This document shows positions 1 to 57,694 of a stretch of DNA of 57,694 nt, in pieces; the stretch's first letter is position 1, and each line of letters starts with the position of its first letter. The stretch is from contig JBBCKI010000059.1 of NCBI GenBank assembly GCA_037190965.1, positions 1 to 57,694 of the forward strand, read 5' to 3'. The DNA is from Chthoniobacteraceae bacterium (lineage in GTDB: Bacteria > Verrucomicrobiota > Verrucomicrobiia > Chthoniobacterales > Chthoniobacteraceae). Under the pieces are notes generated by a model. It did not search any database, was not told the DNA's origin, and saw nothing but the letters and a program-made list of their open reading frames with translations. The position numbers were made by a program, and so were the translations under genes.

Positions 1-27
1 CAAGGCTCTCCGGCAGAAGCTGGCGTT

Positions 28-40
28 GCGAGCGGTCTAC
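28..40 (-). repeat. Partial GTAG-type REP arm at window start
   Basis: gcgagcggtctac matches the end of the REP arm at 44164-44191. Confidence 0.4.
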
Positions 41-122
41 TCCGGCAATGAATCTCATCGCCCTTCATCCTGATCTCCCTCTCTCAGGCTTTCAATGACG
101 TAGGTGTGTTTTCACACAGTCT

Positions 123-140
123 CAGAGTTTGGGAACGAGG
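123..140. repeat. Remnant of CTCGTTCCC-type repeat
   Basis: cagagtttgggaacgagg is identical to 9635-9652. Confidence 0.55.
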
Positions 141-297
141 AGGGGGTGAGGCGGGGAGCAAAGCCAAATCGGATACGACAACAAGAAATCCTAGGTTTTC
201 CCAATGTTTTGCCGTTGAAAACCATCATTCAAGGGAGGAGAAAAGCAGCTTGTCTTGTTTTTCAACATTTCACCAATAATCGATAACTTACCCTTCC

Positions 298-1047
298 ATG
301 AGCCACACTCTTAAATTCGGCGTCCAGAGCTATTGCTTCCGCCAGTTTCGCGATAACACGGTCGTCGCCCAGAAAATCCGCGGGATCGGGCTCGACCAGG
401 TGGAGATTTGCGCCATCCACGGCGACTTCAGCAACCCGGAGGCTTTCGTCCGCGACGTGGCCCCTTATCAGAACGCGGGGATCTCGATCATCTCTCTGGG
501 GGTTCAGACCTTCGAGGGCAAAGAGACCGAGCGCGCCTGGTTTGAGTGCGCCGCCGCCGTGGGCGCGAAGCATATTTCGGCTCACTTCAAGCCGGACAGC
601 TATCTGACGGCCATCCCCAAGGTCCGTAAATGGAGCCGGGAGTTTGGAATCCGCGTGGGCATCCACTGCCATGGCGGTTATACCTTCGGCGGTTCACCCG
701 ACGTGATCGACCACCTGATCGGCCTTGGCGGGCCGGAGATCGGCATTTGCATCGATACCGCCTGGGTCACCCAGATCGGGCCATATCTCGGAAAGCCCGT
801 CGAGTGGGCCAAGCGTTACGCGGGCAGCATCTATGGGGTCCACTTCAAGGACTTCACCTATGCCCGCAATGGTCAGTGGGAAGACGTCATCGTCGGCACC
901 GGGAACGTCGATCTGCCCGCCTTTGTGCAGGCGCTCAATGAGGGCGGATTCGACGGCATGGCCGTGGTCGAATACGAAGGCGACGCGGAGAACCCCGACC
1001 CCGCGCTCAAGAAGTGCGTGGAGTCGATGCGCGCGGCGATCGGGTAA
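298..1047 (+). CDS. Sugar phosphate isomerase/epimerase (xylose isomerase-like TIM barrel)
   Basis: 249 aa; CIDTAW, GVHFKD, VGTGNVD, VVEYE motifs. Confidence 0.85.
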   Translation: MSHTLKFGVQSYCFRQFRDNTVVAQKIRGIGLDQVEICAIHGDFSNPEAFVRDVAPYQNAGISIISLGVQTFEGKETERAWFECAAAVGAKHISAHFKPDSYLTAIPKVRKWSREFGIRVGIHCHGGYTFGGSPDVIDHLIGLGGPEIGICIDTAWVTQIGPYLGKPVEWAKRYAGSIYGVHFKDFTYARNGQWEDVIVGTGNVDLPAFVQALNEGGFDGMAVVEYEGDAENPDPALKKCVESMRAAIG

Positions 1048-1055
1048 GGCTTCCT

Positions 1056-2186
1056 TTACTCCACGAGGCGGAGGACCTTCCCTCCGCCGTAGTCGAGCAC
1101 GTAAAGCTCTCCCTCCCTGTCTTCGCCAAAGGCGCTGATGTTGAAGGGGACGGAGAGCAGCTCGGCGTCAAAAGTCACGGGCTTTCCGTTGCCCTCGCAG
1201 CGGAGAGCCCAGATTTTGCGGCTGGCAAAATCGCCGTAAATGTAGAGCCCTTCGAGTGCCGGGAATTTCCGGCCACGATAGACATAGCCGCCCGTCACGC
1301 ATTGGCCGATATCGCGACCGTAGTCTTTGATCGGGTCGATCATCGGCCCCTTTGCGGGTTCCGCCCGTTCGGGCTTGAAATCGTGCGCGCCTTCCCGGGC
1401 GCTCCACCCGTAGTTCCCGCCTTTTTCAACAAGGTCGATCTCCTCCCATTTGTTCTGGCCGACATCCGCCGCCCAAAGCTGGCCGGTCTTGCGATCGAAG
1501 GAGAATCTCCACGGGTTGCGCAACCCGAAGGCCCAGATTTCCGGCTTGGCGTCCGCCTTGCCGACAAATGGATTGTCTGCGGGGACGCGATAAGGCGCGT
1601 CGGAGTCGACATCGATGCGGAGAATCTTACCCAACCACGTGTTCAGATTCGGCCCGTTCTGGTGGGGATCGCCGCCTGAACCGCCATCGCCCACGGCAAT
1701 GTAGAGCATGCCGTCCGGGCCAAACGCCAACTGACCGCCGTTGTGATTGGCGTAAGGCTGGCGAAACCGGAGGATTTCTTTTTCCGTGGTCGGGTCGGCT
1801 TTCATCGCCGTGGGCCGGGCGTGAAATTCGGAGACAACCGTTTCCAGAGGACCATTCTTGACCGTGGTGTAGTTGACAAAGAAACGCCCGTTCTCCGCAA
1901 AGCGCGGGTGGAATACGATGCAGAGCAAGCCGCATTCGCCGCCCTCTTTCACCCGCTCGACGATGTCGAGATAAGGTTCCCGTCGTAGCTGCTCAACGAC
2001 GGCGATCCGCACCTTGCCTGCCTGTTCCGTAACAAAGAGCCGCCCAGTGCCGTCGTCTGCAAAGGAGGTCGGTTGCTCCATTCCCGAGAGAAACGAAACG
2101 GCCCGCAGGGAAGGGGTTGCGCTTTGCGCGAAAGCAACGGGAAGCATCGCCAGCACGAGAACGGAAACCAGGGGGAGCCTGCGCAT
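1056..2186 (-). CDS. PQQ-dependent glucose/sorbosone dehydrogenase family protein, secreted
   Basis: Signal peptide; NHNGGQLAFGPDGMLYIAVGDGG and GLRNPWRFSFD motifs. Confidence 0.9.
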   Translation of the reverse strand: MRRLPLVSVLVLAMLPVAFAQSATPSLRAVSFLSGMEQPTSFADDGTGRLFVTEQAGKVRIAVVEQLRREPYLDIVERVKEGGECGLLCIVFHPRFAENGRFFVNYTTVKNGPLETVVSEFHARPTAMKADPTTEKEILRFRQPYANHNGGQLAFGPDGMLYIAVGDGGSGGDPHQNGPNLNTWLGKILRIDVDSDAPYRVPADNPFVGKADAKPEIWAFGLRNPWRFSFDRKTGQLWAADVGQNKWEEIDLVEKGGNYGWSAREGAHDFKPERAEPAKGPMIDPIKDYGRDIGQCVTGGYVYRGRKFPALEGLYIYGDFASRKIWALRCEGNGKPVTFDAELLSVPFNISAFGEDREGELYVLDYGGGKVLRLVE

Positions 2187-2265
2187 GGCGGCGATCTTAG
2201 GAGCCTCGTTGCTTTGGGCAATGCGGAAGTATCATCCCGGACTCCGGCCAGCGGCGGATAGGCGA

Positions 2266-2427
2266 GGTAGTCCGCTCGCGCCGTCGAGCGCGGGTATCAA
2301 TGAAGAGTCGCATTGGGCGCTCATTCCCGCGGGACGGCCTACCGGGTTTGGGACGCGGCCCTTATGAAGCCACGGGAGCCGAACCCCGCGCTCGACGGCG
2401 CGAGCGGGCTACCGGTGCTACCGCACC
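2266..2427 (-). repeat. REPIN-like element copy 1 (two inverted GTAG REPs, conserved spacer, terminal mini-hairpin)
   Basis: GGTAGTCCGCTCGCGCCGTCGAGCGCGGG at 2266-2294, inverted copy at 2385-2413, GGTGCTACCGCACC at 2414-2427. Confidence 0.85.
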
Positions 2428-2620
2428 ATTTTCCTTTATCCTTCCATAAACCCAGTGATCCACCATCGAGCTACCACTGAAACACCGAAGAACCTGGTGA
2501 TCTGAAGCAATTTGTTGGGCCGGGAGCGCCTTTTGTCAGAGACTCAGGGTATCTAAAAATACAAAAACGCTTTGCCGCACAAGAGGGGCCGCTTATAACG
2601 AATCGCACACTCCCACCCCA

Positions 2621-5600
2621 ATGAGTTCCAAATCCTCCGGCGCACGTACCTCCCGCAACAAAGTTCTTCCTCCATCCCCAGAGCCCGAGTCTTCCCAAAC
2701 CAAGACGAAGAAACTGCTCGTCGCCAACCGCAGCGAAATCGCGATTCGCGTTTTTCGGGCCGCCTCGGAGCTGGATTTGCGGACGGTGGCAATCTACGCG
2801 CAGGAGGACAAGCTCTCCGTGCATCGCTTTAAGGCCGATGAAGCCTACGCGGTGGGCGAGGGGAAAGGGCCGGTGGGCGCTTATCTCGACATCGACGGAA
2901 TCGTCGCGCTGGCAAAAGAGCGCGGGGTGGAATTGATCCATCCCGGGTATGGCTTTCTCTCCGAAAACGCGCAGTTCGCCCGCGCCTGCGCGGCGGCGGG
3001 GATCACCTTCGTCGGGCCGAAGCCCGAATTGCTCGAACTGATGGGCGACAAAGTGGCGGCCCGCGCGCTTTGCCAGAAACTGAATGTCCCCACGCTTCCC
3101 GGCACCGAAGATCCGGTGACCGACCGGGCAGTGGCTCTCAAAGTCGCAAAGAAAATCGGTTTCCCGCTCATCATCAAGGCGGCGTTCGGCGGCGGCGGAC
3201 GCGGGATGCGCGTGGTGCACAAGGCGGAGGATCTCGCATCGCTGCTCGATGAAGCCCAAGGCGAAGCCGAACGCGCGTTTGGCAATCCGGCGGTGTTTCT
3301 GGAAAAATATATCCCCCGTGCGAAGCACCTGGAGGTGCAGATCCTCGGCGATAAGCACGGCAATGTGATGCACCTGCACGAGCGCGATTGCTCCGTGCAG
3401 CGCCGCCACCAGAAGGTAGTGGAGATCGCCCCCTCTGTGGGTCTCGAGGACCGGGTGCGCGAAGAACTTTGCGACGCGGCCGTCCGTGTGGCGAAAGAGA
3501 TCGGGTATGACAATGCAGGAACCGTGGAGTTCCTTCTCGATCTCGACACCAACGACTGGTTCTTCATCGAGATGAACCCGCGCATTCAGGTCGAGCATAC
3601 GGTGACGGAGGTGATCACCGGAATCGACATCGTGCGGTCGCAGATTCTGATCGCGCAAGGGGCGGAGCTTCACGGCCCCGAGGTCGCGCTACCCCGGCAG
3701 AAGGACGTCCCGCGCAACGGGTACGCCGTGCAATGCCGCATCACCACGGAGGACCCGGAGAACAAGTTTATGCCCGACTACGGCAGGCTCGTGGCCTATC
3801 GCTCGGCGGCCGGGTTCGGGATCCGGCTCGACGGCGGCATGGGCGACGCGGGGAGCGTCATCACGCCGTTCTACGATTCGCTGTTGGTGAAAGTCACCGC
3901 CTCCGGGCGCTCGTTCCCCATCGCGCTGCAGCGGATGGACCGCGCCTTGCGCGAGTTCCGCATTCGCGGGGTAAAGACGAACATTCCGTTTTTGGAAAAC
4001 GTGATCGCCAACGACACGTTCCGTAGCGGCTGCGCCACCACCACGCTCATCGACACCACCCCGGCGCTTTTCGAGTTCAAGCCGCGCCGCGACCGCGCCA
4101 CCAAGCTCCTCAACTTCCTGGGCGATGTCGTCGTCAACGGCAACCCGCAGGCCAAGGGCCACAAGCCGAAAGGCGCGCTGCCCGCTCCGGCTCCGCTGGC
4201 GTATGATTCGAAGGCCCAGCCGCCCGATGGGACGCGGCAGCTTCTGCTCAAGCTGGGGCAGAAGAAATTCGCCAAATGGGTGATGGAGCAGGAGCGCCTC
4301 CTCATCACCGACACCACCTTCCGCGATGCCCACCAGTCGCTGCTGGCCACGCGCGTCCGCAGTTTCGACATGCTGGAGGCGGCCTCCGCCGTGGCGCACC
4401 GCACGCCTGGGCTCTTCTCCATGGAGATGTGGGGCGGGGCAACCTTCGACACCAGCATGCGCTTCCTGCGCGAAGATCCGTGGCTGCGGTTGCGCGAGCT
4501 GCGCGAGAAGATTCCCAATATCTGTTTCCAGATGCTCTTCCGGGGCTCGAATGCCGTCGGTTATTCGAACTACCCCAACAACGTCGTCGCGGGGTTTGTG
4601 AAACATTCCGCGGAGTCCGGCATCGATATCTTCCGCATCTTCGATTCGCTCAACTACACGCCAAACCTCAAGGTGGCGATGGAAGCGGTGCAGGATACCC
4701 ACGCGATCTGCGAAGCGGCCATCTGCTACACGGGCGACATTCTCGACCCGGCGCGCAGCAAGTATTCGCTCAAGTACTATGTCAAGATGGCGAAGGAGCT
4801 CGTCAAGATGGGCGCGCACATGCTCGCCATCAAAGACATGGCGGGCCTCTGCCGTCCTTATGCCGCGCACGCGCTCGTCAAGGCGCTAAAGGAGGAAGTC
4901 GGCATTCCCGTCCACTTCCATACGCATGATACCAGCGGCGTGAATTCGGCTTCCATCCTCCAGGCATCGGACGCCGGGGTCGACGTCGTCGATCTTGCGC
5001 TGGCTTCGATGAGCGGTTCCACCAGCCAGCCGAACCTCAATTCCATCGTGGCCGCGCTCCAGCACACGCCGCGCGAGACGGGTCTTGACCTTGGCGCGCT
5101 CAACGAATTTTCGGATTATTGGGAGCAGGTCCGCGAGTACTACCAGCCCTTCGACACCTCGCCCAAGGCGGGCAGCGCGGAGGTCTATCTTCACGAAATG
5201 CCCGGCGGGCAGTTCACCAACCTCAAGGAACAGGCTGCCTCAATGGGGCTCGGGCATCGCTGGCCCGAGATCGCGCGCTGCTATGCGGAGGTAAACCTCC
5301 TCTTCGGCGACATCGTGAAGGTGACGCCGTCGAGCAAAGTGGTTGGCGATCTGGCGCTTTTCCTGTTCACACGCGGCATCAAACCGGCGGATGTGGTCAA
5401 CCTCCCGCCCGGCACGCCGTTCCCGGAATCGGTCATCGACATGCTCTCGGGCGGTCTCGGTGAGCCGCTGGGCGGTTGGCCGAAGAAGCTCGTGCAAGTT
5501 GTCGTCGGCGCAGGCAAGAAGGGGGCCACCGCGCCGAAGATCAACCTCGCCGAAACCCGCTCGCAGCTTGCCACCAAACTCAAGCGCGAGGCCAGCGATG

Positions 5601-6127
5601 ACGATCTCTACAGCCATCTCATGTATCCCGAGGTGTTTGCGGAGTTCGCGAAATTCTCCCGCGAATACGGCAACGTCTCAGTGCTTCCGACGCCCGCATT
5701 CTTCTACGGGCTGAAGACGGGCGAAGAAATCAGCGTCGATATCGAGGAAGGCAAAACACTCTTCATCAAGCTGATCAACCTCGGCTCGCCTGACAAAGAC
5801 GGCCAGCGGACGATCACCTTCGAACTCAATGGCGTCCCGCGTCAGGTGGTCATTACCGACAAAGCGGTCGGCGGCAAGCCGAAGCAGCGCCTGAAGGCCG
5901 ACCCCGCAGATCCTCTCCAGGTCGGCGCTCCGATCCCCGGCATGGTGACCGCCGTCAACGCCAGCGTCGGCAGCCGCGTGGCCAAGGGCGACAAGCTGGT
6001 AACGCTGGAGGCGATGAAAATGCAAACCACCCTCTACGCGCCGCAGGATGGCGTGGTGCTGGAGATTCTCGCCGGGGTCGGTGAGTCGGTGGAGAGCAAA
6101 GACCTGCTTGTGAAAATGAAGAAGTAG
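2621..6127 (+). CDS. pyc: Pyruvate carboxylase
   Basis: 1168 aa; biotin carboxylase (ANRSEIA, HPGYGFLSEN), carboxyltransferase (DTTFRDAHQS, HFHTHD) and biotinyl EAMKM domains. Confidence 0.97.
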   Translation: MSSKSSGARTSRNKVLPPSPEPESSQTKTKKLLVANRSEIAIRVFRAASELDLRTVAIYAQEDKLSVHRFKADEAYAVGEGKGPVGAYLDIDGIVALAKERGVELIHPGYGFLSENAQFARACAAAGITFVGPKPELLELMGDKVAARALCQKLNVPTLPGTEDPVTDRAVALKVAKKIGFPLIIKAAFGGGGRGMRVVHKAEDLASLLDEAQGEAERAFGNPAVFLEKYIPRAKHLEVQILGDKHGNVMHLHERDCSVQRRHQKVVEIAPSVGLEDRVREELCDAAVRVAKEIGYDNAGTVEFLLDLDTNDWFFIEMNPRIQVEHTVTEVITGIDIVRSQILIAQGAELHGPEVALPRQKDVPRNGYAVQCRITTEDPENKFMPDYGRLVAYRSAAGFGIRLDGGMGDAGSVITPFYDSLLVKVTASGRSFPIALQRMDRALREFRIRGVKTNIPFLENVIANDTFRSGCATTTLIDTTPALFEFKPRRDRATKLLNFLGDVVVNGNPQAKGHKPKGALPAPAPLAYDSKAQPPDGTRQLLLKLGQKKFAKWVMEQERLLITDTTFRDAHQSLLATRVRSFDMLEAASAVAHRTPGLFSMEMWGGATFDTSMRFLREDPWLRLRELREKIPNICFQMLFRGSNAVGYSNYPNNVVAGFVKHSAESGIDIFRIFDSLNYTPNLKVAMEAVQDTHAICEAAICYTGDILDPARSKYSLKYYVKMAKELVKMGAHMLAIKDMAGLCRPYAAHALVKALKEEVGIPVHFHTHDTSGVNSASILQASDAGVDVVDLALASMSGSTSQPNLNSIVAALQHTPRETGLDLGALNEFSDYWEQVREYYQPFDTSPKAGSAEVYLHEMPGGQFTNLKEQAASMGLGHRWPEIARCYAEVNLLFGDIVKVTPSSKVVGDLALFLFTRGIKPADVVNLPPGTPFPESVIDMLSGGLGEPLGGWPKKLVQVVVGAGKKGATAPKINLAETRSQLATKLKREASDDDLYSHLMYPEVFAEFAKFSREYGNVSVLPTPAFFYGLKTGEEISVDIEEGKTLFIKLINLGSPDKDGQRTITFELNGVPRQVVITDKAVGGKPKQRLKADPADPLQVGAPIPGMVTAVNASVGSRVAKGDKLVTLEAMKMQTTLYAPQDGVVLEILAGVGESVESKDLLVKMKK

Positions 6128-6174
6128 GAAATCAGAGGGGCGTGGGCAATGGTCGTAGCCGCCGGAGGATTTGG

Positions 6175-6335
6175 GGTGCGGCAGCACCGGTAGTTCGCTC
6201 GCGCCGTCGAGCGCGGGTATCGGCTCCCGCGCCTCCCTTCCAATCGCATCCCAACAAAACCAGCCCCTCCGACGGGGATGGACGCGAAACGCGCCATAAC
6301 GTCTTTTCCCGCGCTCTCGGCGAGAGCGGACTACC
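6175..6335 (+). repeat. REPIN-like element copy 2
   Basis: GGTGCGGCAGCACC followed by REP 6189-6217 and inverted REP 6308-6335. Confidence 0.85.
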
Positions 6336-6414
6336 GGTTTAAAACTATTGCGGGCCTGCACCCAGGAGGCGCAGGCCCGGTTGTTCGGAGGGGGAAATCT
6401 CGAAACGTTTCTTT

Positions 6415-6963
6415 TTACCGATCCGCAACCGCCCCGCGACTCCATGGCGACTTGTGGCGGTAGGAGCCCTTGCTGTCGTAGGAGTAAAACACGAGGTATT
6501 CGTCACGGCTAACCGACGCGGCGGGGATCGGCGTTGGGTTGTTGGTCGGGTCGAGGATCCACCATTTGCCGTTGTTCTGCCACATGAGCCACGCGTGGCT
6601 GATCTTCGAGGTGCGGCGAGCCTTGCCGATGACGTAGCGAACCGAAGGATCGTTCATCTCGTGGGCGAGCCAGAGCGACTTCGCCTTGCAGTCGCCGGCG
6701 CGCTTGGCGGCGGTGACATGGGGCAGCGGGGCGACGTAGGGCGTATCGTAGACGTAACGGAAGTTGTAGCCCTGCTTGGTAAGAGCGGCTACTTTCTGGT
6801 AGCTGGGAGCGCTTCCGTTAAGCTTCCTGAGGACCTGACGGACCGATCCCATGTATTGGTCGTAAGGCGTCGAGGCGGGGCGTGCAGGTGGGAGACCTGG
6901 CGCGGCGAGCAGGAAGGAGCTGCTGAGCGCAAGGATCAGTGCAGAGGTGATCAGTCTTTTCAT
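6415..6963 (-). CDS. Secreted transglutaminase-like cysteine protease (BTLCP-like)
   Basis: Start reassigned to MKRLITSALILAL signal peptide; GDCKAK...HAWL...ILD is a putative Cys-His-Asp triad. Confidence 0.65.
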   Translation of the reverse strand: MKRLITSALILALSSSFLLAAPGLPPARPASTPYDQYMGSVRQVLRKLNGSAPSYQKVAALTKQGYNFRYVYDTPYVAPLPHVTAAKRAGDCKAKSLWLAHEMNDPSVRYVIGKARRTSKISHAWLMWQNNGKWWILDPTNNPTPIPAASVSRDEYLVFYSYDSKGSYRHKSPWSRGAVADR

Positions 6964-7182
6964 TAAGCGGCGGTGGGCTGTCTTGGGTTGGGACAAAGGG
7001 GGATCAGATAAACCCCGATGGCCGAGTCGGGGGTAACGTCTGTTAAAACAAGGGAAGCGCAAGGTACAAAAAACATTTTTTTGCACCGGGAGGATTTTCC
7101 CACCTCGGAGCGCCTGAAGGCCCGTTGACAAACGGGCGTGAAGGGGTAGGGGTATCAAGCCGGGGCCACCGGCATTTCCCCC

Positions 7183-7416
7183 ATGCGGCGCTACCTCGTT
7201 TTCACCTACTATTCCGGCCGCCCGCTGGGCGGATTTCACGATTTCCTCGACTCGTTCTCAACCCTTCCCGAGGCGCTTGACAATCTTCTGGACGAACCGG
7301 GGCGGTATTATCAAGTGCTGGACCGCAATTCGATGAAGGTCGTCAAGCAAGGGTTGACGGTGTTCAAGAACTACCATCCGTCGCAGTTCCGGCGGAGCGA
7401 TCAGCCGCCGCCGTAG
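7183..7416 (+). CDS. Small hypothetical protein (77 aa)
   Basis: ATG ORF with protein-like composition; TTGACA at 7125-7130 upstream; overlaps the queG 3' end. Confidence 0.55.
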   Translation: MRRYLVFTYYSGRPLGGFHDFLDSFSTLPEALDNLLDEPGRYYQVLDRNSMKVVKQGLTVFKNYHPSQFRRSDQPPP

Positions 7417-8449
7417 CGCGTGCTCGAAGCTGCTCGACGGCCCAGCGGGCATGTTCCGCGATGAGCGGCTCGGGATCGACCGCCGCTCGTTCGAGCGCGG
7501 GAATGTCTTCCTCCGTTCCGATATTCCCCAACGCGACGCAAACATTGCGGAGGAAACCGCGCCGCTTGATTCGCTTGATGGGCGAGCCCCGAAAGAGCGC
7601 GCGAAAACCGTCGTCATCCAGTTCCAGATACTCACGGAGAGCGAGTTTGACGCCGGAGCGCGCGGCAAACGCGGCTTCGTGGGAGGCTTGCGCAAAGCGG
7701 TTCCACGGGCAGGCGGCGAGGCAATCGTCGCAGCCATAAATGCGGTCACCGATGAGCGGGCGCAATTCGGCGGGGATGCTCCCTTTGAGTTCGATGGTCA
7801 GGTAGGAAACGCAACGCCGTGCATCGAGCTGCCGCGGCGCGGTGATCGCCCCCGTGGGACAGGCGTTGATGCAGCGGGTGCAGCGGCCGCAACGGTCGGC
7901 GAGGGGCGCATCGGGCGGCAACTCCAGCGTCGTGAGCACTTCGGCCAGGAAAAACCAGGTGCCGAGTTCCGGGTGGATCAGCATCGTGCTTTTGCCGTGC
8001 CAGCCTGCTCCCGCCAGCGCGGCAAAATCGCGTTCCAACACAGGGCCCGTATCGACGTAGAAACGCTGGCGACCCCCATGCTGTTGGAGAAACTCGTCGA
8101 TCGCCCGAAGCTTCGGTTCGATGAGGTCGTGATAGTCATCATTCCACGCATACCGGGCAATGCGTCCGCGGGGGCGGGCATCCGGTTTGGGTTCCTCCGG
8201 CCCCTGCCAGTAGTTCATGGCGAGGACGACGACGCTCTTGATGCCCGGCAGGACCAGTTCGGGATCGGTGCGGCGATCCTGGTTGCGTTCCAGCCATGCC
8301 ATTTCGCCCGCGCGTCCGTCCGCAAGCCATTCGCGAAACGCCTCAGCGTGAGGCGGCAGCCCGGCCGGGGCCACGCGGCAGAGGGCAAAACCGAGCGAGC
8401 GGGCGAATTCCTCCAGGCTGCTCTTTACCGTGCTGCCGTCGGTGTTCAT
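7364..8449 (-). CDS. queG: tRNA epoxyqueuosine(34) reductase
   Basis: IARYAWNDDYH, VDTGPVLER, CGRCTRCINACPTGA, GCDDCLAACPWN; start set at MNTDG. Confidence 0.95.
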   Translation of the reverse strand: MNTDGSTVKSSLEEFARSLGFALCRVAPAGLPPHAEAFREWLADGRAGEMAWLERNQDRRTDPELVLPGIKSVVVLAMNYWQGPEEPKPDARPRGRIARYAWNDDYHDLIEPKLRAIDEFLQQHGGRQRFYVDTGPVLERDFAALAGAGWHGKSTMLIHPELGTWFFLAEVLTTLELPPDAPLADRCGRCTRCINACPTGAITAPRQLDARRCVSYLTIELKGSIPAELRPLIGDRIYGCDDCLAACPWNRFAQASHEAAFAARSGVKLALREYLELDDDGFRALFRGSPIKRIKRRGFLRNVCVALGNIGTEEDIPALERAAVDPEPLIAEHARWAVEQLRARATAAADRSAGTATDGSS

Positions 8450-8456
8450 CCCGGAC

Positions 8457-8993
8457 TTAGCTTTTGAACCGGCGGAAGGCCTCCTCAAGGATTTCCCCGG
8501 CGACCTCCGCGTGTGTTTTGGTACTGGTGTCCACCTGATGCTGTGCGGCAGCCGCGTAGAGCGGGGCACGCGTTGCCAGCAGGTCGGTGATCGTCTGGCG
8601 CGGGTTGGGCGTCTGCAAAAGCGGTCGACGGGTATTGCGCGAGACGCGCTCGAAAATCGTCGCCTCGTCCGCCATCAGGCCAAGGGTAAAGCCGAGTTGA
8701 TGGAGCAGGGGAATGTTCTTCTCGCGGGTGACGATGCCGCCGCCGGTCGCGACGACGAGAGACTCTTTGCCAAGGAGAGAGGCGAGGGCCGCGGATTCCA
8801 TGTCGCGAAAGGCCTCTTCGCCATGTCGCTCAAAGATTTCCGTGATGGGCATTCCTGCCGATTGCACGACCATGGCGTCGGTGTCGACGAACTGGAAGCC
8901 GAGATGAGTCGCCAGCAGGCGGCCGACGGATGATTTCCCGCTGCCCATGAAGCCTACGAGGACAAGGTTGGTGGATAAAGTTTGCTCACTCAT
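8457..8993 (-). CDS. aroK: Shikimate kinase
   Basis: GFMGSGKSSVG, GEEAFRDME, VATGGG, RPLL. Confidence 0.93.
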   Translation of the reverse strand: MSEQTLSTNLVLVGFMGSGKSSVGRLLATHLGFQFVDTDAMVVQSAGMPITEIFERHGEEAFRDMESAALASLLGKESLVVATGGGIVTREKNIPLLHQLGFTLGLMADEATIFERVSRNTRRPLLQTPNPRQTITDLLATRAPLYAAAAQHQVDTSTKTHAEVAGEILEEAFRRFKS

Positions 8994-9037
8994 GGGGTTG
9001 GCGAACGTAGGCGGCGAGGCTGGATGCGTCAATGGCT

Positions 9038-9430
9038 TCATTCGCTGACCTTTCCGCGCAGTTTCTTCACGGAGCCCCGCTTCTTCTTGGAATCAAGGAT
9101 GCGCCGTTGAACTCCGCGAGGCCTCGGGCGGTTTTGGCGGCGAATCTTCTCCCGCTCGGCCTGCCGCTCCATGCGCAGCGCCCGACGTTTTTCTTCAAGG
9201 GCTTCCACGAGACGCTCACGGGCGAGTTGGCGGTTCATCGCCTGTGAGCGGGAGTCCTGGACCGTTACGGCGGTGCCGCTGGGCGCGTGCCTGAGCGTGA
9301 CGGCGGTGGAGACTTTGTTGACATGCTGCCCGCCGGGGCCGGAGGAACGAGCAAAGCTCTCCTCGATCTCCTCCATGGCGATCCCAAGGCGCGCCAGTCG
9401 CGAGGCAAAGTCGGGGCGGGAGGCAGTCAT
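9038..9430 (-). CDS. arfB: Ribosome rescue peptidyl-tRNA hydrolase ArfB/YaeJ-like
   Basis: SSGPGGQHVNK, RSQAMNR and a basic C-terminal tail. Confidence 0.85.
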   Translation of the reverse strand: MTASRPDFASRLARLGIAMEEIEESFARSSGPGGQHVNKVSTAVTLRHAPSGTAVTVQDSRSQAMNRQLARERLVEALEEKRRALRMERQAEREKIRRQNRPRPRGVQRRILDSKKKRGSVKKLRGKVSE

Positions 9431-9496
9431 GGGCCGAGTTTACCGGCGGATGCGATAAAATGGCACCCATAAATTATAGGGGCCATGTTCGCGAAT

Positions 9497-9655
9497 TTTC
9501 CTCGTTACCAATCTCCAGATTGGTAATGCCATTGTCCTCGAATCTCTGATTCGAAAGCCTTGTCATTTCATGCAGGGTGCAGGAACGGATAAGGGTTGCG
9601 AAACTGGAGTTTCGAAGACATGGGCGTTCCCAAACAGAGTTTGGGAACGAGGAAA
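9497..9655. repeat. CTCGTTCCC-type REP doublet/MITE-like element
   Basis: Arms TTTCCTCGTTACCAATCTC... and ...GAGTTTGGGAACGAGGAAA are imperfect ~55-bp inverted repeats, each with two internal hairpins. Confidence 0.75.
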
Positions 9656-9683
9656 TATGATGAGATTTTTCTGACTCGAAACA

Positions 9684-12600
9684 CTAGAACTGAACCTTCA
9701 CCCCGCCGCTGATCATCTGGCTCTTAAAATCGCCCCGGCCAAAATCGGCATTGTAGTAAACGTTGGCGTTCCAGCGTTGGCCGACCTGCAAGTTCAAGCC
9801 GACTCCCGCGAAGACGGCATCGCGCTCCGGTGTCATCGTAACGACGTTGAAGCCGGGGCCGCTTCCACCGTCAAGCGCGGCTCCGATATCCCGGGAATCC
9901 TGAAGAAACTCATGCTGCCAGGTAATCCTGCCTTCCGGGACCAGCGCGACGTTCTCGTTGATCAGCCAGGAGAAGGCCACCCGGGCACCGAGGGTCGAGC
10001 GCAGGCTATGGGTCTCCTGTTCGTTGATCCTCAAGTTCAGGCTCCTTGCGCCTTCTTCGGTGAAGTCGTTGATATTCACGTAGGTGTATTGGCCGGAGGC
10101 GACCGGTCCGAACGTGAAGTTGCCCGCCTTCCAGTCGTAGCCGGTGCCAAGCATCGCGCTGAACTCGCCACCCTGAGGATTGCTCCGGGCGGTGCGGTCG
10201 ATGCTGCCGAAGTCGATCCTGCGCCGGACTTCGTAGTCAGAGAAACCGCCACCCAGCAACGCGTTTCCGTAGAAACCGTTCCCGGTATCAAGTGTCGCAT
10301 AAGCCCCGAAGCGCGCGGCATTGACTCGGGTTTTGCTGCCTCCATCGTAGCGGGCGTCGATGCGCTGATAGCCCGCATAGATCCCCGTCGCGAGGGTGTC
10401 GTTCCAGCGATAATCGGCCCCAAGGAGGAACCCGCCATTGTCGAAGCGGAAGTTGGGGATGCCGTTAAGCCCGGAGTTCTTTGCAAAGAGGCCGTTGCCC
10501 TGAACCCAGACTCCCCACGGATTATCCGCCGCCGGTTCCATGATACTGCGGGTTTCCTTGAACTCCTTGAATCCTTTGCCTTCCACCCTGCGACTCTCCG
10601 TAATGATCGGCGCGTCAAGGCCGATCTGCCTGAACCCGCCGATGCCAAGCCGCAACGCGCCGAAACGCTGCTGAAGCATCTGCCCCTGCGCATTGCTTTG
10701 TTCGATGGTGATGCGTCCCAGCGTTTCGTAGAAGGCTGGGGAGATCTGATCGAAGGCGTTGGGAAATTCCGACGCCTCAAGTTCGTCGAGGGCAATGCTG
10801 ACGGTCTCCCGGTCGCCGCCTTCTGCGTTGATGTAGTGATCGAGTGCCTTGGCGGTAGCCGTCTGGTTGGGAGTCTGCGCGACCTGCATGTAGCTCTCGG
10901 GCGCGACGAGCAAGGTTGCTTTCTGGGAGCCGGTCACGACGCGCCCACGGAACCCGGCGAGGATCTCTACGTCGTCAAATTCGCCGACAATTTTGCCCGC
11001 CTTCACAAACGTGAACTTTTGGCCATAATCAAAGCGATGGCCATCGTACGGAATGGCCACGACCGAGCCTGCCAGCGAAGCGGTTCCCGAGACGTGCAGC
11101 CGGTCGAAGTCGTTCTTCCCGGCGATCTCCAGCAGGAAGACGCTGCTGTCAGTCTGAGCATGGTTGCCGGTAACAGTGAGCGTTCCAGGCGAATTACCGG
11201 GGCTCAGGATGCCGTAGTTGACGACAGTGCCGCCAATGACGCCGCTCCCGCCGAGGAACGCGTCCGGATTAACCACCAGCCCGTCATCCGTGGTAAATCG
11301 CCCGTTCACGATGAGACCGCCATCCTCGATGACGGCTTCGCCATCGACATTCAAGTTCGCACCGTTGATGAGGATCCCTCTCCCGAGTTTGTGGAAGTCG
11401 CCAGGCGTCTCCACAAAATCCCCGGTCAACGCCGCGCTGCCATCGATAACGGTGAAGTTGCCGCTGGTGACGAAGAGGGTGTTGCTGACTTCAAGGGAAC
11501 TCTTGTCCTCGAAGAGGAGGGAGTTGACGGTATTGCTTTCCAGGGGCCCCTGGGTCGTGACGGTGCCGGAGACGAGAAAATTCGCATCCAGCGGAGTAAA
11601 GACTGGGGCAGAGTTTTGCAGTACCGGGCCCGAAGTTGCCCCCGTATAGTGAATCGTGAGTGTATTGTCCTCAAACGCGAACACCGGCGTGATTCCGTAG
11701 AAGGTATCGGCCTGGAAGTCCGATAGCGCGAAGCCGATGTTGTCGCAGAAGCTCAGGAGTGTATAGGTCTTGTTGATTTGGAAGCCTGTACCGGCGAGGC
11801 TGAAGACAAACGTCTCCGCATCGGTCCCCTTGATCAAATCACCCGTGATTTCGAGGGTGTCGACGTTCCCCTGCGAAAAGGCGATAACGCCGCCGTTCCA
11901 GGTGAAGCTGGAGATTGTCAACTTACCGATGGGGGCGAGTGTGGCATCGGCATTCAGGCTTACGGAACCGCTTCCCAGTGCCTGCGTGTTCCCGGTTTGC
12001 ACGGTGCCCGCGTTGATCACGGTGCCGCCGCTGTAGGTATTGCTCCCCAGCAGTTTTAAGGTGCCCGTGCCGCTCTTGGTCAATCCACCGGTTCCGCTCG
12101 CAATGATGCTGGAGATTGTCAGATCGCCGTCGGTGTCGACTGTGAACCCCAATTCCGAGGCAAGCTTCCCGTCCAGGATGGCGGCGTTGCCGGTTCCGGT
12201 GGTGATCGCTCCGGAACCAAGTTGGAGGGTGTTGTGAACGGTGATCGACCCGCCGCCATCGGCAAAGATGAGCGAGAGGACTTCGTTGCTTTCGCTCTCC
12301 TTTCCGGTCTCCACCGCGCCATCGACGGTAAACGGTCGATCTAGCGGAGTATTGATATCCGGGCTGTTCTGCAGGATTGGGCCGGTCATCGCCCCCAGAT
12401 AGATGATTTGCAGAGTGTTTCCCGAGTTAATGAGACGGAACTCGGAAGTCAGGCCGTCGAACGATGTGGCGATAAGCCCATCCAGAGTGAAAGCGGTGCC
12501 GTCGCCGAAGGTCAGGAGTGTGTAGGCCGTGTTGGCGGCAAAGCCGGTGCCCGTGCTGATGGAGAACTCACGCCCCCCGCCGGAGTTATCAAACGCGCCG

Positions 12601-15600
12601 GTGACATGAATCGTCGTCGTTGCACCGCCAATCGTCTGGCGGATCACGCCCGCTTCCCAAATGAAGTCGCCACCGATGGTCAGTTCGCTCGAGAGATCCA
12701 GCGTGCCCAGGCTCTGGAGAGTGACGCTGCCCGTCCCGAGAGCGTGTTCATTCTCCGTGTGCACCGTGCCGTTGGCAATGACCGTGCCGCCGCTATAGCT
12801 GTTGGAAGCGGACAGTGTCAGCGCTCCCGCGCCGGTTTTCCGCAGGGCGCTCGTGCCGGTGATGGAGGCGGCAACCTCGGTGCCGACATCCTCGGCAATC
12901 CAAAGCTCGGAGAAAGAGCCACTGGTGACCAATGATCCGCCGCCGCTCGCGAGTTGGTAGCCGTCCGTGTCGAACTGAAGCTGCGAGAAGGTCACATCAT
13001 CGGCCACCGAAACGGTGCCCCCCGTACCACCGAAAACGCCGACGACACCTTGCCATTCGGTATTGAGTGAGGCGTTGCTGTTGGTCCAGTTCTTCCCATC
13101 GTTGCTCCAGGTGCCGTTGCCGCCGGAGATGGAACCGTCGGCCGAGGTTTGGCTGCCGTCCCAATATTGAATGGTGACGGTATTGTCCACCGTCAGCTTC
13201 ACGGCCCCGGCGGTGGAGAGATCGACAACGAAATTCGCGCGGTTCCAGCCCGTGGGGACGAGATTGAGTTCGAAATAGTTGTTGGTCAGCGCTCCTCCGT
13301 AGGTGAAGAGGGTATAGCTGGTGTTGGAAAAGCCGCCGCTGTTGGAGAGATTCAGAACGCCGCCGATCGTCAGATTGCCCGTGACCGCGATAAGATCACT
13401 GGATGTCCCAAGCTCGAAAGTCGAGACCGCGCCGGAATTCAGAGTCAGCGAGCCGAGCGTCAAGGTTCCGGGGCTGTTGCCCGCGGAGATCCCGCCGCCA
13501 CTAAGTACATTGACCGCACCGGCGATGGTGCCCGAGCCGGCGAGCGTTCCGCCGTTGTGGATAGTCACTAGCGTGCTGCTGGTCAGCGCTCCGTTGACGC
13601 GGAGTGTCCCCGCCTTCACATCGGTCGCGCCTGTATAGGTATTCGTCGCGGTGAGAATCGTCGTGCCGCTGCCGGATTGAGTCAGGCTGCCACTGCCGCT
13701 GATGACATTGTTTACCGTGAGGGAATCCGAACGATTGAACGCCAGGGCTCCGCTGTTCAGGACTGCGCCCGAACCAAGGGTGCCTGAAGTGCCGCCGCTC
13801 CCGACCTGGAGCGTGCCGGACTGGATCCTCGTGTTCCCCGCATAGCTGTTGCTGCCGGTAAGAATGAGCGTCCCGGTGCCCGATTGGGTGAGCGATCCGG
13901 TCCCGCTGACTGCCCCACTATAGGTTAGCGAGTCTGAACGCTTGAAGACGAGCGCGCCGCTGTTTATCACATTCCCCGTCAGGCTGCCGGTCGTGCCGCT
14001 GTTTCCGATCTGGAGCGTACCGCTGCCGACGGTCGTTACTCCTGTAAAGGTATTGCTGCCCGTGAGGATCAGCGTGGCCGTCCCGCTCTTGATTAGCGAA
14101 CCCGTCCCGCTGATGGCCCCGGCAAAGGTGAGATCGTTCGAGCGGTTGAAGACGAGCGTGCCGTTATCGACCACGTTGCCCGTCAGGCTGCCGATCGTGC
14201 CGCCATTGCCGATTTGCAGCGTGCCGGAATTGATTGTCGTGCCGCCGCTGTAGGTATTGGTGCCCGTGAGAATCAACGTGCCGCTGCCCGATTGGACAAG
14301 CTTTCCCGTGCCGCTGATCGCGGTGGAGGATGTCGTCGTGTCCGAGCGATTAAAATCAAGGGTTCCGGCATTGGAGACGCTTCCGCCGATGGCCCCGGTG
14401 GTGCCGCTGTTGCCGATCTGCAACGTTCCCCCGGTAATGGTGACCGCCCGGGTTGTGGAGAGATTGTTGTCGATGATCCAGGTGCCCGCATCTTGTTTGG
14501 TGAGCGTGCCGCTTGTAGTCGTCGTCCCGGTTACGGCGGTGGAATAGAGTTGGCTGCCGGTCGTTCCGCCGAGAATCAGGCGGGAACTACTTGATGTGCC
14601 CATCAACAGGTTGCCGTTGATGACGGAGCCGGTCTTAAGCGTAACGCTATTGGCGTAATTATCCATGCGCACCCCACCATTGATGGTGCCGGTATTCACC
14701 AGCGTTCCCGGGTCTCCCGCGAAGCGAACCCCCATGGCGGTCGTCCCCGTGGTCAATGTTTTGCTGATGATGCCATCGTTGGTGACGCTCCCGCCGCCGG
14801 ACAGATAGACGCCATACGTCCGGCCAATAATGGTGGAGTCCACCCCGTTGTTGACCGTCCCCGGCGCTGAGGCCATGGTGCTATCCATGTAAATCCCCGC
14901 GACGCCCGAAGAGGTGGTGCTCGACGTGATGATGCTTCCGCCGGTGTTATTAATAACCGCCCTCGACATCATCCAACTATTGGTGGCCCAGATACCGTAC
15001 TCACCCCCACGAATGACACTGGAGCCGGAGTTGGTCACGGAGGGATCGGAGACGTACTTTCCTCCCACGTCGATCATGACTGCCGTGTCATACGGGTCGG
15101 TGACCGCGATCGTGCTGCCGCCGGTGTTGGTCAGCGCGCCGGAGGCGAACGAAACGCTGCCGTTGATCGTGCTGGAACCGGTGTTGAGGATTTTGGTCAT
15201 GCCGGGCAGCCCTTCACCTGCATGAACGTTTCCGTTGATGATGCCCCCGGCTTCATTGGTCACATCACCGTGAGTATTGAGATAAATGGCCAGGCCCCAG
15301 GGGTCGGTAGTTGTGATAACCCCTCCCGTATTACGCACTTTGTTGCCCGTCGTATCGTCGGCATCGCTATAGATGACGTACTCTCCGCCGCTGATCGTCC
15401 CCGTGTTGACGACGTTGAGATTCGTATTGAAGGAATAGATGAGATATGAAGTGGTGCCGCTGATAACCCCCGCGTTGTTGACAGTGCCGCTGTTTTCCAC
15501 CTGAACCGCTTTGGTCAGGTTGATGCCGCTGTTCACTTTCAGAGTGGCGTTGCTTCCGTCCACAAGGACTGAGGCGGGATAGGCATACGGCCCCAGCGCG

Positions 15601-16691
15601 TGATCATCGGCCATCACAAGCGTCCCGTTCGAGATGGTCGTCTTTCCCGTGTAGCTGTTGCTGCCGGTCAGCGTGAGCGTACCGCTGCCAAGCATCTTCA
15701 ACTGCCCGGTGCCGCTGATGACATTGCTGACCGTAATGGCATCGGAACGGTTGAACGCCAGTGTGCCGCTGTTCACGACAGCGCCGCTCCCGAGGGTTCC
15801 CGACGTACCGCCGTTGCCGATCTGGAGGGTGCCCGCATTGATCGTAGTAATGCCGGTATAGGTGTTTGTGCCGGTGAGAATCGTGGTGCCGGTGGCGGAA
15901 TGAGTCAGCTTCAGCGAACCCTCGAGGTTGGGCGCAAAGGTGTAAGAGGAATCGGTCTGGCTGAAGATCACCTCCGCGGTGCCAGTTCCTCCTGAAACCG
16001 ATGGAGCGACGATGGTGCCGGCGGTCAAGCCATCGCCGATCTTCAAGGTGCCTTTTGAACCGGCTTCATCCCCCAGGACAATGCCAGTGGCGACATCGAG
16101 AGTCCCTCCTTCGCGGACCGTCACAGAACCCTGGCCTACGCTTCCGATGTCCAGCGCGAACAGACTCGTCACCGTCCACTTGGATCCGGAGCCTGAAATG
16201 AGGACACTGCCTGTCGCGGCAGTGCCGCTGGCGATGGTGGCGCTGCGGCTCCAAACCGAAGCGCCATCGAGGATGTCCAGAGCTCCGGTACCGCGGAGGC
16301 CGATGTAACTGTAGGTGTTGGAGTTTAGCGACAGGCTTGAATTCGATCCCGTGACCGTCATAAAGCCGGCGGTGCCTGCCGATGTCCCCAGGCTGAAATC
16401 CATTGCTGTCAGCGTGCCGCCATTCTCTATGGTCAGGGTGCCGTTACTGCTACTGATTCCGACATGGAGATTGCCCGCCTCTCCCTGCGCGTTACTGAGG
16501 GAGACAATTCCGCCGTTATTGATGGCGGCCAATTGTCCGGCGACAGGAATCCCGTTGGTCCAGTTCGCGCCGTTGGTCCAATCGCCCGTCCCTGAATTCC
16601 AATAGGTCTGCGCGCCAAGTGGCGTTGTGGTGGCGAGAAGAAGGGGAAAAAACCACCTCACAGGACGAAGGGCTGGATGACGGGACGGCAT
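9684..16691 (-). CDS. Giant autotransporter (type Va) with passenger-associated beta-strand repeats, 2335 aa
   Basis: Signal peptide MPSRHPALRPVRWFFPLLLA; many GTLILTGSNSYTGxTTINSGTLQIG repeats; PGNSPG motifs; C-terminal beta-barrel ending in VKVQF. Confidence 0.92.
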   Translation of the reverse strand: MPSRHPALRPVRWFFPLLLATTTPLGAQTYWNSGTGDWTNGANWTNGIPVAGQLAAINNGGIVSLSNAQGEAGNLHVGISSSNGTLTIENGGTLTAMDFSLGTSAGTAGFMTVTGSNSSLSLNSNTYSYIGLRGTGALDILDGASVWSRSATIASGTAATGSVLISGSGSKWTVTSLFALDIGSVGQGSVTVREGGTLDVATGIVLGDEAGSKGTLKIGDGLTAGTIVAPSVSGGTGTAEVIFSQTDSSYTFAPNLEGSLKLTHSATGTTILTGTNTYTGITTINAGTLQIGNGGTSGTLGSGAVVNSGTLAFNRSDAITVSNVISGTGQLKMLGSGTLTLTGSNSYTGKTTISNGTLVMADDHALGPYAYPASVLVDGSNATLKVNSGINLTKAVQVENSGTVNNAGVISGTTSYLIYSFNTNLNVVNTGTISGGEYVIYSDADDTTGNKVRNTGGVITTTDPWGLAIYLNTHGDVTNEAGGIINGNVHAGEGLPGMTKILNTGSSTINGSVSFASGALTNTGGSTIAVTDPYDTAVMIDVGGKYVSDPSVTNSGSSVIRGGEYGIWATNSWMMSRAVINNTGGSIITSSTTSSGVAGIYMDSTMASAPGTVNNGVDSTIIGRTYGVYLSGGGSVTNDGIISKTLTTGTTAMGVRFAGDPGTLVNTGTINGGVRMDNYANSVTLKTGSVINGNLLMGTSSSSRLILGGTTGSQLYSTAVTGTTTTSGTLTKQDAGTWIIDNNLSTTRAVTITGGTLQIGNSGTTGAIGGSVSNAGTLDFNRSDTTTSSTAISGTGKLVQSGSGTLILTGTNTYSGGTTINSGTLQIGNGGTIGSLTGNVVDNGTLVFNRSNDLTFAGAISGTGSLIKSGTATLILTGSNTFTGVTTVGSGTLQIGNSGTTGSLTGNVINSGALVFKRSDSLTYSGAVSGTGSLTQSGTGTLILTGSNSYAGNTRIQSGTLQVGSGGTSGTLGSGAVLNSGALAFNRSDSLTVNNVISGSGSLTQSGSGTTILTATNTYTGATDVKAGTLRVNGALTSSTLVTIHNGGTLAGSGTIAGAVNVLSGGGISAGNSPGTLTLGSLTLNSGAVSTFELGTSSDLIAVTGNLTIGGVLNLSNSGGFSNTSYTLFTYGGALTNNYFELNLVPTGWNRANFVVDLSTAGAVKLTVDNTVTIQYWDGSQTSADGSISGGNGTWSNDGKNWTNSNASLNTEWQGVVGVFGGTGGTVSVADDVTFSQLQFDTDGYQLASGGGSLVTSGSFSELWIAEDVGTEVAASITGTSALRKTGAGALTLSASNSYSGGTVIANGTVHTENEHALGTGSVTLQSLGTLDLSSELTIGGDFIWEAGVIRQTIGGATTTIHVTGAFDNSGGGREFSISTGTGFAANTAYTLLTFGDGTAFTLDGLIATSFDGLTSEFRLINSGNTLQIIYLGAMTGPILQNSPDINTPLDRPFTVDGAVETGKESESNEVLSLIFADGGGSITVHNTLQLGSGAITTGTGNAAILDGKLASELGFTVDTDGDLTISSIIASGTGGLTKSGTGTLKLLGSNTYSGGTVINAGTVQTGNTQALGSGSVSLNADATLAPIGKLTISSFTWNGGVIAFSQGNVDTLEITGDLIKGTDAETFVFSLAGTGFQINKTYTLLSFCDNIGFALSDFQADTFYGITPVFAFEDNTLTIHYTGATSGPVLQNSAPVFTPLDANFLVSGTVTTQGPLESNTVNSLLFEDKSSLEVSNTLFVTSGNFTVIDGSAALTGDFVETPGDFHKLGRGILINGANLNVDGEAVIEDGGLIVNGRFTTDDGLVVNPDAFLGGSGVIGGTVVNYGILSPGNSPGTLTVTGNHAQTDSSVFLLEIAGKNDFDRLHVSGTASLAGSVVAIPYDGHRFDYGQKFTFVKAGKIVGEFDDVEILAGFRGRVVTGSQKATLLVAPESYMQVAQTPNQTATAKALDHYINAEGGDRETVSIALDELEASEFPNAFDQISPAFYETLGRITIEQSNAQGQMLQQRFGALRLGIGGFRQIGLDAPIITESRRVEGKGFKEFKETRSIMEPAADNPWGVWVQGNGLFAKNSGLNGIPNFRFDNGGFLLGADYRWNDTLATGIYAGYQRIDARYDGGSKTRVNAARFGAYATLDTGNGFYGNALLGGGFSDYEVRRRIDFGSIDRTARSNPQGGEFSAMLGTGYDWKAGNFTFGPVASGQYTYVNINDFTEEGARSLNLRINEQETHSLRSTLGARVAFSWLINENVALVPEGRITWQHEFLQDSRDIGAALDGGSGPGFNVVTMTPERDAVFAGVGLNLQVGQRWNANVYYNADFGRGDFKSQMISGGVKVQF

Positions 16692-16738
16692 ATCCCAATG
16701 ATAGGCAATGATTTGCCCCCCCAATGGCAATTAAACTG

Positions 16739-16772
16739 TGACGAACGGCATGAAAAAGCTGACCAACGGTAT
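16739..16772 (-). promoter_or_regulatory. LytTR-type direct-repeat binding site upstream of autotransporter 1
   Basis: Minus strand ATACCGTTGGTCA and ATGCCGTTCGTCA with 21-bp period. Confidence 0.75.
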
Positions 16773-16842
16773 AAAAGACGTGGAAAGAGGCCTCGGTAAA
16801 AGGATGATCCAGGGGACGGGAGAATCGAAAGGAAACGTGTAA

Positions 16843-19800
16843 TTAGAATCGGAGGTTCAGCCCGCCGCTGATCATCTGGCTCCTGAAGTCGCCCCGGCCG
16901 AAGTCGGCGTTGTAGTAGACGTTGGCATTCCAGCGTTCGCCGACCTGCAAGTTCAACCCGACGCCCGCGAAGACGGCATCGCGTTCCGGTGTCGTCGTTA
17001 CGACATTGAAGCCAGGGCCTCTGCCGCCATCCAGCGCGGCTCCGATGTCGCGCGAATCCTGGAGGAACTCGTGCTGCCACGTGACCCGACCTTCGGGAAC
17101 CAGCGCAACCCCTTCATTGATCTGCCAGCAATAGGCTATCCTGGCTCCCAAGGTGGAGCGCAGGCTGTGGGCTTCCTGATCGTTGACCTTCAGGTTCAAA
17201 CTGCGTGCACCCTCTTCAGTGACACCGTCAATATTCACGTAGGTGTACTGCCCCGAGGCAACCGGCCCAAACGTGAGGTTACCTGCTTTCCAGTCATAGC
17301 CGGTGCCGAGCATCGCGCTGAATTCACCGCCATGCGGGTTGCTCCGGGCCGTGCGGTCGATGCTGCCGAAGTCGATCGTGCGCCGGACTTCGTAGTCCGA
17401 GTAGCCGCCGCCCACCAGCGCGTTTCCGTAGAAGCCGTTGCCCGAATCGAGGGTCGCATAAGCCCCGAAACGCGCGGCATTGACGTTGGTCCTGCTGCCG
17501 CCGTCGTAACGGGCGTCGATGCGCTGGTAGCCCGCGTAGATCCCCGTCGCGAGGGCACTGTTCCAGCGATAATCGGCCCCAAGAAGGAAACCGCCACTGT
17601 CGAAGCGGAAGTTGGGAACCCCGTTGAGCCCCGAGTTCTTCGCAAAGAGACCGTTGCCCTGAACCCAGATTCCCCACGGATTGTCCGCCGCCGGTTCCAT
17701 GATGTTGCGGGTTTCCTTGAGTTCCTTGAACTGCTTGCCCTCGGTGATGATGGGGGCATCGAGGCCGACCTGCCTGAAGCCGCCACCGCCCAGCCGTAGC
17801 GCGCCGAAACGCTGTTGGAGCATCTGCCCCTGCGCGTTGCTTTGCTCGATAGTGATGCGGGCAAGACTTTCGTAGAAGGTGGGAGCGATCTGATCAAAAG
17901 CGTCAGGGAATTCCGATGCCTTAAGTTCGTCGAGCGCGATGCTCACCGTCTCGCGATCGCCTTCGTCGGCGTCGATAAAGGAATCGAGCGCCTTGGCGGT
18001 GGTCTTCTGATTCGGAGTCTGCGCGACTTGAGTGTAGCTCTCGGGAGCCACGAGAAGCGTTGCTTTCCGCGGCTTCAACAAGACGCGGCCACGGAGGCCG
18101 GAGGAGAGGTCCACATCGTCAAACTCGCCGACAATCTTGCCGGCATTTACAACGGTGAACTTCTGGCCGTATTCGAGCTTGTAACCATCGTACGGAGTAA
18201 CAGCTAGCGATCCTGCAAGGGTGGCGGTGCCCGAAACCAGCAGTCGGTCGAAGTCGTTCTTCCCGGCGATCTCCATGAGGAAGACGCTGCTTGAGGTTTG
18301 CGTATGGTTTCCAATGACAGTGAGCGTTCCCGGTGAGTTGCCGGGAGAGAGGATGCCGTGGTTGACGACGTTGCCGTCAATGACACCGCTGCCGCCGAGC
18401 AGCGCGTTCTGATAAACGACAAGGCCGCTGCCGGTGGCGAGTTCACCGTTCACGATGAGGCCGCCGGCCTCGATGGTGCCTTCGCCATCGACGTTCAGGT
18501 TCACATCGGTAACGAGAATGCCTTCGCCAAGTTTGTGAAAATCACCCGGCGTTTTAACTTCATCTCCGGTCAACGTCGCGCGGCCGTCGATGACGGTGAA
18601 GTTGCCGCTGGTGACTGTCAGGGTATTGCTCACGTCAAGCGAGCTCTCATCCTCAAAGAGGAGGGAGTTGACGGTGTTGCTTTCCAGCGGCCCCTGGGTC
18701 GTTACGGTTCCGGAGACGAGGAAATTCGCATCCAGCGGGGTGAAAATCGGGCCGGAGTTTTGCAGCACCGAGCCTGATGTCGCACCGGTATAGTGAATCG
18801 TAAGGGTGTTGTCCACAAAAGCGAACAGCGGCATGATTCCATAGAAGGCGGTGGCCGAAAAGTCCGAAAAGTCGAAACCGACGTAGTCGTCAAAAGTCAA
18901 CAGCGTGTAGGTCTGGTTGATATTGAACCCACTGCTGGCGAGACTGAATACAAACGGTTCGCTGTTGCTTCCCTTAATGAAATTCCCGGCAATCTCGATC
19001 CGGTCAGTGTCACCCTGCGAGATGGAGATGACGCCGCCATCCCAAACGAAGTCGCCACCCACGGAGAGTTTCCCGGCGAGCTCGAGCGTACCCAGGCTTT
19101 GGAGCGTAACGTCTCCGGTTCCAAAGGCGTTGCTGTTCTCCGTTCGCACCGTGCCGTTGGCGATGGTGGTACCGCCGCTGTAGGAATTGGAGCTGGTGAG
19201 CACGAGTGTTCCTTCGCCCGTCTTCCGCAGGCCGCTGGTGCCGGTGATGGAGGCAGCGATCTCCGCACTGACATCCGTTCCCGTCCATAGTTCCGAGAAG
19301 CTGCCGCCGGTAACCAGAGACCCGCCGCCGTTCGTGAGCTGGTAACCGTCGGTCTCAAACTGAAGCTGCGAGAAACTCACATCGTCCGCGACGGCGACTG
19401 TTCCCGCTGTTCCGCCGAACACACCAACGACGCCTTGCCAATTGGTATTGAGCGAGCCGTTACTATTGGTCCAGTTGATCCCGGTGCTGCTCCAGGTCCC
19501 ATTGCCGCCGGACATTGAGCCGTCGAGATTGGATGAGCCATCCCAATATTGGATGGTCACCGTGTTATCGACCAGCAGCTTCACCGAACCGGCAGTGGAG
19601 AGATCGATCGCGAAATTCGCGCGGTTCCAGCCACCGGGAACGAGGTTGAGTTCGAAGTAATTGTTGGTCAGCGTACCGCCATAGGTAAAGAGGCTATAGC
19701 TGGTGTTGGCGAACCCTCCGCTATTGGAGAGGTTCAAGATACCGCCAATGGTCAGATTGCCGCTGACGGCGATCAGATCGCTGGAACTCCCGAGTTCGAA

Positions 19801-22452
19801 GTTCGAGACCGATCCGGAGTTCAGCGTCAGGGAGCCGACTGTCAATGTTCCCGGACTGTTGCCTGCGGAAAGGTTGCCACCGCTCAGGACGTTCACGGCC
19901 CCGGTAATCGTGCCCGAGCCGCCGAGCGTTCCGCCGTCATGGACGGTGAGAAGTGTGCTGCTGGTCAGTGCGCCATTGACCCGGAGCGTTCCGGCCTTCA
20001 CATCGGTCGCGCCGGTATAGGTATTGGTCGCGGTGAGGATCGTCGTGCCGCTGCCGGATTGAACCAACCCTCCGCTACCGCTGATGATGTTATCGAAGGT
20101 GAAGGAATCCGAGCGATTGAACGCCAGCGTTCCATCGTTCGCGACCCCGCCCGAGCCGAGCGTTCCCATTGTGCCGCCGTTGCCAACCTGGAGCGTGCCG
20201 GATTGAATGATCGTGTTTCCCGCGCAGGAGTTGCTTCCGGTCAGGATGAGCGTTCCACTGCCCGATTGGGTGAGCGATCCGGTTCCGCTGACTGCTCCGC
20301 CGTAGATTGACGAGTCGGAACGCTTGAAAACCAGCGCGCCGCTGTTCGTCACGTCTCCCGTGAGGGTGCCGTTCGTACCGCCGGTACCGATCTGGAGCGT
20401 ACCGCTGTTGAGGGTTGTGACGCCGGTGTAGCTATTGCTTCCGCCAAGAATCAACGTGCCTGTCCCGCTCTTGGTCAGGCCGCCTGTTCCCGTGATCGAC
20501 CCGGAGTAGATTTCCCCGTTGGAAGCGAAGACCGTAAGCGTGCCTGAACCAAGCTTTATGACAACGTCATCGCCTCCGATAAGACTGCGCACTGAGAGAT
20601 TATTCCCATCAAGATCGAGCGTTCCTTCCAGCACTGAAAGCGACGTGTTGCTTCCCAAAGAGCCGCCCGCGCCGATTTTGACGGTTCCCCCCGCGACCGC
20701 GAACATGCTGAGCGAGTTGCTTCCCGTCAGCGTCGTGGTGCCGGTTCCCTGTTTGGTGACGAGGAAGCCGTTGGCGATCGTGCCCGCCCAAACGGTGTCT
20801 GTATTGTCGCTCCCCCAGGAGAATCCCTGGAGCGTTTCGCTGGCATCGATATAGCCGCTCCCTGCAATGGAACCGACGGAGACAACTCGCATCATTCCCT
20901 TGAGGTCGAGCACTGCACCCGCATCCACCGTGACAGCCGTGGTTCGGGAGAGGGCATAATTGTTGTCGAGAACGAGCGTCCCGGTAGCGACCCGGGTTGT
21001 CCCGATATAGCTGTTGGAACCAGTAAGGACGAGACTGGCGTCCCCCAACTTGACGAACGCTCCCGTCCCGCTAATAGCTCCCCCAAAAAATACCGTATCC
21101 GCGCGATTGAAGACGAGTGCGCCGTTGTTGACTACGTCACCTGCGATGATGCCGGTATAGCCACCATTCCCGAGTTGAAGGGTGCCTGAACTGATCGTGG
21201 TACCACCGCTATGGGTGTTGTTCCCGGTGAGGATCAACGTTCCGCTGCCGGATTGCACCAAGCTGCCCGTACCGCTGATCGCGCCGGAGAACGTTACCGC
21301 ATCCGAGCGGTTGAAGGCAATTGCGCTCCCGTTGGCAACGTCTCCGACAATGGAGCCGGTGGTGTCGCCGTTGCCGATCTGCAAGGTGCCGGAGTTGATC
21401 GTCGTGCCGCCGGAATAGGAATTGGTGCCGGTGAGAATGAGGGTGCCGGAGCCGGACTGTACGAGCTGGCCCGTGCCGCTGATCAGGTTATCGATCGTGA
21501 TGGAATCGGAGCGATTGAACGTCAGAACGCTGTTGTTCACCACGTTGCCGCTCCCGAGCGTTCCCGATGTGCCGCCGTTGCCAATCTGGAGGGTGCCCGC
21601 GTCGATATTGGTCGTGCCGGTATAGGTGTTCGCGCCCGTGAGAATCGTGGTGCCGGTGGAGGAATGGGTCACCTTCAGCGAGCCCCGAAGGTTCGGCGCA
21701 AAGGTATAGGAGGCGTCGGTCTGGCTGAAGATCACCTCCGCGGTGCCGTCGCCTCCCGTGAATGATGGAGCAAGGATGGTACCGGCTTCAGCACCGTCGC
21801 CAATTTCCAGGGTGCCTTTCGCGGTGTTCAGCGTCGCCAGTGAAATGTCATAGACGCTTTCGAGAATCCCCCCCGCGCTCACCGTGAGCGTGCCTGTTCC
21901 ACGATATCCTAGGTTCGCAATTCCCGTCACTGTCCATTTCGATCCCGAGCCCGAGAGGAGGACATCGCCTATAGAGTCCTCACGGTCGGCAACGGAAAAA
22001 TTTCTGCCCGTGACCATGGCTCCATCCAGAATATTCAATGTTCCCGAACCGGCGTTTGCTATGTTGGAGGAGATCGTTGAAGTTAACGATAAAATCGAGT
22101 TCGCTCCCGTGACCGTGAGGACGCCCACGTCGGTGTTAGAATTATAGCCCAAATAGAAATATTCTGTCGTGAGGCTGCCGCCATTCTCGATTTTCAGAGT
22201 CCCGGTGCCTGCTGCTCCAAGCGTGAGATCGCTCGCTTCCCCGTGGGCGTTGTTAAGGGTGGCGGTTCCACTGTTGGAGATGACGGCCCATACGCCCGAG
22301 TTGGGAACCCCGTTATGCCAGTTGCCTGCCACGTTCCAGTCGCCCTCCCCAAGGTTGGTCCAGCCGGTATATTGTGCGCACAGAGGGGAAGTGGCGGCGG
22401 CTAGAATTGGGAAAAGCAACCAGGCGGGACGATGAGCGCGTTTACGGGGCAT
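16843..22452 (-). CDS. Giant autotransporter paralog with PATR repeats, 1869 aa
   Basis: Signal peptide MPRKRAHRPAWLLFPILAA; same repeat architecture; beta-barrel ending in LNLRF, closely similar to the neighbouring paralog. Confidence 0.92.
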   Translation of the reverse strand: MPRKRAHRPAWLLFPILAAATSPLCAQYTGWTNLGEGDWNVAGNWHNGVPNSGVWAVISNSGTATLNNAHGEASDLTLGAAGTGTLKIENGGSLTTEYFYLGYNSNTDVGVLTVTGANSILSLTSTISSNIANAGSGTLNILDGAMVTGRNFSVADREDSIGDVLLSGSGSKWTVTGIANLGYRGTGTLTVSAGGILESVYDISLATLNTAKGTLEIGDGAEAGTILAPSFTGGDGTAEVIFSQTDASYTFAPNLRGSLKVTHSSTGTTILTGANTYTGTTNIDAGTLQIGNGGTSGTLGSGNVVNNSVLTFNRSDSITIDNLISGTGQLVQSGSGTLILTGTNSYSGGTTINSGTLQIGNGDTTGSIVGDVANGSAIAFNRSDAVTFSGAISGTGSLVQSGSGTLILTGNNTHSGGTTISSGTLQLGNGGYTGIIAGDVVNNGALVFNRADTVFFGGAISGTGAFVKLGDASLVLTGSNSYIGTTRVATGTLVLDNNYALSRTTAVTVDAGAVLDLKGMMRVVSVGSIAGSGYIDASETLQGFSWGSDNTDTVWAGTIANGFLVTKQGTGTTTLTGSNSLSMFAVAGGTVKIGAGGSLGSNTSLSVLEGTLDLDGNNLSVRSLIGGDDVVIKLGSGTLTVFASNGEIYSGSITGTGGLTKSGTGTLILGGSNSYTGVTTLNSGTLQIGTGGTNGTLTGDVTNSGALVFKRSDSSIYGGAVSGTGSLTQSGSGTLILTGSNSCAGNTIIQSGTLQVGNGGTMGTLGSGGVANDGTLAFNRSDSFTFDNIISGSGGLVQSGSGTTILTATNTYTGATDVKAGTLRVNGALTSSTLLTVHDGGTLGGSGTITGAVNVLSGGNLSAGNSPGTLTVGSLTLNSGSVSNFELGSSSDLIAVSGNLTIGGILNLSNSGGFANTSYSLFTYGGTLTNNYFELNLVPGGWNRANFAIDLSTAGSVKLLVDNTVTIQYWDGSSNLDGSMSGGNGTWSSTGINWTNSNGSLNTNWQGVVGVFGGTAGTVAVADDVSFSQLQFETDGYQLTNGGGSLVTGGSFSELWTGTDVSAEIAASITGTSGLRKTGEGTLVLTSSNSYSGGTTIANGTVRTENSNAFGTGDVTLQSLGTLELAGKLSVGGDFVWDGGVISISQGDTDRIEIAGNFIKGSNSEPFVFSLASSGFNINQTYTLLTFDDYVGFDFSDFSATAFYGIMPLFAFVDNTLTIHYTGATSGSVLQNSGPIFTPLDANFLVSGTVTTQGPLESNTVNSLLFEDESSLDVSNTLTVTSGNFTVIDGRATLTGDEVKTPGDFHKLGEGILVTDVNLNVDGEGTIEAGGLIVNGELATGSGLVVYQNALLGGSGVIDGNVVNHGILSPGNSPGTLTVIGNHTQTSSSVFLMEIAGKNDFDRLLVSGTATLAGSLAVTPYDGYKLEYGQKFTVVNAGKIVGEFDDVDLSSGLRGRVLLKPRKATLLVAPESYTQVAQTPNQKTTAKALDSFIDADEGDRETVSIALDELKASEFPDAFDQIAPTFYESLARITIEQSNAQGQMLQQRFGALRLGGGGFRQVGLDAPIITEGKQFKELKETRNIMEPAADNPWGIWVQGNGLFAKNSGLNGVPNFRFDSGGFLLGADYRWNSALATGIYAGYQRIDARYDGGSRTNVNAARFGAYATLDSGNGFYGNALVGGGYSDYEVRRTIDFGSIDRTARSNPHGGEFSAMLGTGYDWKAGNLTFGPVASGQYTYVNIDGVTEEGARSLNLKVNDQEAHSLRSTLGARIAYCWQINEGVALVPEGRVTWQHEFLQDSRDIGAALDGGRGPGFNVVTTTPERDAVFAGVGLNLQVGERWNANVYYNADFGRGDFRSQMISGGLNLRF

Positions 22453-22499
22453 AACCCTGCAATAGGCAGGGATTTTCCCCTGAGAAGGCAATCGAACTG

Positions 22500-22533
22500 T
22501 GACGAACAGTATGAAATAAATGACGAACGGTAT
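22500..22533 (-). promoter_or_regulatory. LytTR-type direct-repeat binding site upstream of autotransporter 2
   Basis: Minus strand ATACCGTTCGTCA and ATACTGTTCGTCA with 21-bp period, immediately after the LytTR gene stop. Confidence 0.78.
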
Positions 22534-23241
22534 CTACCCACGCTCCAGTAGAACCTTTATGCCGGTCCAAAAGGCCCGCCCCACCGGAATCAACTGCCCG
22601 TCGGCTAGAATCATCTGCCGCCGGTTCTCTCCCAGGTTTTGAATCTCGCGGATCGCATTGAGGCGAACCAGGGCTTTTCGATGCACCTGGAGGAATTCGC
22701 CAGCCGGGGCAAGGTCCAGCCATTCTTTCAACGGGCGCAGCATGAGAAGGGAAGGGGCGTTCTCCAAAAAGAGCCGGGTGTAGTTTCCCTCCGAAATGAT
22801 GGACTGCACCTCGCCCCACTGGACGAACCGGGCGCTGGAACCTGTTTTTACAAAGACGGCGTCGTTGCTCGTCGCCCGTTGGAAGAAGGGGGCGCGGCTG
22901 CGGACGCGCCGCAGAGTTTCAGCCAGACGTTCCGGCTGCACCGGCTTGAGGAGATAATCGAGCGCGTTGCATTCAAACCCGCGTACGGCATAGCGATCGA
23001 ACGCGGTGACAAACACAAGATGCGGCAACGGTTCCTGCAAACGCCCCACATAGTCGAACCCGGTTTCGCCACGCAGTTTCACATCGACGAAGGCGACCTC
23101 CGGCTGGTGCTTCGCGGTCAGCTCCAGTGCGGTCTCCACGTCGGCGGCTTCCCCGACGATCTCCACCTCCGTGTCCGACGAAAGCAGCCGGCGCAGCTCA
23201 AGGCGGGCCGGGGCTTCATCGTCGAGGATCAGGCAGCGCAT
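22534..23241 (-). CDS. LytTR-family response regulator
   Basis: REC domain (LDDE, FVDV, FVTAFD, ALDYLLKP) plus LytTR domain (EGNYT, FLQVHRKALV). Confidence 0.93.
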   Translation of the reverse strand: MRCLILDDEAPARLELRRLLSSDTEVEIVGEAADVETALELTAKHQPEVAFVDVKLRGETGFDYVGRLQEPLPHLVFVTAFDRYAVRGFECNALDYLLKPVQPERLAETLRRVRSRAPFFQRATSNDAVFVKTGSSARFVQWGEVQSIISEGNYTRLFLENAPSLLMLRPLKEWLDLAPAGEFLQVHRKALVRLNAIREIQNLGENRRQMILADGQLIPVGRAFWTGIKVLLERG

Positions 23242-23251
23242 CGGTTTTTGG

Positions 23252-24823
23252 TTAAATCAGTCGGGGGATTTTAATACGAAGCCGCACCCAGCCGTCAGCG
23301 GAAATCTGCTCGAAGGTTGCCGAAGCGCCGTAGAGTAACTGAAGCCGCCGCCGAATATTATTGAGGCCCAGCCCTTTGCCCGGGCCCGGCGCGGCGGTTT
23401 TCCAGAGGCCGGTGTTGGCCACCTCGATCGTCAGGTGCGATCCGTCGCCGATGGCGGCTTCTACTTTGAGGCAGAACGGCCCCCGCGAGGATTCCAACCC
23501 GTGTCGGATCGCATTCTCCACCAGCGGCTGGAGCAGAAACACCGGCACCTGTCGGGTCTCTGCGTCCGCGGCAATGGCGATATGGATCTGCAATGCCTCG
23601 CCGAATCGCTTCTTTTCGATGAAGAGGTAGTTTTTGATGGAGGCTATTTCCTCCCTGAGCGACGCGAAATCCTCGTCAGGATGTTCCAGCGTCGAGCGAA
23701 GATACCCGGCAAGTTCGGTCACCATCTCCCGTGGTACTTTTGCGTCGAGAGGTAGCGTGGCGCGGAGGGAGTTGAGGGCGTTGAATAGAAAATGAGGGTT
23801 GATCTGGTAGCGCAAGGCGTCGAGCCGGGCGCGTTCTTCGCGAAGGGAGGCTTCCAGCCTGTGGCTCTGTTCCGCAAAGACCAGCTGTTCCGCCCGGCGT
23901 CGCTCGGCAACGAGGGCGGCCACCACCAGCCCCGTGGCGGCCAGCACCCAGAGAAACGCCTGGATGAACCAGAGAGTGGGGGAGGCCGTCTCCGGGTTGA
24001 GATCAGACGCATGGCGCATCAACGCCGCATAGATGGAGGCCATGACAAGCAGCAACGCCGCCGAGGTTTCTTCCGGCCCAAACCGAACCGCCGCAAAGAT
24101 GATGAAAGGGAAGATCAGGAACGTGAAGTTCAGCCCCCGTTCAAGGAAAACCGCATCGAAGACGATCGCGCCACAGAGAAGTCCCGCGCCGATCCAAAGC
24201 GCCGCTTCCCGAGGAAACCGGACGGAGATCCAGGAACCGTTGCGTAGCGCGACCAACAATGGGGTGAGCACAAGAATGGCCGAGCCATTGGCGAGGTTCC
24301 AGTTTCCCACCGCCATCCAGAACTCTTGGCGGGAGAAGCGACCTTCCAGCACCAGGTAAGCCGGGACCAGGAGTGAGGCCACGATGGGAGCCGCCCCGGC
24401 TGCGAACAGGAGCGACAACACCGGGCGTGTTCGATCGAAACGCCCCTCAAAACGACCGAGCCGATGCAAGATCCAATAGGCGAGGAGCGCCTCGACGCAG
24501 TTCCCGCCAGCCCCGAGCAGGCATTGCTCGAGCGATTGCCCGAAGATAAACCAGGCAGGGAGAACGCCGGCGAGGATCATCGGCCAGTACTTCCAGCCAA
24601 GAATCAGGAGTGCCCCGACGTTCACCCCGGAGGCAAGCCAGAAGATAAACTCCGCCCCGCCGCTCAGCCCCTCGGGCCAGAGCAACCTGCCCAGGCTTAG
24701 CGGAAGGCAAACCGCCAGAGACGAAGCAACGGCAAAAGCCATTGCCTGAAGAATCACCCGTTGGATGGGGCTGGTGGCATTGGTCATGGAGGAATGCGGA
24801 ACAACGCCCGGTACGCTATGCAT
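23252..24823 (-). CDS. MASE1-domain LytS/YehU-type sensor histidine kinase
   Basis: Multi-TM N-terminus; LRYQINPHFLFNALNS, LLQPLVENAIRHG, GLGLNNIRRRL; exact start uncertain. Confidence 0.9.
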   Translation of the reverse strand: MHSVPGVVPHSSMTNATSPIQRVILQAMAFAVASSLAVCLPLSLGRLLWPEGLSGGAEFIFWLASGVNVGALLILGWKYWPMILAGVLPAWFIFGQSLEQCLLGAGGNCVEALLAYWILHRLGRFEGRFDRTRPVLSLLFAAGAAPIVASLLVPAYLVLEGRFSRQEFWMAVGNWNLANGSAILVLTPLLVALRNGSWISVRFPREAALWIGAGLLCGAIVFDAVFLERGLNFTFLIFPFIIFAAVRFGPEETSAALLLVMASIYAALMRHASDLNPETASPTLWFIQAFLWVLAATGLVVAALVAERRRAEQLVFAEQSHRLEASLREERARLDALRYQINPHFLFNALNSLRATLPLDAKVPREMVTELAGYLRSTLEHPDEDFASLREEIASIKNYLFIEKKRFGEALQIHIAIAADAETRQVPVFLLQPLVENAIRHGLESSRGPFCLKVEAAIGDGSHLTIEVANTGLWKTAAPGPGKGLGLNNIRRRLQLLYGASATFEQISADGWVRLRIKIPRLI

Positions 24824-25262
24824 TCGGGTCTTTCAAAAACTGGATGCCGAACTCATCGCAAATGGCCGCAACTTTCCCAAAATCAGGTGGATTCGGTAAG
24901 GTCGCGAGTCGAGTGAACATTTCATCCAGGCCTCCCGGCGTGACAGTGACGTTCAAGGTTGCCGGTTCGGATCCAACCACCCGGTAAGCATGGGCAACCT
25001 TGCGCGGAGCAAAAACCGCCTCGCCTTCGTTGGCGACAATGATCTTGCCGGGCAGACTGAACTCCACGCTTCCTTTGAGGATATGAAATGTTTCGTCTTC
25101 GTTGGCATGAACGTGCCAAGGGACTCCGCAACCAACCGACGAGGTGATCTGGATGAGCGTCACCCCGGAGTCGGTCTCCTTGCCCTGAAGTAGAATCCGG
25201 ACGGCATCGCCCAAGACGGAGAGAGGGGCAACCTGTGCGGGGGAAATGCGCAATGGCATCAT
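24816..25262 (-). CDS. Cupin domain protein
   Basis: PWHVHANEDETFHIL...APRKVAHAY. Confidence 0.85.
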   Translation of the reverse strand: MMPLRISPAQVAPLSVLGDAVRILLQGKETDSGVTLIQITSSVGCGVPWHVHANEDETFHILKGSVEFSLPGKIIVANEGEAVFAPRKVAHAYRVVGSEPATLNVTVTPGGLDEMFTRLATLPNPPDFGKVAAICDEFGIQFLKDPNA

Positions 25263-25280
25263 CTGTTCTTTGTTTGGATG

Positions 25281-25946
25281 TCAAGCGGCTGAATGCCACT
25301 CAAGCCCTGGTGGAAGCGTGAAGGCGGCGTACTCGATGTGTAAAATGCGGCGGTGTCTTGGATTTGTGGAGCGGCCAGAGGCGTGAAGAAGCAGGGGACG
25401 CATGAGTAATGCGTCTCCTTTGGAGGCAGGGCAGAGGACGTCGGACTTTTCTGCGCGGAGTTCCTGAATATGGCTGGCTGAAAGACGTCCAAGCCGATGG
25501 GAACCTGGCAGGACACGCAATGCGCCGTTGGATTCGTCGGTGTCGTCAAAATGGAGCCGGATTGTCAGCATCTTTTCGAGATATTCGACCGGAGGCTGAA
25601 CGTGGGGAACTCCGTCTTTGACGCTCCATGGGCCGAACCCTGGCACCTCTTCGCGATTACGGAGAGCCAGAGTCAGATCCTGATGCCAGGGGACCAACCA
25701 GTTCGCCTCCGGAGATTTGTCAAAATAAATGGCGCGAACGGGGACGGGGTCAATAGGAAGGTGTGGACGTATCAGATCGAGAACCCGAGGCGATTTGGCG
25801 ATAGAGGTAACGTCGGCATTTCGAAGAAGGTCGCGACGCCCCGCACCGGAAACCGGCCCCAGTGCGGCAATCCATGCCTGGCACTCATGACACGTCATCA
25901 CTCCAGGGATGATCGAAAAACCGTGTTGCTGAAGATCAAAATTCAT
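25281..25946 (-). CDS. Phytanoyl-CoA dioxygenase (PhyH) family 2OG-Fe(II) oxygenase
   Basis: PWHQD, NGALRVLPGSH, LLLHAS, RRILHIEY. Confidence 0.88.
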   Translation of the reverse strand: MNFDLQQHGFSIIPGVMTCHECQAWIAALGPVSGAGRRDLLRNADVTSIAKSPRVLDLIRPHLPIDPVPVRAIYFDKSPEANWLVPWHQDLTLALRNREEVPGFGPWSVKDGVPHVQPPVEYLEKMLTIRLHFDDTDESNGALRVLPGSHRLGRLSASHIQELRAEKSDVLCPASKGDALLMRPLLLHASGRSTNPRHRRILHIEYAAFTLPPGLEWHSAA

Positions 25947-25952
25947 AAAAGG

Positions 25953-26318
25953 TCAACGAGGTCGATAAAAGGTCACCCCAAGGGAGTACCCCGAATCCCC
26001 AATAAGCCTCACGAGCGGGTGGGGGATTGAGGCTTCCATCGGATCATCGCGATCCAGGCCATAGCCGAAGTTGAATTCCCGCTTCAGCGCTTTGGCGAGA
26101 TCCTTCTTTGCCTCTTCGGAGATGCGGGAGAGCGTCTCCAAAAAGCTCCTGATGATTTCTTCTTCCGAGTAGCCTACGGAGAAAACTTCGAGCACCAGCA
26201 GAAAAAGGTCTCCTTTCCGCCCGGCAAAAAGAACCGTGAAAGCTTCCTGAACTTCCGACAGAAGCGCGTAAGGCTCGTTCGAAAAGGTGATTTCGAGATC
26301 GATGTTATGGAGCTCCAT
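25953..26318 (-). CDS. Hypothetical protein (121 aa)
   Basis: ATG ORF co-oriented with and ending 6 bp before the PhyH gene; globular composition. Confidence 0.6.
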   Translation of the reverse strand: MELHNIDLEITFSNEPYALLSEVQEAFTVLFAGRKGDLFLLVLEVFSVGYSEEEIIRSFLETLSRISEEAKKDLAKALKREFNFGYGLDRDDPMEASIPHPLVRLIGDSGYSLGVTFYRPR

Positions 26319-26512
26319 GTCGGCGCCACGAGTTTCTCAGGAAGCATGGAAGAAACCAATTCGAAACTAGGGCGTGCTTCTTCTCACACCGGCTTTGCAG
26401 AGCGCCGTTGGGAACGAGGGAAATCAGCTCAAGGAATGTCACACCCTGGTCTTGCAGAATCCCCACGGTAGGGGCCACAATGTGGGGATATTTTGCAACC
26501 CAGGAACCTCTG

Positions 26513-27709
26513 ATGAACTCCATACTTTTCAAGAATGCGCGGCTGATCTTCCCTGACCGGATCGAGCCCAAGGGCGATCTCAGGGTGGAGAACGGGCGGA
26601 TCGCGGTCATCGCTCCGGCGTTGTCGCCCAACCCGGGCGAGACGGTTTTGGACCTCGGCGGGCGTTATCTTTCACCCGGGTTCATCGACATGCACATCCA
26701 CGGAGCGATGGGACATGACACGATGGAGGCGACCCCGGAGGCGTTCGAGACGATCTGCCGGTTCCACGCTTCCGGTGGGACCACGGCGCTTGCGCTCACG
26801 ACCATCACCGCCCCCATACCGGAGATTGTCGCCGTGCTGCAAGCGGCGGAGGCTTATCGAAAAGAGGAGCCTAAAGAGGGGCCCAAAGGAGCGCGGCTGC
26901 TCGGCCTTCATATTGAAGGGCCTTATTTTTCCAAGGAGAAGCCAGGGGCGCACCTCCCTGAGTTGATTTCCGATCCGACCCCTGAGCATTACAAGCCGCT
27001 CCTCGAATGGGCGACGGGCAAGGATAACGTCATGATCCAGATGACTCTCGCCCCGGAACTTCCGGGCGCGCTCGGGTTGATCGACGCGTTGAGGGAGCGG
27101 GGTGTCCGCGTGAGCGGCGGCCACAGCAACGCTTGGGACGACGAAGCGTGTGCCGGGTTTGTCCATGGGATGGAAGGGGCGACGCATACCTTCAATTGCA
27201 TGTCCACCGCCCGGCGGCGCGGGCCCTATCGTGACGCGGGGTTGCTGGAGTTTGCCTTGAGTGAGCCGGGCATCGTCTGCGAGTTGATCGCCGATGGGCG
27301 GCATGTTTCGACCACGTTGATCCGGATGCTCTACTTCGCCAAGGGGCCCGATGGGATCTGCCTGATTACGGACGCCACCTCCGGGGCGGGCCTCGCCGAA
27401 GGGACGACCTTCCGGTTGGGGGAAATCGACTGCGTCGTACGCGATGGCGTGGGGATTCTCGCCGATGGAAGCGCGCTGGCGGGAAGCACCTCGACGATGA
27501 TCCGGGGGGTGAAGACCATGGTGGAAGACGCCCATGTTTCGCTGGTGGAAGCCATTCGGATGGCGACACTCAACCCGGCCCGAGCCCTCAAGCTCGCAGG
27601 AAAAGGTGTCCTGGAAAAAGGAGCTGATGCGGATCTTGTGATTCTGAGTGATGATCTGGAAGTGGAAGCCACCTATGTCCACGGAAGGCCGGTTTATACT
27701 CGCCCCTGA
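26513..27709 (+). CDS. nagA: N-acetylglucosamine-6-phosphate deacetylase
   Basis: PGFIDMHIHG, HIEGPY, GAH, TLAPE, THTFNCM, IADGRH, LAGS. Confidence 0.93.
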   Translation: MNSILFKNARLIFPDRIEPKGDLRVENGRIAVIAPALSPNPGETVLDLGGRYLSPGFIDMHIHGAMGHDTMEATPEAFETICRFHASGGTTALALTTITAPIPEIVAVLQAAEAYRKEEPKEGPKGARLLGLHIEGPYFSKEKPGAHLPELISDPTPEHYKPLLEWATGKDNVMIQMTLAPELPGALGLIDALRERGVRVSGGHSNAWDDEACAGFVHGMEGATHTFNCMSTARRRGPYRDAGLLEFALSEPGIVCELIADGRHVSTTLIRMLYFAKGPDGICLITDATSGAGLAEGTTFRLGEIDCVVRDGVGILADGSALAGSTSTMIRGVKTMVEDAHVSLVEAIRMATLNPARALKLAGKGVLEKGADADLVILSDDLEVEATYVHGRPVYTRP

Positions 27710-27730
27710 TTCGATAACACCCTGCTTTTT

Positions 27731-28579
27731 ATGAAGTCGCTCTCTTTTGCTGTCGCCTTTCTTACCTGCCTGCTCCCGATCGCCAGCCAGGCCCAAACCA
27801 AGAAGCTCAATGTGCTCACCACGTTCGCGCCGATCTCTTCGATGACGAAGAACGTCGCGGGCGACGCCGCAGTGGTGGAGCAATTGCTGCCGCCGGACGC
27901 GGAGCCGCATCATTTCGCGCTCTCCCCCGGGGATCTCAAAAAAATAGCCAAGGCGGACGTGCTGGTGGAGAACGGCCTCGGGGCGGAAGAATGGGTGGAT
28001 GGCGCGCTCAAGAGCAGTAAAGCGACGCGGATCGTCTCCAGCAAGGGGATCAAGCCTGACGACGGGAACCCGCACATCTGGCTCGACCCGGTGCTGGCCA
28101 TCGTTCAGGTGGAGAACATCCGCAAGGGGCTCGTGGAGCGCGATCCCGCCAACGCGGAGAGCTACAATCGCAACGCCGCCGCCTACACGGAGAAGCTCAA
28201 GCAGCTTGACCGGGATATTCGCGCGACGGCCGATCAACTTGCCGACAAACGGCTGATGACCTCTCACGGCGCGTTTCATTATTTTGCGAAGCGTTATCAG
28301 TTCGAAGTGGTCGGGGTGTTTGAGGAATTCCCCGGCCGGGAGCCGTCTCCCCGTGCCTTGAAGGCGCTACGCGATACGATCGCCAAAAAGCAGGTAAAGG
28401 TTCTTTTCACCGAACCGGGGCAGCCGCGCCGGGTGCTGCGCAATCTTTCCAAGGAGTTGAATCTCCCGGTGGTGGAGATCGATCCGATGGAGTATGGCAA
28501 ACCCGATGCGGCCTTGTATGAAAAGGTGATGCGCTCCAACCTCAGGAATCTCAAGGAGGCTCTGGGTGGAGGCCGGTAG
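27731..28579 (+). CDS. Zn/Mn ABC transporter substrate-binding protein (ZnuA/TroA family)
   Basis: Signal peptide; EPHHF, NPHIWLDP, SHGAFHYF. Confidence 0.92.
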   Translation: MKSLSFAVAFLTCLLPIASQAQTKKLNVLTTFAPISSMTKNVAGDAAVVEQLLPPDAEPHHFALSPGDLKKIAKADVLVENGLGAEEWVDGALKSSKATRIVSSKGIKPDDGNPHIWLDPVLAIVQVENIRKGLVERDPANAESYNRNAAAYTEKLKQLDRDIRATADQLADKRLMTSHGAFHYFAKRYQFEVVGVFEEFPGREPSPRALKALRDTIAKKQVKVLFTEPGQPRRVLRNLSKELNLPVVEIDPMEYGKPDAALYEKVMRSNLRNLKEALGGGR

Positions 28580-29393
28580 GAATCACTCCTGCGGAGCCGG
28601 ATGCAGTCATCACCATCCGCCCCCGGATTCAGGAAGACCGTCCCCGGCATTGCTGGAGGTACGCGATGTCTCCGTCGACTACGAAGACAGGGCGGTCCTG
28701 ACTGATATTTCATTCAATCTCCACAAGGGCGACTTCGGTTGCCTTATCGGGCCCAACGGCGCGGGCAAAAGTACGCTGCTCAAGACCATGATGGGGCTGG
28801 TGACTCCCACGCGCGGCAAGGTCATCTCCCATGCGCGACAAATCGGTTATGTGCCGCAGCAATTGCCGCTCGACCCCGGGCTGCCTCTGACCGTCGCGGA
28901 GTTCCTTTCGCTCAAGCTCACGCAATCGCGCTTTTGGTTCGGTGCGCCCAAACGGGGAGCCCAGCGCGCGCGGATCGAGGCGCAGCTTGACGAGATCGGC
29001 GCGGCCCATTTGATCGACCGCCGCCTGGGGCGACTCTCCGGCGGGGAGTTCCAGCGGGTCCTGGTGGCTTACTCCTTGCTGAACGACCCCGATCTTCTGC
29101 TGCTCGACGAACCGTTGACCGGCGTGGATATCCGGGGCGGGTTTTCCTTCGACGGCCTGCTGCATCACCTCCACGAACATCGCGGCATCACGATCCTGAT
29201 GGTGTCGCATGACCTTCATCTCGTGGAGCACTTGAGCGATGTCGTCTTCTGCATCAACCGGGATCTCTGTTGCCACGGCCGCCCGGACGTCGTGCTGCGC
29301 CCCGACAACCTTGCCAAAGCTTACGGGCACATGCCCGGCATGGTTCCCGACGCGGGCGGCACGGCTTTCATCCCCATCCGCAATATTCGCTAA
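28566..29393 (+). CDS. Metal ABC transporter ATP-binding protein
   Basis: GPNGAGKST, IGYVPQ, LSGGE, LLLDEP; His/Cys-rich N-terminus. Confidence 0.92.
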   Translation: MEAGRNHSCGAGCSHHHPPPDSGRPSPALLEVRDVSVDYEDRAVLTDISFNLHKGDFGCLIGPNGAGKSTLLKTMMGLVTPTRGKVISHARQIGYVPQQLPLDPGLPLTVAEFLSLKLTQSRFWFGAPKRGAQRARIEAQLDEIGAAHLIDRRLGRLSGGEFQRVLVAYSLLNDPDLLLLDEPLTGVDIRGGFSFDGLLHHLHEHRGITILMVSHDLHLVEHLSDVVFCINRDLCCHGRPDVVLRPDNLAKAYGHMPGMVPDAGGTAFIPIRNIR

Positions 29394-30281
29394 ATGGACT
29401 GGTTTCTTGAATTTCTGGACCTGCCGCAAATGCGGTATGCTTTTCTGGTCGCGCTGATCGCCGGGCCGTTGGGCGGGTTGCTCGGGTCGTTCATTACGCT
29501 ACGCGGCATGTCGTTTTTCTCCGACGCGATCTCTCACGGCGCGATGACCGGGGTGACGCTCGGGTTCGCTCTCAACCTCGCACGGGATGTCGGCGACCCC
29601 GCGATGCAACTCACGCTTGTAGTTTTTTGCGTGGGGATGGCGCTCTTCATGGCATGGGTGCTGGAGCGGACGACGCTTCATGCCGATACGGTGATCGCGT
29701 TTACCTACACCGGCAGCGTGGCGCTTGGCGTGGTCCTGATCTCGCGCCTTCGGGGTTACCGGGTGCTGGAAGGGGCGCTCTTTGGAGATATTCTGGCCTC
29801 CACGGCGATGGATGTCTGGATCATGGGGGGCCTTGCCGTTCTGACCGCGGGATTCCTGGCCTTCAACCTCAGGCCTTTGACGCTGGCGGTGGTGCAGGAG
29901 AACCTGGCGAAGATCGAGGGGTACAACACCCGCCGCCTCAACTACGCCTTCGTGGTGCTCATCGCGCTGGTGATCGCGCTGCTGCTCCGCCAGCTTGGCG
30001 CGTTGCTCATCAGCGGGTTGATCGTCGTTCCGGCGGCGGCGGCCCGAGTGGTCGCGGGCAACTTCCGGGGGATGCTGACGATCAGCGCCGTCTTCGGGTT
30101 GATCGGCGCGGCGGTGGGTATTTTCAGCTCCTACCATCTTGACTCCCCGACAGGGCCGACGATTGTGCTGGCCGATGTCGTGATCCTGACGCTCTGCCTC
30201 ATTGGTTCCTCGGTTGCCTCGATCCGGGCGGCGAGGTCGGCCCAACTTGCGAGGCAAGGGCGAACGGGCCTGATCGAATAA
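29394..30281 (+). CDS. Metal ABC transporter permease (ZnuB family)
   Basis: DAISHGAMTG, LFGDIL, PTGPTIV. Confidence 0.92.
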   Translation: MDWFLEFLDLPQMRYAFLVALIAGPLGGLLGSFITLRGMSFFSDAISHGAMTGVTLGFALNLARDVGDPAMQLTLVVFCVGMALFMAWVLERTTLHADTVIAFTYTGSVALGVVLISRLRGYRVLEGALFGDILASTAMDVWIMGGLAVLTAGFLAFNLRPLTLAVVQENLAKIEGYNTRRLNYAFVVLIALVIALLLRQLGALLISGLIVVPAAAARVVAGNFRGMLTISAVFGLIGAAVGIFSSYHLDSPTGPTIVLADVVILTLCLIGSSVASIRAARSAQLARQGRTGLIE

Positions 30282-30307
30282 CGGAGCCCATCTTTCCTCC
30301 CATTCCG

Positions 30308-31303
30308 ATGAACTGGTTCTCCTTTCACTTTGCGGATTTCTCGTTCTCCTTCCTGAGTATCCTGTTTGAAGGGGTGCCGTTTTTGCTGCTTGGGGCGTTG
30401 ATCGCGGGAATCGTGGATGTGTTCGTCCCGGCGCGATGGATCGCCCGGATGCTCCCCCAAAACCCGACGGCGGCGGTATTGTTGAGTGGCCTTCTGGGCG
30501 GGATTTTCCCGATGTGCGAGTGTGGGAGCGTGATCGTCATCCGACGGTTTCTGGCCAAAGGGTTGCCCGTCTCGTGCGCGATTTCCTATATGCTGGCCGC
30601 GCCGGTCGTGAGCCCGCTGGTGGCATTGAGCACTTTTGCGGCGTTTCAGGGGCAGGGCCCCTGGGTAATGACGTTCATGCGGCTTCTGCTCGGCTACGGG
30701 GTGGCGGTCGGGGCTGCATTGGTGGTGCAGCGGATGCGATTGGAGAACGTGCTCCAGCCAAAACTGATCGCTTCTCTCCCCAAGGCGGGGAAGACTGGGG
30801 AAAGAGAGCGCAGTGAAGACGCCGCTGAAACCAGGTTGGAGCGCGGCGGGCTAAAGATCGCGGCGCTTCCCGCCGCGGCTTGGAAGACGGAGGGCCTTAT
30901 TGCGAAGTTGCTGCGGGTTGTTCGTTCGGCAACGGCGGATTTCCTCGATGTGGCGCTCTTTTTCGTCATCGGCACAGCCCTGACGGCGATCTTCAACACG
31001 GCTGTCGATCAGTCGATTATCCTGCCGCTGGCCACCAACGGCCCCCTTGCGACGGTGTCAATGATGGGGCTGGCGGGCATTCTTGCGCTTTGTTCCAGCA
31101 CAGACGCCTTTATCGCGGCAAGCTTCGTGGCCTTTCCCTTCACGGCCAAGTTGGCGTTTCTGGTGTTTGGCCCCGTCTTCGACCTGAAGCTGTTTTTTCT
31201 CTATGGGGTGATCTTCCGGCGACGGTTTGTCGTGCTCCTGGCGGTTGGACTATTCATCGCGATTGCGCTAATCTGCATGCGGCTTGCCATTCTCGACGTC
31301 TGA
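30308..31303 (+). CDS. Permease, DUF318/YcgR-like
   Basis: FPMCECG, LCSSTDAFIA, FGPVFDLK. Confidence 0.88.
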   Translation: MNWFSFHFADFSFSFLSILFEGVPFLLLGALIAGIVDVFVPARWIARMLPQNPTAAVLLSGLLGGIFPMCECGSVIVIRRFLAKGLPVSCAISYMLAAPVVSPLVALSTFAAFQGQGPWVMTFMRLLLGYGVAVGAALVVQRMRLENVLQPKLIASLPKAGKTGERERSEDAAETRLERGGLKIAALPAAAWKTEGLIAKLLRVVRSATADFLDVALFFVIGTALTAIFNTAVDQSIILPLATNGPLATVSMMGLAGILALCSSTDAFIAASFVAFPFTAKLAFLVFGPVFDLKLFFLYGVIFRRRFVVLLAVGLFIAIALICMRLAILDV

Positions 31304-31319
31304 CACAGCCTTTCCTCCC

Positions 31320-32081
31320 ATGACCAGAACCCTCAACCGCTGGCTGCCCGCGCTGACGCTCGTCGTCTGGGGCTTCATTCTCCTCTATTTTTATGGCAGC
31401 GGACGGCTTGCGGCGTTTCTGCACCCGCTTTTTCGCCCGGGGGTCCTGATCGCCGGGGTGGGCTTGCTTTTGCTCGCCGCCGGTTCGGCGGTGGGGGGAG
31501 GGGAGGAATGCTGCGAGGAAGACGCCTGCGGCCACGGGATCAGCCGTTTGACCGTGGGCAAGATTTTGACCTTTGTGGTTCTGTTGCTCCCGGTCACTCT
31601 CGCCTTTTTTTCCACGCGCGACGGATTCAGTCTCAACGCCATTGAAAATCGGGGCGTGGTCATGGACGCGTCGGAGCTTGCCGGACGGTCCGGCGCGCTG
31701 GAGGTGCCCCAGGATGTCGATCACCTGACCATTTCCGTGATCGACCTTCTCTATGCCGCGCAGGACGAGCGGTTGCAGGAGGAGTTTTCAGGAAAGACCA
31801 TCGAGGTCGTGGGGCAGTTGATGGCCGAGAAAACCGCCAACCCTCGTGGCAACCGGATGCGTGTGGTGCGGATGTTCATGAACTGCTGCGCCGCCGACGC
31901 CAAGCCGGTCGGCGCGCTGATTGAGTTTCAGGCGCTCCCGGAGGCGCAGGTTCCGGAGCTTTCCTGGGTCCGCGTGGTGGGGAAACCGTCGTTCCCAATG
32001 GAAGGGGGGCGCAAAATTGCGGTGCTGAAGGTCGACTCCATCGACGTTACCGATCCCCCCGATGAATCGATGCTGTACTGA
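31320..32081 (+). CDS. TIGR03943/YcgQ-like membrane protein
   Basis: Three TM helices; RMFMNCCAADA motif; adjacent to the YcgR-like gene. Confidence 0.82.
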   Translation: MTRTLNRWLPALTLVVWGFILLYFYGSGRLAAFLHPLFRPGVLIAGVGLLLLAAGSAVGGGEECCEEDACGHGISRLTVGKILTFVVLLLPVTLAFFSTRDGFSLNAIENRGVVMDASELAGRSGALEVPQDVDHLTISVIDLLYAAQDERLQEEFSGKTIEVVGQLMAEKTANPRGNRMRVVRMFMNCCAADAKPVGALIEFQALPEAQVPELSWVRVVGKPSFPMEGGRKIAVLKVDSIDVTDPPDESMLY

Positions 32082-32334
32082 GGAAGGAAGCGTTCTCTTC
32101 TGCCTCGCTCATGACCACCACCTCTTCCTCGCCAACATAACGCACCAGCGCTACCTGGGTTTTTGTGGCCTTGGATGGGGGTGAGAAGACGCTCAGAGGA
32201 AGTAAGGAGGCGGCAGCCAGCAATGCAAAGAGCAACCGCCCGGGCATGACATTCAATATCCAGTTCACGCCGGCAAGGATGCCAAGACACGGATCCCCGC
32301 GGTATCGGGGCAACTCCCCGATTCTATCTTCCCC

Positions 32335-32493
32335 GGTGCGGAAGCACCGGTAGTCCGCTCGCGCCGTCGAGCGCGGGTATAGGCTCCATGGCTTTATGAG
32401 GGCCATATCCCAATACTAAAAGCCCGCCCTGCGGAGATGGGTGCCCAATGCGACTCTTCACTGATCCCGCGCTCTCGGCGAGAGCGGACTACC
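32335..32493 (+). repeat. REPIN-like element copy 3
   Basis: GGTGCGGAAGCACC, REP 32349-32377, inverted REP 32466-32493; spacer homologous to copy 1. Confidence 0.88.
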
Positions 32494-32518
32494 TTACCCG
32501 ATCACACGAGACGTTTCT

Positions 32519-32920
32519 TTAATGCGGCACGTTATCCGGATGGTTCGGTTTGCGCTGGTGGAGCGCCAGAGTGTTACCGTCAGGATCAGAGATCAACGCC
32601 AGCCGACAGATCGGATACTCTTGGATTCCCGCGACAATGCGAACCTGATGGGCCTTCAGATGAGCGACGGCCTTATCGAGATCTTCGACCTCCAGACAGG
32701 CTCCACCTCCATTGGCGTTAGGCTGCCATTGCTCGGATGCCCTTGCCAAAGCAAGGGTCTGACCGGCGAGATCATACTCCAGCCAATGAAGCTCCCCCTC
32801 ATGCTCTAAAACCAGTCCCTCTTGAAGCCCCAGGATTTCTCCGTAAAATTTTCTGGCTTTGGTGAAGTCGGTCACTGGGTAGCCGACAAATGCGAGTTCT
32901 TTAAGTCCGATGCCCTTCAT
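32519..32920 (-). CDS. VOC/glyoxalase family protein
   Basis: VTDFTKARKFYGEILGL, LEVEDLD, SDPDGNTL. Confidence 0.88.
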   Translation of the reverse strand: MKGIGLKELAFVGYPVTDFTKARKFYGEILGLQEGLVLEHEGELHWLEYDLAGQTLALARASEQWQPNANGGGACLEVEDLDKAVAHLKAHQVRIVAGIQEYPICRLALISDPDGNTLALHQRKPNHPDNVPH

Positions 32921-32996
32921 ATGCTTTATGGCAAAAGTACCGGAAACCTCGCGGTTTACCACCCGCGAGTGTGCGTAAGTGGCGGATTCTCAGAAA

Positions 32997-33071
<75 letters not shown>

Positions 33072-33174
33072 TTTTCTTTCTCTCGTTAGTCCCGCCGGGC
33101 TCACCCGGCGCGTTGGAGAGTGGGGAAGGTGAGGCAACCGGTCTGGAAACGCAAGTGGAAAAATGAAAGTTTTT

Positions 33175-34782
33175 TCAATTTGCCGTCAGGGCTGCCCGAT
33201 CGTCGGCTGCGCCTGACTTTTCCAGGAAATAATCGTAGCCGCCGGGGTAGGGGGAGACCTTCCCATCGGTGACGTGGAGCACCTTGGTGGCCAGCTTGCG
33301 GATGAAGTGAACGTCGTGCGAGATGAAGACGAGGGTTCCTTCGTAGTTCTCCAGCGCAAGGATCAGCGATTCGACGGTGTGGATGTCGAGGTGCGTGGTC
33401 GGTTCGTCCATCAGGAGGAGGTTGGGCGGGTCCACGAGGAACTTGATGAGATTCAACCGGCTCTTTTCGCCGCCGCTCAGAACCTCCGTTTTTTTGTAAA
33501 TCTCGTCTTTCCGGAAGAGGAAGGTGCCGAGGATGGCGCGGGCGTCGTCTTCGCGGATGTTGGGAGCGGCATCCATCACTTCCTCCAGCACGGTTTTCTT
33601 GGGGTCGAGGGAGTCGGCCCGGTGCTGGCTGAAATAGCCGATCTTGGCGTTGTGCCCCTCTTTACGCTGCCCCTTCTGAAACTCGACGACTCCGGCAAGG
33701 ATCTTTAGAAGGGTCGATTTCCCGGCGCCGTTCGGGCCCACCAGCACGGTCCGCTCGCCGCGTTCCACGGTCAGGTCGAGCCCCGTGTAGACGGTGTGGG
33801 TCCCGTAAGCCATGTCGATTCGTTCCAGCGTGATCGCCCGCTGTCCACCGCGTTGCGGCTGGGGAATCTGGAAACGGAACGGTTTACGGGGAGGGAGCGG
33901 CTTTTCGATCAACTCCATCCGCTCGATCTGCTTGAGCTTGCTCATCGCCTGCGAAGCCTTTGAAGCGACGGAACGGAACCGCTCGGCAAACTCCTGGAGC
34001 GCCTTGATCTCCTTCTGCTGGTTTTTGTAGGCGGCGATCTGCTGTTCGTAGTTCGCCTCCCGCAGCCGCAGGAAATCGGTGTAGTTGCCCTTGTAGGGAA
34101 GGAGCTTCTGATCGGAGATTTCGAAGACCTGCTCCACGATTTCGTCCATAAACTGGCGGTCGTGCGAGATCATCAGCACGGCTCCCGAGTACGTTTTGAG
34201 ATAGTCCTGCAGCCAGAGGAGGGAAAGGAGGTCGAGGTGATTGGTCGGCTCGTCGAGAAGCAACAGGTCGGGCTCCATCACCAGGAGACGCGCGAGGTGC
34301 GCCCGCATCACCCAGCCGCCGCTCATCTCGCGGGCCGGACGGAGAAAATCGGTTTCCCGGTAGCCGAGGCCGCGCAGCATCTTCTTGGCTTTCGCGTCGG
34401 CCTGCGGATTGCTGAGGGCATCGTACTTGGCATGGGCCTCCATGTATTCCGCACCGTCCACCTTGCCGGCTGCTTCCAGCTCCTTGAGTTGCTTTTCCAG
34501 GGCCGGCAATTCGCCCGCGCGCCCCGTGGCGATGTCGAGCACCGTTTCGCTGCCGACCGCTTCCGCTTCCTGAGGGAGATAACCGACCATGGTCCACTCA
34601 TCGCGCTCCACGGCACCGGAGTCGGGTTCATCCTTTTTCAGGATGATGGAGAAGAGAGTCGATTTCCCGGCCCCATTGGGGCCAACAAGGGCGACGCGCT
34701 CTCCGTAGTTTACCTGCATTGAGGCGTTTTCGAAGAGGGTGCGGCCACCGTGGCTTTTTTTGAGTTCGCGAATCGTAAGCAT
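33175..34782 (-). CDS. ABC-F family ATP-binding protein
   Basis: Two ABC domains (GPNGAGKST twice, MSGGW/LSGGE, DEPTNHLD/DEPTTHLD); no TM segments. Confidence 0.93.
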   Translation of the reverse strand: MLTIRELKKSHGGRTLFENASMQVNYGERVALVGPNGAGKSTLFSIILKKDEPDSGAVERDEWTMVGYLPQEAEAVGSETVLDIATGRAGELPALEKQLKELEAAGKVDGAEYMEAHAKYDALSNPQADAKAKKMLRGLGYRETDFLRPAREMSGGWVMRAHLARLLVMEPDLLLLDEPTNHLDLLSLLWLQDYLKTYSGAVLMISHDRQFMDEIVEQVFEISDQKLLPYKGNYTDFLRLREANYEQQIAAYKNQQKEIKALQEFAERFRSVASKASQAMSKLKQIERMELIEKPLPPRKPFRFQIPQPQRGGQRAITLERIDMAYGTHTVYTGLDLTVERGERTVLVGPNGAGKSTLLKILAGVVEFQKGQRKEGHNAKIGYFSQHRADSLDPKKTVLEEVMDAAPNIREDDARAILGTFLFRKDEIYKKTEVLSGGEKSRLNLIKFLVDPPNLLLMDEPTTHLDIHTVESLILALENYEGTLVFISHDVHFIRKLATKVLHVTDGKVSPYPGGYDYFLEKSGAADDRAALTAN

Positions 34783-34923
34783 GACAAAAATACGGGGGGA
34801 TAGGAATTAAACGCACTTTTCAGAAAAGGCGAGGGAATCACGCGACGATTTCCGAGGAGAGGCGCGGGAGGAGAAGCAATTTCCCGATTGGCATCGGTGT
34901 TTCCATGGTGCATTGGTAAGGAA

Positions 34924-35436
34924 ATGCCCTTTCGCACCCCTCTTGTTCTGGCATTTCTGGCCAGTGTTCTGTTTTCTGGCTGCGCCGAAAATCAGGCGTA
35001 TTATCGGTACCGTTACGTTCCGGGAAAAACCGCCATCGCCCGCTGGGACGGCCTGGCTGTCGCGCCTCCTTCGGCCCCGCCGGCTGTGCATGCGATGATT
35101 GCCGCCGGGAATAAAATTAACGGGCTTCCTTATCGGCGCGGTGGAGGGCATGGCGGCGGCTTGGATACGGCCTACGATTGCTCGGGTGCCGTGTCCTATC
35201 TGTTGCAGGCGGCAGGGAGGTTGAAGTCCCCGATGGCTTCGAAATCGTTCCGCAGCTATGGAGCGCCGGGGGCAGGGGAGTGGGTCAGCGTTTATGCCCG
35301 GGAAGACCACGTCTTTCTGGTCGTTGCCGGATTGAGATTCGATACCGGGTGGACCAATGCGCCCGAGGGCCCGAGGTGGACCGAGATGGACCGACCGCTT
35401 AAAAGTGCGGTGGTGCGGCATCCTGCCGGGCTTTGA
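34924..35436 (+). CDS. Lipoprotein with NlpC/P60-like domain
   Basis: Lipobox LFSGC; PYRRGGGH...YDCSGAVS...HVF. Confidence 0.75.
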   Translation: MPFRTPLVLAFLASVLFSGCAENQAYYRYRYVPGKTAIARWDGLAVAPPSAPPAVHAMIAAGNKINGLPYRRGGGHGGGLDTAYDCSGAVSYLLQAAGRLKSPMASKSFRSYGAPGAGEWVSVYAREDHVFLVVAGLRFDTGWTNAPEGPRWTEMDRPLKSAVVRHPAGL

Positions 35437-35529
35437 TGCATCAACTTATTTTTCGTAAAAATCCACGTAAGTAATTGTGTGTTAGTTAATTAGGTTTGTT
35501 TTTACTTTTCATCGAAATCTAATTGGCGA

Positions 35530-35689
35530 GGTTGACCGCTCGCGCCGTCGAGCGCGGGATCGATGAAGTGTCGCGTTTGGCACCCACCCCCGCAGGACGG
35601 GTTACTGGGGACCGGGATGTGGCCTCATGGCGCCACGGGAGCCGACATCCGCGCTCGACGGCGCGAGCGTACTGCGGTGCTTCCGCACC
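35530..35689 (-). repeat. REPIN-like element copy 4 (GTAG ends degenerate)
   Basis: Colinear with copy 1 across both arms and the spacer; ends in GGTGCTTCCGCACC. Confidence 0.85.
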
Positions 35690-35796
35690 GGCTAGCTTCT
35701 GATGACCTAAATAAACAAAGACTTCAGCCGAGAAGCCAGAGGTCTTGCCATGCCTTTCCGCTCGCAATTGAAGCCTTACGGAGGCATCGTAACCAT

Positions 35797-37446
35797 ATGG
35801 AAAGGGAGAGGCCACCGCTGGATGTGCTGGTGGTTGGTGCCGGGCCTGTCGGGTTGACTGCGGCTTGCGAACTCGCAAGGCGCGGCGTAACGGTTCGGAT
35901 CATCGACAAAGCCCCAGCCATTCCGGCGACCTCCCGGGCGCTCGCGATCTTCCCGCGCACCCTGGAGGTTTTTACCTTCATGGGGATGGCCTCTCGAATC
36001 ATCGAAGCGGGGCGTCGATTGGAAGGGATATCGATTTCCAATGAACGAGGGCCGCTGGCCCAACTCGATCTGGGCGGACTCTCGACTCCTTACCCTTTTG
36101 CGCTCAGCCTTGCGCAAAGCGAAACGGAGCGCCTTCTCGCCGCGCATTTGACCGATCTGGGCGTTGAAGTGCAGCGCGGGGTGGAACTGGTCGGGTTCGC
36201 GCAGGACGAAAACGGAGTGCGCGCGATCCTGCGGAATGCCGGGGGCGCTCCCAACACGGAGAAGAGCGTCAGGGCTTCCTGGCTGCTCGGCTGCGATGGT
36301 GCGCACAGCACGGTGCGGCATATCCTGGGGGCGGCGTTCGAGGGGGCACAGTACCGCGAAGCCTTTGTGCTTGCCGACGTCAAACTGACGGGGGCGCTTT
36401 CGCTCGATTTGGCGCACCTTTTCTTTTCGAAGGATGGCTTCCTGGGCATTGTGCCTTTTGGCACCGGGGAGGCCCGCATTATCGTGAATCTTCCAGTTCT
36501 CCCTCCGGAAAAATCCGGCCCCGAGCCGACGCTCGCCGATTTTCAGGCTTTCGTCCGGCAGCGCGGCGCTCATCAGGCGCGGCTAAGCGATGCCACCTGG
36601 ATTTCGCGTTTCAATATCGCCTATCGAAAGGTGAAGCAATTTCAGCATGGGCGCGTGTTCCTGGCAGGCGACGCCGCGCATATTCACAGCCCGGCGGGCG
36701 GGCAGGGGATGAATACCGGGATTCAGGACGCCTACAATCTTGCCTGGAAACTCGCCCTCGTCATGCACGGGCAATCCCCCGCAGGGTTGCTGGAAAGCTA
36801 CGGTGCCGAGCGCGAACCGGTCGCCCGGGGCGTCTTGCATTTCACAGACCGCCTGACCCGCATGGCAACGGCGCGGAGTGTGCTGGGGCGGCAGCTCCGC
36901 GATTTTGCGCTGCCGTGGCTTTTTCGATTAAAAGGGGTGACCGATCGCGCCGCCCGCCGGATTGCCGAGTTGGATATTCATTACCCGGATAGCAGCCTGA
37001 GCGAGGATTATAGCGGAGAGCCGCTTCGCGCGGGTGACCGCGCCCCGGACGCCATGTTGATCGATCAAGGCAGCGGCAAGCCGGTGCAACTCTTCGAGCT
37101 GTTTCGGGATTCTCGCCATGTGTTGCTGGCCTTCGAGGGACTGCATTCCCGGCCTGAATCACGCGGGGAAATCGAGGGACTTCTTCGCGAGCTTGAAACG
37201 CCGTATTCGGAAGTCATCGCAATCCATCCCGTTGTTCGTGGTTTTGCCTTCCGTGATGCCGCCACCCTCATTGATCGCAGCGGAGCGGTGCATCTGCTTT
37301 ACGATACCGACGCCGGGGGAGTCGTCCTTGTGCGTCCGGATGGCTATATCGGCTTTCGAAGCGATTGGGCGCGCGCGGGGAAGTTGCGGAGCTATCTAAG
37401 CAGGCTGTTTGTCGAGCCGCCCAGGATGTCTTCAGCATCGGCATAG
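35797..37446 (+). CDS. FAD-dependent monooxygenase (PheA/TfdB/UbiH-like)
   Basis: VVGAGPVG, GCDGAHSTVR, LAGDAAHIHSPAGGQGMNTGIQDA, LVRPDGYI; start set at MERER. Confidence 0.92.
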   Translation: MERERPPLDVLVVGAGPVGLTAACELARRGVTVRIIDKAPAIPATSRALAIFPRTLEVFTFMGMASRIIEAGRRLEGISISNERGPLAQLDLGGLSTPYPFALSLAQSETERLLAAHLTDLGVEVQRGVELVGFAQDENGVRAILRNAGGAPNTEKSVRASWLLGCDGAHSTVRHILGAAFEGAQYREAFVLADVKLTGALSLDLAHLFFSKDGFLGIVPFGTGEARIIVNLPVLPPEKSGPEPTLADFQAFVRQRGAHQARLSDATWISRFNIAYRKVKQFQHGRVFLAGDAAHIHSPAGGQGMNTGIQDAYNLAWKLALVMHGQSPAGLLESYGAEREPVARGVLHFTDRLTRMATARSVLGRQLRDFALPWLFRLKGVTDRAARRIAELDIHYPDSSLSEDYSGEPLRAGDRAPDAMLIDQGSGKPVQLFELFRDSRHVLLAFEGLHSRPESRGEIEGLLRELETPYSEVIAIHPVVRGFAFRDAATLIDRSGAVHLLYDTDAGGVVLVRPDGYIGFRSDWARAGKLRSYLSRLFVEPPRMSSASA

Positions 37447-37497
37447 TCTTCGTTCGAGGAGCGCTCTTATCGAATTCAAAAAATCTTGGGTTTACCA

Positions 37498-37524
37498 TTG
37501 ACATCTTTATTCATTCGTATGAAT
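37498..37524 (+). promoter_or_regulatory. -35 box and LacI-type operator upstream of the LacI-family gene
   Basis: TTGACA at 37498-37503; CG-centred palindrome ATTCATTCGTATGAAT at 37509-37524. Confidence 0.65.
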
Positions 37525-37538
37525 ATCGCTTCATTCCA

Positions 37539-38699
37539 ATGAGCCACCCCCGGCAAAATTCATTCGGCCCGACCCAGAAAGACATTGGCGAAGCCTTGAC
37601 GCTCTCGCAATCGACGGTCGCGCTGGCGTTGAATCCCAAGCATCAGCACAAGCTGCCACCGGAGACCGTTGCCTTGATCCAGGCAAAGGCTCAGGAACTG
37701 GGTTATCGTCCGCAACGCATGGCCCGAATTTTGCGGAACGGGCGCAGCCATACCATTGGGGCCGTCTATCGTTCCGGCGTTTATCACGCTCCGCAGGAGC
37801 GGGTAAAATTTCTTGCCCAAAGCGCCATCAAAGCCGGGTATCAACTGGTCGCGCTGGATCTGGATTGGTTTGGTACGGACCAACGCGCCGCGCAAGATTA
37901 CCTTTTGGGAGCCGCGGTGGAAGGGATTGTTCTCTGCAATATCCACCAGGGCTTTCATTCCAGTTGGTTGGAGTTTTTCCAGGAACGTTCGCTGCCATTC
38001 GTATCCCTCGGCAGTTCCAATCCGGGTTTGGAAGACAGCATGCAGGCCGACATAAGGGGAGCGCTCCGGCACTTGACCGAGCACCACCTCAGCATGGGCA
38101 GCCAACACCTCGTCCTGCTGTTGCCGTTTCATAATGCAGGCTATAAAGGGCCATTGGGGGAAACGGTAACGCAGCGCCTGGAAGGCTTTACGGAGGCTAT
38201 TCGCGCTGCGGGTGGCGAGGTTTTCACCGACAGTTCCCGCCGGAAAATCGACGGAATTCCCGCGCGTCCTTCCAAAGCCAGGCGTCCGGCCATTACAGGT
38301 GAAATTGTTTACCCTGAGAAGACCGACGAGTTTGAGAACGCCTTTGAGCTTGGGCACTTCCAGGCCGGGGTCATCATCCGATCCAATCTGCCGGCCGATT
38401 CTTTGATCTGTTCCAACGATCAGGTGGCCGCAGGCGCTCTCGCCGCCTGTCTTGAGCAGGGGATTGCCGTTCCGAAGACGATGCGTATCTCCGGGCTCGA
38501 TGATGCTCCATTTTCACGTTTTTGCGGAGTTCCGTTGACGACCGCCCAGCAACCGTCGCTGGCAATGGCGCAATGGAGCATCGAGCGAATTGTCCAACTG
38601 ATTGAAGATCCAGCCGAAAGGCGCAAGCCACAAACCCGGATCCTTCCCTGCAAAATTCTGCTGCGGCAATCAACCTGCGGCAGTTCTTTGGCGGGATGA
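37539..38699 (+). CDS. LacI-family transcriptional regulator
   Basis: TQKDIGEALTLSQSTVALAL HTH, AQELGYRP, CSNDQVAAG, ISGLDD, PLTT. Confidence 0.92.
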   Translation: MSHPRQNSFGPTQKDIGEALTLSQSTVALALNPKHQHKLPPETVALIQAKAQELGYRPQRMARILRNGRSHTIGAVYRSGVYHAPQERVKFLAQSAIKAGYQLVALDLDWFGTDQRAAQDYLLGAAVEGIVLCNIHQGFHSSWLEFFQERSLPFVSLGSSNPGLEDSMQADIRGALRHLTEHHLSMGSQHLVLLLPFHNAGYKGPLGETVTQRLEGFTEAIRAAGGEVFTDSSRRKIDGIPARPSKARRPAITGEIVYPEKTDEFENAFELGHFQAGVIIRSNLPADSLICSNDQVAAGALAACLEQGIAVPKTMRISGLDDAPFSRFCGVPLTTAQQPSLAMAQWSIERIVQLIEDPAERRKPQTRILPCKILLRQSTCGSSLAG

Positions 38700-38849
38700 A
38701 AAACCCGAGTTGACGCTGATCAAAGCCGCGTGGAGATATCCACGCAAGTTCCCTGCCGTGATGTCAAAGCAAGCGGCAGAAGATCGCTCCCGGCTGGCCT
38801 GCCTGCGGCGATTCCATCACCGATTTCACAACTTACTTTCCGCACAGCC

Positions 38850-39608
38850 ATGCCTTTCAAACCAAACCGGGATCGGACAGGAAGCGACGCGTTTACTCTT
38901 GTTGAGTTATTGATCGCAATCGCAATCGTAGCGGCTTTGGCGGCGCTCCTGTTTGGGGCTTCGAAATCGGCGCAAGCCTCTGCTCAGAACGGCAAGTGCC
39001 TGAACAATCTGCGCGCCTCCGGCCAGGCGATGATCCTCTATTTCACGGAGCGGAACGGCAATCTTTTCGCGAACAGGAACTGGTATCAATACCCAAGCTG
39101 GAAAAGCGGCGTCAACAACGGGATGCGGGAGTATTTTGGCATTCAATCGAATAATAACGATATTTCAGATCCCGAGTTCCTTCATGACTCCGTGCTGACA
39201 TGCCCCGCGATGAAGAGCAAGTATCCCACCCTTTATCCGCAGGCTCTCAACCGCGGAGTTGCCATCAATTATTATCTCAATCAGAAAGATCCTTCGTCGT
39301 CTTATGATAGCGGCCCCTCTGCAAACCGACCGCTTCTGGCGGGGAGCCCGCAGCGGATATCAGGCGTGCCCAAGCTTTCTGCCATGTGGATTCTGACCGA
39401 CGCGGCCGTCAACGGCGGTGTGCTTGGTTCCATCAATGAGAATACGGCAGAGCATTCCAAAGACTTCCTCTCTGCTCCCCACAATGGACGCCAGAATGTT
39501 CTTTTCTTCGACGGACACACTGAATCTCTGACCAAGGAGCAATTTAGGAACCCAAAAAACAAACGAGAATTTTGGGGCAATCTCACTCTTCCGGAAACGC
39601 CGCAATAG
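38850..39608 (+). CDS. Prepilin-type N-terminal cleavage/methylation protein with H-X9-DG motif
   Basis: AFTLVELLIAIAIVAALAALL, CLNNLR, HNGRQNVLFFDGH. Confidence 0.9.
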   Translation: MPFKPNRDRTGSDAFTLVELLIAIAIVAALAALLFGASKSAQASAQNGKCLNNLRASGQAMILYFTERNGNLFANRNWYQYPSWKSGVNNGMREYFGIQSNNNDISDPEFLHDSVLTCPAMKSKYPTLYPQALNRGVAINYYLNQKDPSSSYDSGPSANRPLLAGSPQRISGVPKLSAMWILTDAAVNGGVLGSINENTAEHSKDFLSAPHNGRQNVLFFDGHTESLTKEQFRNPKNKREFWGNLTLPETPQ

Positions 39609-39643
39609 TAAACGCGGGAAATAGAAAAAACCAACCCTCCCTC

Positions 39644-41050
39644 ATGAATCATTCCACTCAAAATAAAGACAGAGCCGCCAATATCTCAATGGTAAACCGC
39701 GCCTGCCAGCGTGGTGCTTTGGCGGCTTTCGCCGTTATTCTCTTGAGCGCCGCAACCTCGTATGGAGCCGCTGCCACCTGGAAGGGGCTGAATGGATTGG
39801 GGGGCGATGGCACGTGGGTGAACAGCAACTTTGATCCGACGGGCACCCCCGGATCCACGACGGATGTTTTCTTTACCATCAGCGATACCTACACCGCCCC
39901 AACGGCACAGGTGACCATCAGCGGTACAACCCCGAAAGCGAGGTCGATTGTCGTGACGAATGGGAAAAGAGTGGTTTTGAGCCTGAGCAGCGGAGCAATG
40001 CTTACGGTCGGCACCGGTGTCATCGGAGTAGGTGCAAACACACCGGCGCCTCCGGCTCTGCCTCCTGCTGCCAGTTCGCCAAGCTTGACCATCGAAGGCC
40101 CCGCATCGGGCTCTGCGACGCTCAATGCAGCCCGGCTTTTCTCTGCAAATAACACCTCAAACGTAGGCACATCTCATCAAAATGAGCTGATTCTCTCCGG
40201 CAGCAATCTGACGGTAAATCTCAATGGTGGCTTTAACAATTTCAATGGGCGCAGCTCGGTCACCTTTAATAACGGAGTTACGGTCAACACAACTTCGCCG
40301 GACGTCAATGCGCCCAAGAACGGTGCTGGCGCATTCTATGCCCGCGCGGGCAAGGTTGGGTCAGTTTACGATAACTACATTGCCATTATCAATGGCAGCA
40401 GCCTGGCCGCAGGCTATATCGAGATCGGAGGTCTCCTACAACTCGGGCACGGTGCAGTGTTGAAAACATCCGCCACTGCCACGGCCACAAGTCTGAAGAC
40501 CGAAATCTTGAGCGGGGGGCGATTTGAATTGGAAGGAAGTGGTCTGGGTGCCGATACGGTGACAAACGTTGCAATAAACGGAACCTTGGCGGTGGGGTTA
40601 TCCAATCCGGTAACCGGTGTCCGGACGGCAGCCGGTTCGCTTACGTTGAACTCCCAAGTTAAACTTCAGGAGGGGAGCTTCCTGGAACTCGGCATCTTCG
40701 GCCCCGGGGCGAATGGGGCCGATAAGATCACTCTTGGTGAGACCGGGTGGATCGAAAATTTCGGGAAAGGCGCATTGCTTGTCCTGACCCTGCAGGGCGG
40801 CTTTACTCCCGAAGCCGGCCAATCTTATACGCTCTTCGACATTGATCCTCTCAATGCTCAAGGCATTGTCGGTAATTTTGACCTAAGCGGAATCGACACA
40901 ACGATTTGGGATCTCTCCAATTTCAATGAAGCTGGAGGCTGGGCGGTCACTTCGATCCCTGAGCCCGGAACGAACGCGCTCCTTGGCATCTTGGCCATAG
41001 CGGGATGTTGCTGGAAGTTGACCTGCCGGAACTCAAAAGCACGTTGCTAA
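39644..41050 (+). CDS. PEP-CTERM sorting domain surface protein
   Basis: Signal peptide; G/T/S/N-rich body; C-terminal IPEPGTNALLGILAIAG followed by basic residues. Confidence 0.88.
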   Translation: MNHSTQNKDRAANISMVNRACQRGALAAFAVILLSAATSYGAAATWKGLNGLGGDGTWVNSNFDPTGTPGSTTDVFFTISDTYTAPTAQVTISGTTPKARSIVVTNGKRVVLSLSSGAMLTVGTGVIGVGANTPAPPALPPAASSPSLTIEGPASGSATLNAARLFSANNTSNVGTSHQNELILSGSNLTVNLNGGFNNFNGRSSVTFNNGVTVNTTSPDVNAPKNGAGAFYARAGKVGSVYDNYIAIINGSSLAAGYIEIGGLLQLGHGAVLKTSATATATSLKTEILSGGRFELEGSGLGADTVTNVAINGTLAVGLSNPVTGVRTAAGSLTLNSQVKLQEGSFLELGIFGPGANGADKITLGETGWIENFGKGALLVLTLQGGFTPEAGQSYTLFDIDPLNAQGIVGNFDLSGIDTTIWDLSNFNEAGGWAVTSIPEPGTNALLGILAIAGCCWKLTCRNSKARC

Positions 41051-41063
41051 AGGATTTGCCATT

Positions 41064-43088
41064 TTGAAGTCGAAATCTTTCTCATCCATCGGCAAGCGTG
41101 TTTCCATCGCTGGAAGCGGCATCTTGTGCCTCTTTGCACTGAGTGCCTGCAATCCTCCCTCTGCCCGAAAGGCAGCTCCCGCAAAGGCGATTTCGCTCGT
41201 GCGGGATGGCAAGGCGGTCAGCGTCATCGTGCTGGCGCCGGATGCCGATGCACCGCTTCGCGAGGCGGCTCAGTACTTTGCCGGGATCGTTGAAAAATCG
41301 ACCGGTGCAAAGATCCCATTAGTGTCACAGGATGAGGAAACCGCTCTGCCCGGTGAAACTGCCCGTATTTTTATCGGGCCATCGCCCCGCGCCGCCGCCG
41401 CAGGATTGGATGCAGGGGCTTTGCCGGCGGAAACCTACCAGATTCTGACCCGCGAAAACGCGGTCTTCTTCATTGGCGACCAAAGCAAATTTGTAGAAAT
41501 CCCCGCCAATCGCGAAGTTCTTTCACGCCCGACCCGGTGGGCACTCAATCATGTGCTGGAGAAACAGCTCGGCGTGCGGTGGCTTTGGCCGGGAGATCTC
41601 GGGACTTTCGTGCCACGGCGCAAAGATCTCTCCATCCCGCCGACCGATCTTACCTATCAGCCCAAGCTGGAGCAGCGTACGCTTCGATTGCTTTTGAGCA
41701 GGAAGAACCGGCTCGCTTCAACGAACGCCGTTCTCGACAAAAAGCTGAGGCAGGAAGCGATCGCCTGGGCGGAGAATCACCAGAATGGAGGCCGGGGAGA
41801 TGTTCGCTTCGGCCACAACTTTGGGGATTGGTGGAGCAAGTATTCCAAGGACCACCCCGACTATTTTGCCGAGCTCCCCCCACACCTGACGCAACCGTAT
41901 CCAAAACCAGGAGCTGTAAAGCTGAGGCTTTCGAATCCTGCCGTGATCGAGCAGATCGCGCAGGAATACGAAGCAGCGGGGAAACCGCTCTACTGGAACG
42001 TCTGTCCGAACGATGGCAGCGGCTTTGATATCAGCGAAGCAACCCGGGCGTGGGATGTGCCGCAGAATCAATCGATCGAAGATATCGTTTCTGCTCGTGG
42101 AAATCTTACCGCACGGTACGTAAAATTCTGGAATTTGCTCTACGAGCGGCTCAAGCAGCTCAACCCGGATGTCACGCTGATCACCTACGCCTATTCTTCG
42201 TACAAGAGCGCCCCTTCGCCGGATCGGCCACTGACGGCGAAGGCGGTGTTGCAGATTGTCGATGGGGTCGAGGCCTACAAAGCCTGGGAAGGGTGGTCAT
42301 CTCAAGGGGCCGAGCTTTTCCTTCGGCCCAACTGGTGGCACCAGGGCGCGGATGCTCCCTATCTCACCCTCGAAAAAACCGCCAAGTTCATCAAGTTCGC
42401 CTGGCAGAACAGGATGCGCGGCCTTGACATGGATTCCGTGCTCGGGTACTGGGCCACCCAGGGGCCCAATTACTATCTCGTTGCCAGGTTGATGACCCAG
42501 CCGGAGTTGACGAAAGAGGAGATTGTCGAGGAATACACGTCGGCCTTCGGCTCCGGTGCTCCCAAGATTCACGAATACCTGGCGTATTGGGAAAAGCTCG
42601 CCGGAGAGTACAACTACGCGATCAACGCGGCAGGGAACGATGTGCAGGCGAAGAGCAAATGGCAAGAGTTGGTCCAGGCCAAAAAGATCTCGGGGAGTAT
42701 TCTCAATGGGAGCAAGTATGCGCTTCCCTACCTCTATACCGATGAGGTCCTTGCGCCAGGGCTCGCCCTACTGGACGAAGCCGACGCGCTGATTGGAGCC
42801 AGGGACGAGGAAGCCTCGCAGCGGGTTGCTTTCTTACGCAAGGGGCTTGAATCGCTACGCGCCACCCGCGATCAGGTCATCTTGGGGCAGGAACTCAAGA
42901 AGCACCCGACCAAGGAGCGCTTGGCGGCGTTTGAGGAAGGCGATCGCAAGCTAACCGCAGTGCGGGAAGCATTTGCAATCGATCACGTCATCTGGGGAGA
43001 ATCGGCGAAGATCTATGAGGGCCGATATCATATTCTCCTGCGGCCGTCGGCTCTGGAGTTTAACAACATCAATCTCGATGGGATGTAA
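41064..43088 (+). CDS. DUF4838-like lipoprotein (putative glycoside hydrolase-related)
   Basis: Lipobox LSAC; LGVRWLWPG, HPDYFA, LSNPAV, PNDG, YAYSSY, NYYLVARL. Confidence 0.72.
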   Translation: MKSKSFSSIGKRVSIAGSGILCLFALSACNPPSARKAAPAKAISLVRDGKAVSVIVLAPDADAPLREAAQYFAGIVEKSTGAKIPLVSQDEETALPGETARIFIGPSPRAAAAGLDAGALPAETYQILTRENAVFFIGDQSKFVEIPANREVLSRPTRWALNHVLEKQLGVRWLWPGDLGTFVPRRKDLSIPPTDLTYQPKLEQRTLRLLLSRKNRLASTNAVLDKKLRQEAIAWAENHQNGGRGDVRFGHNFGDWWSKYSKDHPDYFAELPPHLTQPYPKPGAVKLRLSNPAVIEQIAQEYEAAGKPLYWNVCPNDGSGFDISEATRAWDVPQNQSIEDIVSARGNLTARYVKFWNLLYERLKQLNPDVTLITYAYSSYKSAPSPDRPLTAKAVLQIVDGVEAYKAWEGWSSQGAELFLRPNWWHQGADAPYLTLEKTAKFIKFAWQNRMRGLDMDSVLGYWATQGPNYYLVARLMTQPELTKEEIVEEYTSAFGSGAPKIHEYLAYWEKLAGEYNYAINAAGNDVQAKSKWQELVQAKKISGSILNGSKYALPYLYTDEVLAPGLALLDEADALIGARDEEASQRVAFLRKGLESLRATRDQVILGQELKKHPTKERLAAFEEGDRKLTAVREAFAIDHVIWGESAKIYEGRYHILLRPSALEFNNINLDGM

Positions 43089-43095
43089 TAGAAGG

Positions 43096-43824
43096 ATGAA
43101 ACACTTGTTGCTGGGGCTTTCACTGTTCTCGCTGTGGGCGGCATCGGCATGCGCCTCAGTGGTTTTCGACGAAGATTTTGAGGATTCCTCCATTTACGTT
43201 GAAGGCCGGCCGCTCCCTGCCGATAAAGGGGTGATTCACCACGGGCAGTGGAACAGTTTAAGCAAAAGCATCCAGCCGGGCGTCGTGACTCACTTGGAAG
43301 GAAACTCGTTCCTGGAGTTGCGTGCTGCAGCAAACCACCGTCTTGGGGCACGGGCGATCGGGCTGTTTGGATACTCCAACGCCGAACCTAGCCTCATCGC
43401 CGACGCTCTCCAGTTCCGGCTCTCCTTCAAGATCAGCGCACCTCTCAACGATACGCTGCATATTCAGCTCGGCGGTGGAGACGGCAAGTCCAAGGCCACG
43501 GTGGGCATGGATAACGATGGCCGTTTGACCGTCAGCTTCGGCGGGGAACGGGAGATCGTCGACGCGACAATCGAGCCGCATACTTGGTATGTGCTCGAAT
43601 TCCTGATGCCGGAGAAACCGAAGACGAAGAGCGTCTTTACCTTCAATCTCTACGAAGCGGACGGCAAGACGCTCATCAGTTCAAAAAGAGGCCTCATTTC
43701 CCGCAGTATCGAAGAAGGCGGCGCCAATTATTCCTACTTCGACATTCAGCACAAGGTGTTCGGCGAGGCCCTTTATATTGACAATATCAAAGCGGTCATC
43801 AATCCCGAGGCTTTGCAGGATTGA
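43096..43824 (+). CDS. Secreted hypothetical protein (possible beta-sandwich/lectin-like)
   Basis: Signal peptide MKHLLLGLSLFSLWAASACA; FDEDFE...LYIDNIK ends. Confidence 0.7.
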   Translation: MKHLLLGLSLFSLWAASACASVVFDEDFEDSSIYVEGRPLPADKGVIHHGQWNSLSKSIQPGVVTHLEGNSFLELRAAANHRLGARAIGLFGYSNAEPSLIADALQFRLSFKISAPLNDTLHIQLGGGDGKSKATVGMDNDGRLTVSFGGEREIVDATIEPHTWYVLEFLMPEKPKTKSVFTFNLYEADGKTLISSKRGLISRSIEEGGANYSYFDIQHKVFGEALYIDNIKAVINPEALQD

Positions 43825-43835
43825 ATCCGATATCC

Positions 43836-44084
43836 ATGAAAAAATTGGAAAGACTGATTGCCCGATTGCAGGTGGCGGTGGACGCCGAAATGGCGGCCGT
43901 GAAAGCTCTTTTTCCGAAGACCATGCCCACTGGGGGGCGGAAAACAAAGCAAGTGGAAAGAGAGGCCGATGACTACATCCGTTTGCTCAATTTTGCCCCG
44001 GAGCGCCTTACCAATAAAACCCTAAGAGCCAATCCAGACGGGTTTCAGATTCCGTTGCGGCAAGCGTGGAGTTCTGCTCCGTAG
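43836..44084 (+). CDS. Small hypothetical protein, possibly truncated by the adjacent repeat
   Basis: ATG ORF co-oriented with the operon; its 3' end runs into REPIN remnant 5. Confidence 0.35.
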   Translation: MKKLERLIARLQVAVDAEMAAVKALFPKTMPTGGRKTKQVEREADDYIRLLNFAPERLTNKTLRANPDGFQIPLRQAWSSAP

Positions 44085-44191
44085 CTTCACGAGGACCTCA
44101 GAAGGGCCGGGCACTTTCAGCGCGTCCTGCGGGGAGGATTCGAAACGCGACTCGTAAACCTATCCCGCGCTCGCGGCGCGAGCGGTCTACC
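44075..44191 (+). repeat. Degenerate REPIN-like element copy 5
   Basis: Intact REP 44164-44191; spacer motifs gctccgtagcttcac, gtcctgcgggg, aaacgcgactc; left arm decayed. Confidence 0.7.
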
Positions 44192-44233
44192 TCACCGCTC
44201 CTCCAAATCAATCAGCAAACTGATTAACACTCC

Positions 44234-46276
44234 CTAAACGGCTCCTGCCGTCGAAAAAGACTCGACCGCTGAGTGAAGCGCTTCGAAGCTTACCGGTTTG
44301 ATCAAATGCTGTTCGAACCCTGCGGCCCGGCTTTCGCGCAGGTCATCGTCGGCTCCGTAGCCGCTGATGGCGATTCCATGGAGACCGTAAAGCCGTTTGA
44401 CCTGCCGCATGATGTCGAGTCCGCTGCCGTCCGGCAGGCCCAGATCGCTGATGAGAAGATCGAACTTTTCTTTGCTTGCCAGTCTCAACGCTACCTGGAG
44501 GCAATCGGCAGGTGTCACCTGATGTCCCCACTTCCGCAGGAGTCGGGACATGATCTGTAAGGTGTCGCGATGATCGTCTACCAGAAGAATTCTGAGTGAA
44601 TGCTCTTCTCTCGGGGCGGGGACGACGAGCGGGGAAGGGGGCAGCTCGGGTCTGACCGCAATGGCGTTCAATTCGACGGTAAAAGTCGCCCCCTTGTTTC
44701 TGCCTTCACTGAATGCCGTAAGGGTGCCCTGATGCAGATCGACCATCGCCTTTGCGATCGTCAGCCCCAAGCCGAGACCGCCGAAGCGCCGGTTTTTGGT
44801 CTTTTCGCCCTGTTCAAAAGCATTGAAAACCCGGGGAAGCACCTCGGGATCAATCCCTGCCCCGGTGTCGATAATCTCGATCTTCAGATGCCCGGCTGCA
44901 GAAGTGGTGCGGAGGGTGATCTTGCCTCCCTGGGGAGTAAACTTAATGGCATTCTGAAGAAGGTTCCAAAATACCTGGCGCAGGCGTGTCCGGTCGCCTT
45001 CGACGAAAAACTCGCTCGCCTGCAGCTCCAGAACGATTTCAAGGTGTTTGGCCGTGATCTCCCTCTGGCGCATTTTCAGGATGCTCAAGAGGCATTCGTG
45101 GGCATCCACCGTCTCGAGTTGAAGTTGGAGTTTCCCATAGTTGATTCTCGTCACATCCAACAAGTCGTCGATCAATGCCACTTCGATTTCCACGTTGCGG
45201 CGGATTAGCTTCATATCCCCCTGCAACTCCGGGTCTCCCTGCGCTTCCAGAGCCGTGACGGCTGCCAGAACGGGCGTCAGCGGAGTTCGCAATTCATGGC
45301 TAAGCATCGCCAAAAATTGATCCTTTGCCCGGTTGGAGGCTTCCGCGATTTCCTTTGCCTGCTTGAGCGCCTCGCTTCGTTTTTGTTCGGTGATATCGAT
45401 GATGAAGGCGACGCCGTCCCAATCCTTGTGATTCACCAGTACCGATGAGAGCAGAATGGGCACCCGTGAGCCATCTTTACGGATGTAGATCTTTTCGTAG
45501 GGGGTATTCTGGCCGCTCGCCCGCAGTTCTGCAATGACCTGAAGATCACGCTCGTGAAATTCCGAGGGCGTCAGTCGAGTCCAGAAAATGCGGCCGGCCC
45601 GAAGGTCCTCTCGGTCATACCCGATCATCTCCAGAAAGTAATCATTTGCCTCCACAATAGCGCCATTCATCTTCCAGTGAATGACGCCGATCGGGCTCGC
45701 ATCGATGACGCGGCGCAAATACTCACGGCTTGCATTCAATGCCTCGTTCGTCTGCTCGCGCTCGGCGGTCAGGACCAGGATTTTCAAGTCGCTTTGGATG
45801 ATCTGTCCAAACTCCCAAACGAGATCCTGATATCGGAGTACGTCGGGGTTTTCCCGCCGGTCCAGCACGCAGATCGTGCCGAACAGTTCGCCATCGGGCC
45901 ACAGTAAGGGAAGTCCGAGATAACAGACCATGCCCTGCTCCAGTTCAGGACTGTTCGTCCAAAGTGGGTCTTCCCGCGCATCAGGTATCAGCAAGGGTTT
46001 TCGTTCGGCCATGACCGTCTCGCAGTAGAGGCCGGTATCAAGATCGTAGCGTCCCCCTTTGTTGTAAGGATTATCTTCGGAAACGTTGGATGCGACGATC
46101 TCGATCTGAGGCTCATCGATCTGTACAATAAGCGCGGAGGGAACCCCAATCGTCCTGGCCGTCAGGTTCATGATTCCCTGCCACTTTTCGAGCATCTCGT
46201 CAGGCAGGCATGGTTTTTCCTTTGGATCCTTTAGATCCAACACTCTTCTCCCGACTTTTTCGTTACCTCTCCCCAT
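44234..46276 (-). CDS. Hybrid sensor histidine kinase (GAF-PAS-HisKA-HATPase-REC)
   Basis: GTICVLD, EANDYFLEMIGY, LSHELRTPL, NAIKFT, GGLGLGL, LLVDDH...LIKP. Confidence 0.93.
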   Translation of the reverse strand: MGRGNEKVGRRVLDLKDPKEKPCLPDEMLEKWQGIMNLTARTIGVPSALIVQIDEPQIEIVASNVSEDNPYNKGGRYDLDTGLYCETVMAERKPLLIPDAREDPLWTNSPELEQGMVCYLGLPLLWPDGELFGTICVLDRRENPDVLRYQDLVWEFGQIIQSDLKILVLTAEREQTNEALNASREYLRRVIDASPIGVIHWKMNGAIVEANDYFLEMIGYDREDLRAGRIFWTRLTPSEFHERDLQVIAELRASGQNTPYEKIYIRKDGSRVPILLSSVLVNHKDWDGVAFIIDITEQKRSEALKQAKEIAEASNRAKDQFLAMLSHELRTPLTPVLAAVTALEAQGDPELQGDMKLIRRNVEIEVALIDDLLDVTRINYGKLQLQLETVDAHECLLSILKMRQREITAKHLEIVLELQASEFFVEGDRTRLRQVFWNLLQNAIKFTPQGGKITLRTTSAAGHLKIEIIDTGAGIDPEVLPRVFNAFEQGEKTKNRRFGGLGLGLTIAKAMVDLHQGTLTAFSEGRNKGATFTVELNAIAVRPELPPSPLVVPAPREEHSLRILLVDDHRDTLQIMSRLLRKWGHQVTPADCLQVALRLASKEKFDLLISDLGLPDGSGLDIMRQVKRLYGLHGIAISGYGADDDLRESRAAGFEQHLIKPVSFEALHSAVESFSTAGAV

Positions 46277-46419
46277 TGGCGGGCTAAAGTTAGAAGGAAA
46301 GCTAGTTCAAGAGGAAGCCAAAGCAAGGTGCAAATCGCCGTCTCAATCTAGCGCTCACTCAATGTGCCCCTCCTTCCCGCTCAAAACTCCGGAAGGCTGG
46401 CCTCCTTTTTTGAAGATTC

Positions 46420-46588
46420 TAGAGCCTTTCAAATAAAGATGTAGCCGTTGATTTTGCGAGCGCCGAGGGTTGATGCGCGGTTCTTCTGGCGAAGCGGCTG
46501 TATTTTCAATACTGCCCGAGCTTGAAGGACCGTGCAACGGCCCTCGCCGCCGCAAAGCAGCAGCTATAGAATTATTTGAAAGGCTCTA
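46420..46588. mobile_element. MITE-like element with perfect 17-bp terminal inverted repeats (including terminal TA)
   Basis: TAGAGCCTTTCAAATAA (46420-46436) and TTATTTGAAAGGCTCTA (46572-46588); imperfect pairing continues through the interior. Confidence 0.8.
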
Positions 46589-47152
46589 ACTTAACACTAA
46601 TTGCCGCTCCGCGCCAGTCAGCTCCCGCCATTTCCCCGGCATAAGGCTGCCAAGTTCAAACCGGCCGATCTGCACGCGCATCAACCTTAGCGTCGGGTGC
46701 CCTACGGCGGCGGTCATCTTGCGAACCTGCCGATTTTTCCCCTCGGTCAATTCCAGTTCGACCCAGCAATCGGCCACGTTTTTGCGATAACGGATCGGCG
46801 GATCACGCGGGGGGACATCCTCCGGTTGCGGATCGAGCATCCGCGCTTTGCAAGGCAACGTTTTGCGCCCCGCGATGATGACGCCGCGCTCCAGTTGGGC
46901 GAGAGCATCGGGGGCGGGGATACGCTCCACCTGCGCCCAATAAATCCGCTCATGCCCGTGCCGGGGATGGAGCAGCTTGGCATTGAGCGCGGCTTCGTCG
47001 CTCAAGAGCAGCAACCCTTCGCTGTCGGCGTCAAGCCGCCCGATGGGATAGACCCCGGGCGGAAAGCCAAATTCCGCCAGCGGGCGGTTTGGGGAGCCGT
47101 CGGGGGTGAATTGAGAAAGGACGCCGTATGGCTTGTTGAAAGCAAGGAGCAT
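46586..47152 (-). CDS. rluE: rRNA pseudouridine synthase, RluE-like
   Basis: FNKPYGVLSQF, GRLDADSEGLLLL, EGKNRQVRKMTAAVGHPTLRL. Confidence 0.85.
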   Translation of the reverse strand: MLLAFNKPYGVLSQFTPDGSPNRPLAEFGFPPGVYPIGRLDADSEGLLLLSDEAALNAKLLHPRHGHERIYWAQVERIPAPDALAQLERGVIIAGRKTLPCKARMLDPQPEDVPPRDPPIRYRKNVADCWVELELTEGKNRQVRKMTAAVGHPTLRLMRVQIGRFELGSLMPGKWRELTGAERQLVLS

Positions 47153-47187
47153 GGAGAGAGGGCAGGGAAGAAGCGCCAAGGCGGGGC

Positions 47188-48480
47188 TCAGGCCGCGGTG
47201 GCCGATTCTGTCAGAAACGCCGAGAGCTTATGCCGGAGCTGCGGAGGGATGTGCGCGCGCACAATGGCAAACTCCTCCTCGTAACGAATCTCCAGAACAT
47301 GGCCCACCCGGTGGATCTCCGCGACGGTCGCGGTATCCGCCAGCGGGATCCGGTAGACGCCCCGGAGCCGCCACGCTGCGAGCTGGTTTTCAAGCTCCTC
47401 GATCATCTCGGGGATCCCTTCGCCGGTCTTTGCGGAGATGGCGACGCTGTGCGGGATTCGGGCGAGTTGCATCGCCACCACGTCGGAATCGCCCACCAGG
47501 TCGGTCTTGTTGAACACCGTGAAGGTCTGTTTGCCGTGCGCGTCGAGTTCCTTCAGGACGCTCTCCACCGCCGCCATCTGGTCGAGAAAGTGAGGGTGGC
47601 TGATATCGACAATGTGGATGAGAAGATCCGCCTCGTGGACCTCCTCCAGCGTCGCCTTGAAGGCCTCGATAAGCGTGTGCGGCAGCTTGCGGATGAACCC
47701 GACGGTGTCGGTAAGCAGCATCTTCTGCTTGTTCGGGAGAACGAACTGGCGCGTCGTCGGGTCGAGCGTGGCAAAGAGTTGATCCGCCGCGACCACGTCC
47801 GCGCCGGTCATCCGGTTGAGGAATGTCGATTTACCCGCGTTGGTGTACCCGACCACGGCGGCCACCGGCCAATGATGACGGCGGCGGCCCTCGCGTTGGA
47901 TGCCGCGATGCTTGCGTACTTCCTCGAGTTCGCGTTCCAGCTTGGCGATCCGCTCCTGAACCCGGCGGCGATCGACTTCCAACTGCGTTTCCCCCGGCCC
48001 GCGCGTCCCGATTCCGCCGGTCTGGCGGGAAAGGTGATCCCACATGCGCGTCAGGCGCGGCAGGAGGTATTGAAGCTGGGCCAGTTCGATCTGTAAACGC
48101 CCCTCGCGACTCCGGGCGCGATGGGCGAAGATATCGAGAATCAACTGCGTCCTGTCGAGAACCTTGCGCTCGGTAAGCTGCTCCAGGTTACGGCTTTGGG
48201 CGGGAGAAAGCTCATCGTCAAAAATAACGGAAGTCAACGCGCCCTCCTGGCAGAGCGAGGCGACGTGTTCGGCCTTCCCCTTGCCGATGTAGTAGGGGGC
48301 CGTGGGCTGGTCCAGATGCTGGGTGACGACACCCGCCACCTCGGCTCCTGCGGATTCCGCCAATTCGGCGAGTTCATCCAGCGACTCGCGCAAATCCCAC
48401 TTGGAGACACCTTCGCGCTCGAGGCCTACGAGGAGCGCTTTTTCGGGGCGGGAACGTGCCGGTACGCGAGTTTGGATCAT
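47188..48480 (-). CDS. hflX: GTPase HflX
   Basis: GPGETQLEVDRR, GYTNAGKST, LFATLDPT, DTVGFI. Confidence 0.97.
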   Translation of the reverse strand: MIQTRVPARSRPEKALLVGLEREGVSKWDLRESLDELAELAESAGAEVAGVVTQHLDQPTAPYYIGKGKAEHVASLCQEGALTSVIFDDELSPAQSRNLEQLTERKVLDRTQLILDIFAHRARSREGRLQIELAQLQYLLPRLTRMWDHLSRQTGGIGTRGPGETQLEVDRRRVQERIAKLERELEEVRKHRGIQREGRRRHHWPVAAVVGYTNAGKSTFLNRMTGADVVAADQLFATLDPTTRQFVLPNKQKMLLTDTVGFIRKLPHTLIEAFKATLEEVHEADLLIHIVDISHPHFLDQMAAVESVLKELDAHGKQTFTVFNKTDLVGDSDVVAMQLARIPHSVAISAKTGEGIPEMIEELENQLAAWRLRGVYRIPLADTATVAEIHRVGHVLEIRYEEEFAIVRAHIPPQLRHKLSAFLTESATAA

Positions 48481-49472
48481 TGGCTTTGCCGAAAAATCGA
48501 GACGATCTCAGCGACGACGGCGGTCGTCGTGCGGTCCGGAATGGAAACATCCGGAGAACCAGTGGAATTCTCTGAATTAGGTAATCTCAAAAGATTGAGA
48601 GGACTCAAGGAGACTGGAGTTAAGATAGTTTCCCGACGAAACCACGTCAACTGTCGTTTTGCGTACCGTCGCGTGGCCTGCCGGATGGCGGCGATGCACT
48701 CTTCCTCGCTGCATTCCCCCCGCAGCAATGCCCCGATCTCCCGCCAGCCGATGACCTGCTCCGCCGTCGGACCGATTGCCATGACCGCGCGCACTTCTTC
48801 CACCACGCCTTGCTCGAACATCGCGGTGGTGCGACGATCGATCCGCTCGTAAAGCTCGTCGCGATCGCGCTCCAGGAGGACTCCCGCGCAAGGCGGCGGC
48901 ATCTGCGGCGTTCCTTCCCATTCCTGGCGGAAACTGGAGAACGGTTTCCCAGTCAGCAGACAAACCTCCACGGCGCGGATCACGCGGCGCGGGTTTTGCC
49001 GGTCGATGACGACGGCGGCGACGGGATCGAGGCGGTCCAGCCGTTCGAGAAGTTGCTCAAGCGGCGTTGCGGCGAGTTCCGCCCGCAAGGTTTCATCAGC
49101 AGGAGGAATGTCGGCCAGACCGCGCGTCAAAGCCCGCAGGTAAAGGCCCGTGCCTCCTACAATCACCGGCGTCTTCTCCCGGCCCTTGATTTCCGCAATA
49201 GCCGCAAGGGCCGCCTCCAGGTAGCGGGCGACATTGAAAGATTCGCCGAGAGGGACGCACCCCACCAGATAGTGCGGCACGCGGGCCAGTTCCTCCGGGG
49301 AGGGCTTCGCGCTTAGGAGATCGAGCCCCTCATAGACCTGGAACGCGTCCGCGCCCACAATCTCCCCATCGCACGCCTCGGCCACCGCGAGGGCGATCTC
49401 CGTTTTGCCAACGGCAGTCGGGCCCGCGATAAAGAGCGAACCGCGAAGAAGTGCCGCCCGATCCCCGGTCAC
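48477..49472 (-). CDS. miaA: tRNA dimethylallyltransferase
   Basis: GPTAVGKT, DAFQVY, VGGTGLY, YAKRQLTW. Confidence 0.95.
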   Translation of the reverse strand: MTGDRAALLRGSLFIAGPTAVGKTEIALAVAEACDGEIVGADAFQVYEGLDLLSAKPSPEELARVPHYLVGCVPLGESFNVARYLEAALAAIAEIKGREKTPVIVGGTGLYLRALTRGLADIPPADETLRAELAATPLEQLLERLDRLDPVAAVVIDRQNPRRVIRAVEVCLLTGKPFSSFRQEWEGTPQMPPPCAGVLLERDRDELYERIDRRTTAMFEQGVVEEVRAVMAIGPTAEQVIGWREIGALLRGECSEEECIAAIRQATRRYAKRQLTWFRRETILTPVSLSPLNLLRLPNSENSTGSPDVSIPDRTTTAVVAEIVSIFRQSQ

Positions 49473-49477
49473 GGCAG

Positions 49478-49741
49478 TTACTTGGTGCGGTTGGCCGCCA
49501 CGTAGGCGTGGATGGAGTTTACCGTCGCCAGGGCGGTGCGCGCCACGTCGGAGTTGGGCACCGTCACCCCGAAGTTTTTTTCCAGGCAGACGACCAGTTC
49601 CAGCGCGTCAATGGAATCCAAACCGAGCCCTTCCGGTCCAAAGAGCGGAAGATCGTCGGCAATCTCTTCCTTGGGAGTCTTGAGCATCAGGTTTTCAACC
49701 ATGATCGATTTAATGGTTTCTTTAAGGTCGTCGTTGGACAT
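49478..49741 (-). CDS. Acyl carrier protein
   Basis: LFGPEGLGLDSIDALEL phosphopantetheine-attachment motif. Confidence 0.9.
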   Translation of the reverse strand: MSNDDLKETIKSIMVENLMLKTPKEEIADDLPLFGPEGLGLDSIDALELVVCLEKNFGVTVPNSDVARTALATVNSIHAYVAANRTK

Positions 49742-49910
49742 GTCGGGTTATTGTTTCGAAAAGAATCGCCCTTCAAGCATTAATTGCCGTGCAAAAAAAG
49801 CGGGACCGAGGAAGTTGCCGTACTCTGACGCGGGAGGCACGTCAAAAAGTTGCTTCGCCCCCGGGCGGTTCTTGTTTATTGAAGGGAATCGCTGATTCCA
49901 AAGACTACCC

Positions 49911-50657
49911 GTGAAAGAAAAAGTCCAAAAAATACGCCTCGACGTCCTGCTCGTGGAGCGCGGCCTCTTTGAAAGCCGCGAAAAAGCGCAGCGCGCCATC
50001 ATGGCCGGAAGCGTAAGGGTGGGGGAGTCCCTTGCGGACAAACCCGGCACCCGGGTGCCGGAGGATGCCGCCCTCTCCGTGCAGGAGAAATGCCGCTATG
50101 TCGGGCGCGGTGGCTTGAAGCTTGAGGCGGCATTGAGCCATTTTGCGGTCGATCCCGCCGGGAAGATCTGCCTCGACATCGGCGCCTCCACCGGTGGCTT
50201 TACCGACTGCCTGCTTCAGCACGGGGCGGCCAAGGTGCACGCGGTGGATGTCGGCCACAGCCAGTTGGACTGGAAAATTCGCAGCGACCCTCGCGTGGTG
50301 GTTCGCGAAAAACTCAACGCCCGGTTTCTCACGCACGAAGAGATTCCGGATACCATCGACCTCTGCGTCATTGACGTCTCGTTCATCTCGCTCACCCTGA
50401 TTTTGCCCGCCGCGTTTGGTCTTTTGAAACCGGGCGGCGTTATTCTCGCGCTCATCAAACCGCAGTTTGAACTGGGCAAGGAGGAGGTCGACAAGGGACG
50501 GGGAGTGGTGCGAGATCCCGAGGCCCAGCGGCGTGCCGTGGAGAAGATCGAGAATTTCGTGCGGGACACGCTGGCAAAAAGCTGTCATGGGGTGATCGAG
50601 TCGCCGATCCTCGGTGGCGAAGGAAACCGCGAATTTTTAGCATGTCTCCGCAATTGA
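49911..50657 (+). CDS. tlyA: TlyA family RNA methyltransferase
   Basis: S4 domain RLDVLLVERG; DIGASTGGFTD, DVSFISL, KPQFE. Confidence 0.95.
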   Translation: MKEKVQKIRLDVLLVERGLFESREKAQRAIMAGSVRVGESLADKPGTRVPEDAALSVQEKCRYVGRGGLKLEAALSHFAVDPAGKICLDIGASTGGFTDCLLQHGAAKVHAVDVGHSQLDWKIRSDPRVVVREKLNARFLTHEEIPDTIDLCVIDVSFISLTLILPAAFGLLKPGGVILALIKPQFELGKEEVDKGRGVVRDPEAQRRAVEKIENFVRDTLAKSCHGVIESPILGGEGNREFLACLRN

Positions 50658-51508
50658 TCGGGCTTGTTGCCCACGCAGGTAAGCCAAGAGCCGGCGAATT
50701 GACCCGTCTGCTTTTGGAGGAATTCCGTGCTCGCGGGGCCGCCGTGCTCCTTGAGTCGGAGACGGCCACGATCATCGGCGAGGCGGACGGCCTGCCGGTC
50801 GTCGAGCTTGGGCGGCGCGTCTCCATGCTGGTTGTGCTCGGCGGGGATGGCACGTTGCTGCGCACGGTGCACCAACTCGGCGCGGCGGTTTGCCCGGTAT
50901 TCGGCATCAATCTCGGTTCCCTCGGCTTCCTGACATGCGTCAATTCGCTCGCGTCCAGCGAGGCGGTCGAGGCGATCTGCTCCGGAAAGTTTGTCCTGAG
51001 CCGCAGAACGATGTTGGATGTGCAGGTGGAACGCGGGGGCGAAGTGGTCGCGCGCGCCACCGGCCTCAATGACGCCGTCATTAGCCGCGGGGCTCTTTCC
51101 CGGCTCATCAAGCTCGATACCGCCATCGACGGCGAAGAGCTGACCCAGTACAACGCCGACGGATTGATCGTCGCCACTCCCACGGGGTCCACCGCCTATT
51201 CGATTTCGGCGGGCGGGCCTGTCATCCTGCCCAACTCAGGCGTTTTCGTCATCACTCCCATCTGTCCGCACGTCCTGACCAACCGCTCCGTCATCGTGGC
51301 GGATCAATCCGAAATCACCGTCAGCCCCATTCGGGGGCAACGGGAGGTTTCCCTGGCCGTGGACGGGCAGGAACCCATCAGAATCGAGGAGGGGGACCTC
51401 ATCCGGATCCGGAAAAGCCCTCATAAGCTGCCTTTGGCGATGCTGCCCGATCTCTCATTTTGCGAGATCCTGCGGCAGAAGCTCAAATGGAGCGGCAGCG
51501 CCATATGA
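50642..51508 (+). CDS. nadK: NAD(+) kinase
   Basis: GGDGT, GINLGSLGFL, ADGLIVATPTGSTAY. Confidence 0.95.
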   Translation: MSPQLIGLVAHAGKPRAGELTRLLLEEFRARGAAVLLESETATIIGEADGLPVVELGRRVSMLVVLGGDGTLLRTVHQLGAAVCPVFGINLGSLGFLTCVNSLASSEAVEAICSGKFVLSRRTMLDVQVERGGEVVARATGLNDAVISRGALSRLIKLDTAIDGEELTQYNADGLIVATPTGSTAYSISAGGPVILPNSGVFVITPICPHVLTNRSVIVADQSEITVSPIRGQREVSLAVDGQEPIRIEEGDLIRIRKSPHKLPLAMLPDLSFCEILRQKLKWSGSAI

Positions 51509-51978
51509 TTACCATCGGAGACATTCTCACCCCCAAACAAGTTGTCCTGGAACTGACTGCCACCACGCGCGAGTCCGCCATTCTCGAAGTGGCCCAACTC
51601 CTGAGGGGAGACGAGCGGGTGCGGGATTGGAACGCCTTCGTCGGCGCGATCAAAACCGGAAGTTCCTGCATGGCCAATGAAAACGGCTATGGAGTCTGCA
51701 TTCCGCACGCCCGAACCAATCAGGTCTCCACAATGGTCATGGCGGTGGGACGAACGCCCAAAGGGATCTGGTTCGGTGAAGAAGGCGACCCCGCAAGAGT
51801 GCTCGCTCATTACATCATCGTCATCGGCGTCCCGGTGGCGTTGGCTGCCGATTACCTCCGGATCATCGGAGCCATCGCGCGCACCTTTCGTTCCACCAAA
51901 AGCGAAGCCGCCTTGCGCGCCGCGCAAACGAAGCAGGAATTCATCCGGCTTCTGACGGCCAACGAGACGCCGATTTAG
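51505..51978 (+). CDS. PTS EIIA domain protein (Ntr/Fru type)
   Basis: GVCIPHART phospho-His motif; start overlaps the nadK stop (ATGA). Confidence 0.85.
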   Translation: MITIGDILTPKQVVLELTATTRESAILEVAQLLRGDERVRDWNAFVGAIKTGSSCMANENGYGVCIPHARTNQVSTMVMAVGRTPKGIWFGEEGDPARVLAHYIIVIGVPVALAADYLRIIGAIARTFRSTKSEAALRAAQTKQEFIRLLTANETPI

Positions 51979-51983
51979 TGAGT

Positions 51984-52577
51984 ATGAGCGGTAGACGCGA
52001 ACTACAACGCCGCGACCACGAGAACGAGAGGTTCTCCGGAATGACATTCCAGGACGAAGATCTGGAGGGAACCACGTGGGAATCCTGCCTTTTTGAGAAA
52101 TGCAACCTGAGCGGGTTGAAACTCAAGCAAAGCACCCTGAGTGATTGCACCTTCACGGACTGCGATCTCTCGAACCTGAGCGTTCCGAACTCGCGCTTTA
52201 ATCGCGTCTCGTTTCTCCGCTGCAAGATGCTCGGCATCAAATGGACCGATGCGGATCAATTGCTGTTTTCCATCTCCGCGAGGGAATGCAACCTGAGCTT
52301 CAGCAACTTCTTCGGGATGAAGCTGAAAAAGACGCCATTTACCGACAGCAAGGCGCAGGGGGTTATCTTCACCGACGCGGATCTGACAGAGGCGGATATG
52401 CGGAAATCTGATTTCGAAGAGGCGATCTTTCTGAACACGAACCTCTCCAAAGCGGATTTTACCGGTGCCATCAACTACGACATCGACATCCTGAGCAACA
52501 AGGTCAAACAGGCCAAATTCAACTTTCCCGAGGCCGCGAGATTACTCCGCTCCTTGGGGATTAAGATCGAAGTCTGA
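51984..52577 (+). CDS. Pentapeptide repeat protein
   Basis: Tandem xxFxx/xDLxx pentapeptides (CTFTD CDLSN, ADLTE ADMRK, TNLSK ADFTG); start could instead be the GTG at 51978. Confidence 0.9.
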   Translation: MSGRRELQRRDHENERFSGMTFQDEDLEGTTWESCLFEKCNLSGLKLKQSTLSDCTFTDCDLSNLSVPNSRFNRVSFLRCKMLGIKWTDADQLLFSISARECNLSFSNFFGMKLKKTPFTDSKAQGVIFTDADLTEADMRKSDFEEAIFLNTNLSKADFTGAINYDIDILSNKVKQAKFNFPEAARLLRSLGIKIEV

Positions 52578-52697
52578 GTCAGGCGCACAAACAGGCAAAA
52601 AAAGTGCGGAATTCCGGAAGGGACAAACCAGCAACCCAACCGGAACCCGCAATAGAACTTCCGTTCATTTAACGGAAAGTCAAACGGTTGTTCTGAA

Positions 52698-52727
52698 GGA
52701 ATTATGATGACATGCAATCAGAATTCT
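52698..52727 (+). promoter_or_regulatory. 30-bp palindromic site 1 (contains the stop codon of the 128-aa gene)
   Basis: GGAATTATGAT-GACATGCA-ATCAGAATTCT. Confidence 0.7.
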
Positions 52728-53104
52728 TCCTGTCCAGTCGCATCGAAACACCGTTGAAAATCTGCCGCATTGGAGGCAATCATCGAATCCGCCACTTTTT
52801 CGGCTGAGACCCGGTTGCTGCCTTCTGCCACCGCCTTTTCAACGTAATCACGCTTCCAGGCCTCCGAAAGAAGGCGCGTCACCGTTTCACGCAAAGTCTC
52901 ATTCTCCCGTTCCGCAATGAGCGAGATGTTGTAATAAAGCCCGGCCGGAAGCTCGACCTGCAACCGCCGCACCCGAAAGCTCCCGCGCTCCCGATGTCGC
53001 CGGGCAGCTTGGCGAAGCTGCTTTTTCCGATCGACGCCGCTGGAAGGGCGACCGCGTTTTTTAGGGGCAGGGGATACTTCGGGTTCAGGGATTTCTGATT
53101 GCAT
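52718..53104 (-). CDS. Small putative DNA-binding protein (KKRGRP motif, basic helix, ribbon-helix-helix-like; YbfE-like architecture)
   Basis: 128 aa: KKRGRPSS, RKKQLRQAARRHRER, RRLQVELPAGLYYNISLIAERENETLRETVTRLL; -10-like CATAAT 9 nt before the ATG. Confidence 0.65.
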   Translation of the reverse strand: MQSEIPEPEVSPAPKKRGRPSSGVDRKKQLRQAARRHRERGSFRVRRLQVELPAGLYYNISLIAERENETLRETVTRLLSEAWKRDYVEKAVAEGSNRVSAEKVADSMIASNAADFQRCFDATGQEEF

Positions 53105-53118
53105 GTCATCAAAATTAT
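53089..53118 (-). promoter_or_regulatory. 30-bp palindromic site 2 (inverted orientation; contains the start codon of the 128-aa gene)
   Basis: GGATTTCTGAT-TGCATGTC-ATCAAAATTAT; core is the reverse complement of the site 1 core. Confidence 0.7.
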
Positions 53119-53121
53119 GGG

Positions 53122-53151
53122 GGATTTTTGATGATATGTAATCAAAAAAGT
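53122..53151 (+). promoter_or_regulatory. 30-bp palindromic site 3 (degenerate; overlaps the predicted -35 region)
   Basis: GGATTTTTGAT-GATATGTA-ATCAAAAAAGT. Confidence 0.6.
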
Positions 53152-53303
53152 AAGGCTATCCTCCTCAAGGAAGCGATCCACGTGACGGTCACGATGAGCC
53201 CGCGGTTTAACTGGTTGCCATCGAAACTCATCATCCAGACAAGATGTGGCTTTCTGCACGTTCCGGATTTTTGGATTGGGCTTCGGTTGTTTTGACGTGT
53301 GCA

Positions 53304-53821
53304 CGATCCACAACAGTAGTCAAAGGCCGCGCGCCGAGCCAAAAGCGGGCAGCAACTTTGCAAATCAACGGTCGCTGGCGAACTCCCAGGGGGGCATCAT
53401 ATTCGGCACCAGGACCGTCACTCGCCAGGATTCACACAGTAGGCGATTTTATATGACGTATATTGTATGATGTTGTAAATAAGGCGCTCTTGCGGAGCAA
53501 TTTGCCGGGTTGTGAATAAGTTGTGGGAAAACTTTGCCCCACCCCACGATGACCCCTATTTGCCCTCGTTGGCTCGAAGTTGTTCACCGGGTCGCTCTTT
53601 CCTTCATCGCTTGGCGGCCTGATTGGCCGCCTTTTCCGCGCCAAATCGGTGCGTTGTTGCGACGTTATTGACGACGTCTTGTGCGCCGAAGTTGATGTCA
53701 CCTCCGGGTCGCCTGGGCGTCGTCCAAGGCGCTTGAATGCACCTTAAAGCCCCGCCGAGGTCACCCCAAGATCCAGCACCCCGGAGTGCGGCTTTTCGCG
53801 AAATTCACACGCCTATTCACA
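53304..53821. other. DnaA-box-like cluster with AT-rich tract; candidate replication origin
   Basis: TTATTCACA (53511-53519, minus), TTTCCCACA (53522-53530, minus), AAATTCACA 53801, CTATTCACA 53813, weaker boxes at 53304, 53428, 53580; AT-rich 53446-53482. Confidence 0.35.
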
Positions 53822-53886
53822 TCGAAATCAGGCGCGTCGCACCTCGATCTACCGAAGTTTAGAGCGGGCATCAGATTTACTCTGGC

Positions 53887-53971
53887 GGTGTTAAAATTTC
53901 ACCCCTTTTGAGTAATACACCTTTTCAGCTAAAAAGGTGTATTACTCCTTGGGGCGTGAAATAAAAACACC
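53887..53971. repeat. ~85-bp imperfect palindrome with 38-bp near-perfect core
   Basis: GAGTAATACACCTTTT-CAGCTA-AAAAGGTGTATTACTC (53910-53947) flanked by GGTGTT..ATTTCAC.CCC and GGG.GTGAAAT..AACACC. Confidence 0.8.
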
Positions 53972-54076
53972 TCTCCACGAGTCGAGCAAGATTTGGCTCT
54001 TTTGCCCCTTGCCAAATGAGGGTTATCGGGGGCTCTCTTACCCCCGATAGCGACTTCCTGAGCGCGCCCCTCGAGA

Positions 54077-54106
54077 GGAATTATGATGACATGCAATCAT
54101 AATTCC
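54077..54106 (+). promoter_or_regulatory. 30-bp palindromic site 4 (perfect arms)
   Basis: GGAATTATGAT-GACATGCA-ATCATAATTCC; first 23 nt identical to site 1. Confidence 0.75.
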
Positions 54107-54127
54107 GGTCCGGTTTTTTAACCGGAT

Positions 54128-57100
54128 TTACTCCATCAAAAGCGACTCGATTTCGCCGATGGATAGTCCTTCCATGAGCGGTTCTTCCGTCTCGATGGTG
54201 GCGTCGATCATCTCCCGTTTCTTGCGTTGCAGGTTCAGGATTTTCTCCTCCACGGTGCCGCGCGCAATGAGCTTGTACGAGGTCACCACGCTCTGCTGCC
54301 CGATTCGGTGGGCGCGGTCGGTGGCTTGCGCTTCAACGGCCGGGTTCCACCATGGATCGAAATGGATGACGGTATCCGCGGCGGTCAGATTCAATCCCGT
54401 ACCGCCGGCTTTGAGACTGATCAGGAAGACCGGGATATTTCCCGCCTGAAAGCGATCCACCTCCATGGCGCGGTCGCGTGTCTGCCCATCGAGATAACAA
54501 TAACCGATGTCGGCTTTCTCCAGTTCCTGCTTCAGGAGCGCCAACATCGAGACGAACTGACTGAAAACGAGCACCCTGTGCCCGCCGTCGATGGCTTCGG
54601 AAAGCAGTTCGTTGAAAAGCTCCACCTTGCCGGAGACCGACTCCTTGGTGGGATTGGTTCCCTCCTCCTTGTTGAGCAAACGCAAGTCGCACGACGCCTG
54701 GCGCAGTCGCAGAAGCGCCGTCAGCATCAACATCCGGGCGCGGCCCGCGTTCTTTTCACCCTGAGCCTGTTCCACCTGCGCGCGCGCCCCCTGGAGTAAC
54801 GCCGAGTAGGTTTTCCGCTGCGCCTCGTTGAGTTCGCAATAGGCTACCTGCTCCAGCTTTTGCGGCAGATCGGTGGCAACGTCCTGCTTCTTGCGGCGAA
54901 GAAGAAACGGCCGCAGACGTTTGGAAAGCCGCGTCATCGCCTCGGTGGAGTTGTGGCGCGAGATCGGGATTTCGTACCGCTCGCGGAAGTCGTCCCTGTC
55001 GCCCAGGTACCCCGGCATGACGAAATTCATGAGCGACCAGATGTCGCGCACGGAGTTCTCCACCGGTGTACCGGTGAGGATAAACTTCCGTTCAGCGCGT
55101 AAAATTCCCGCCGCCTGGGCGTTCTGCGTGTCGGGGTTTTTGATGTGCTGGGCCTCGTCGAGAACAATGGTCGAAAACTCAAACGAACGGTAGCGCTCCG
55201 CGTCGCGACGAAGCAACGGGTAGCTCGTGATGACGAGATCGGCGTTTTGGATTTCCGTAAAAAGGCGCGCGCGGTTGCCGCCTTCGATGACCAATACTTT
55301 CCTTTCTGGCGTAAATTTCTCCACCTCTCGCCGCCAGTTAAAGACCAGCGACGAGGGGCAGACTACCAGTGCGGGGCCGGGTCTCGACCGCAGAAACGCC
55401 AGCGCCTGAAGTGTTTTTCCGAGACCCATGTCGTCGGCAAGGACACCCCCCAGCCCATTGCTGGCCAGAAAGCCGAGCCACGAAGCGCCGTACTTTTGGT
55501 AACTCCGCAGGACGGGTTCAAGATCGCCGAGCGCCAGGGGTTCAATCTCTTTTTGCCCCCGTTGGGTTTGCGCCCAGGTCCGCCACTTCGGCGGAGCCGC
55601 CAGGTTGAAACCGGCCTCCGCCACCGATGCGTCGAGATAACCCGCATGCGCCTGGCCGATCCGGTAGGTGCCCGGTTGCCGTTGCTCGGGGTTGCAATCG
55701 CGCAGCACCGTCTTGAAATCATCGAGCAGCGCGGTGCTGAAAACGGCCATCTTTCCGCTCTTGAGCCGGACATGATTCTGACCGAGCTGAAGAAGCCGCT
55801 GCACCTCCGCCGCGGAAAAACGCTCGCCGCCGGAAGCCGCCAGATCGAACTGAAGCTCAAACCACTCCTCGCCGGATCCGATGATTTCCACGCGCGGCGT
55901 AATCCGCTCGATGTTCTCGGTGATCCGGCCAAATCGCGCCCCCAGTGTCACTTCCCAGTCGCGCTGCAATTGGGGGTATCCTTCCCCGAAAAAAGCGAGG
56001 ATCGTCCGCTCCCCCCGCAGGATGAAATGCCCCGTGGTGTCGGGCCCGGTGAAACCGTAGCGGGTCAGCTTCGCAAGCGCTTCACGCTCCGCTTCGATGT
56101 TGCGGCAGAGAATCCGCGAAGGGTCTTTGGGATCAGGAAACGCCCAGTTCTCCGTCGGGTTGGTCACTCCAATCGTCACGACCCGCTTGGAATAAATCCG
56201 CTGGAGTCGCGCTGTAAGATGATTGAGCGAGCCCTCCAACGTCAGCGAAAACGCCCCGGCCTCCGGCGTCAGCTTGGGGGCTTCCCCCGCAACCGCGTTG
56301 CCGGTGACCGCGAAATAGGCGCGCAACGTCGGGAGTTCGTTGGCCAGAAAAGTTCCCGCCTGTTCGGCGGGCAGCATGATGTCGCGGCGCAAAAGATCGA
56401 GATACGCGGGAGGCAACCCCGGCGCGACCGGCGCCAGCATCGCCCCTTTGAGGGACCAGGCCTGCGTGGTTCCCAAAAGCAATCGCGTCTCCCCGGGCCA
56501 TTCGACATGGAGAGAGAGCCTCCCCTGCCCGTCCATCTTTGCCTCCAGCTTCGGCAAAACGGCCGTTTTCGAAACCTCAACCGCCGTGGTTTTCCCGAAG
56601 GTCACGCGCGGATGACCGCGAAGCCCCTCCAGCAAAATGAGCGCTTTTTCGCATGGCAACGAAAGCATCCCGGCCACCGCGCCGCCATTCAGCTTCCTCA
56701 GCGTTTCGACAAGCTGAAGATCCGCGGGCGAGCAGCGAAAGGTTCCGCGTTCATTCAGGGCGTTGACGAGCACCCGGCGGCTCCCGTGCTGCGCCTCCAC
56801 CCCCACGGTGATATTGCCGCGCTCCCAGGCTGCACCGAATTGGGGAGGAAAAACCACCGACAGGGAAACCGGTTCAGCCGGAGTATCCATCCCGGTGACA
56901 AAGTGTGGCCCCCTTTTCACCTCCGACGCGGCCGCTGGGAGAGACTCATTTCGGGTGATTGACGGCGCGGGAGCCACCGTGGCGGGCCGGGGTGCCGACG
57001 CAATCTTCGGAGCCAGAAAAGCAAAACCAACCGCGAGCGAATGAGGGCAGATTGTCCCCCACTCCCGCGACTGGCGGCAGGTGCAGATGTTTTCGATGTC

Positions 57101-57286
57101 ACTCTTGGAAGAAATCTTCAACCCGGCACGAAACTCGGAGTCCCCCTCCCTCACTACCCCCTTGAGCAACGGGGGGATATAGGCGGCGCTCACCACCCGC
57201 CCGGTTTCATACAGGGCGCGGGCGTGCTTCACGGCTTGCCAGCCGCCAGCGTCCATCAACAGGCGCTCGGTCAATTCAATGGCCAT
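54128..57286 (-). CDS. SWIM zinc finger + SNF2/DEAD-box helicase
   Basis: CTC...CPH SWIM motif; LADDMGLGKTLQ, LDEAQ, LTGTPVEN, SLKAGGTGLNL, QATDRAHRIGQ. Confidence 0.95.
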   Translation of the reverse strand: MAIELTERLLMDAGGWQAVKHARALYETGRVVSAAYIPPLLKGVVREGDSEFRAGLKISSKSDIENICTCRQSREWGTICPHSLAVGFAFLAPKIASAPRPATVAPAPSITRNESLPAAASEVKRGPHFVTGMDTPAEPVSLSVVFPPQFGAAWERGNITVGVEAQHGSRRVLVNALNERGTFRCSPADLQLVETLRKLNGGAVAGMLSLPCEKALILLEGLRGHPRVTFGKTTAVEVSKTAVLPKLEAKMDGQGRLSLHVEWPGETRLLLGTTQAWSLKGAMLAPVAPGLPPAYLDLLRRDIMLPAEQAGTFLANELPTLRAYFAVTGNAVAGEAPKLTPEAGAFSLTLEGSLNHLTARLQRIYSKRVVTIGVTNPTENWAFPDPKDPSRILCRNIEAEREALAKLTRYGFTGPDTTGHFILRGERTILAFFGEGYPQLQRDWEVTLGARFGRITENIERITPRVEIIGSGEEWFELQFDLAASGGERFSAAEVQRLLQLGQNHVRLKSGKMAVFSTALLDDFKTVLRDCNPEQRQPGTYRIGQAHAGYLDASVAEAGFNLAAPPKWRTWAQTQRGQKEIEPLALGDLEPVLRSYQKYGASWLGFLASNGLGGVLADDMGLGKTLQALAFLRSRPGPALVVCPSSLVFNWRREVEKFTPERKVLVIEGGNRARLFTEIQNADLVITSYPLLRRDAERYRSFEFSTIVLDEAQHIKNPDTQNAQAAGILRAERKFILTGTPVENSVRDIWSLMNFVMPGYLGDRDDFRERYEIPISRHNSTEAMTRLSKRLRPFLLRRKKQDVATDLPQKLEQVAYCELNEAQRKTYSALLQGARAQVEQAQGEKNAGRARMLMLTALLRLRQASCDLRLLNKEEGTNPTKESVSGKVELFNELLSEAIDGGHRVLVFSQFVSMLALLKQELEKADIGYCYLDGQTRDRAMEVDRFQAGNIPVFLISLKAGGTGLNLTAADTVIHFDPWWNPAVEAQATDRAHRIGQQSVVTSYKLIARGTVEEKILNLQRKKREMIDATIETEEPLMEGLSIGEIESLLME

Positions 57287-57666
57287 ACGAAAGCCTATCG
57301 AACGCGTTGCCGCTGCCCAGAGAAATTCGACAGATTTTTACGAGAAATTCTCATCTTCATATGGCGTCGTAAAGGGCGATGTCGGGCGGACTGATTTAAA
57401 TTTAAAAATTTAAAGTAAAAACATCTGTAAGTTACTTATTTTCAATTTGATGAATAGATTCAAATCACGTTAAAAAATCGAATCATCGAAAATTTATTAT
57501 CGATTAACCTATTCAAATTGAGACTGTTAGAATTGTTTTTACCATAAATTTGTGAATATAGGAAAATAAGAGATTTCCAACGTGTCGTAACCGCCGTCAA
57601 AACAGAATCTTACAGTTGTTTTTCCCGGCAGATCTCGAAAAGTGATCCACTTTGGAAAGCGAGCAA

Positions 57667-57694
57667 GGTAGCCCGCTCTCGCCGAGAGCGCGGG
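57667..57694 (+). repeat. GTAG-type REP at window end
   Basis: GGTAGCCCGCTCTCGCCGAGAGCGCGGG. Confidence 0.85.

Follow-up and report, generated by a model that had tools for sequence, protein, structure and literature searches.

A ribbon-helix-helix-like gene and its palindromic sites around a predicted dif element in a Chthoniobacteraceae bacterium

Results and Discussion

General features of the locus

The window, that is, the whole 57,694-nucleotide stretch of Chthoniobacteraceae DNA that was analysed, belongs to a genome of 4,214,775 bases in 73 contigs (G000), whose genus is designated g1. It includes a 1.4-kb locus with a gene coding for a 128-amino acid protein, four copies of a palindromic site, and a predicted dif element (Table 1). 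All four copies listed in the earlier note were located, the second one being inverted. Sites 1 and 4 are, as described there, direct repeats with the first 23 bases identical (28/30 overall), and the ORF does begin with an ATG inside the site 2 core and end with a TGA inside an arm of site 1. The sigma-70-like hexamer pair found 5' of the ORF shares bases with both site 2 and site 3; the region includes two such pairs for 0.7 expected, which is weak when taken alone.

Table 1. Features of the locus, in coordinates of the window
Feature	Coordinates	Strand	Remarks
Palindrome site 1	52698..52727		22-bp core 52702-52723; contains ORF stop codon; centre 747 bp left of dif centre
128-amino acid gene	52718..53104	minus	KRGRP 16-20; helix 26-40; predicted ribbon-helix-helix (RHH) about 47-83; C-terminal helix 98-124; predicted homodimer
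Last plus-strand GGGNAGGG before dif	53065..53072	plus	presumed KOPS
Palindrome site 2	53089..53118		core 53093-53114; ORF start codon in central CATG
Sigma-70-like hexamer pair ATTACA-17-CATAAT	53114..53142	minus	9/12, consensus match only
Palindrome site 3	53122..53151		core 53126-53147; 33 bp from site 2
Predicted dif, ACATCATACAA-TATACG-TCATATAAAAT	53446..53473	minus	22/28 to Methylacidiphilum dif prediction; KOPS flip
Tandem DnaA-box-like pair (TTATTCACA, TTTCCCACA)	53511..53530	minus	fixed distance from dif
Near-perfect hairpin, stem AATACACC/GGTGTATT	53910..53947		recurrent stem
Palindrome site 4	54077..54106		core 54081-54102; just 3' of SNF2 helicase stop; centre 632 bp right of dif centre

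The palindromic sites

The repetition is real, but not all four copies are the 30-mer that had been quoted, from which they differ by 2, 5, 9, and 0 mismatches. The arrangement of two 11-bp arms around an asymmetric 8-bp core is better read as a symmetric 22-bp palindrome with the consensus TTTTGATTACATGTAATCAAAA, obtained from a weight matrix of 15 sites of other genomes. In a set of 29 sites, composed of those from the genome of the window, L013, three other genomes of the genus, and six loci of family f6, the centre is CATG in 27 and the 8-bp core is self-complementary in 16. The six sites of L013 have six distinct cores. Crossover sites of tyrosine recombinases have an asymmetric overlap of 6-8 bp that is the same in both partners. 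Since the cores are symmetric and vary from copy to copy they do not behave as recombinase sites, and the palindrome is, as judged by its sequence, an operator-type site rather than a crossover site. Sites 1, 2, and 4 of G000 have one common 8-bp core, which was the source of a misleading first reading.

None of the 15 training sites came from G000, and the matrix is blind for G000, G002, and f6 only. When the complete G000 sequence was scanned, sites 1 to 4 scored 32.8-35.6 bits and the next best match 14.4 bits; the absence of other copies, claimed before for the window, holds for all 4.2 Mb. The reversed genome used as control gave no matches above 20 bits with the same matrix. One other G000 locus is within 9 mismatches of the 30-mer, but it lacks the palindrome.

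The enclosed DNA includes a predicted dif

The DNA enclosed by sites 1 and 4, which had been described as origin-like, is neither featureless nor like an origin; it contains a candidate dif. This 28-bp element is the best match in G000, the runner-up having 19/28, to ACTTCGCACAATATATGTTATGTAAAAT, the dif predicted for Methylacidiphilum in the supplement to PMC3025954. A 116-base piece of the interval has matches in 36 of 61 related genomes (E ≤0.1), mostly once each, and a conserved 28-mer could be aligned in 32 out of 33 loci; the match in G003 was cut by a contig end and was dropped, leaving 32 loci. The consensus for the order, ACATCATACAA-TATATG-TCATATAAAAT, agrees at 23/28 positions with the Methylacidiphilum prediction listed in that supplement (PMC3025954).

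The GC skew in the window is +0.020 to the left and -0.045 to the right of the element. The motif GGGNAGGG, which we take to be KOPS, is found to the left of dif 14 times on the plus strand and 3 times on the minus strand, and to the right 0 and 1 times, respectively. In all five near-complete genomes, analysed as sampled 20-kb tiles, the KOPS strand flips at the dif element (Fisher p 1e-10 to 0.03), the counts changing from 50/11 to 4/27 in G002, 14/2 to 5/15 in G042, 6/0 to 1/6 in G028, 6/4 to 0/6 in G008, and 25/11 to 7/25 in G024. In all four genomes where the gene rplB was located (4/4), its direction is toward the element and coincides with that of the inferred fork, and dnaA lies 1.1-1.7 Mb from the element in these same genomes. 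Two genes of G000, XerC- and XerD-like and located on contigs C23 and C71, code for proteins of about 300 amino acids each. By its sequence, its KOPS polarity, and its position as a single copy at which KOPS and replichores converge, the element within the repeats is a predicted dif.

An oriC reading, first prompted by the DnaA-box-like motifs and the AT-rich core, was ruled out by the KOPS, the orientation of rplB, and the dif match. Skew and KOPS should diverge from an origin, and the KOPS converge on the element; the density of DnaA boxes at the element is not among the highest in the genome. The position at the terminus also ruled out a parS reading. The first box of the DnaA-box-like pair is found at a fixed offset from dif in 27 of the 32 dif loci of the order, and the stem of the hairpin recurs, with variable loops, in G001, G002, and L013 (4/32 dif loci).

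The raw GC and third-position skews on 20-kb tiles were noisy and would not alone decide between oriC and terminus. A separate 16-mer on contig C31 differs at two positions from what we take to be the parS motif.

The 128-amino acid protein

The monomer model of the protein shows helices at residues 26-40, 54-66, 71-93, and 98-124 (pLDDT 75.9, pTM 0.49) and formed no strand; residues 1-25 are predicted to be unstructured and a single helix precedes the RHH. When two copies were modelled the homodimer score was 0.80, as opposed to 0.00 for the best of three controls; of 30 solved homodimers 20 reached this mark, as did 1 of 23 single chains. The two-copy runs had at least 97% contact agreement and pLDDT of at least 73. 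Strand contacts in the dimer (48-50, 49-49, and 51-47) pair residues 47-52 of the two chains in an RHH-like manner. The protein is predicted from these models to be an RHH dimer, which bears out, by prediction alone, the fold that had been proposed for it; the homodimer pass may come from likeness to, or memory of, solved RHH dimers. Close homologs are few, with four in a 90% database and 18 proteins, itself included, at E ≤0.001 among 1.84 billion representatives. Residues G18, R19, P20, R26, Q29, and R31, and also R38 and L79, are among those invariant across 19 sequences.

Co-occurrence of gene and site

A profile of eight sequences identified strong homologs (E ≤0.001) in 11 of 351 genomes of the order, five from g1 and six from f6. 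The pairing of each homolog with a palindrome at its own gene, anticipated in the earlier note, was found in nine of these 11 genomes (G000, G004, G005, and the six f6), where the start codon is covered by a site or has one within about 60 bp, and was absent at the genes of G001 and G002. L013 also has a site that overlaps or precedes the gene start. The f6 proteins are 24-29% identical (4 aligned) and have a different gene context, and all six genes include GATTACATGTAATC directly 5' of the ATG, with scores of 32-36 bits in the matrix built before the f6 sites were found. This is the sole copy in the five f6 genomes searched whole, save for one extra variant in G185, and the six f6 genomes with a site, out of 27, are the same six with a strong homolog. 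These genes face away from a DUF932 gene and are located in conjugative-element-like islands with AbiEi/AbiEii, Fic, and TrbI genes; no dif was found within 13.5-20 kb around the gene at four loci.

A one-mismatch pattern matched 36 of the 351 genomes, compared to six for the reversed control, with 4, 5, 5, 3, and 3 matches in the five g1 genomes and one in each of the six f6 genomes. At least three sites are found only in the five gene-bearing g1 genomes, and 25 of the 340 other genomes have one or two. This pattern, as well as those used for the G005 and G002 counts, was written after seeing the sites of the genus, and therefore the counts are not blind. Taken together, these sequence comparisons leave us highly confident that the protein and the site are linked.

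Of the family's 70 other genomes, four have strong homologs, and none was found in a 400-genome sample of the phylum. The system is thus absent from most relatives and cannot be a general need. A wider profile added 20 genomes with weak matches, and 19 weaker homolog loci (E about 1e-9 to 1e-5) had no matrix match above 10 bits. Plasmids gave no tblastn match to the 128-amino acid protein, and viral contigs had no homolog; the pattern matched once there, at a place where no homologous gene was noticed in the vicinity. Matches in G041 (E 1.6e-4) and L014 were not credible as homologs and were dropped.

Some of the 19 weaker loci show related palindromes by eye. A zero-mismatch site is found 5' of an aldolase-like gene in G351 and G356, in neither of which a homolog was found. 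Another palindrome, on C71, precedes a gene that is presumably DeoR-like, as judged from its translated start, and was set aside.

Location of the sites with respect to dif

The four sites of G000 are all within 750 bp of dif, with centres at -747, -356, -323, and +632 bp. In G005 four of the five sites are within 730 bp, on both sides of dif, and the gene and the fifth site are on another contig; L013 has its six sites within 8.2 kb around dif. The three sites of G002, all weak, are at -74, -41, and +187 kb from dif, with none elsewhere in 4.4 Mb. The chance of this placement is about 6e-4, or about 7e-3 counting only the two sites that were not first seen in the near-dif tile; the three sites and one from G001 overlap ATG-AAA starts, which is the commonest type of background match. 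One G001 site is 1.7 kb from dif, and synteny places two others at about +13 kb and -200 kb with respect to the G002 dif. The remaining two (contigs C85 and C110) could not be placed near dif, one of them having a partial match at -324 kb. In G004, where dif was not found, two sites about 4.5 kb apart are next to the EIIA gene that is adjacent to dif in the window, their contigs being joined by a kinase gene that is split between them; for a third site, located where an integrase gene ends, no position near dif could be established. The distances from dif to the nearest site are about 320, 120, 100, and 1700 bp, and G002 has no site within tens of kb. The five g1 genomes are kin and not independent samples.

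The genes adjoining the sites differ between genomes, so that these have no regulon in common. Since the gene is itself located beside dif in G000 and L013, autoregulation alone accounts for some of the sites. Among 19 further dif loci from other genera, sites near dif were found only in G022, a 6.1-Mb genome of another genus that has the variant GTKACATGTMAC twice, both copies within 1.4 kb of dif, and there was one weak 12-bp match in G024. A small ORF beside the G022 variants matches the family profile locally with E 3.5e-5 but was not listed in the whole-genome search. This ORF has a repeated motif of its own, and its link to the GTKACATGTMAC sites is uncertain.

Comparison with known systems

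Profile searches of the PDB ranked MatP first (residues 66-140, E 0.012-0.021), and MatP was also the best NCBIfam match of the protein, with an E of 0.0027 that is far below the cut-off. The top eight Foldseek rows were MatP chains (E 0.33-1.3), followed by Arc, none of them at E ≤0.001. The match to PF17414 (E 0.013) was below the cut-off, and there was no match to PF06303, the N-terminal four-helix bundle of MatP, the alignments beginning at MatP residues 63-68. On these scores the likeness to MatP is not significant. An hhalign comparison with YbfE covered residues 12-79 (67 columns, probability 25%) and included the GRP motif, with an E of 7.7e-4 versus 1e-3 for MatP; at the sequence level the protein has a weak relationship, of about the same degree, with YbfE and with the C-terminal half of MatP. 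Because the YbfE alignment is as good as that of MatP and extends over the GRP motif, the protein is placed with the GRP-helix-RHH proteins and not as a MatP. Five of 19 family members matched PRK11675 (YbfE; best E 2.9e-7) and two of 19 PRK13702 (RepA2), while the window protein itself matched neither at E up to 1. In architecture YbfE, which is LexA-regulated, and the plasmid protein RepA2/CopB (PRK13702, PF10723) appear from sequence to be the closest match, with a GRP motif, a helix, and then the RHH; the window protein differs by an extra C-terminal helix. No dif-linked set of sites is described for YbfE/RepA2 in the literature searched.

In MatP/matS, a system of Enterobacterales and Vibrionales, the matS site is GTGAC-N3-GTCAC, and the core found here, ATKAC-N2-GTMAT, resembles it. 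The matS motif had one match in G000, on contig C62, and a search for MatP homologs had near-identical E. coli proteins among the matches listed. Both systems would combine a small dimeric RHH protein, in which a helix that contacts DNA comes before the RHH and another helix forms the C-terminus, as predicted by the models in our case, with a palindromic site enriched around dif (here in G000, G005, L013, G002, and part of G001). In contrast to MatP, the window protein has a KRGRP motif and no four-helix bundle, and its gene has a putative autoregulatory site over its start. MatP also has a C-terminal coiled coil through which it forms tetramers and binds ZapB; for the window protein a C-terminal helix (98-124) is predicted. 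The site is 22 bp long with A/T flanks as opposed to 13 bp for matS, and there are 3-6 copies, often less than 1 kb from dif, as opposed to dozens over 500-800 kb. The hosts, of Verrucomicrobiota type, also differ, since MukB (PF04310) was found in none of the five genus genomes by a search in which the E. coli positive control matched. An SMC hinge is present in three of these five, which are the three with the putative autoregulatory site, a sample too small to weigh. In Vibrio there are 34-40 matS sites per macrodomain, their density is highest at dif, local density sets the duration of sister cohesion, and MatP tetramers are dispensable, according to PMC11564523.

With respect to XerCD/dif and FtsK/KOPS, the element within the repeats matches dif in sequence, position, and KOPS polarity, but most dif loci do not show the flanking palindromes and the RHH gene, which are additions here. 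Myxococcus CdbA, a weak Foldseek row for the window protein, is reportedly another lineage-specific protein of terminus or nucleoid organisation. Caulobacter ZapT and Bacillus XerD, the latter as SMC unloader, are lineage-specific terminus factors as outlined in PMC8242196. The present system would resemble these three as a lineage-specific one that acts at the terminus or in nucleoid organisation, and it is unlike them in that the gene of the protein itself is overlapped by a palindrome that is short and well defined. The full-text literature searched, largely that available without subscription, does not describe the protein family, the site, or a Verrucomicrobiota ter-binding factor; the system is likely a previously undescribed, genus-restricted terminus marker.

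Proposed function and alternatives

The explanation toward which we lean, with some reserve, is that an autoregulated RHH protein binds the repeats and marks or holds the dif region, acting as a local MatP-like terminus organiser. The earlier note had offered as one option an autoregulating and organising pair of protein and site, and this part is supported by the co-occurrence of gene and site, the overlap with start codon and promoter-like hexamers, and the clustering at dif; the enclosed DNA is terminus and not origin. The RHH dimer would bind the 22-bp palindrome with its paired strands (about residues 47-52) reading the central CATG and helix 26-40 reading the GATT/AATC flanks, and KRGRP could be located in the minor groove of the A/T tracts, as it is the case for AT-hooks. 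Occupation of sites 2 and 3 would repress the protein's own gene and set the protein level. Binding on either side of dif may hold sister dif regions together, or keep SMC away, until FtsK-XerCD is done, and by analogy a few tightly placed sites could exert a local version of the matS density effect seen in Vibrio.

It is also possible, if rather unlikely, that the protein is an autorepressor only and that the copies near dif are relics of decayed elements integrated there, with no chromosome-handling job. The single-site f6 homologs on DUF932/AbiE/Fic/TrbI islands, the family members that match YbfE and the plasmid replication regulator RepA2, the two small RHH-like ORFs and SIR2-like gene beside dif in G022, and the G004 site at the integrase gene all speak for it, and elements do integrate at dif, e.g. 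the TLC phage satellite mentioned in PMC11564523. However, relics would hardly account for G005, which, with its gene elsewhere, retains near-consensus sites to the left and right of dif, four in all, or for G001 and G002, where the sites are away from dif yet in the terminus region, at unrelated genes, and none is at the gene. Furthermore, neither an integrase, nor a replication gene, nor a second dif was apparent in the DNA that separates the G000 sites, and the gene is intact in all five genus genomes that are at least 85% complete. An ordinary transcription factor with a small regulon and an incidental terminus location would fit the sites over the start codons of its own gene and of genes that, from their translated starts, we take to be pyrG-like in G002 and kdpC-like in G001. 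This is very unlikely, as no target gene is common to the genomes and many sites are just 3' of stops (SNF2 in G000, G005, and L013, and two G001 genes) or in the gene-free dif interval.

Two other explanations involve site-specific recombination. Accessory proteins act at the plasmid cer and psi sites, and the dif-flanking sites could be Xer accessory sites at which the protein shapes the synapse, gates XerCD, or slows FtsK. In G000, G005, and L013 dif has sites to its left and right at no more than a few hundred bp, and L013, G005, and G022 each have one about 100-120 bp away from it, but the spacing is not conserved, unlike the fixed offset of the DnaA-box-like pair, and we give this explanation little credence. 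The other option of the earlier note, an invertible or excisable cassette, would make the repeats crossover sites of a tyrosine recombinase, with inversion of the gene between sites 1 and 2 or excision of 1.4 kb between sites 1 and 4. The core common to three G000 sites, the 23 bases shared by sites 1 and 4, and the several tyrosine recombinases of the genome are in its favour. It is nevertheless extremely improbable given the symmetric and differing cores and the lone sites in f6. In addition, the orientation of the gene with respect to its EIIA neighbour is identical in G000, L013, and G004, and excision would take dif out. Contigs from two DNA runs, one of which may be the source of the window, had no joint at the sites; contigs drop rare variants.

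Within the explanation of a dif-region organiser, the gene probably derives from a conjugative-element regulator that had only one, autoregulatory, site. We tentatively suggest, as something that may well prove otherwise, that one Chthoniobacteraceae-type genus, and perhaps independently that of G022, domesticated a YbfE/RepA2-type autorepressor of mobile elements as a dif-clamping terminus organiser, a counterpart of MatP/matS in the PVC superphylum without MukBEF. It would have been caught at several stages, namely a lone operator on an island, sites crowded closely at dif, and ter sites that are dispersed. Terminus-organising pairs of protein and site are known from few lineages (MatP, ZapT, and XerD as SMC unloader), and the 1.4-kb locus brings together a candidate protein, a 22-bp site with sharp limits, and a predicted dif, while its relatives suggest how a repressor carried by an element may have turned into a factor of chromosome segregation. 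If the domestication occurred as proposed, it may show how the helix-RHH module of MatP first became ter-binding.

Other observations

Rfam gave seven weak matches, all far below the gathering score. In a wide VIA-align comparison the best Z was 6.6, with helical hairpins only, and was uninformative. By-products of the analysis are the order-level dif consensus and the DnaA-box-like pair that keeps a fixed distance from dif.

The dif neighbourhood

Beside dif, the predicted XerCD site, the DnaA-box-like sequence TGTGAATAA lies at a constant offset, about 37 bp off the dif edge, in 27 of the 32 dif loci compared across the order. A search of the literature for DnaA boxes adjoining dif returned nothing relevant. 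These boxes may serve Xer as an accessory site, or they may link DnaA to the terminus. The 3' end of the SNF2 helicase gene is also a conserved neighbour of dif, being found in the window, in the related dif locus L013, and in the genomes G001, G002, G005 and G022. On this SNF2 side, at a distance of 370-470 bp from dif, there is a stem, AATACACC...GGTGTATT, with a loop of variable length.

Features near dif and at related loci
Feature	Location	Strand	Remarks
Pentapeptide-repeat gene	window 51978-52577		between the EIIA and RHH genes
Conserved hairpin with T-run	window 52590-52655	-	z -4.4
TGTGAATAA, DnaA-box-like	window 53511-53530		second box usually next; 32 dif loci of the order compared
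AATACACC...GGTGTATT stem	window 53910-53947		also in G001, G002, L013
SNF2 helicase gene	window 54128-57286
Very AT-rich contig end	window 57397-57694		26% GC; long imperfect inverted repeats
Two small RHH-like ORFs	L223:11100-12100 (G022)		adjoining dif
TATGATYGAAGTCAATCATA palindrome	G000 C71:58526; G002 C3:1322853		precedes DeoR-like regulator gene

Of 61 relatives, 9 carry the hairpin with the T-run, each of them once; in G001 and G002 it sits apart from the RHH gene. It had no match in Rfam and is a candidate small RNA or terminator. Neither L013 nor L001 contains a match to the pentapeptide-repeat gene of the window, and for this reason it is probably a recent insertion.

Helix-RHH genes and their palindromes

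One of the two small RHH-like ORFs at dif in G022, a genome of another genus, has three copies of ACGCGTAGACA around it, an arrangement that echoes the window RHH gene, itself bracketed by its own site. Further genes with the GRP-helix-RHH architecture were found at L207, L208, L210, L213, L214, L216, L218 and L219, most of them oriented divergently from a DUF932-like gene. Inspection by eye revealed variant palindromes at the start of several of these genes, including ATTAC-TA-GTAAT in G152 and TCAC-TA-GTGA in G232 and G166, which suggests that the operators co-vary with the genes.

A second helix-RHH subfamily, which does not have the GRP motif, is found at L203-L206, L209, L211, L212, L215, L217, L220 and L221, in families f3, f5 (5 of 6 genomes), f7, f8 and f11. 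Most of these proteins have a long acidic tail with a QLDLF-, QLELF- or QLSLF-like end, which resembles the beta-clamp-binding motif. They are possibly replication-coupled DNA-binding proteins.

The conserved palindrome TATGATYGAAGTCAATCATA differs from that of the RHH gene and is probably the operator of the DeoR-like regulator gene that follows it, whose family was assigned on G000 C71 from its translated start. In the genus of the window, a search for the SMC hinge domain gave no hit in G001 and G002, whose genomes are 95-96% complete, but did find one in G000, G004 and G005.
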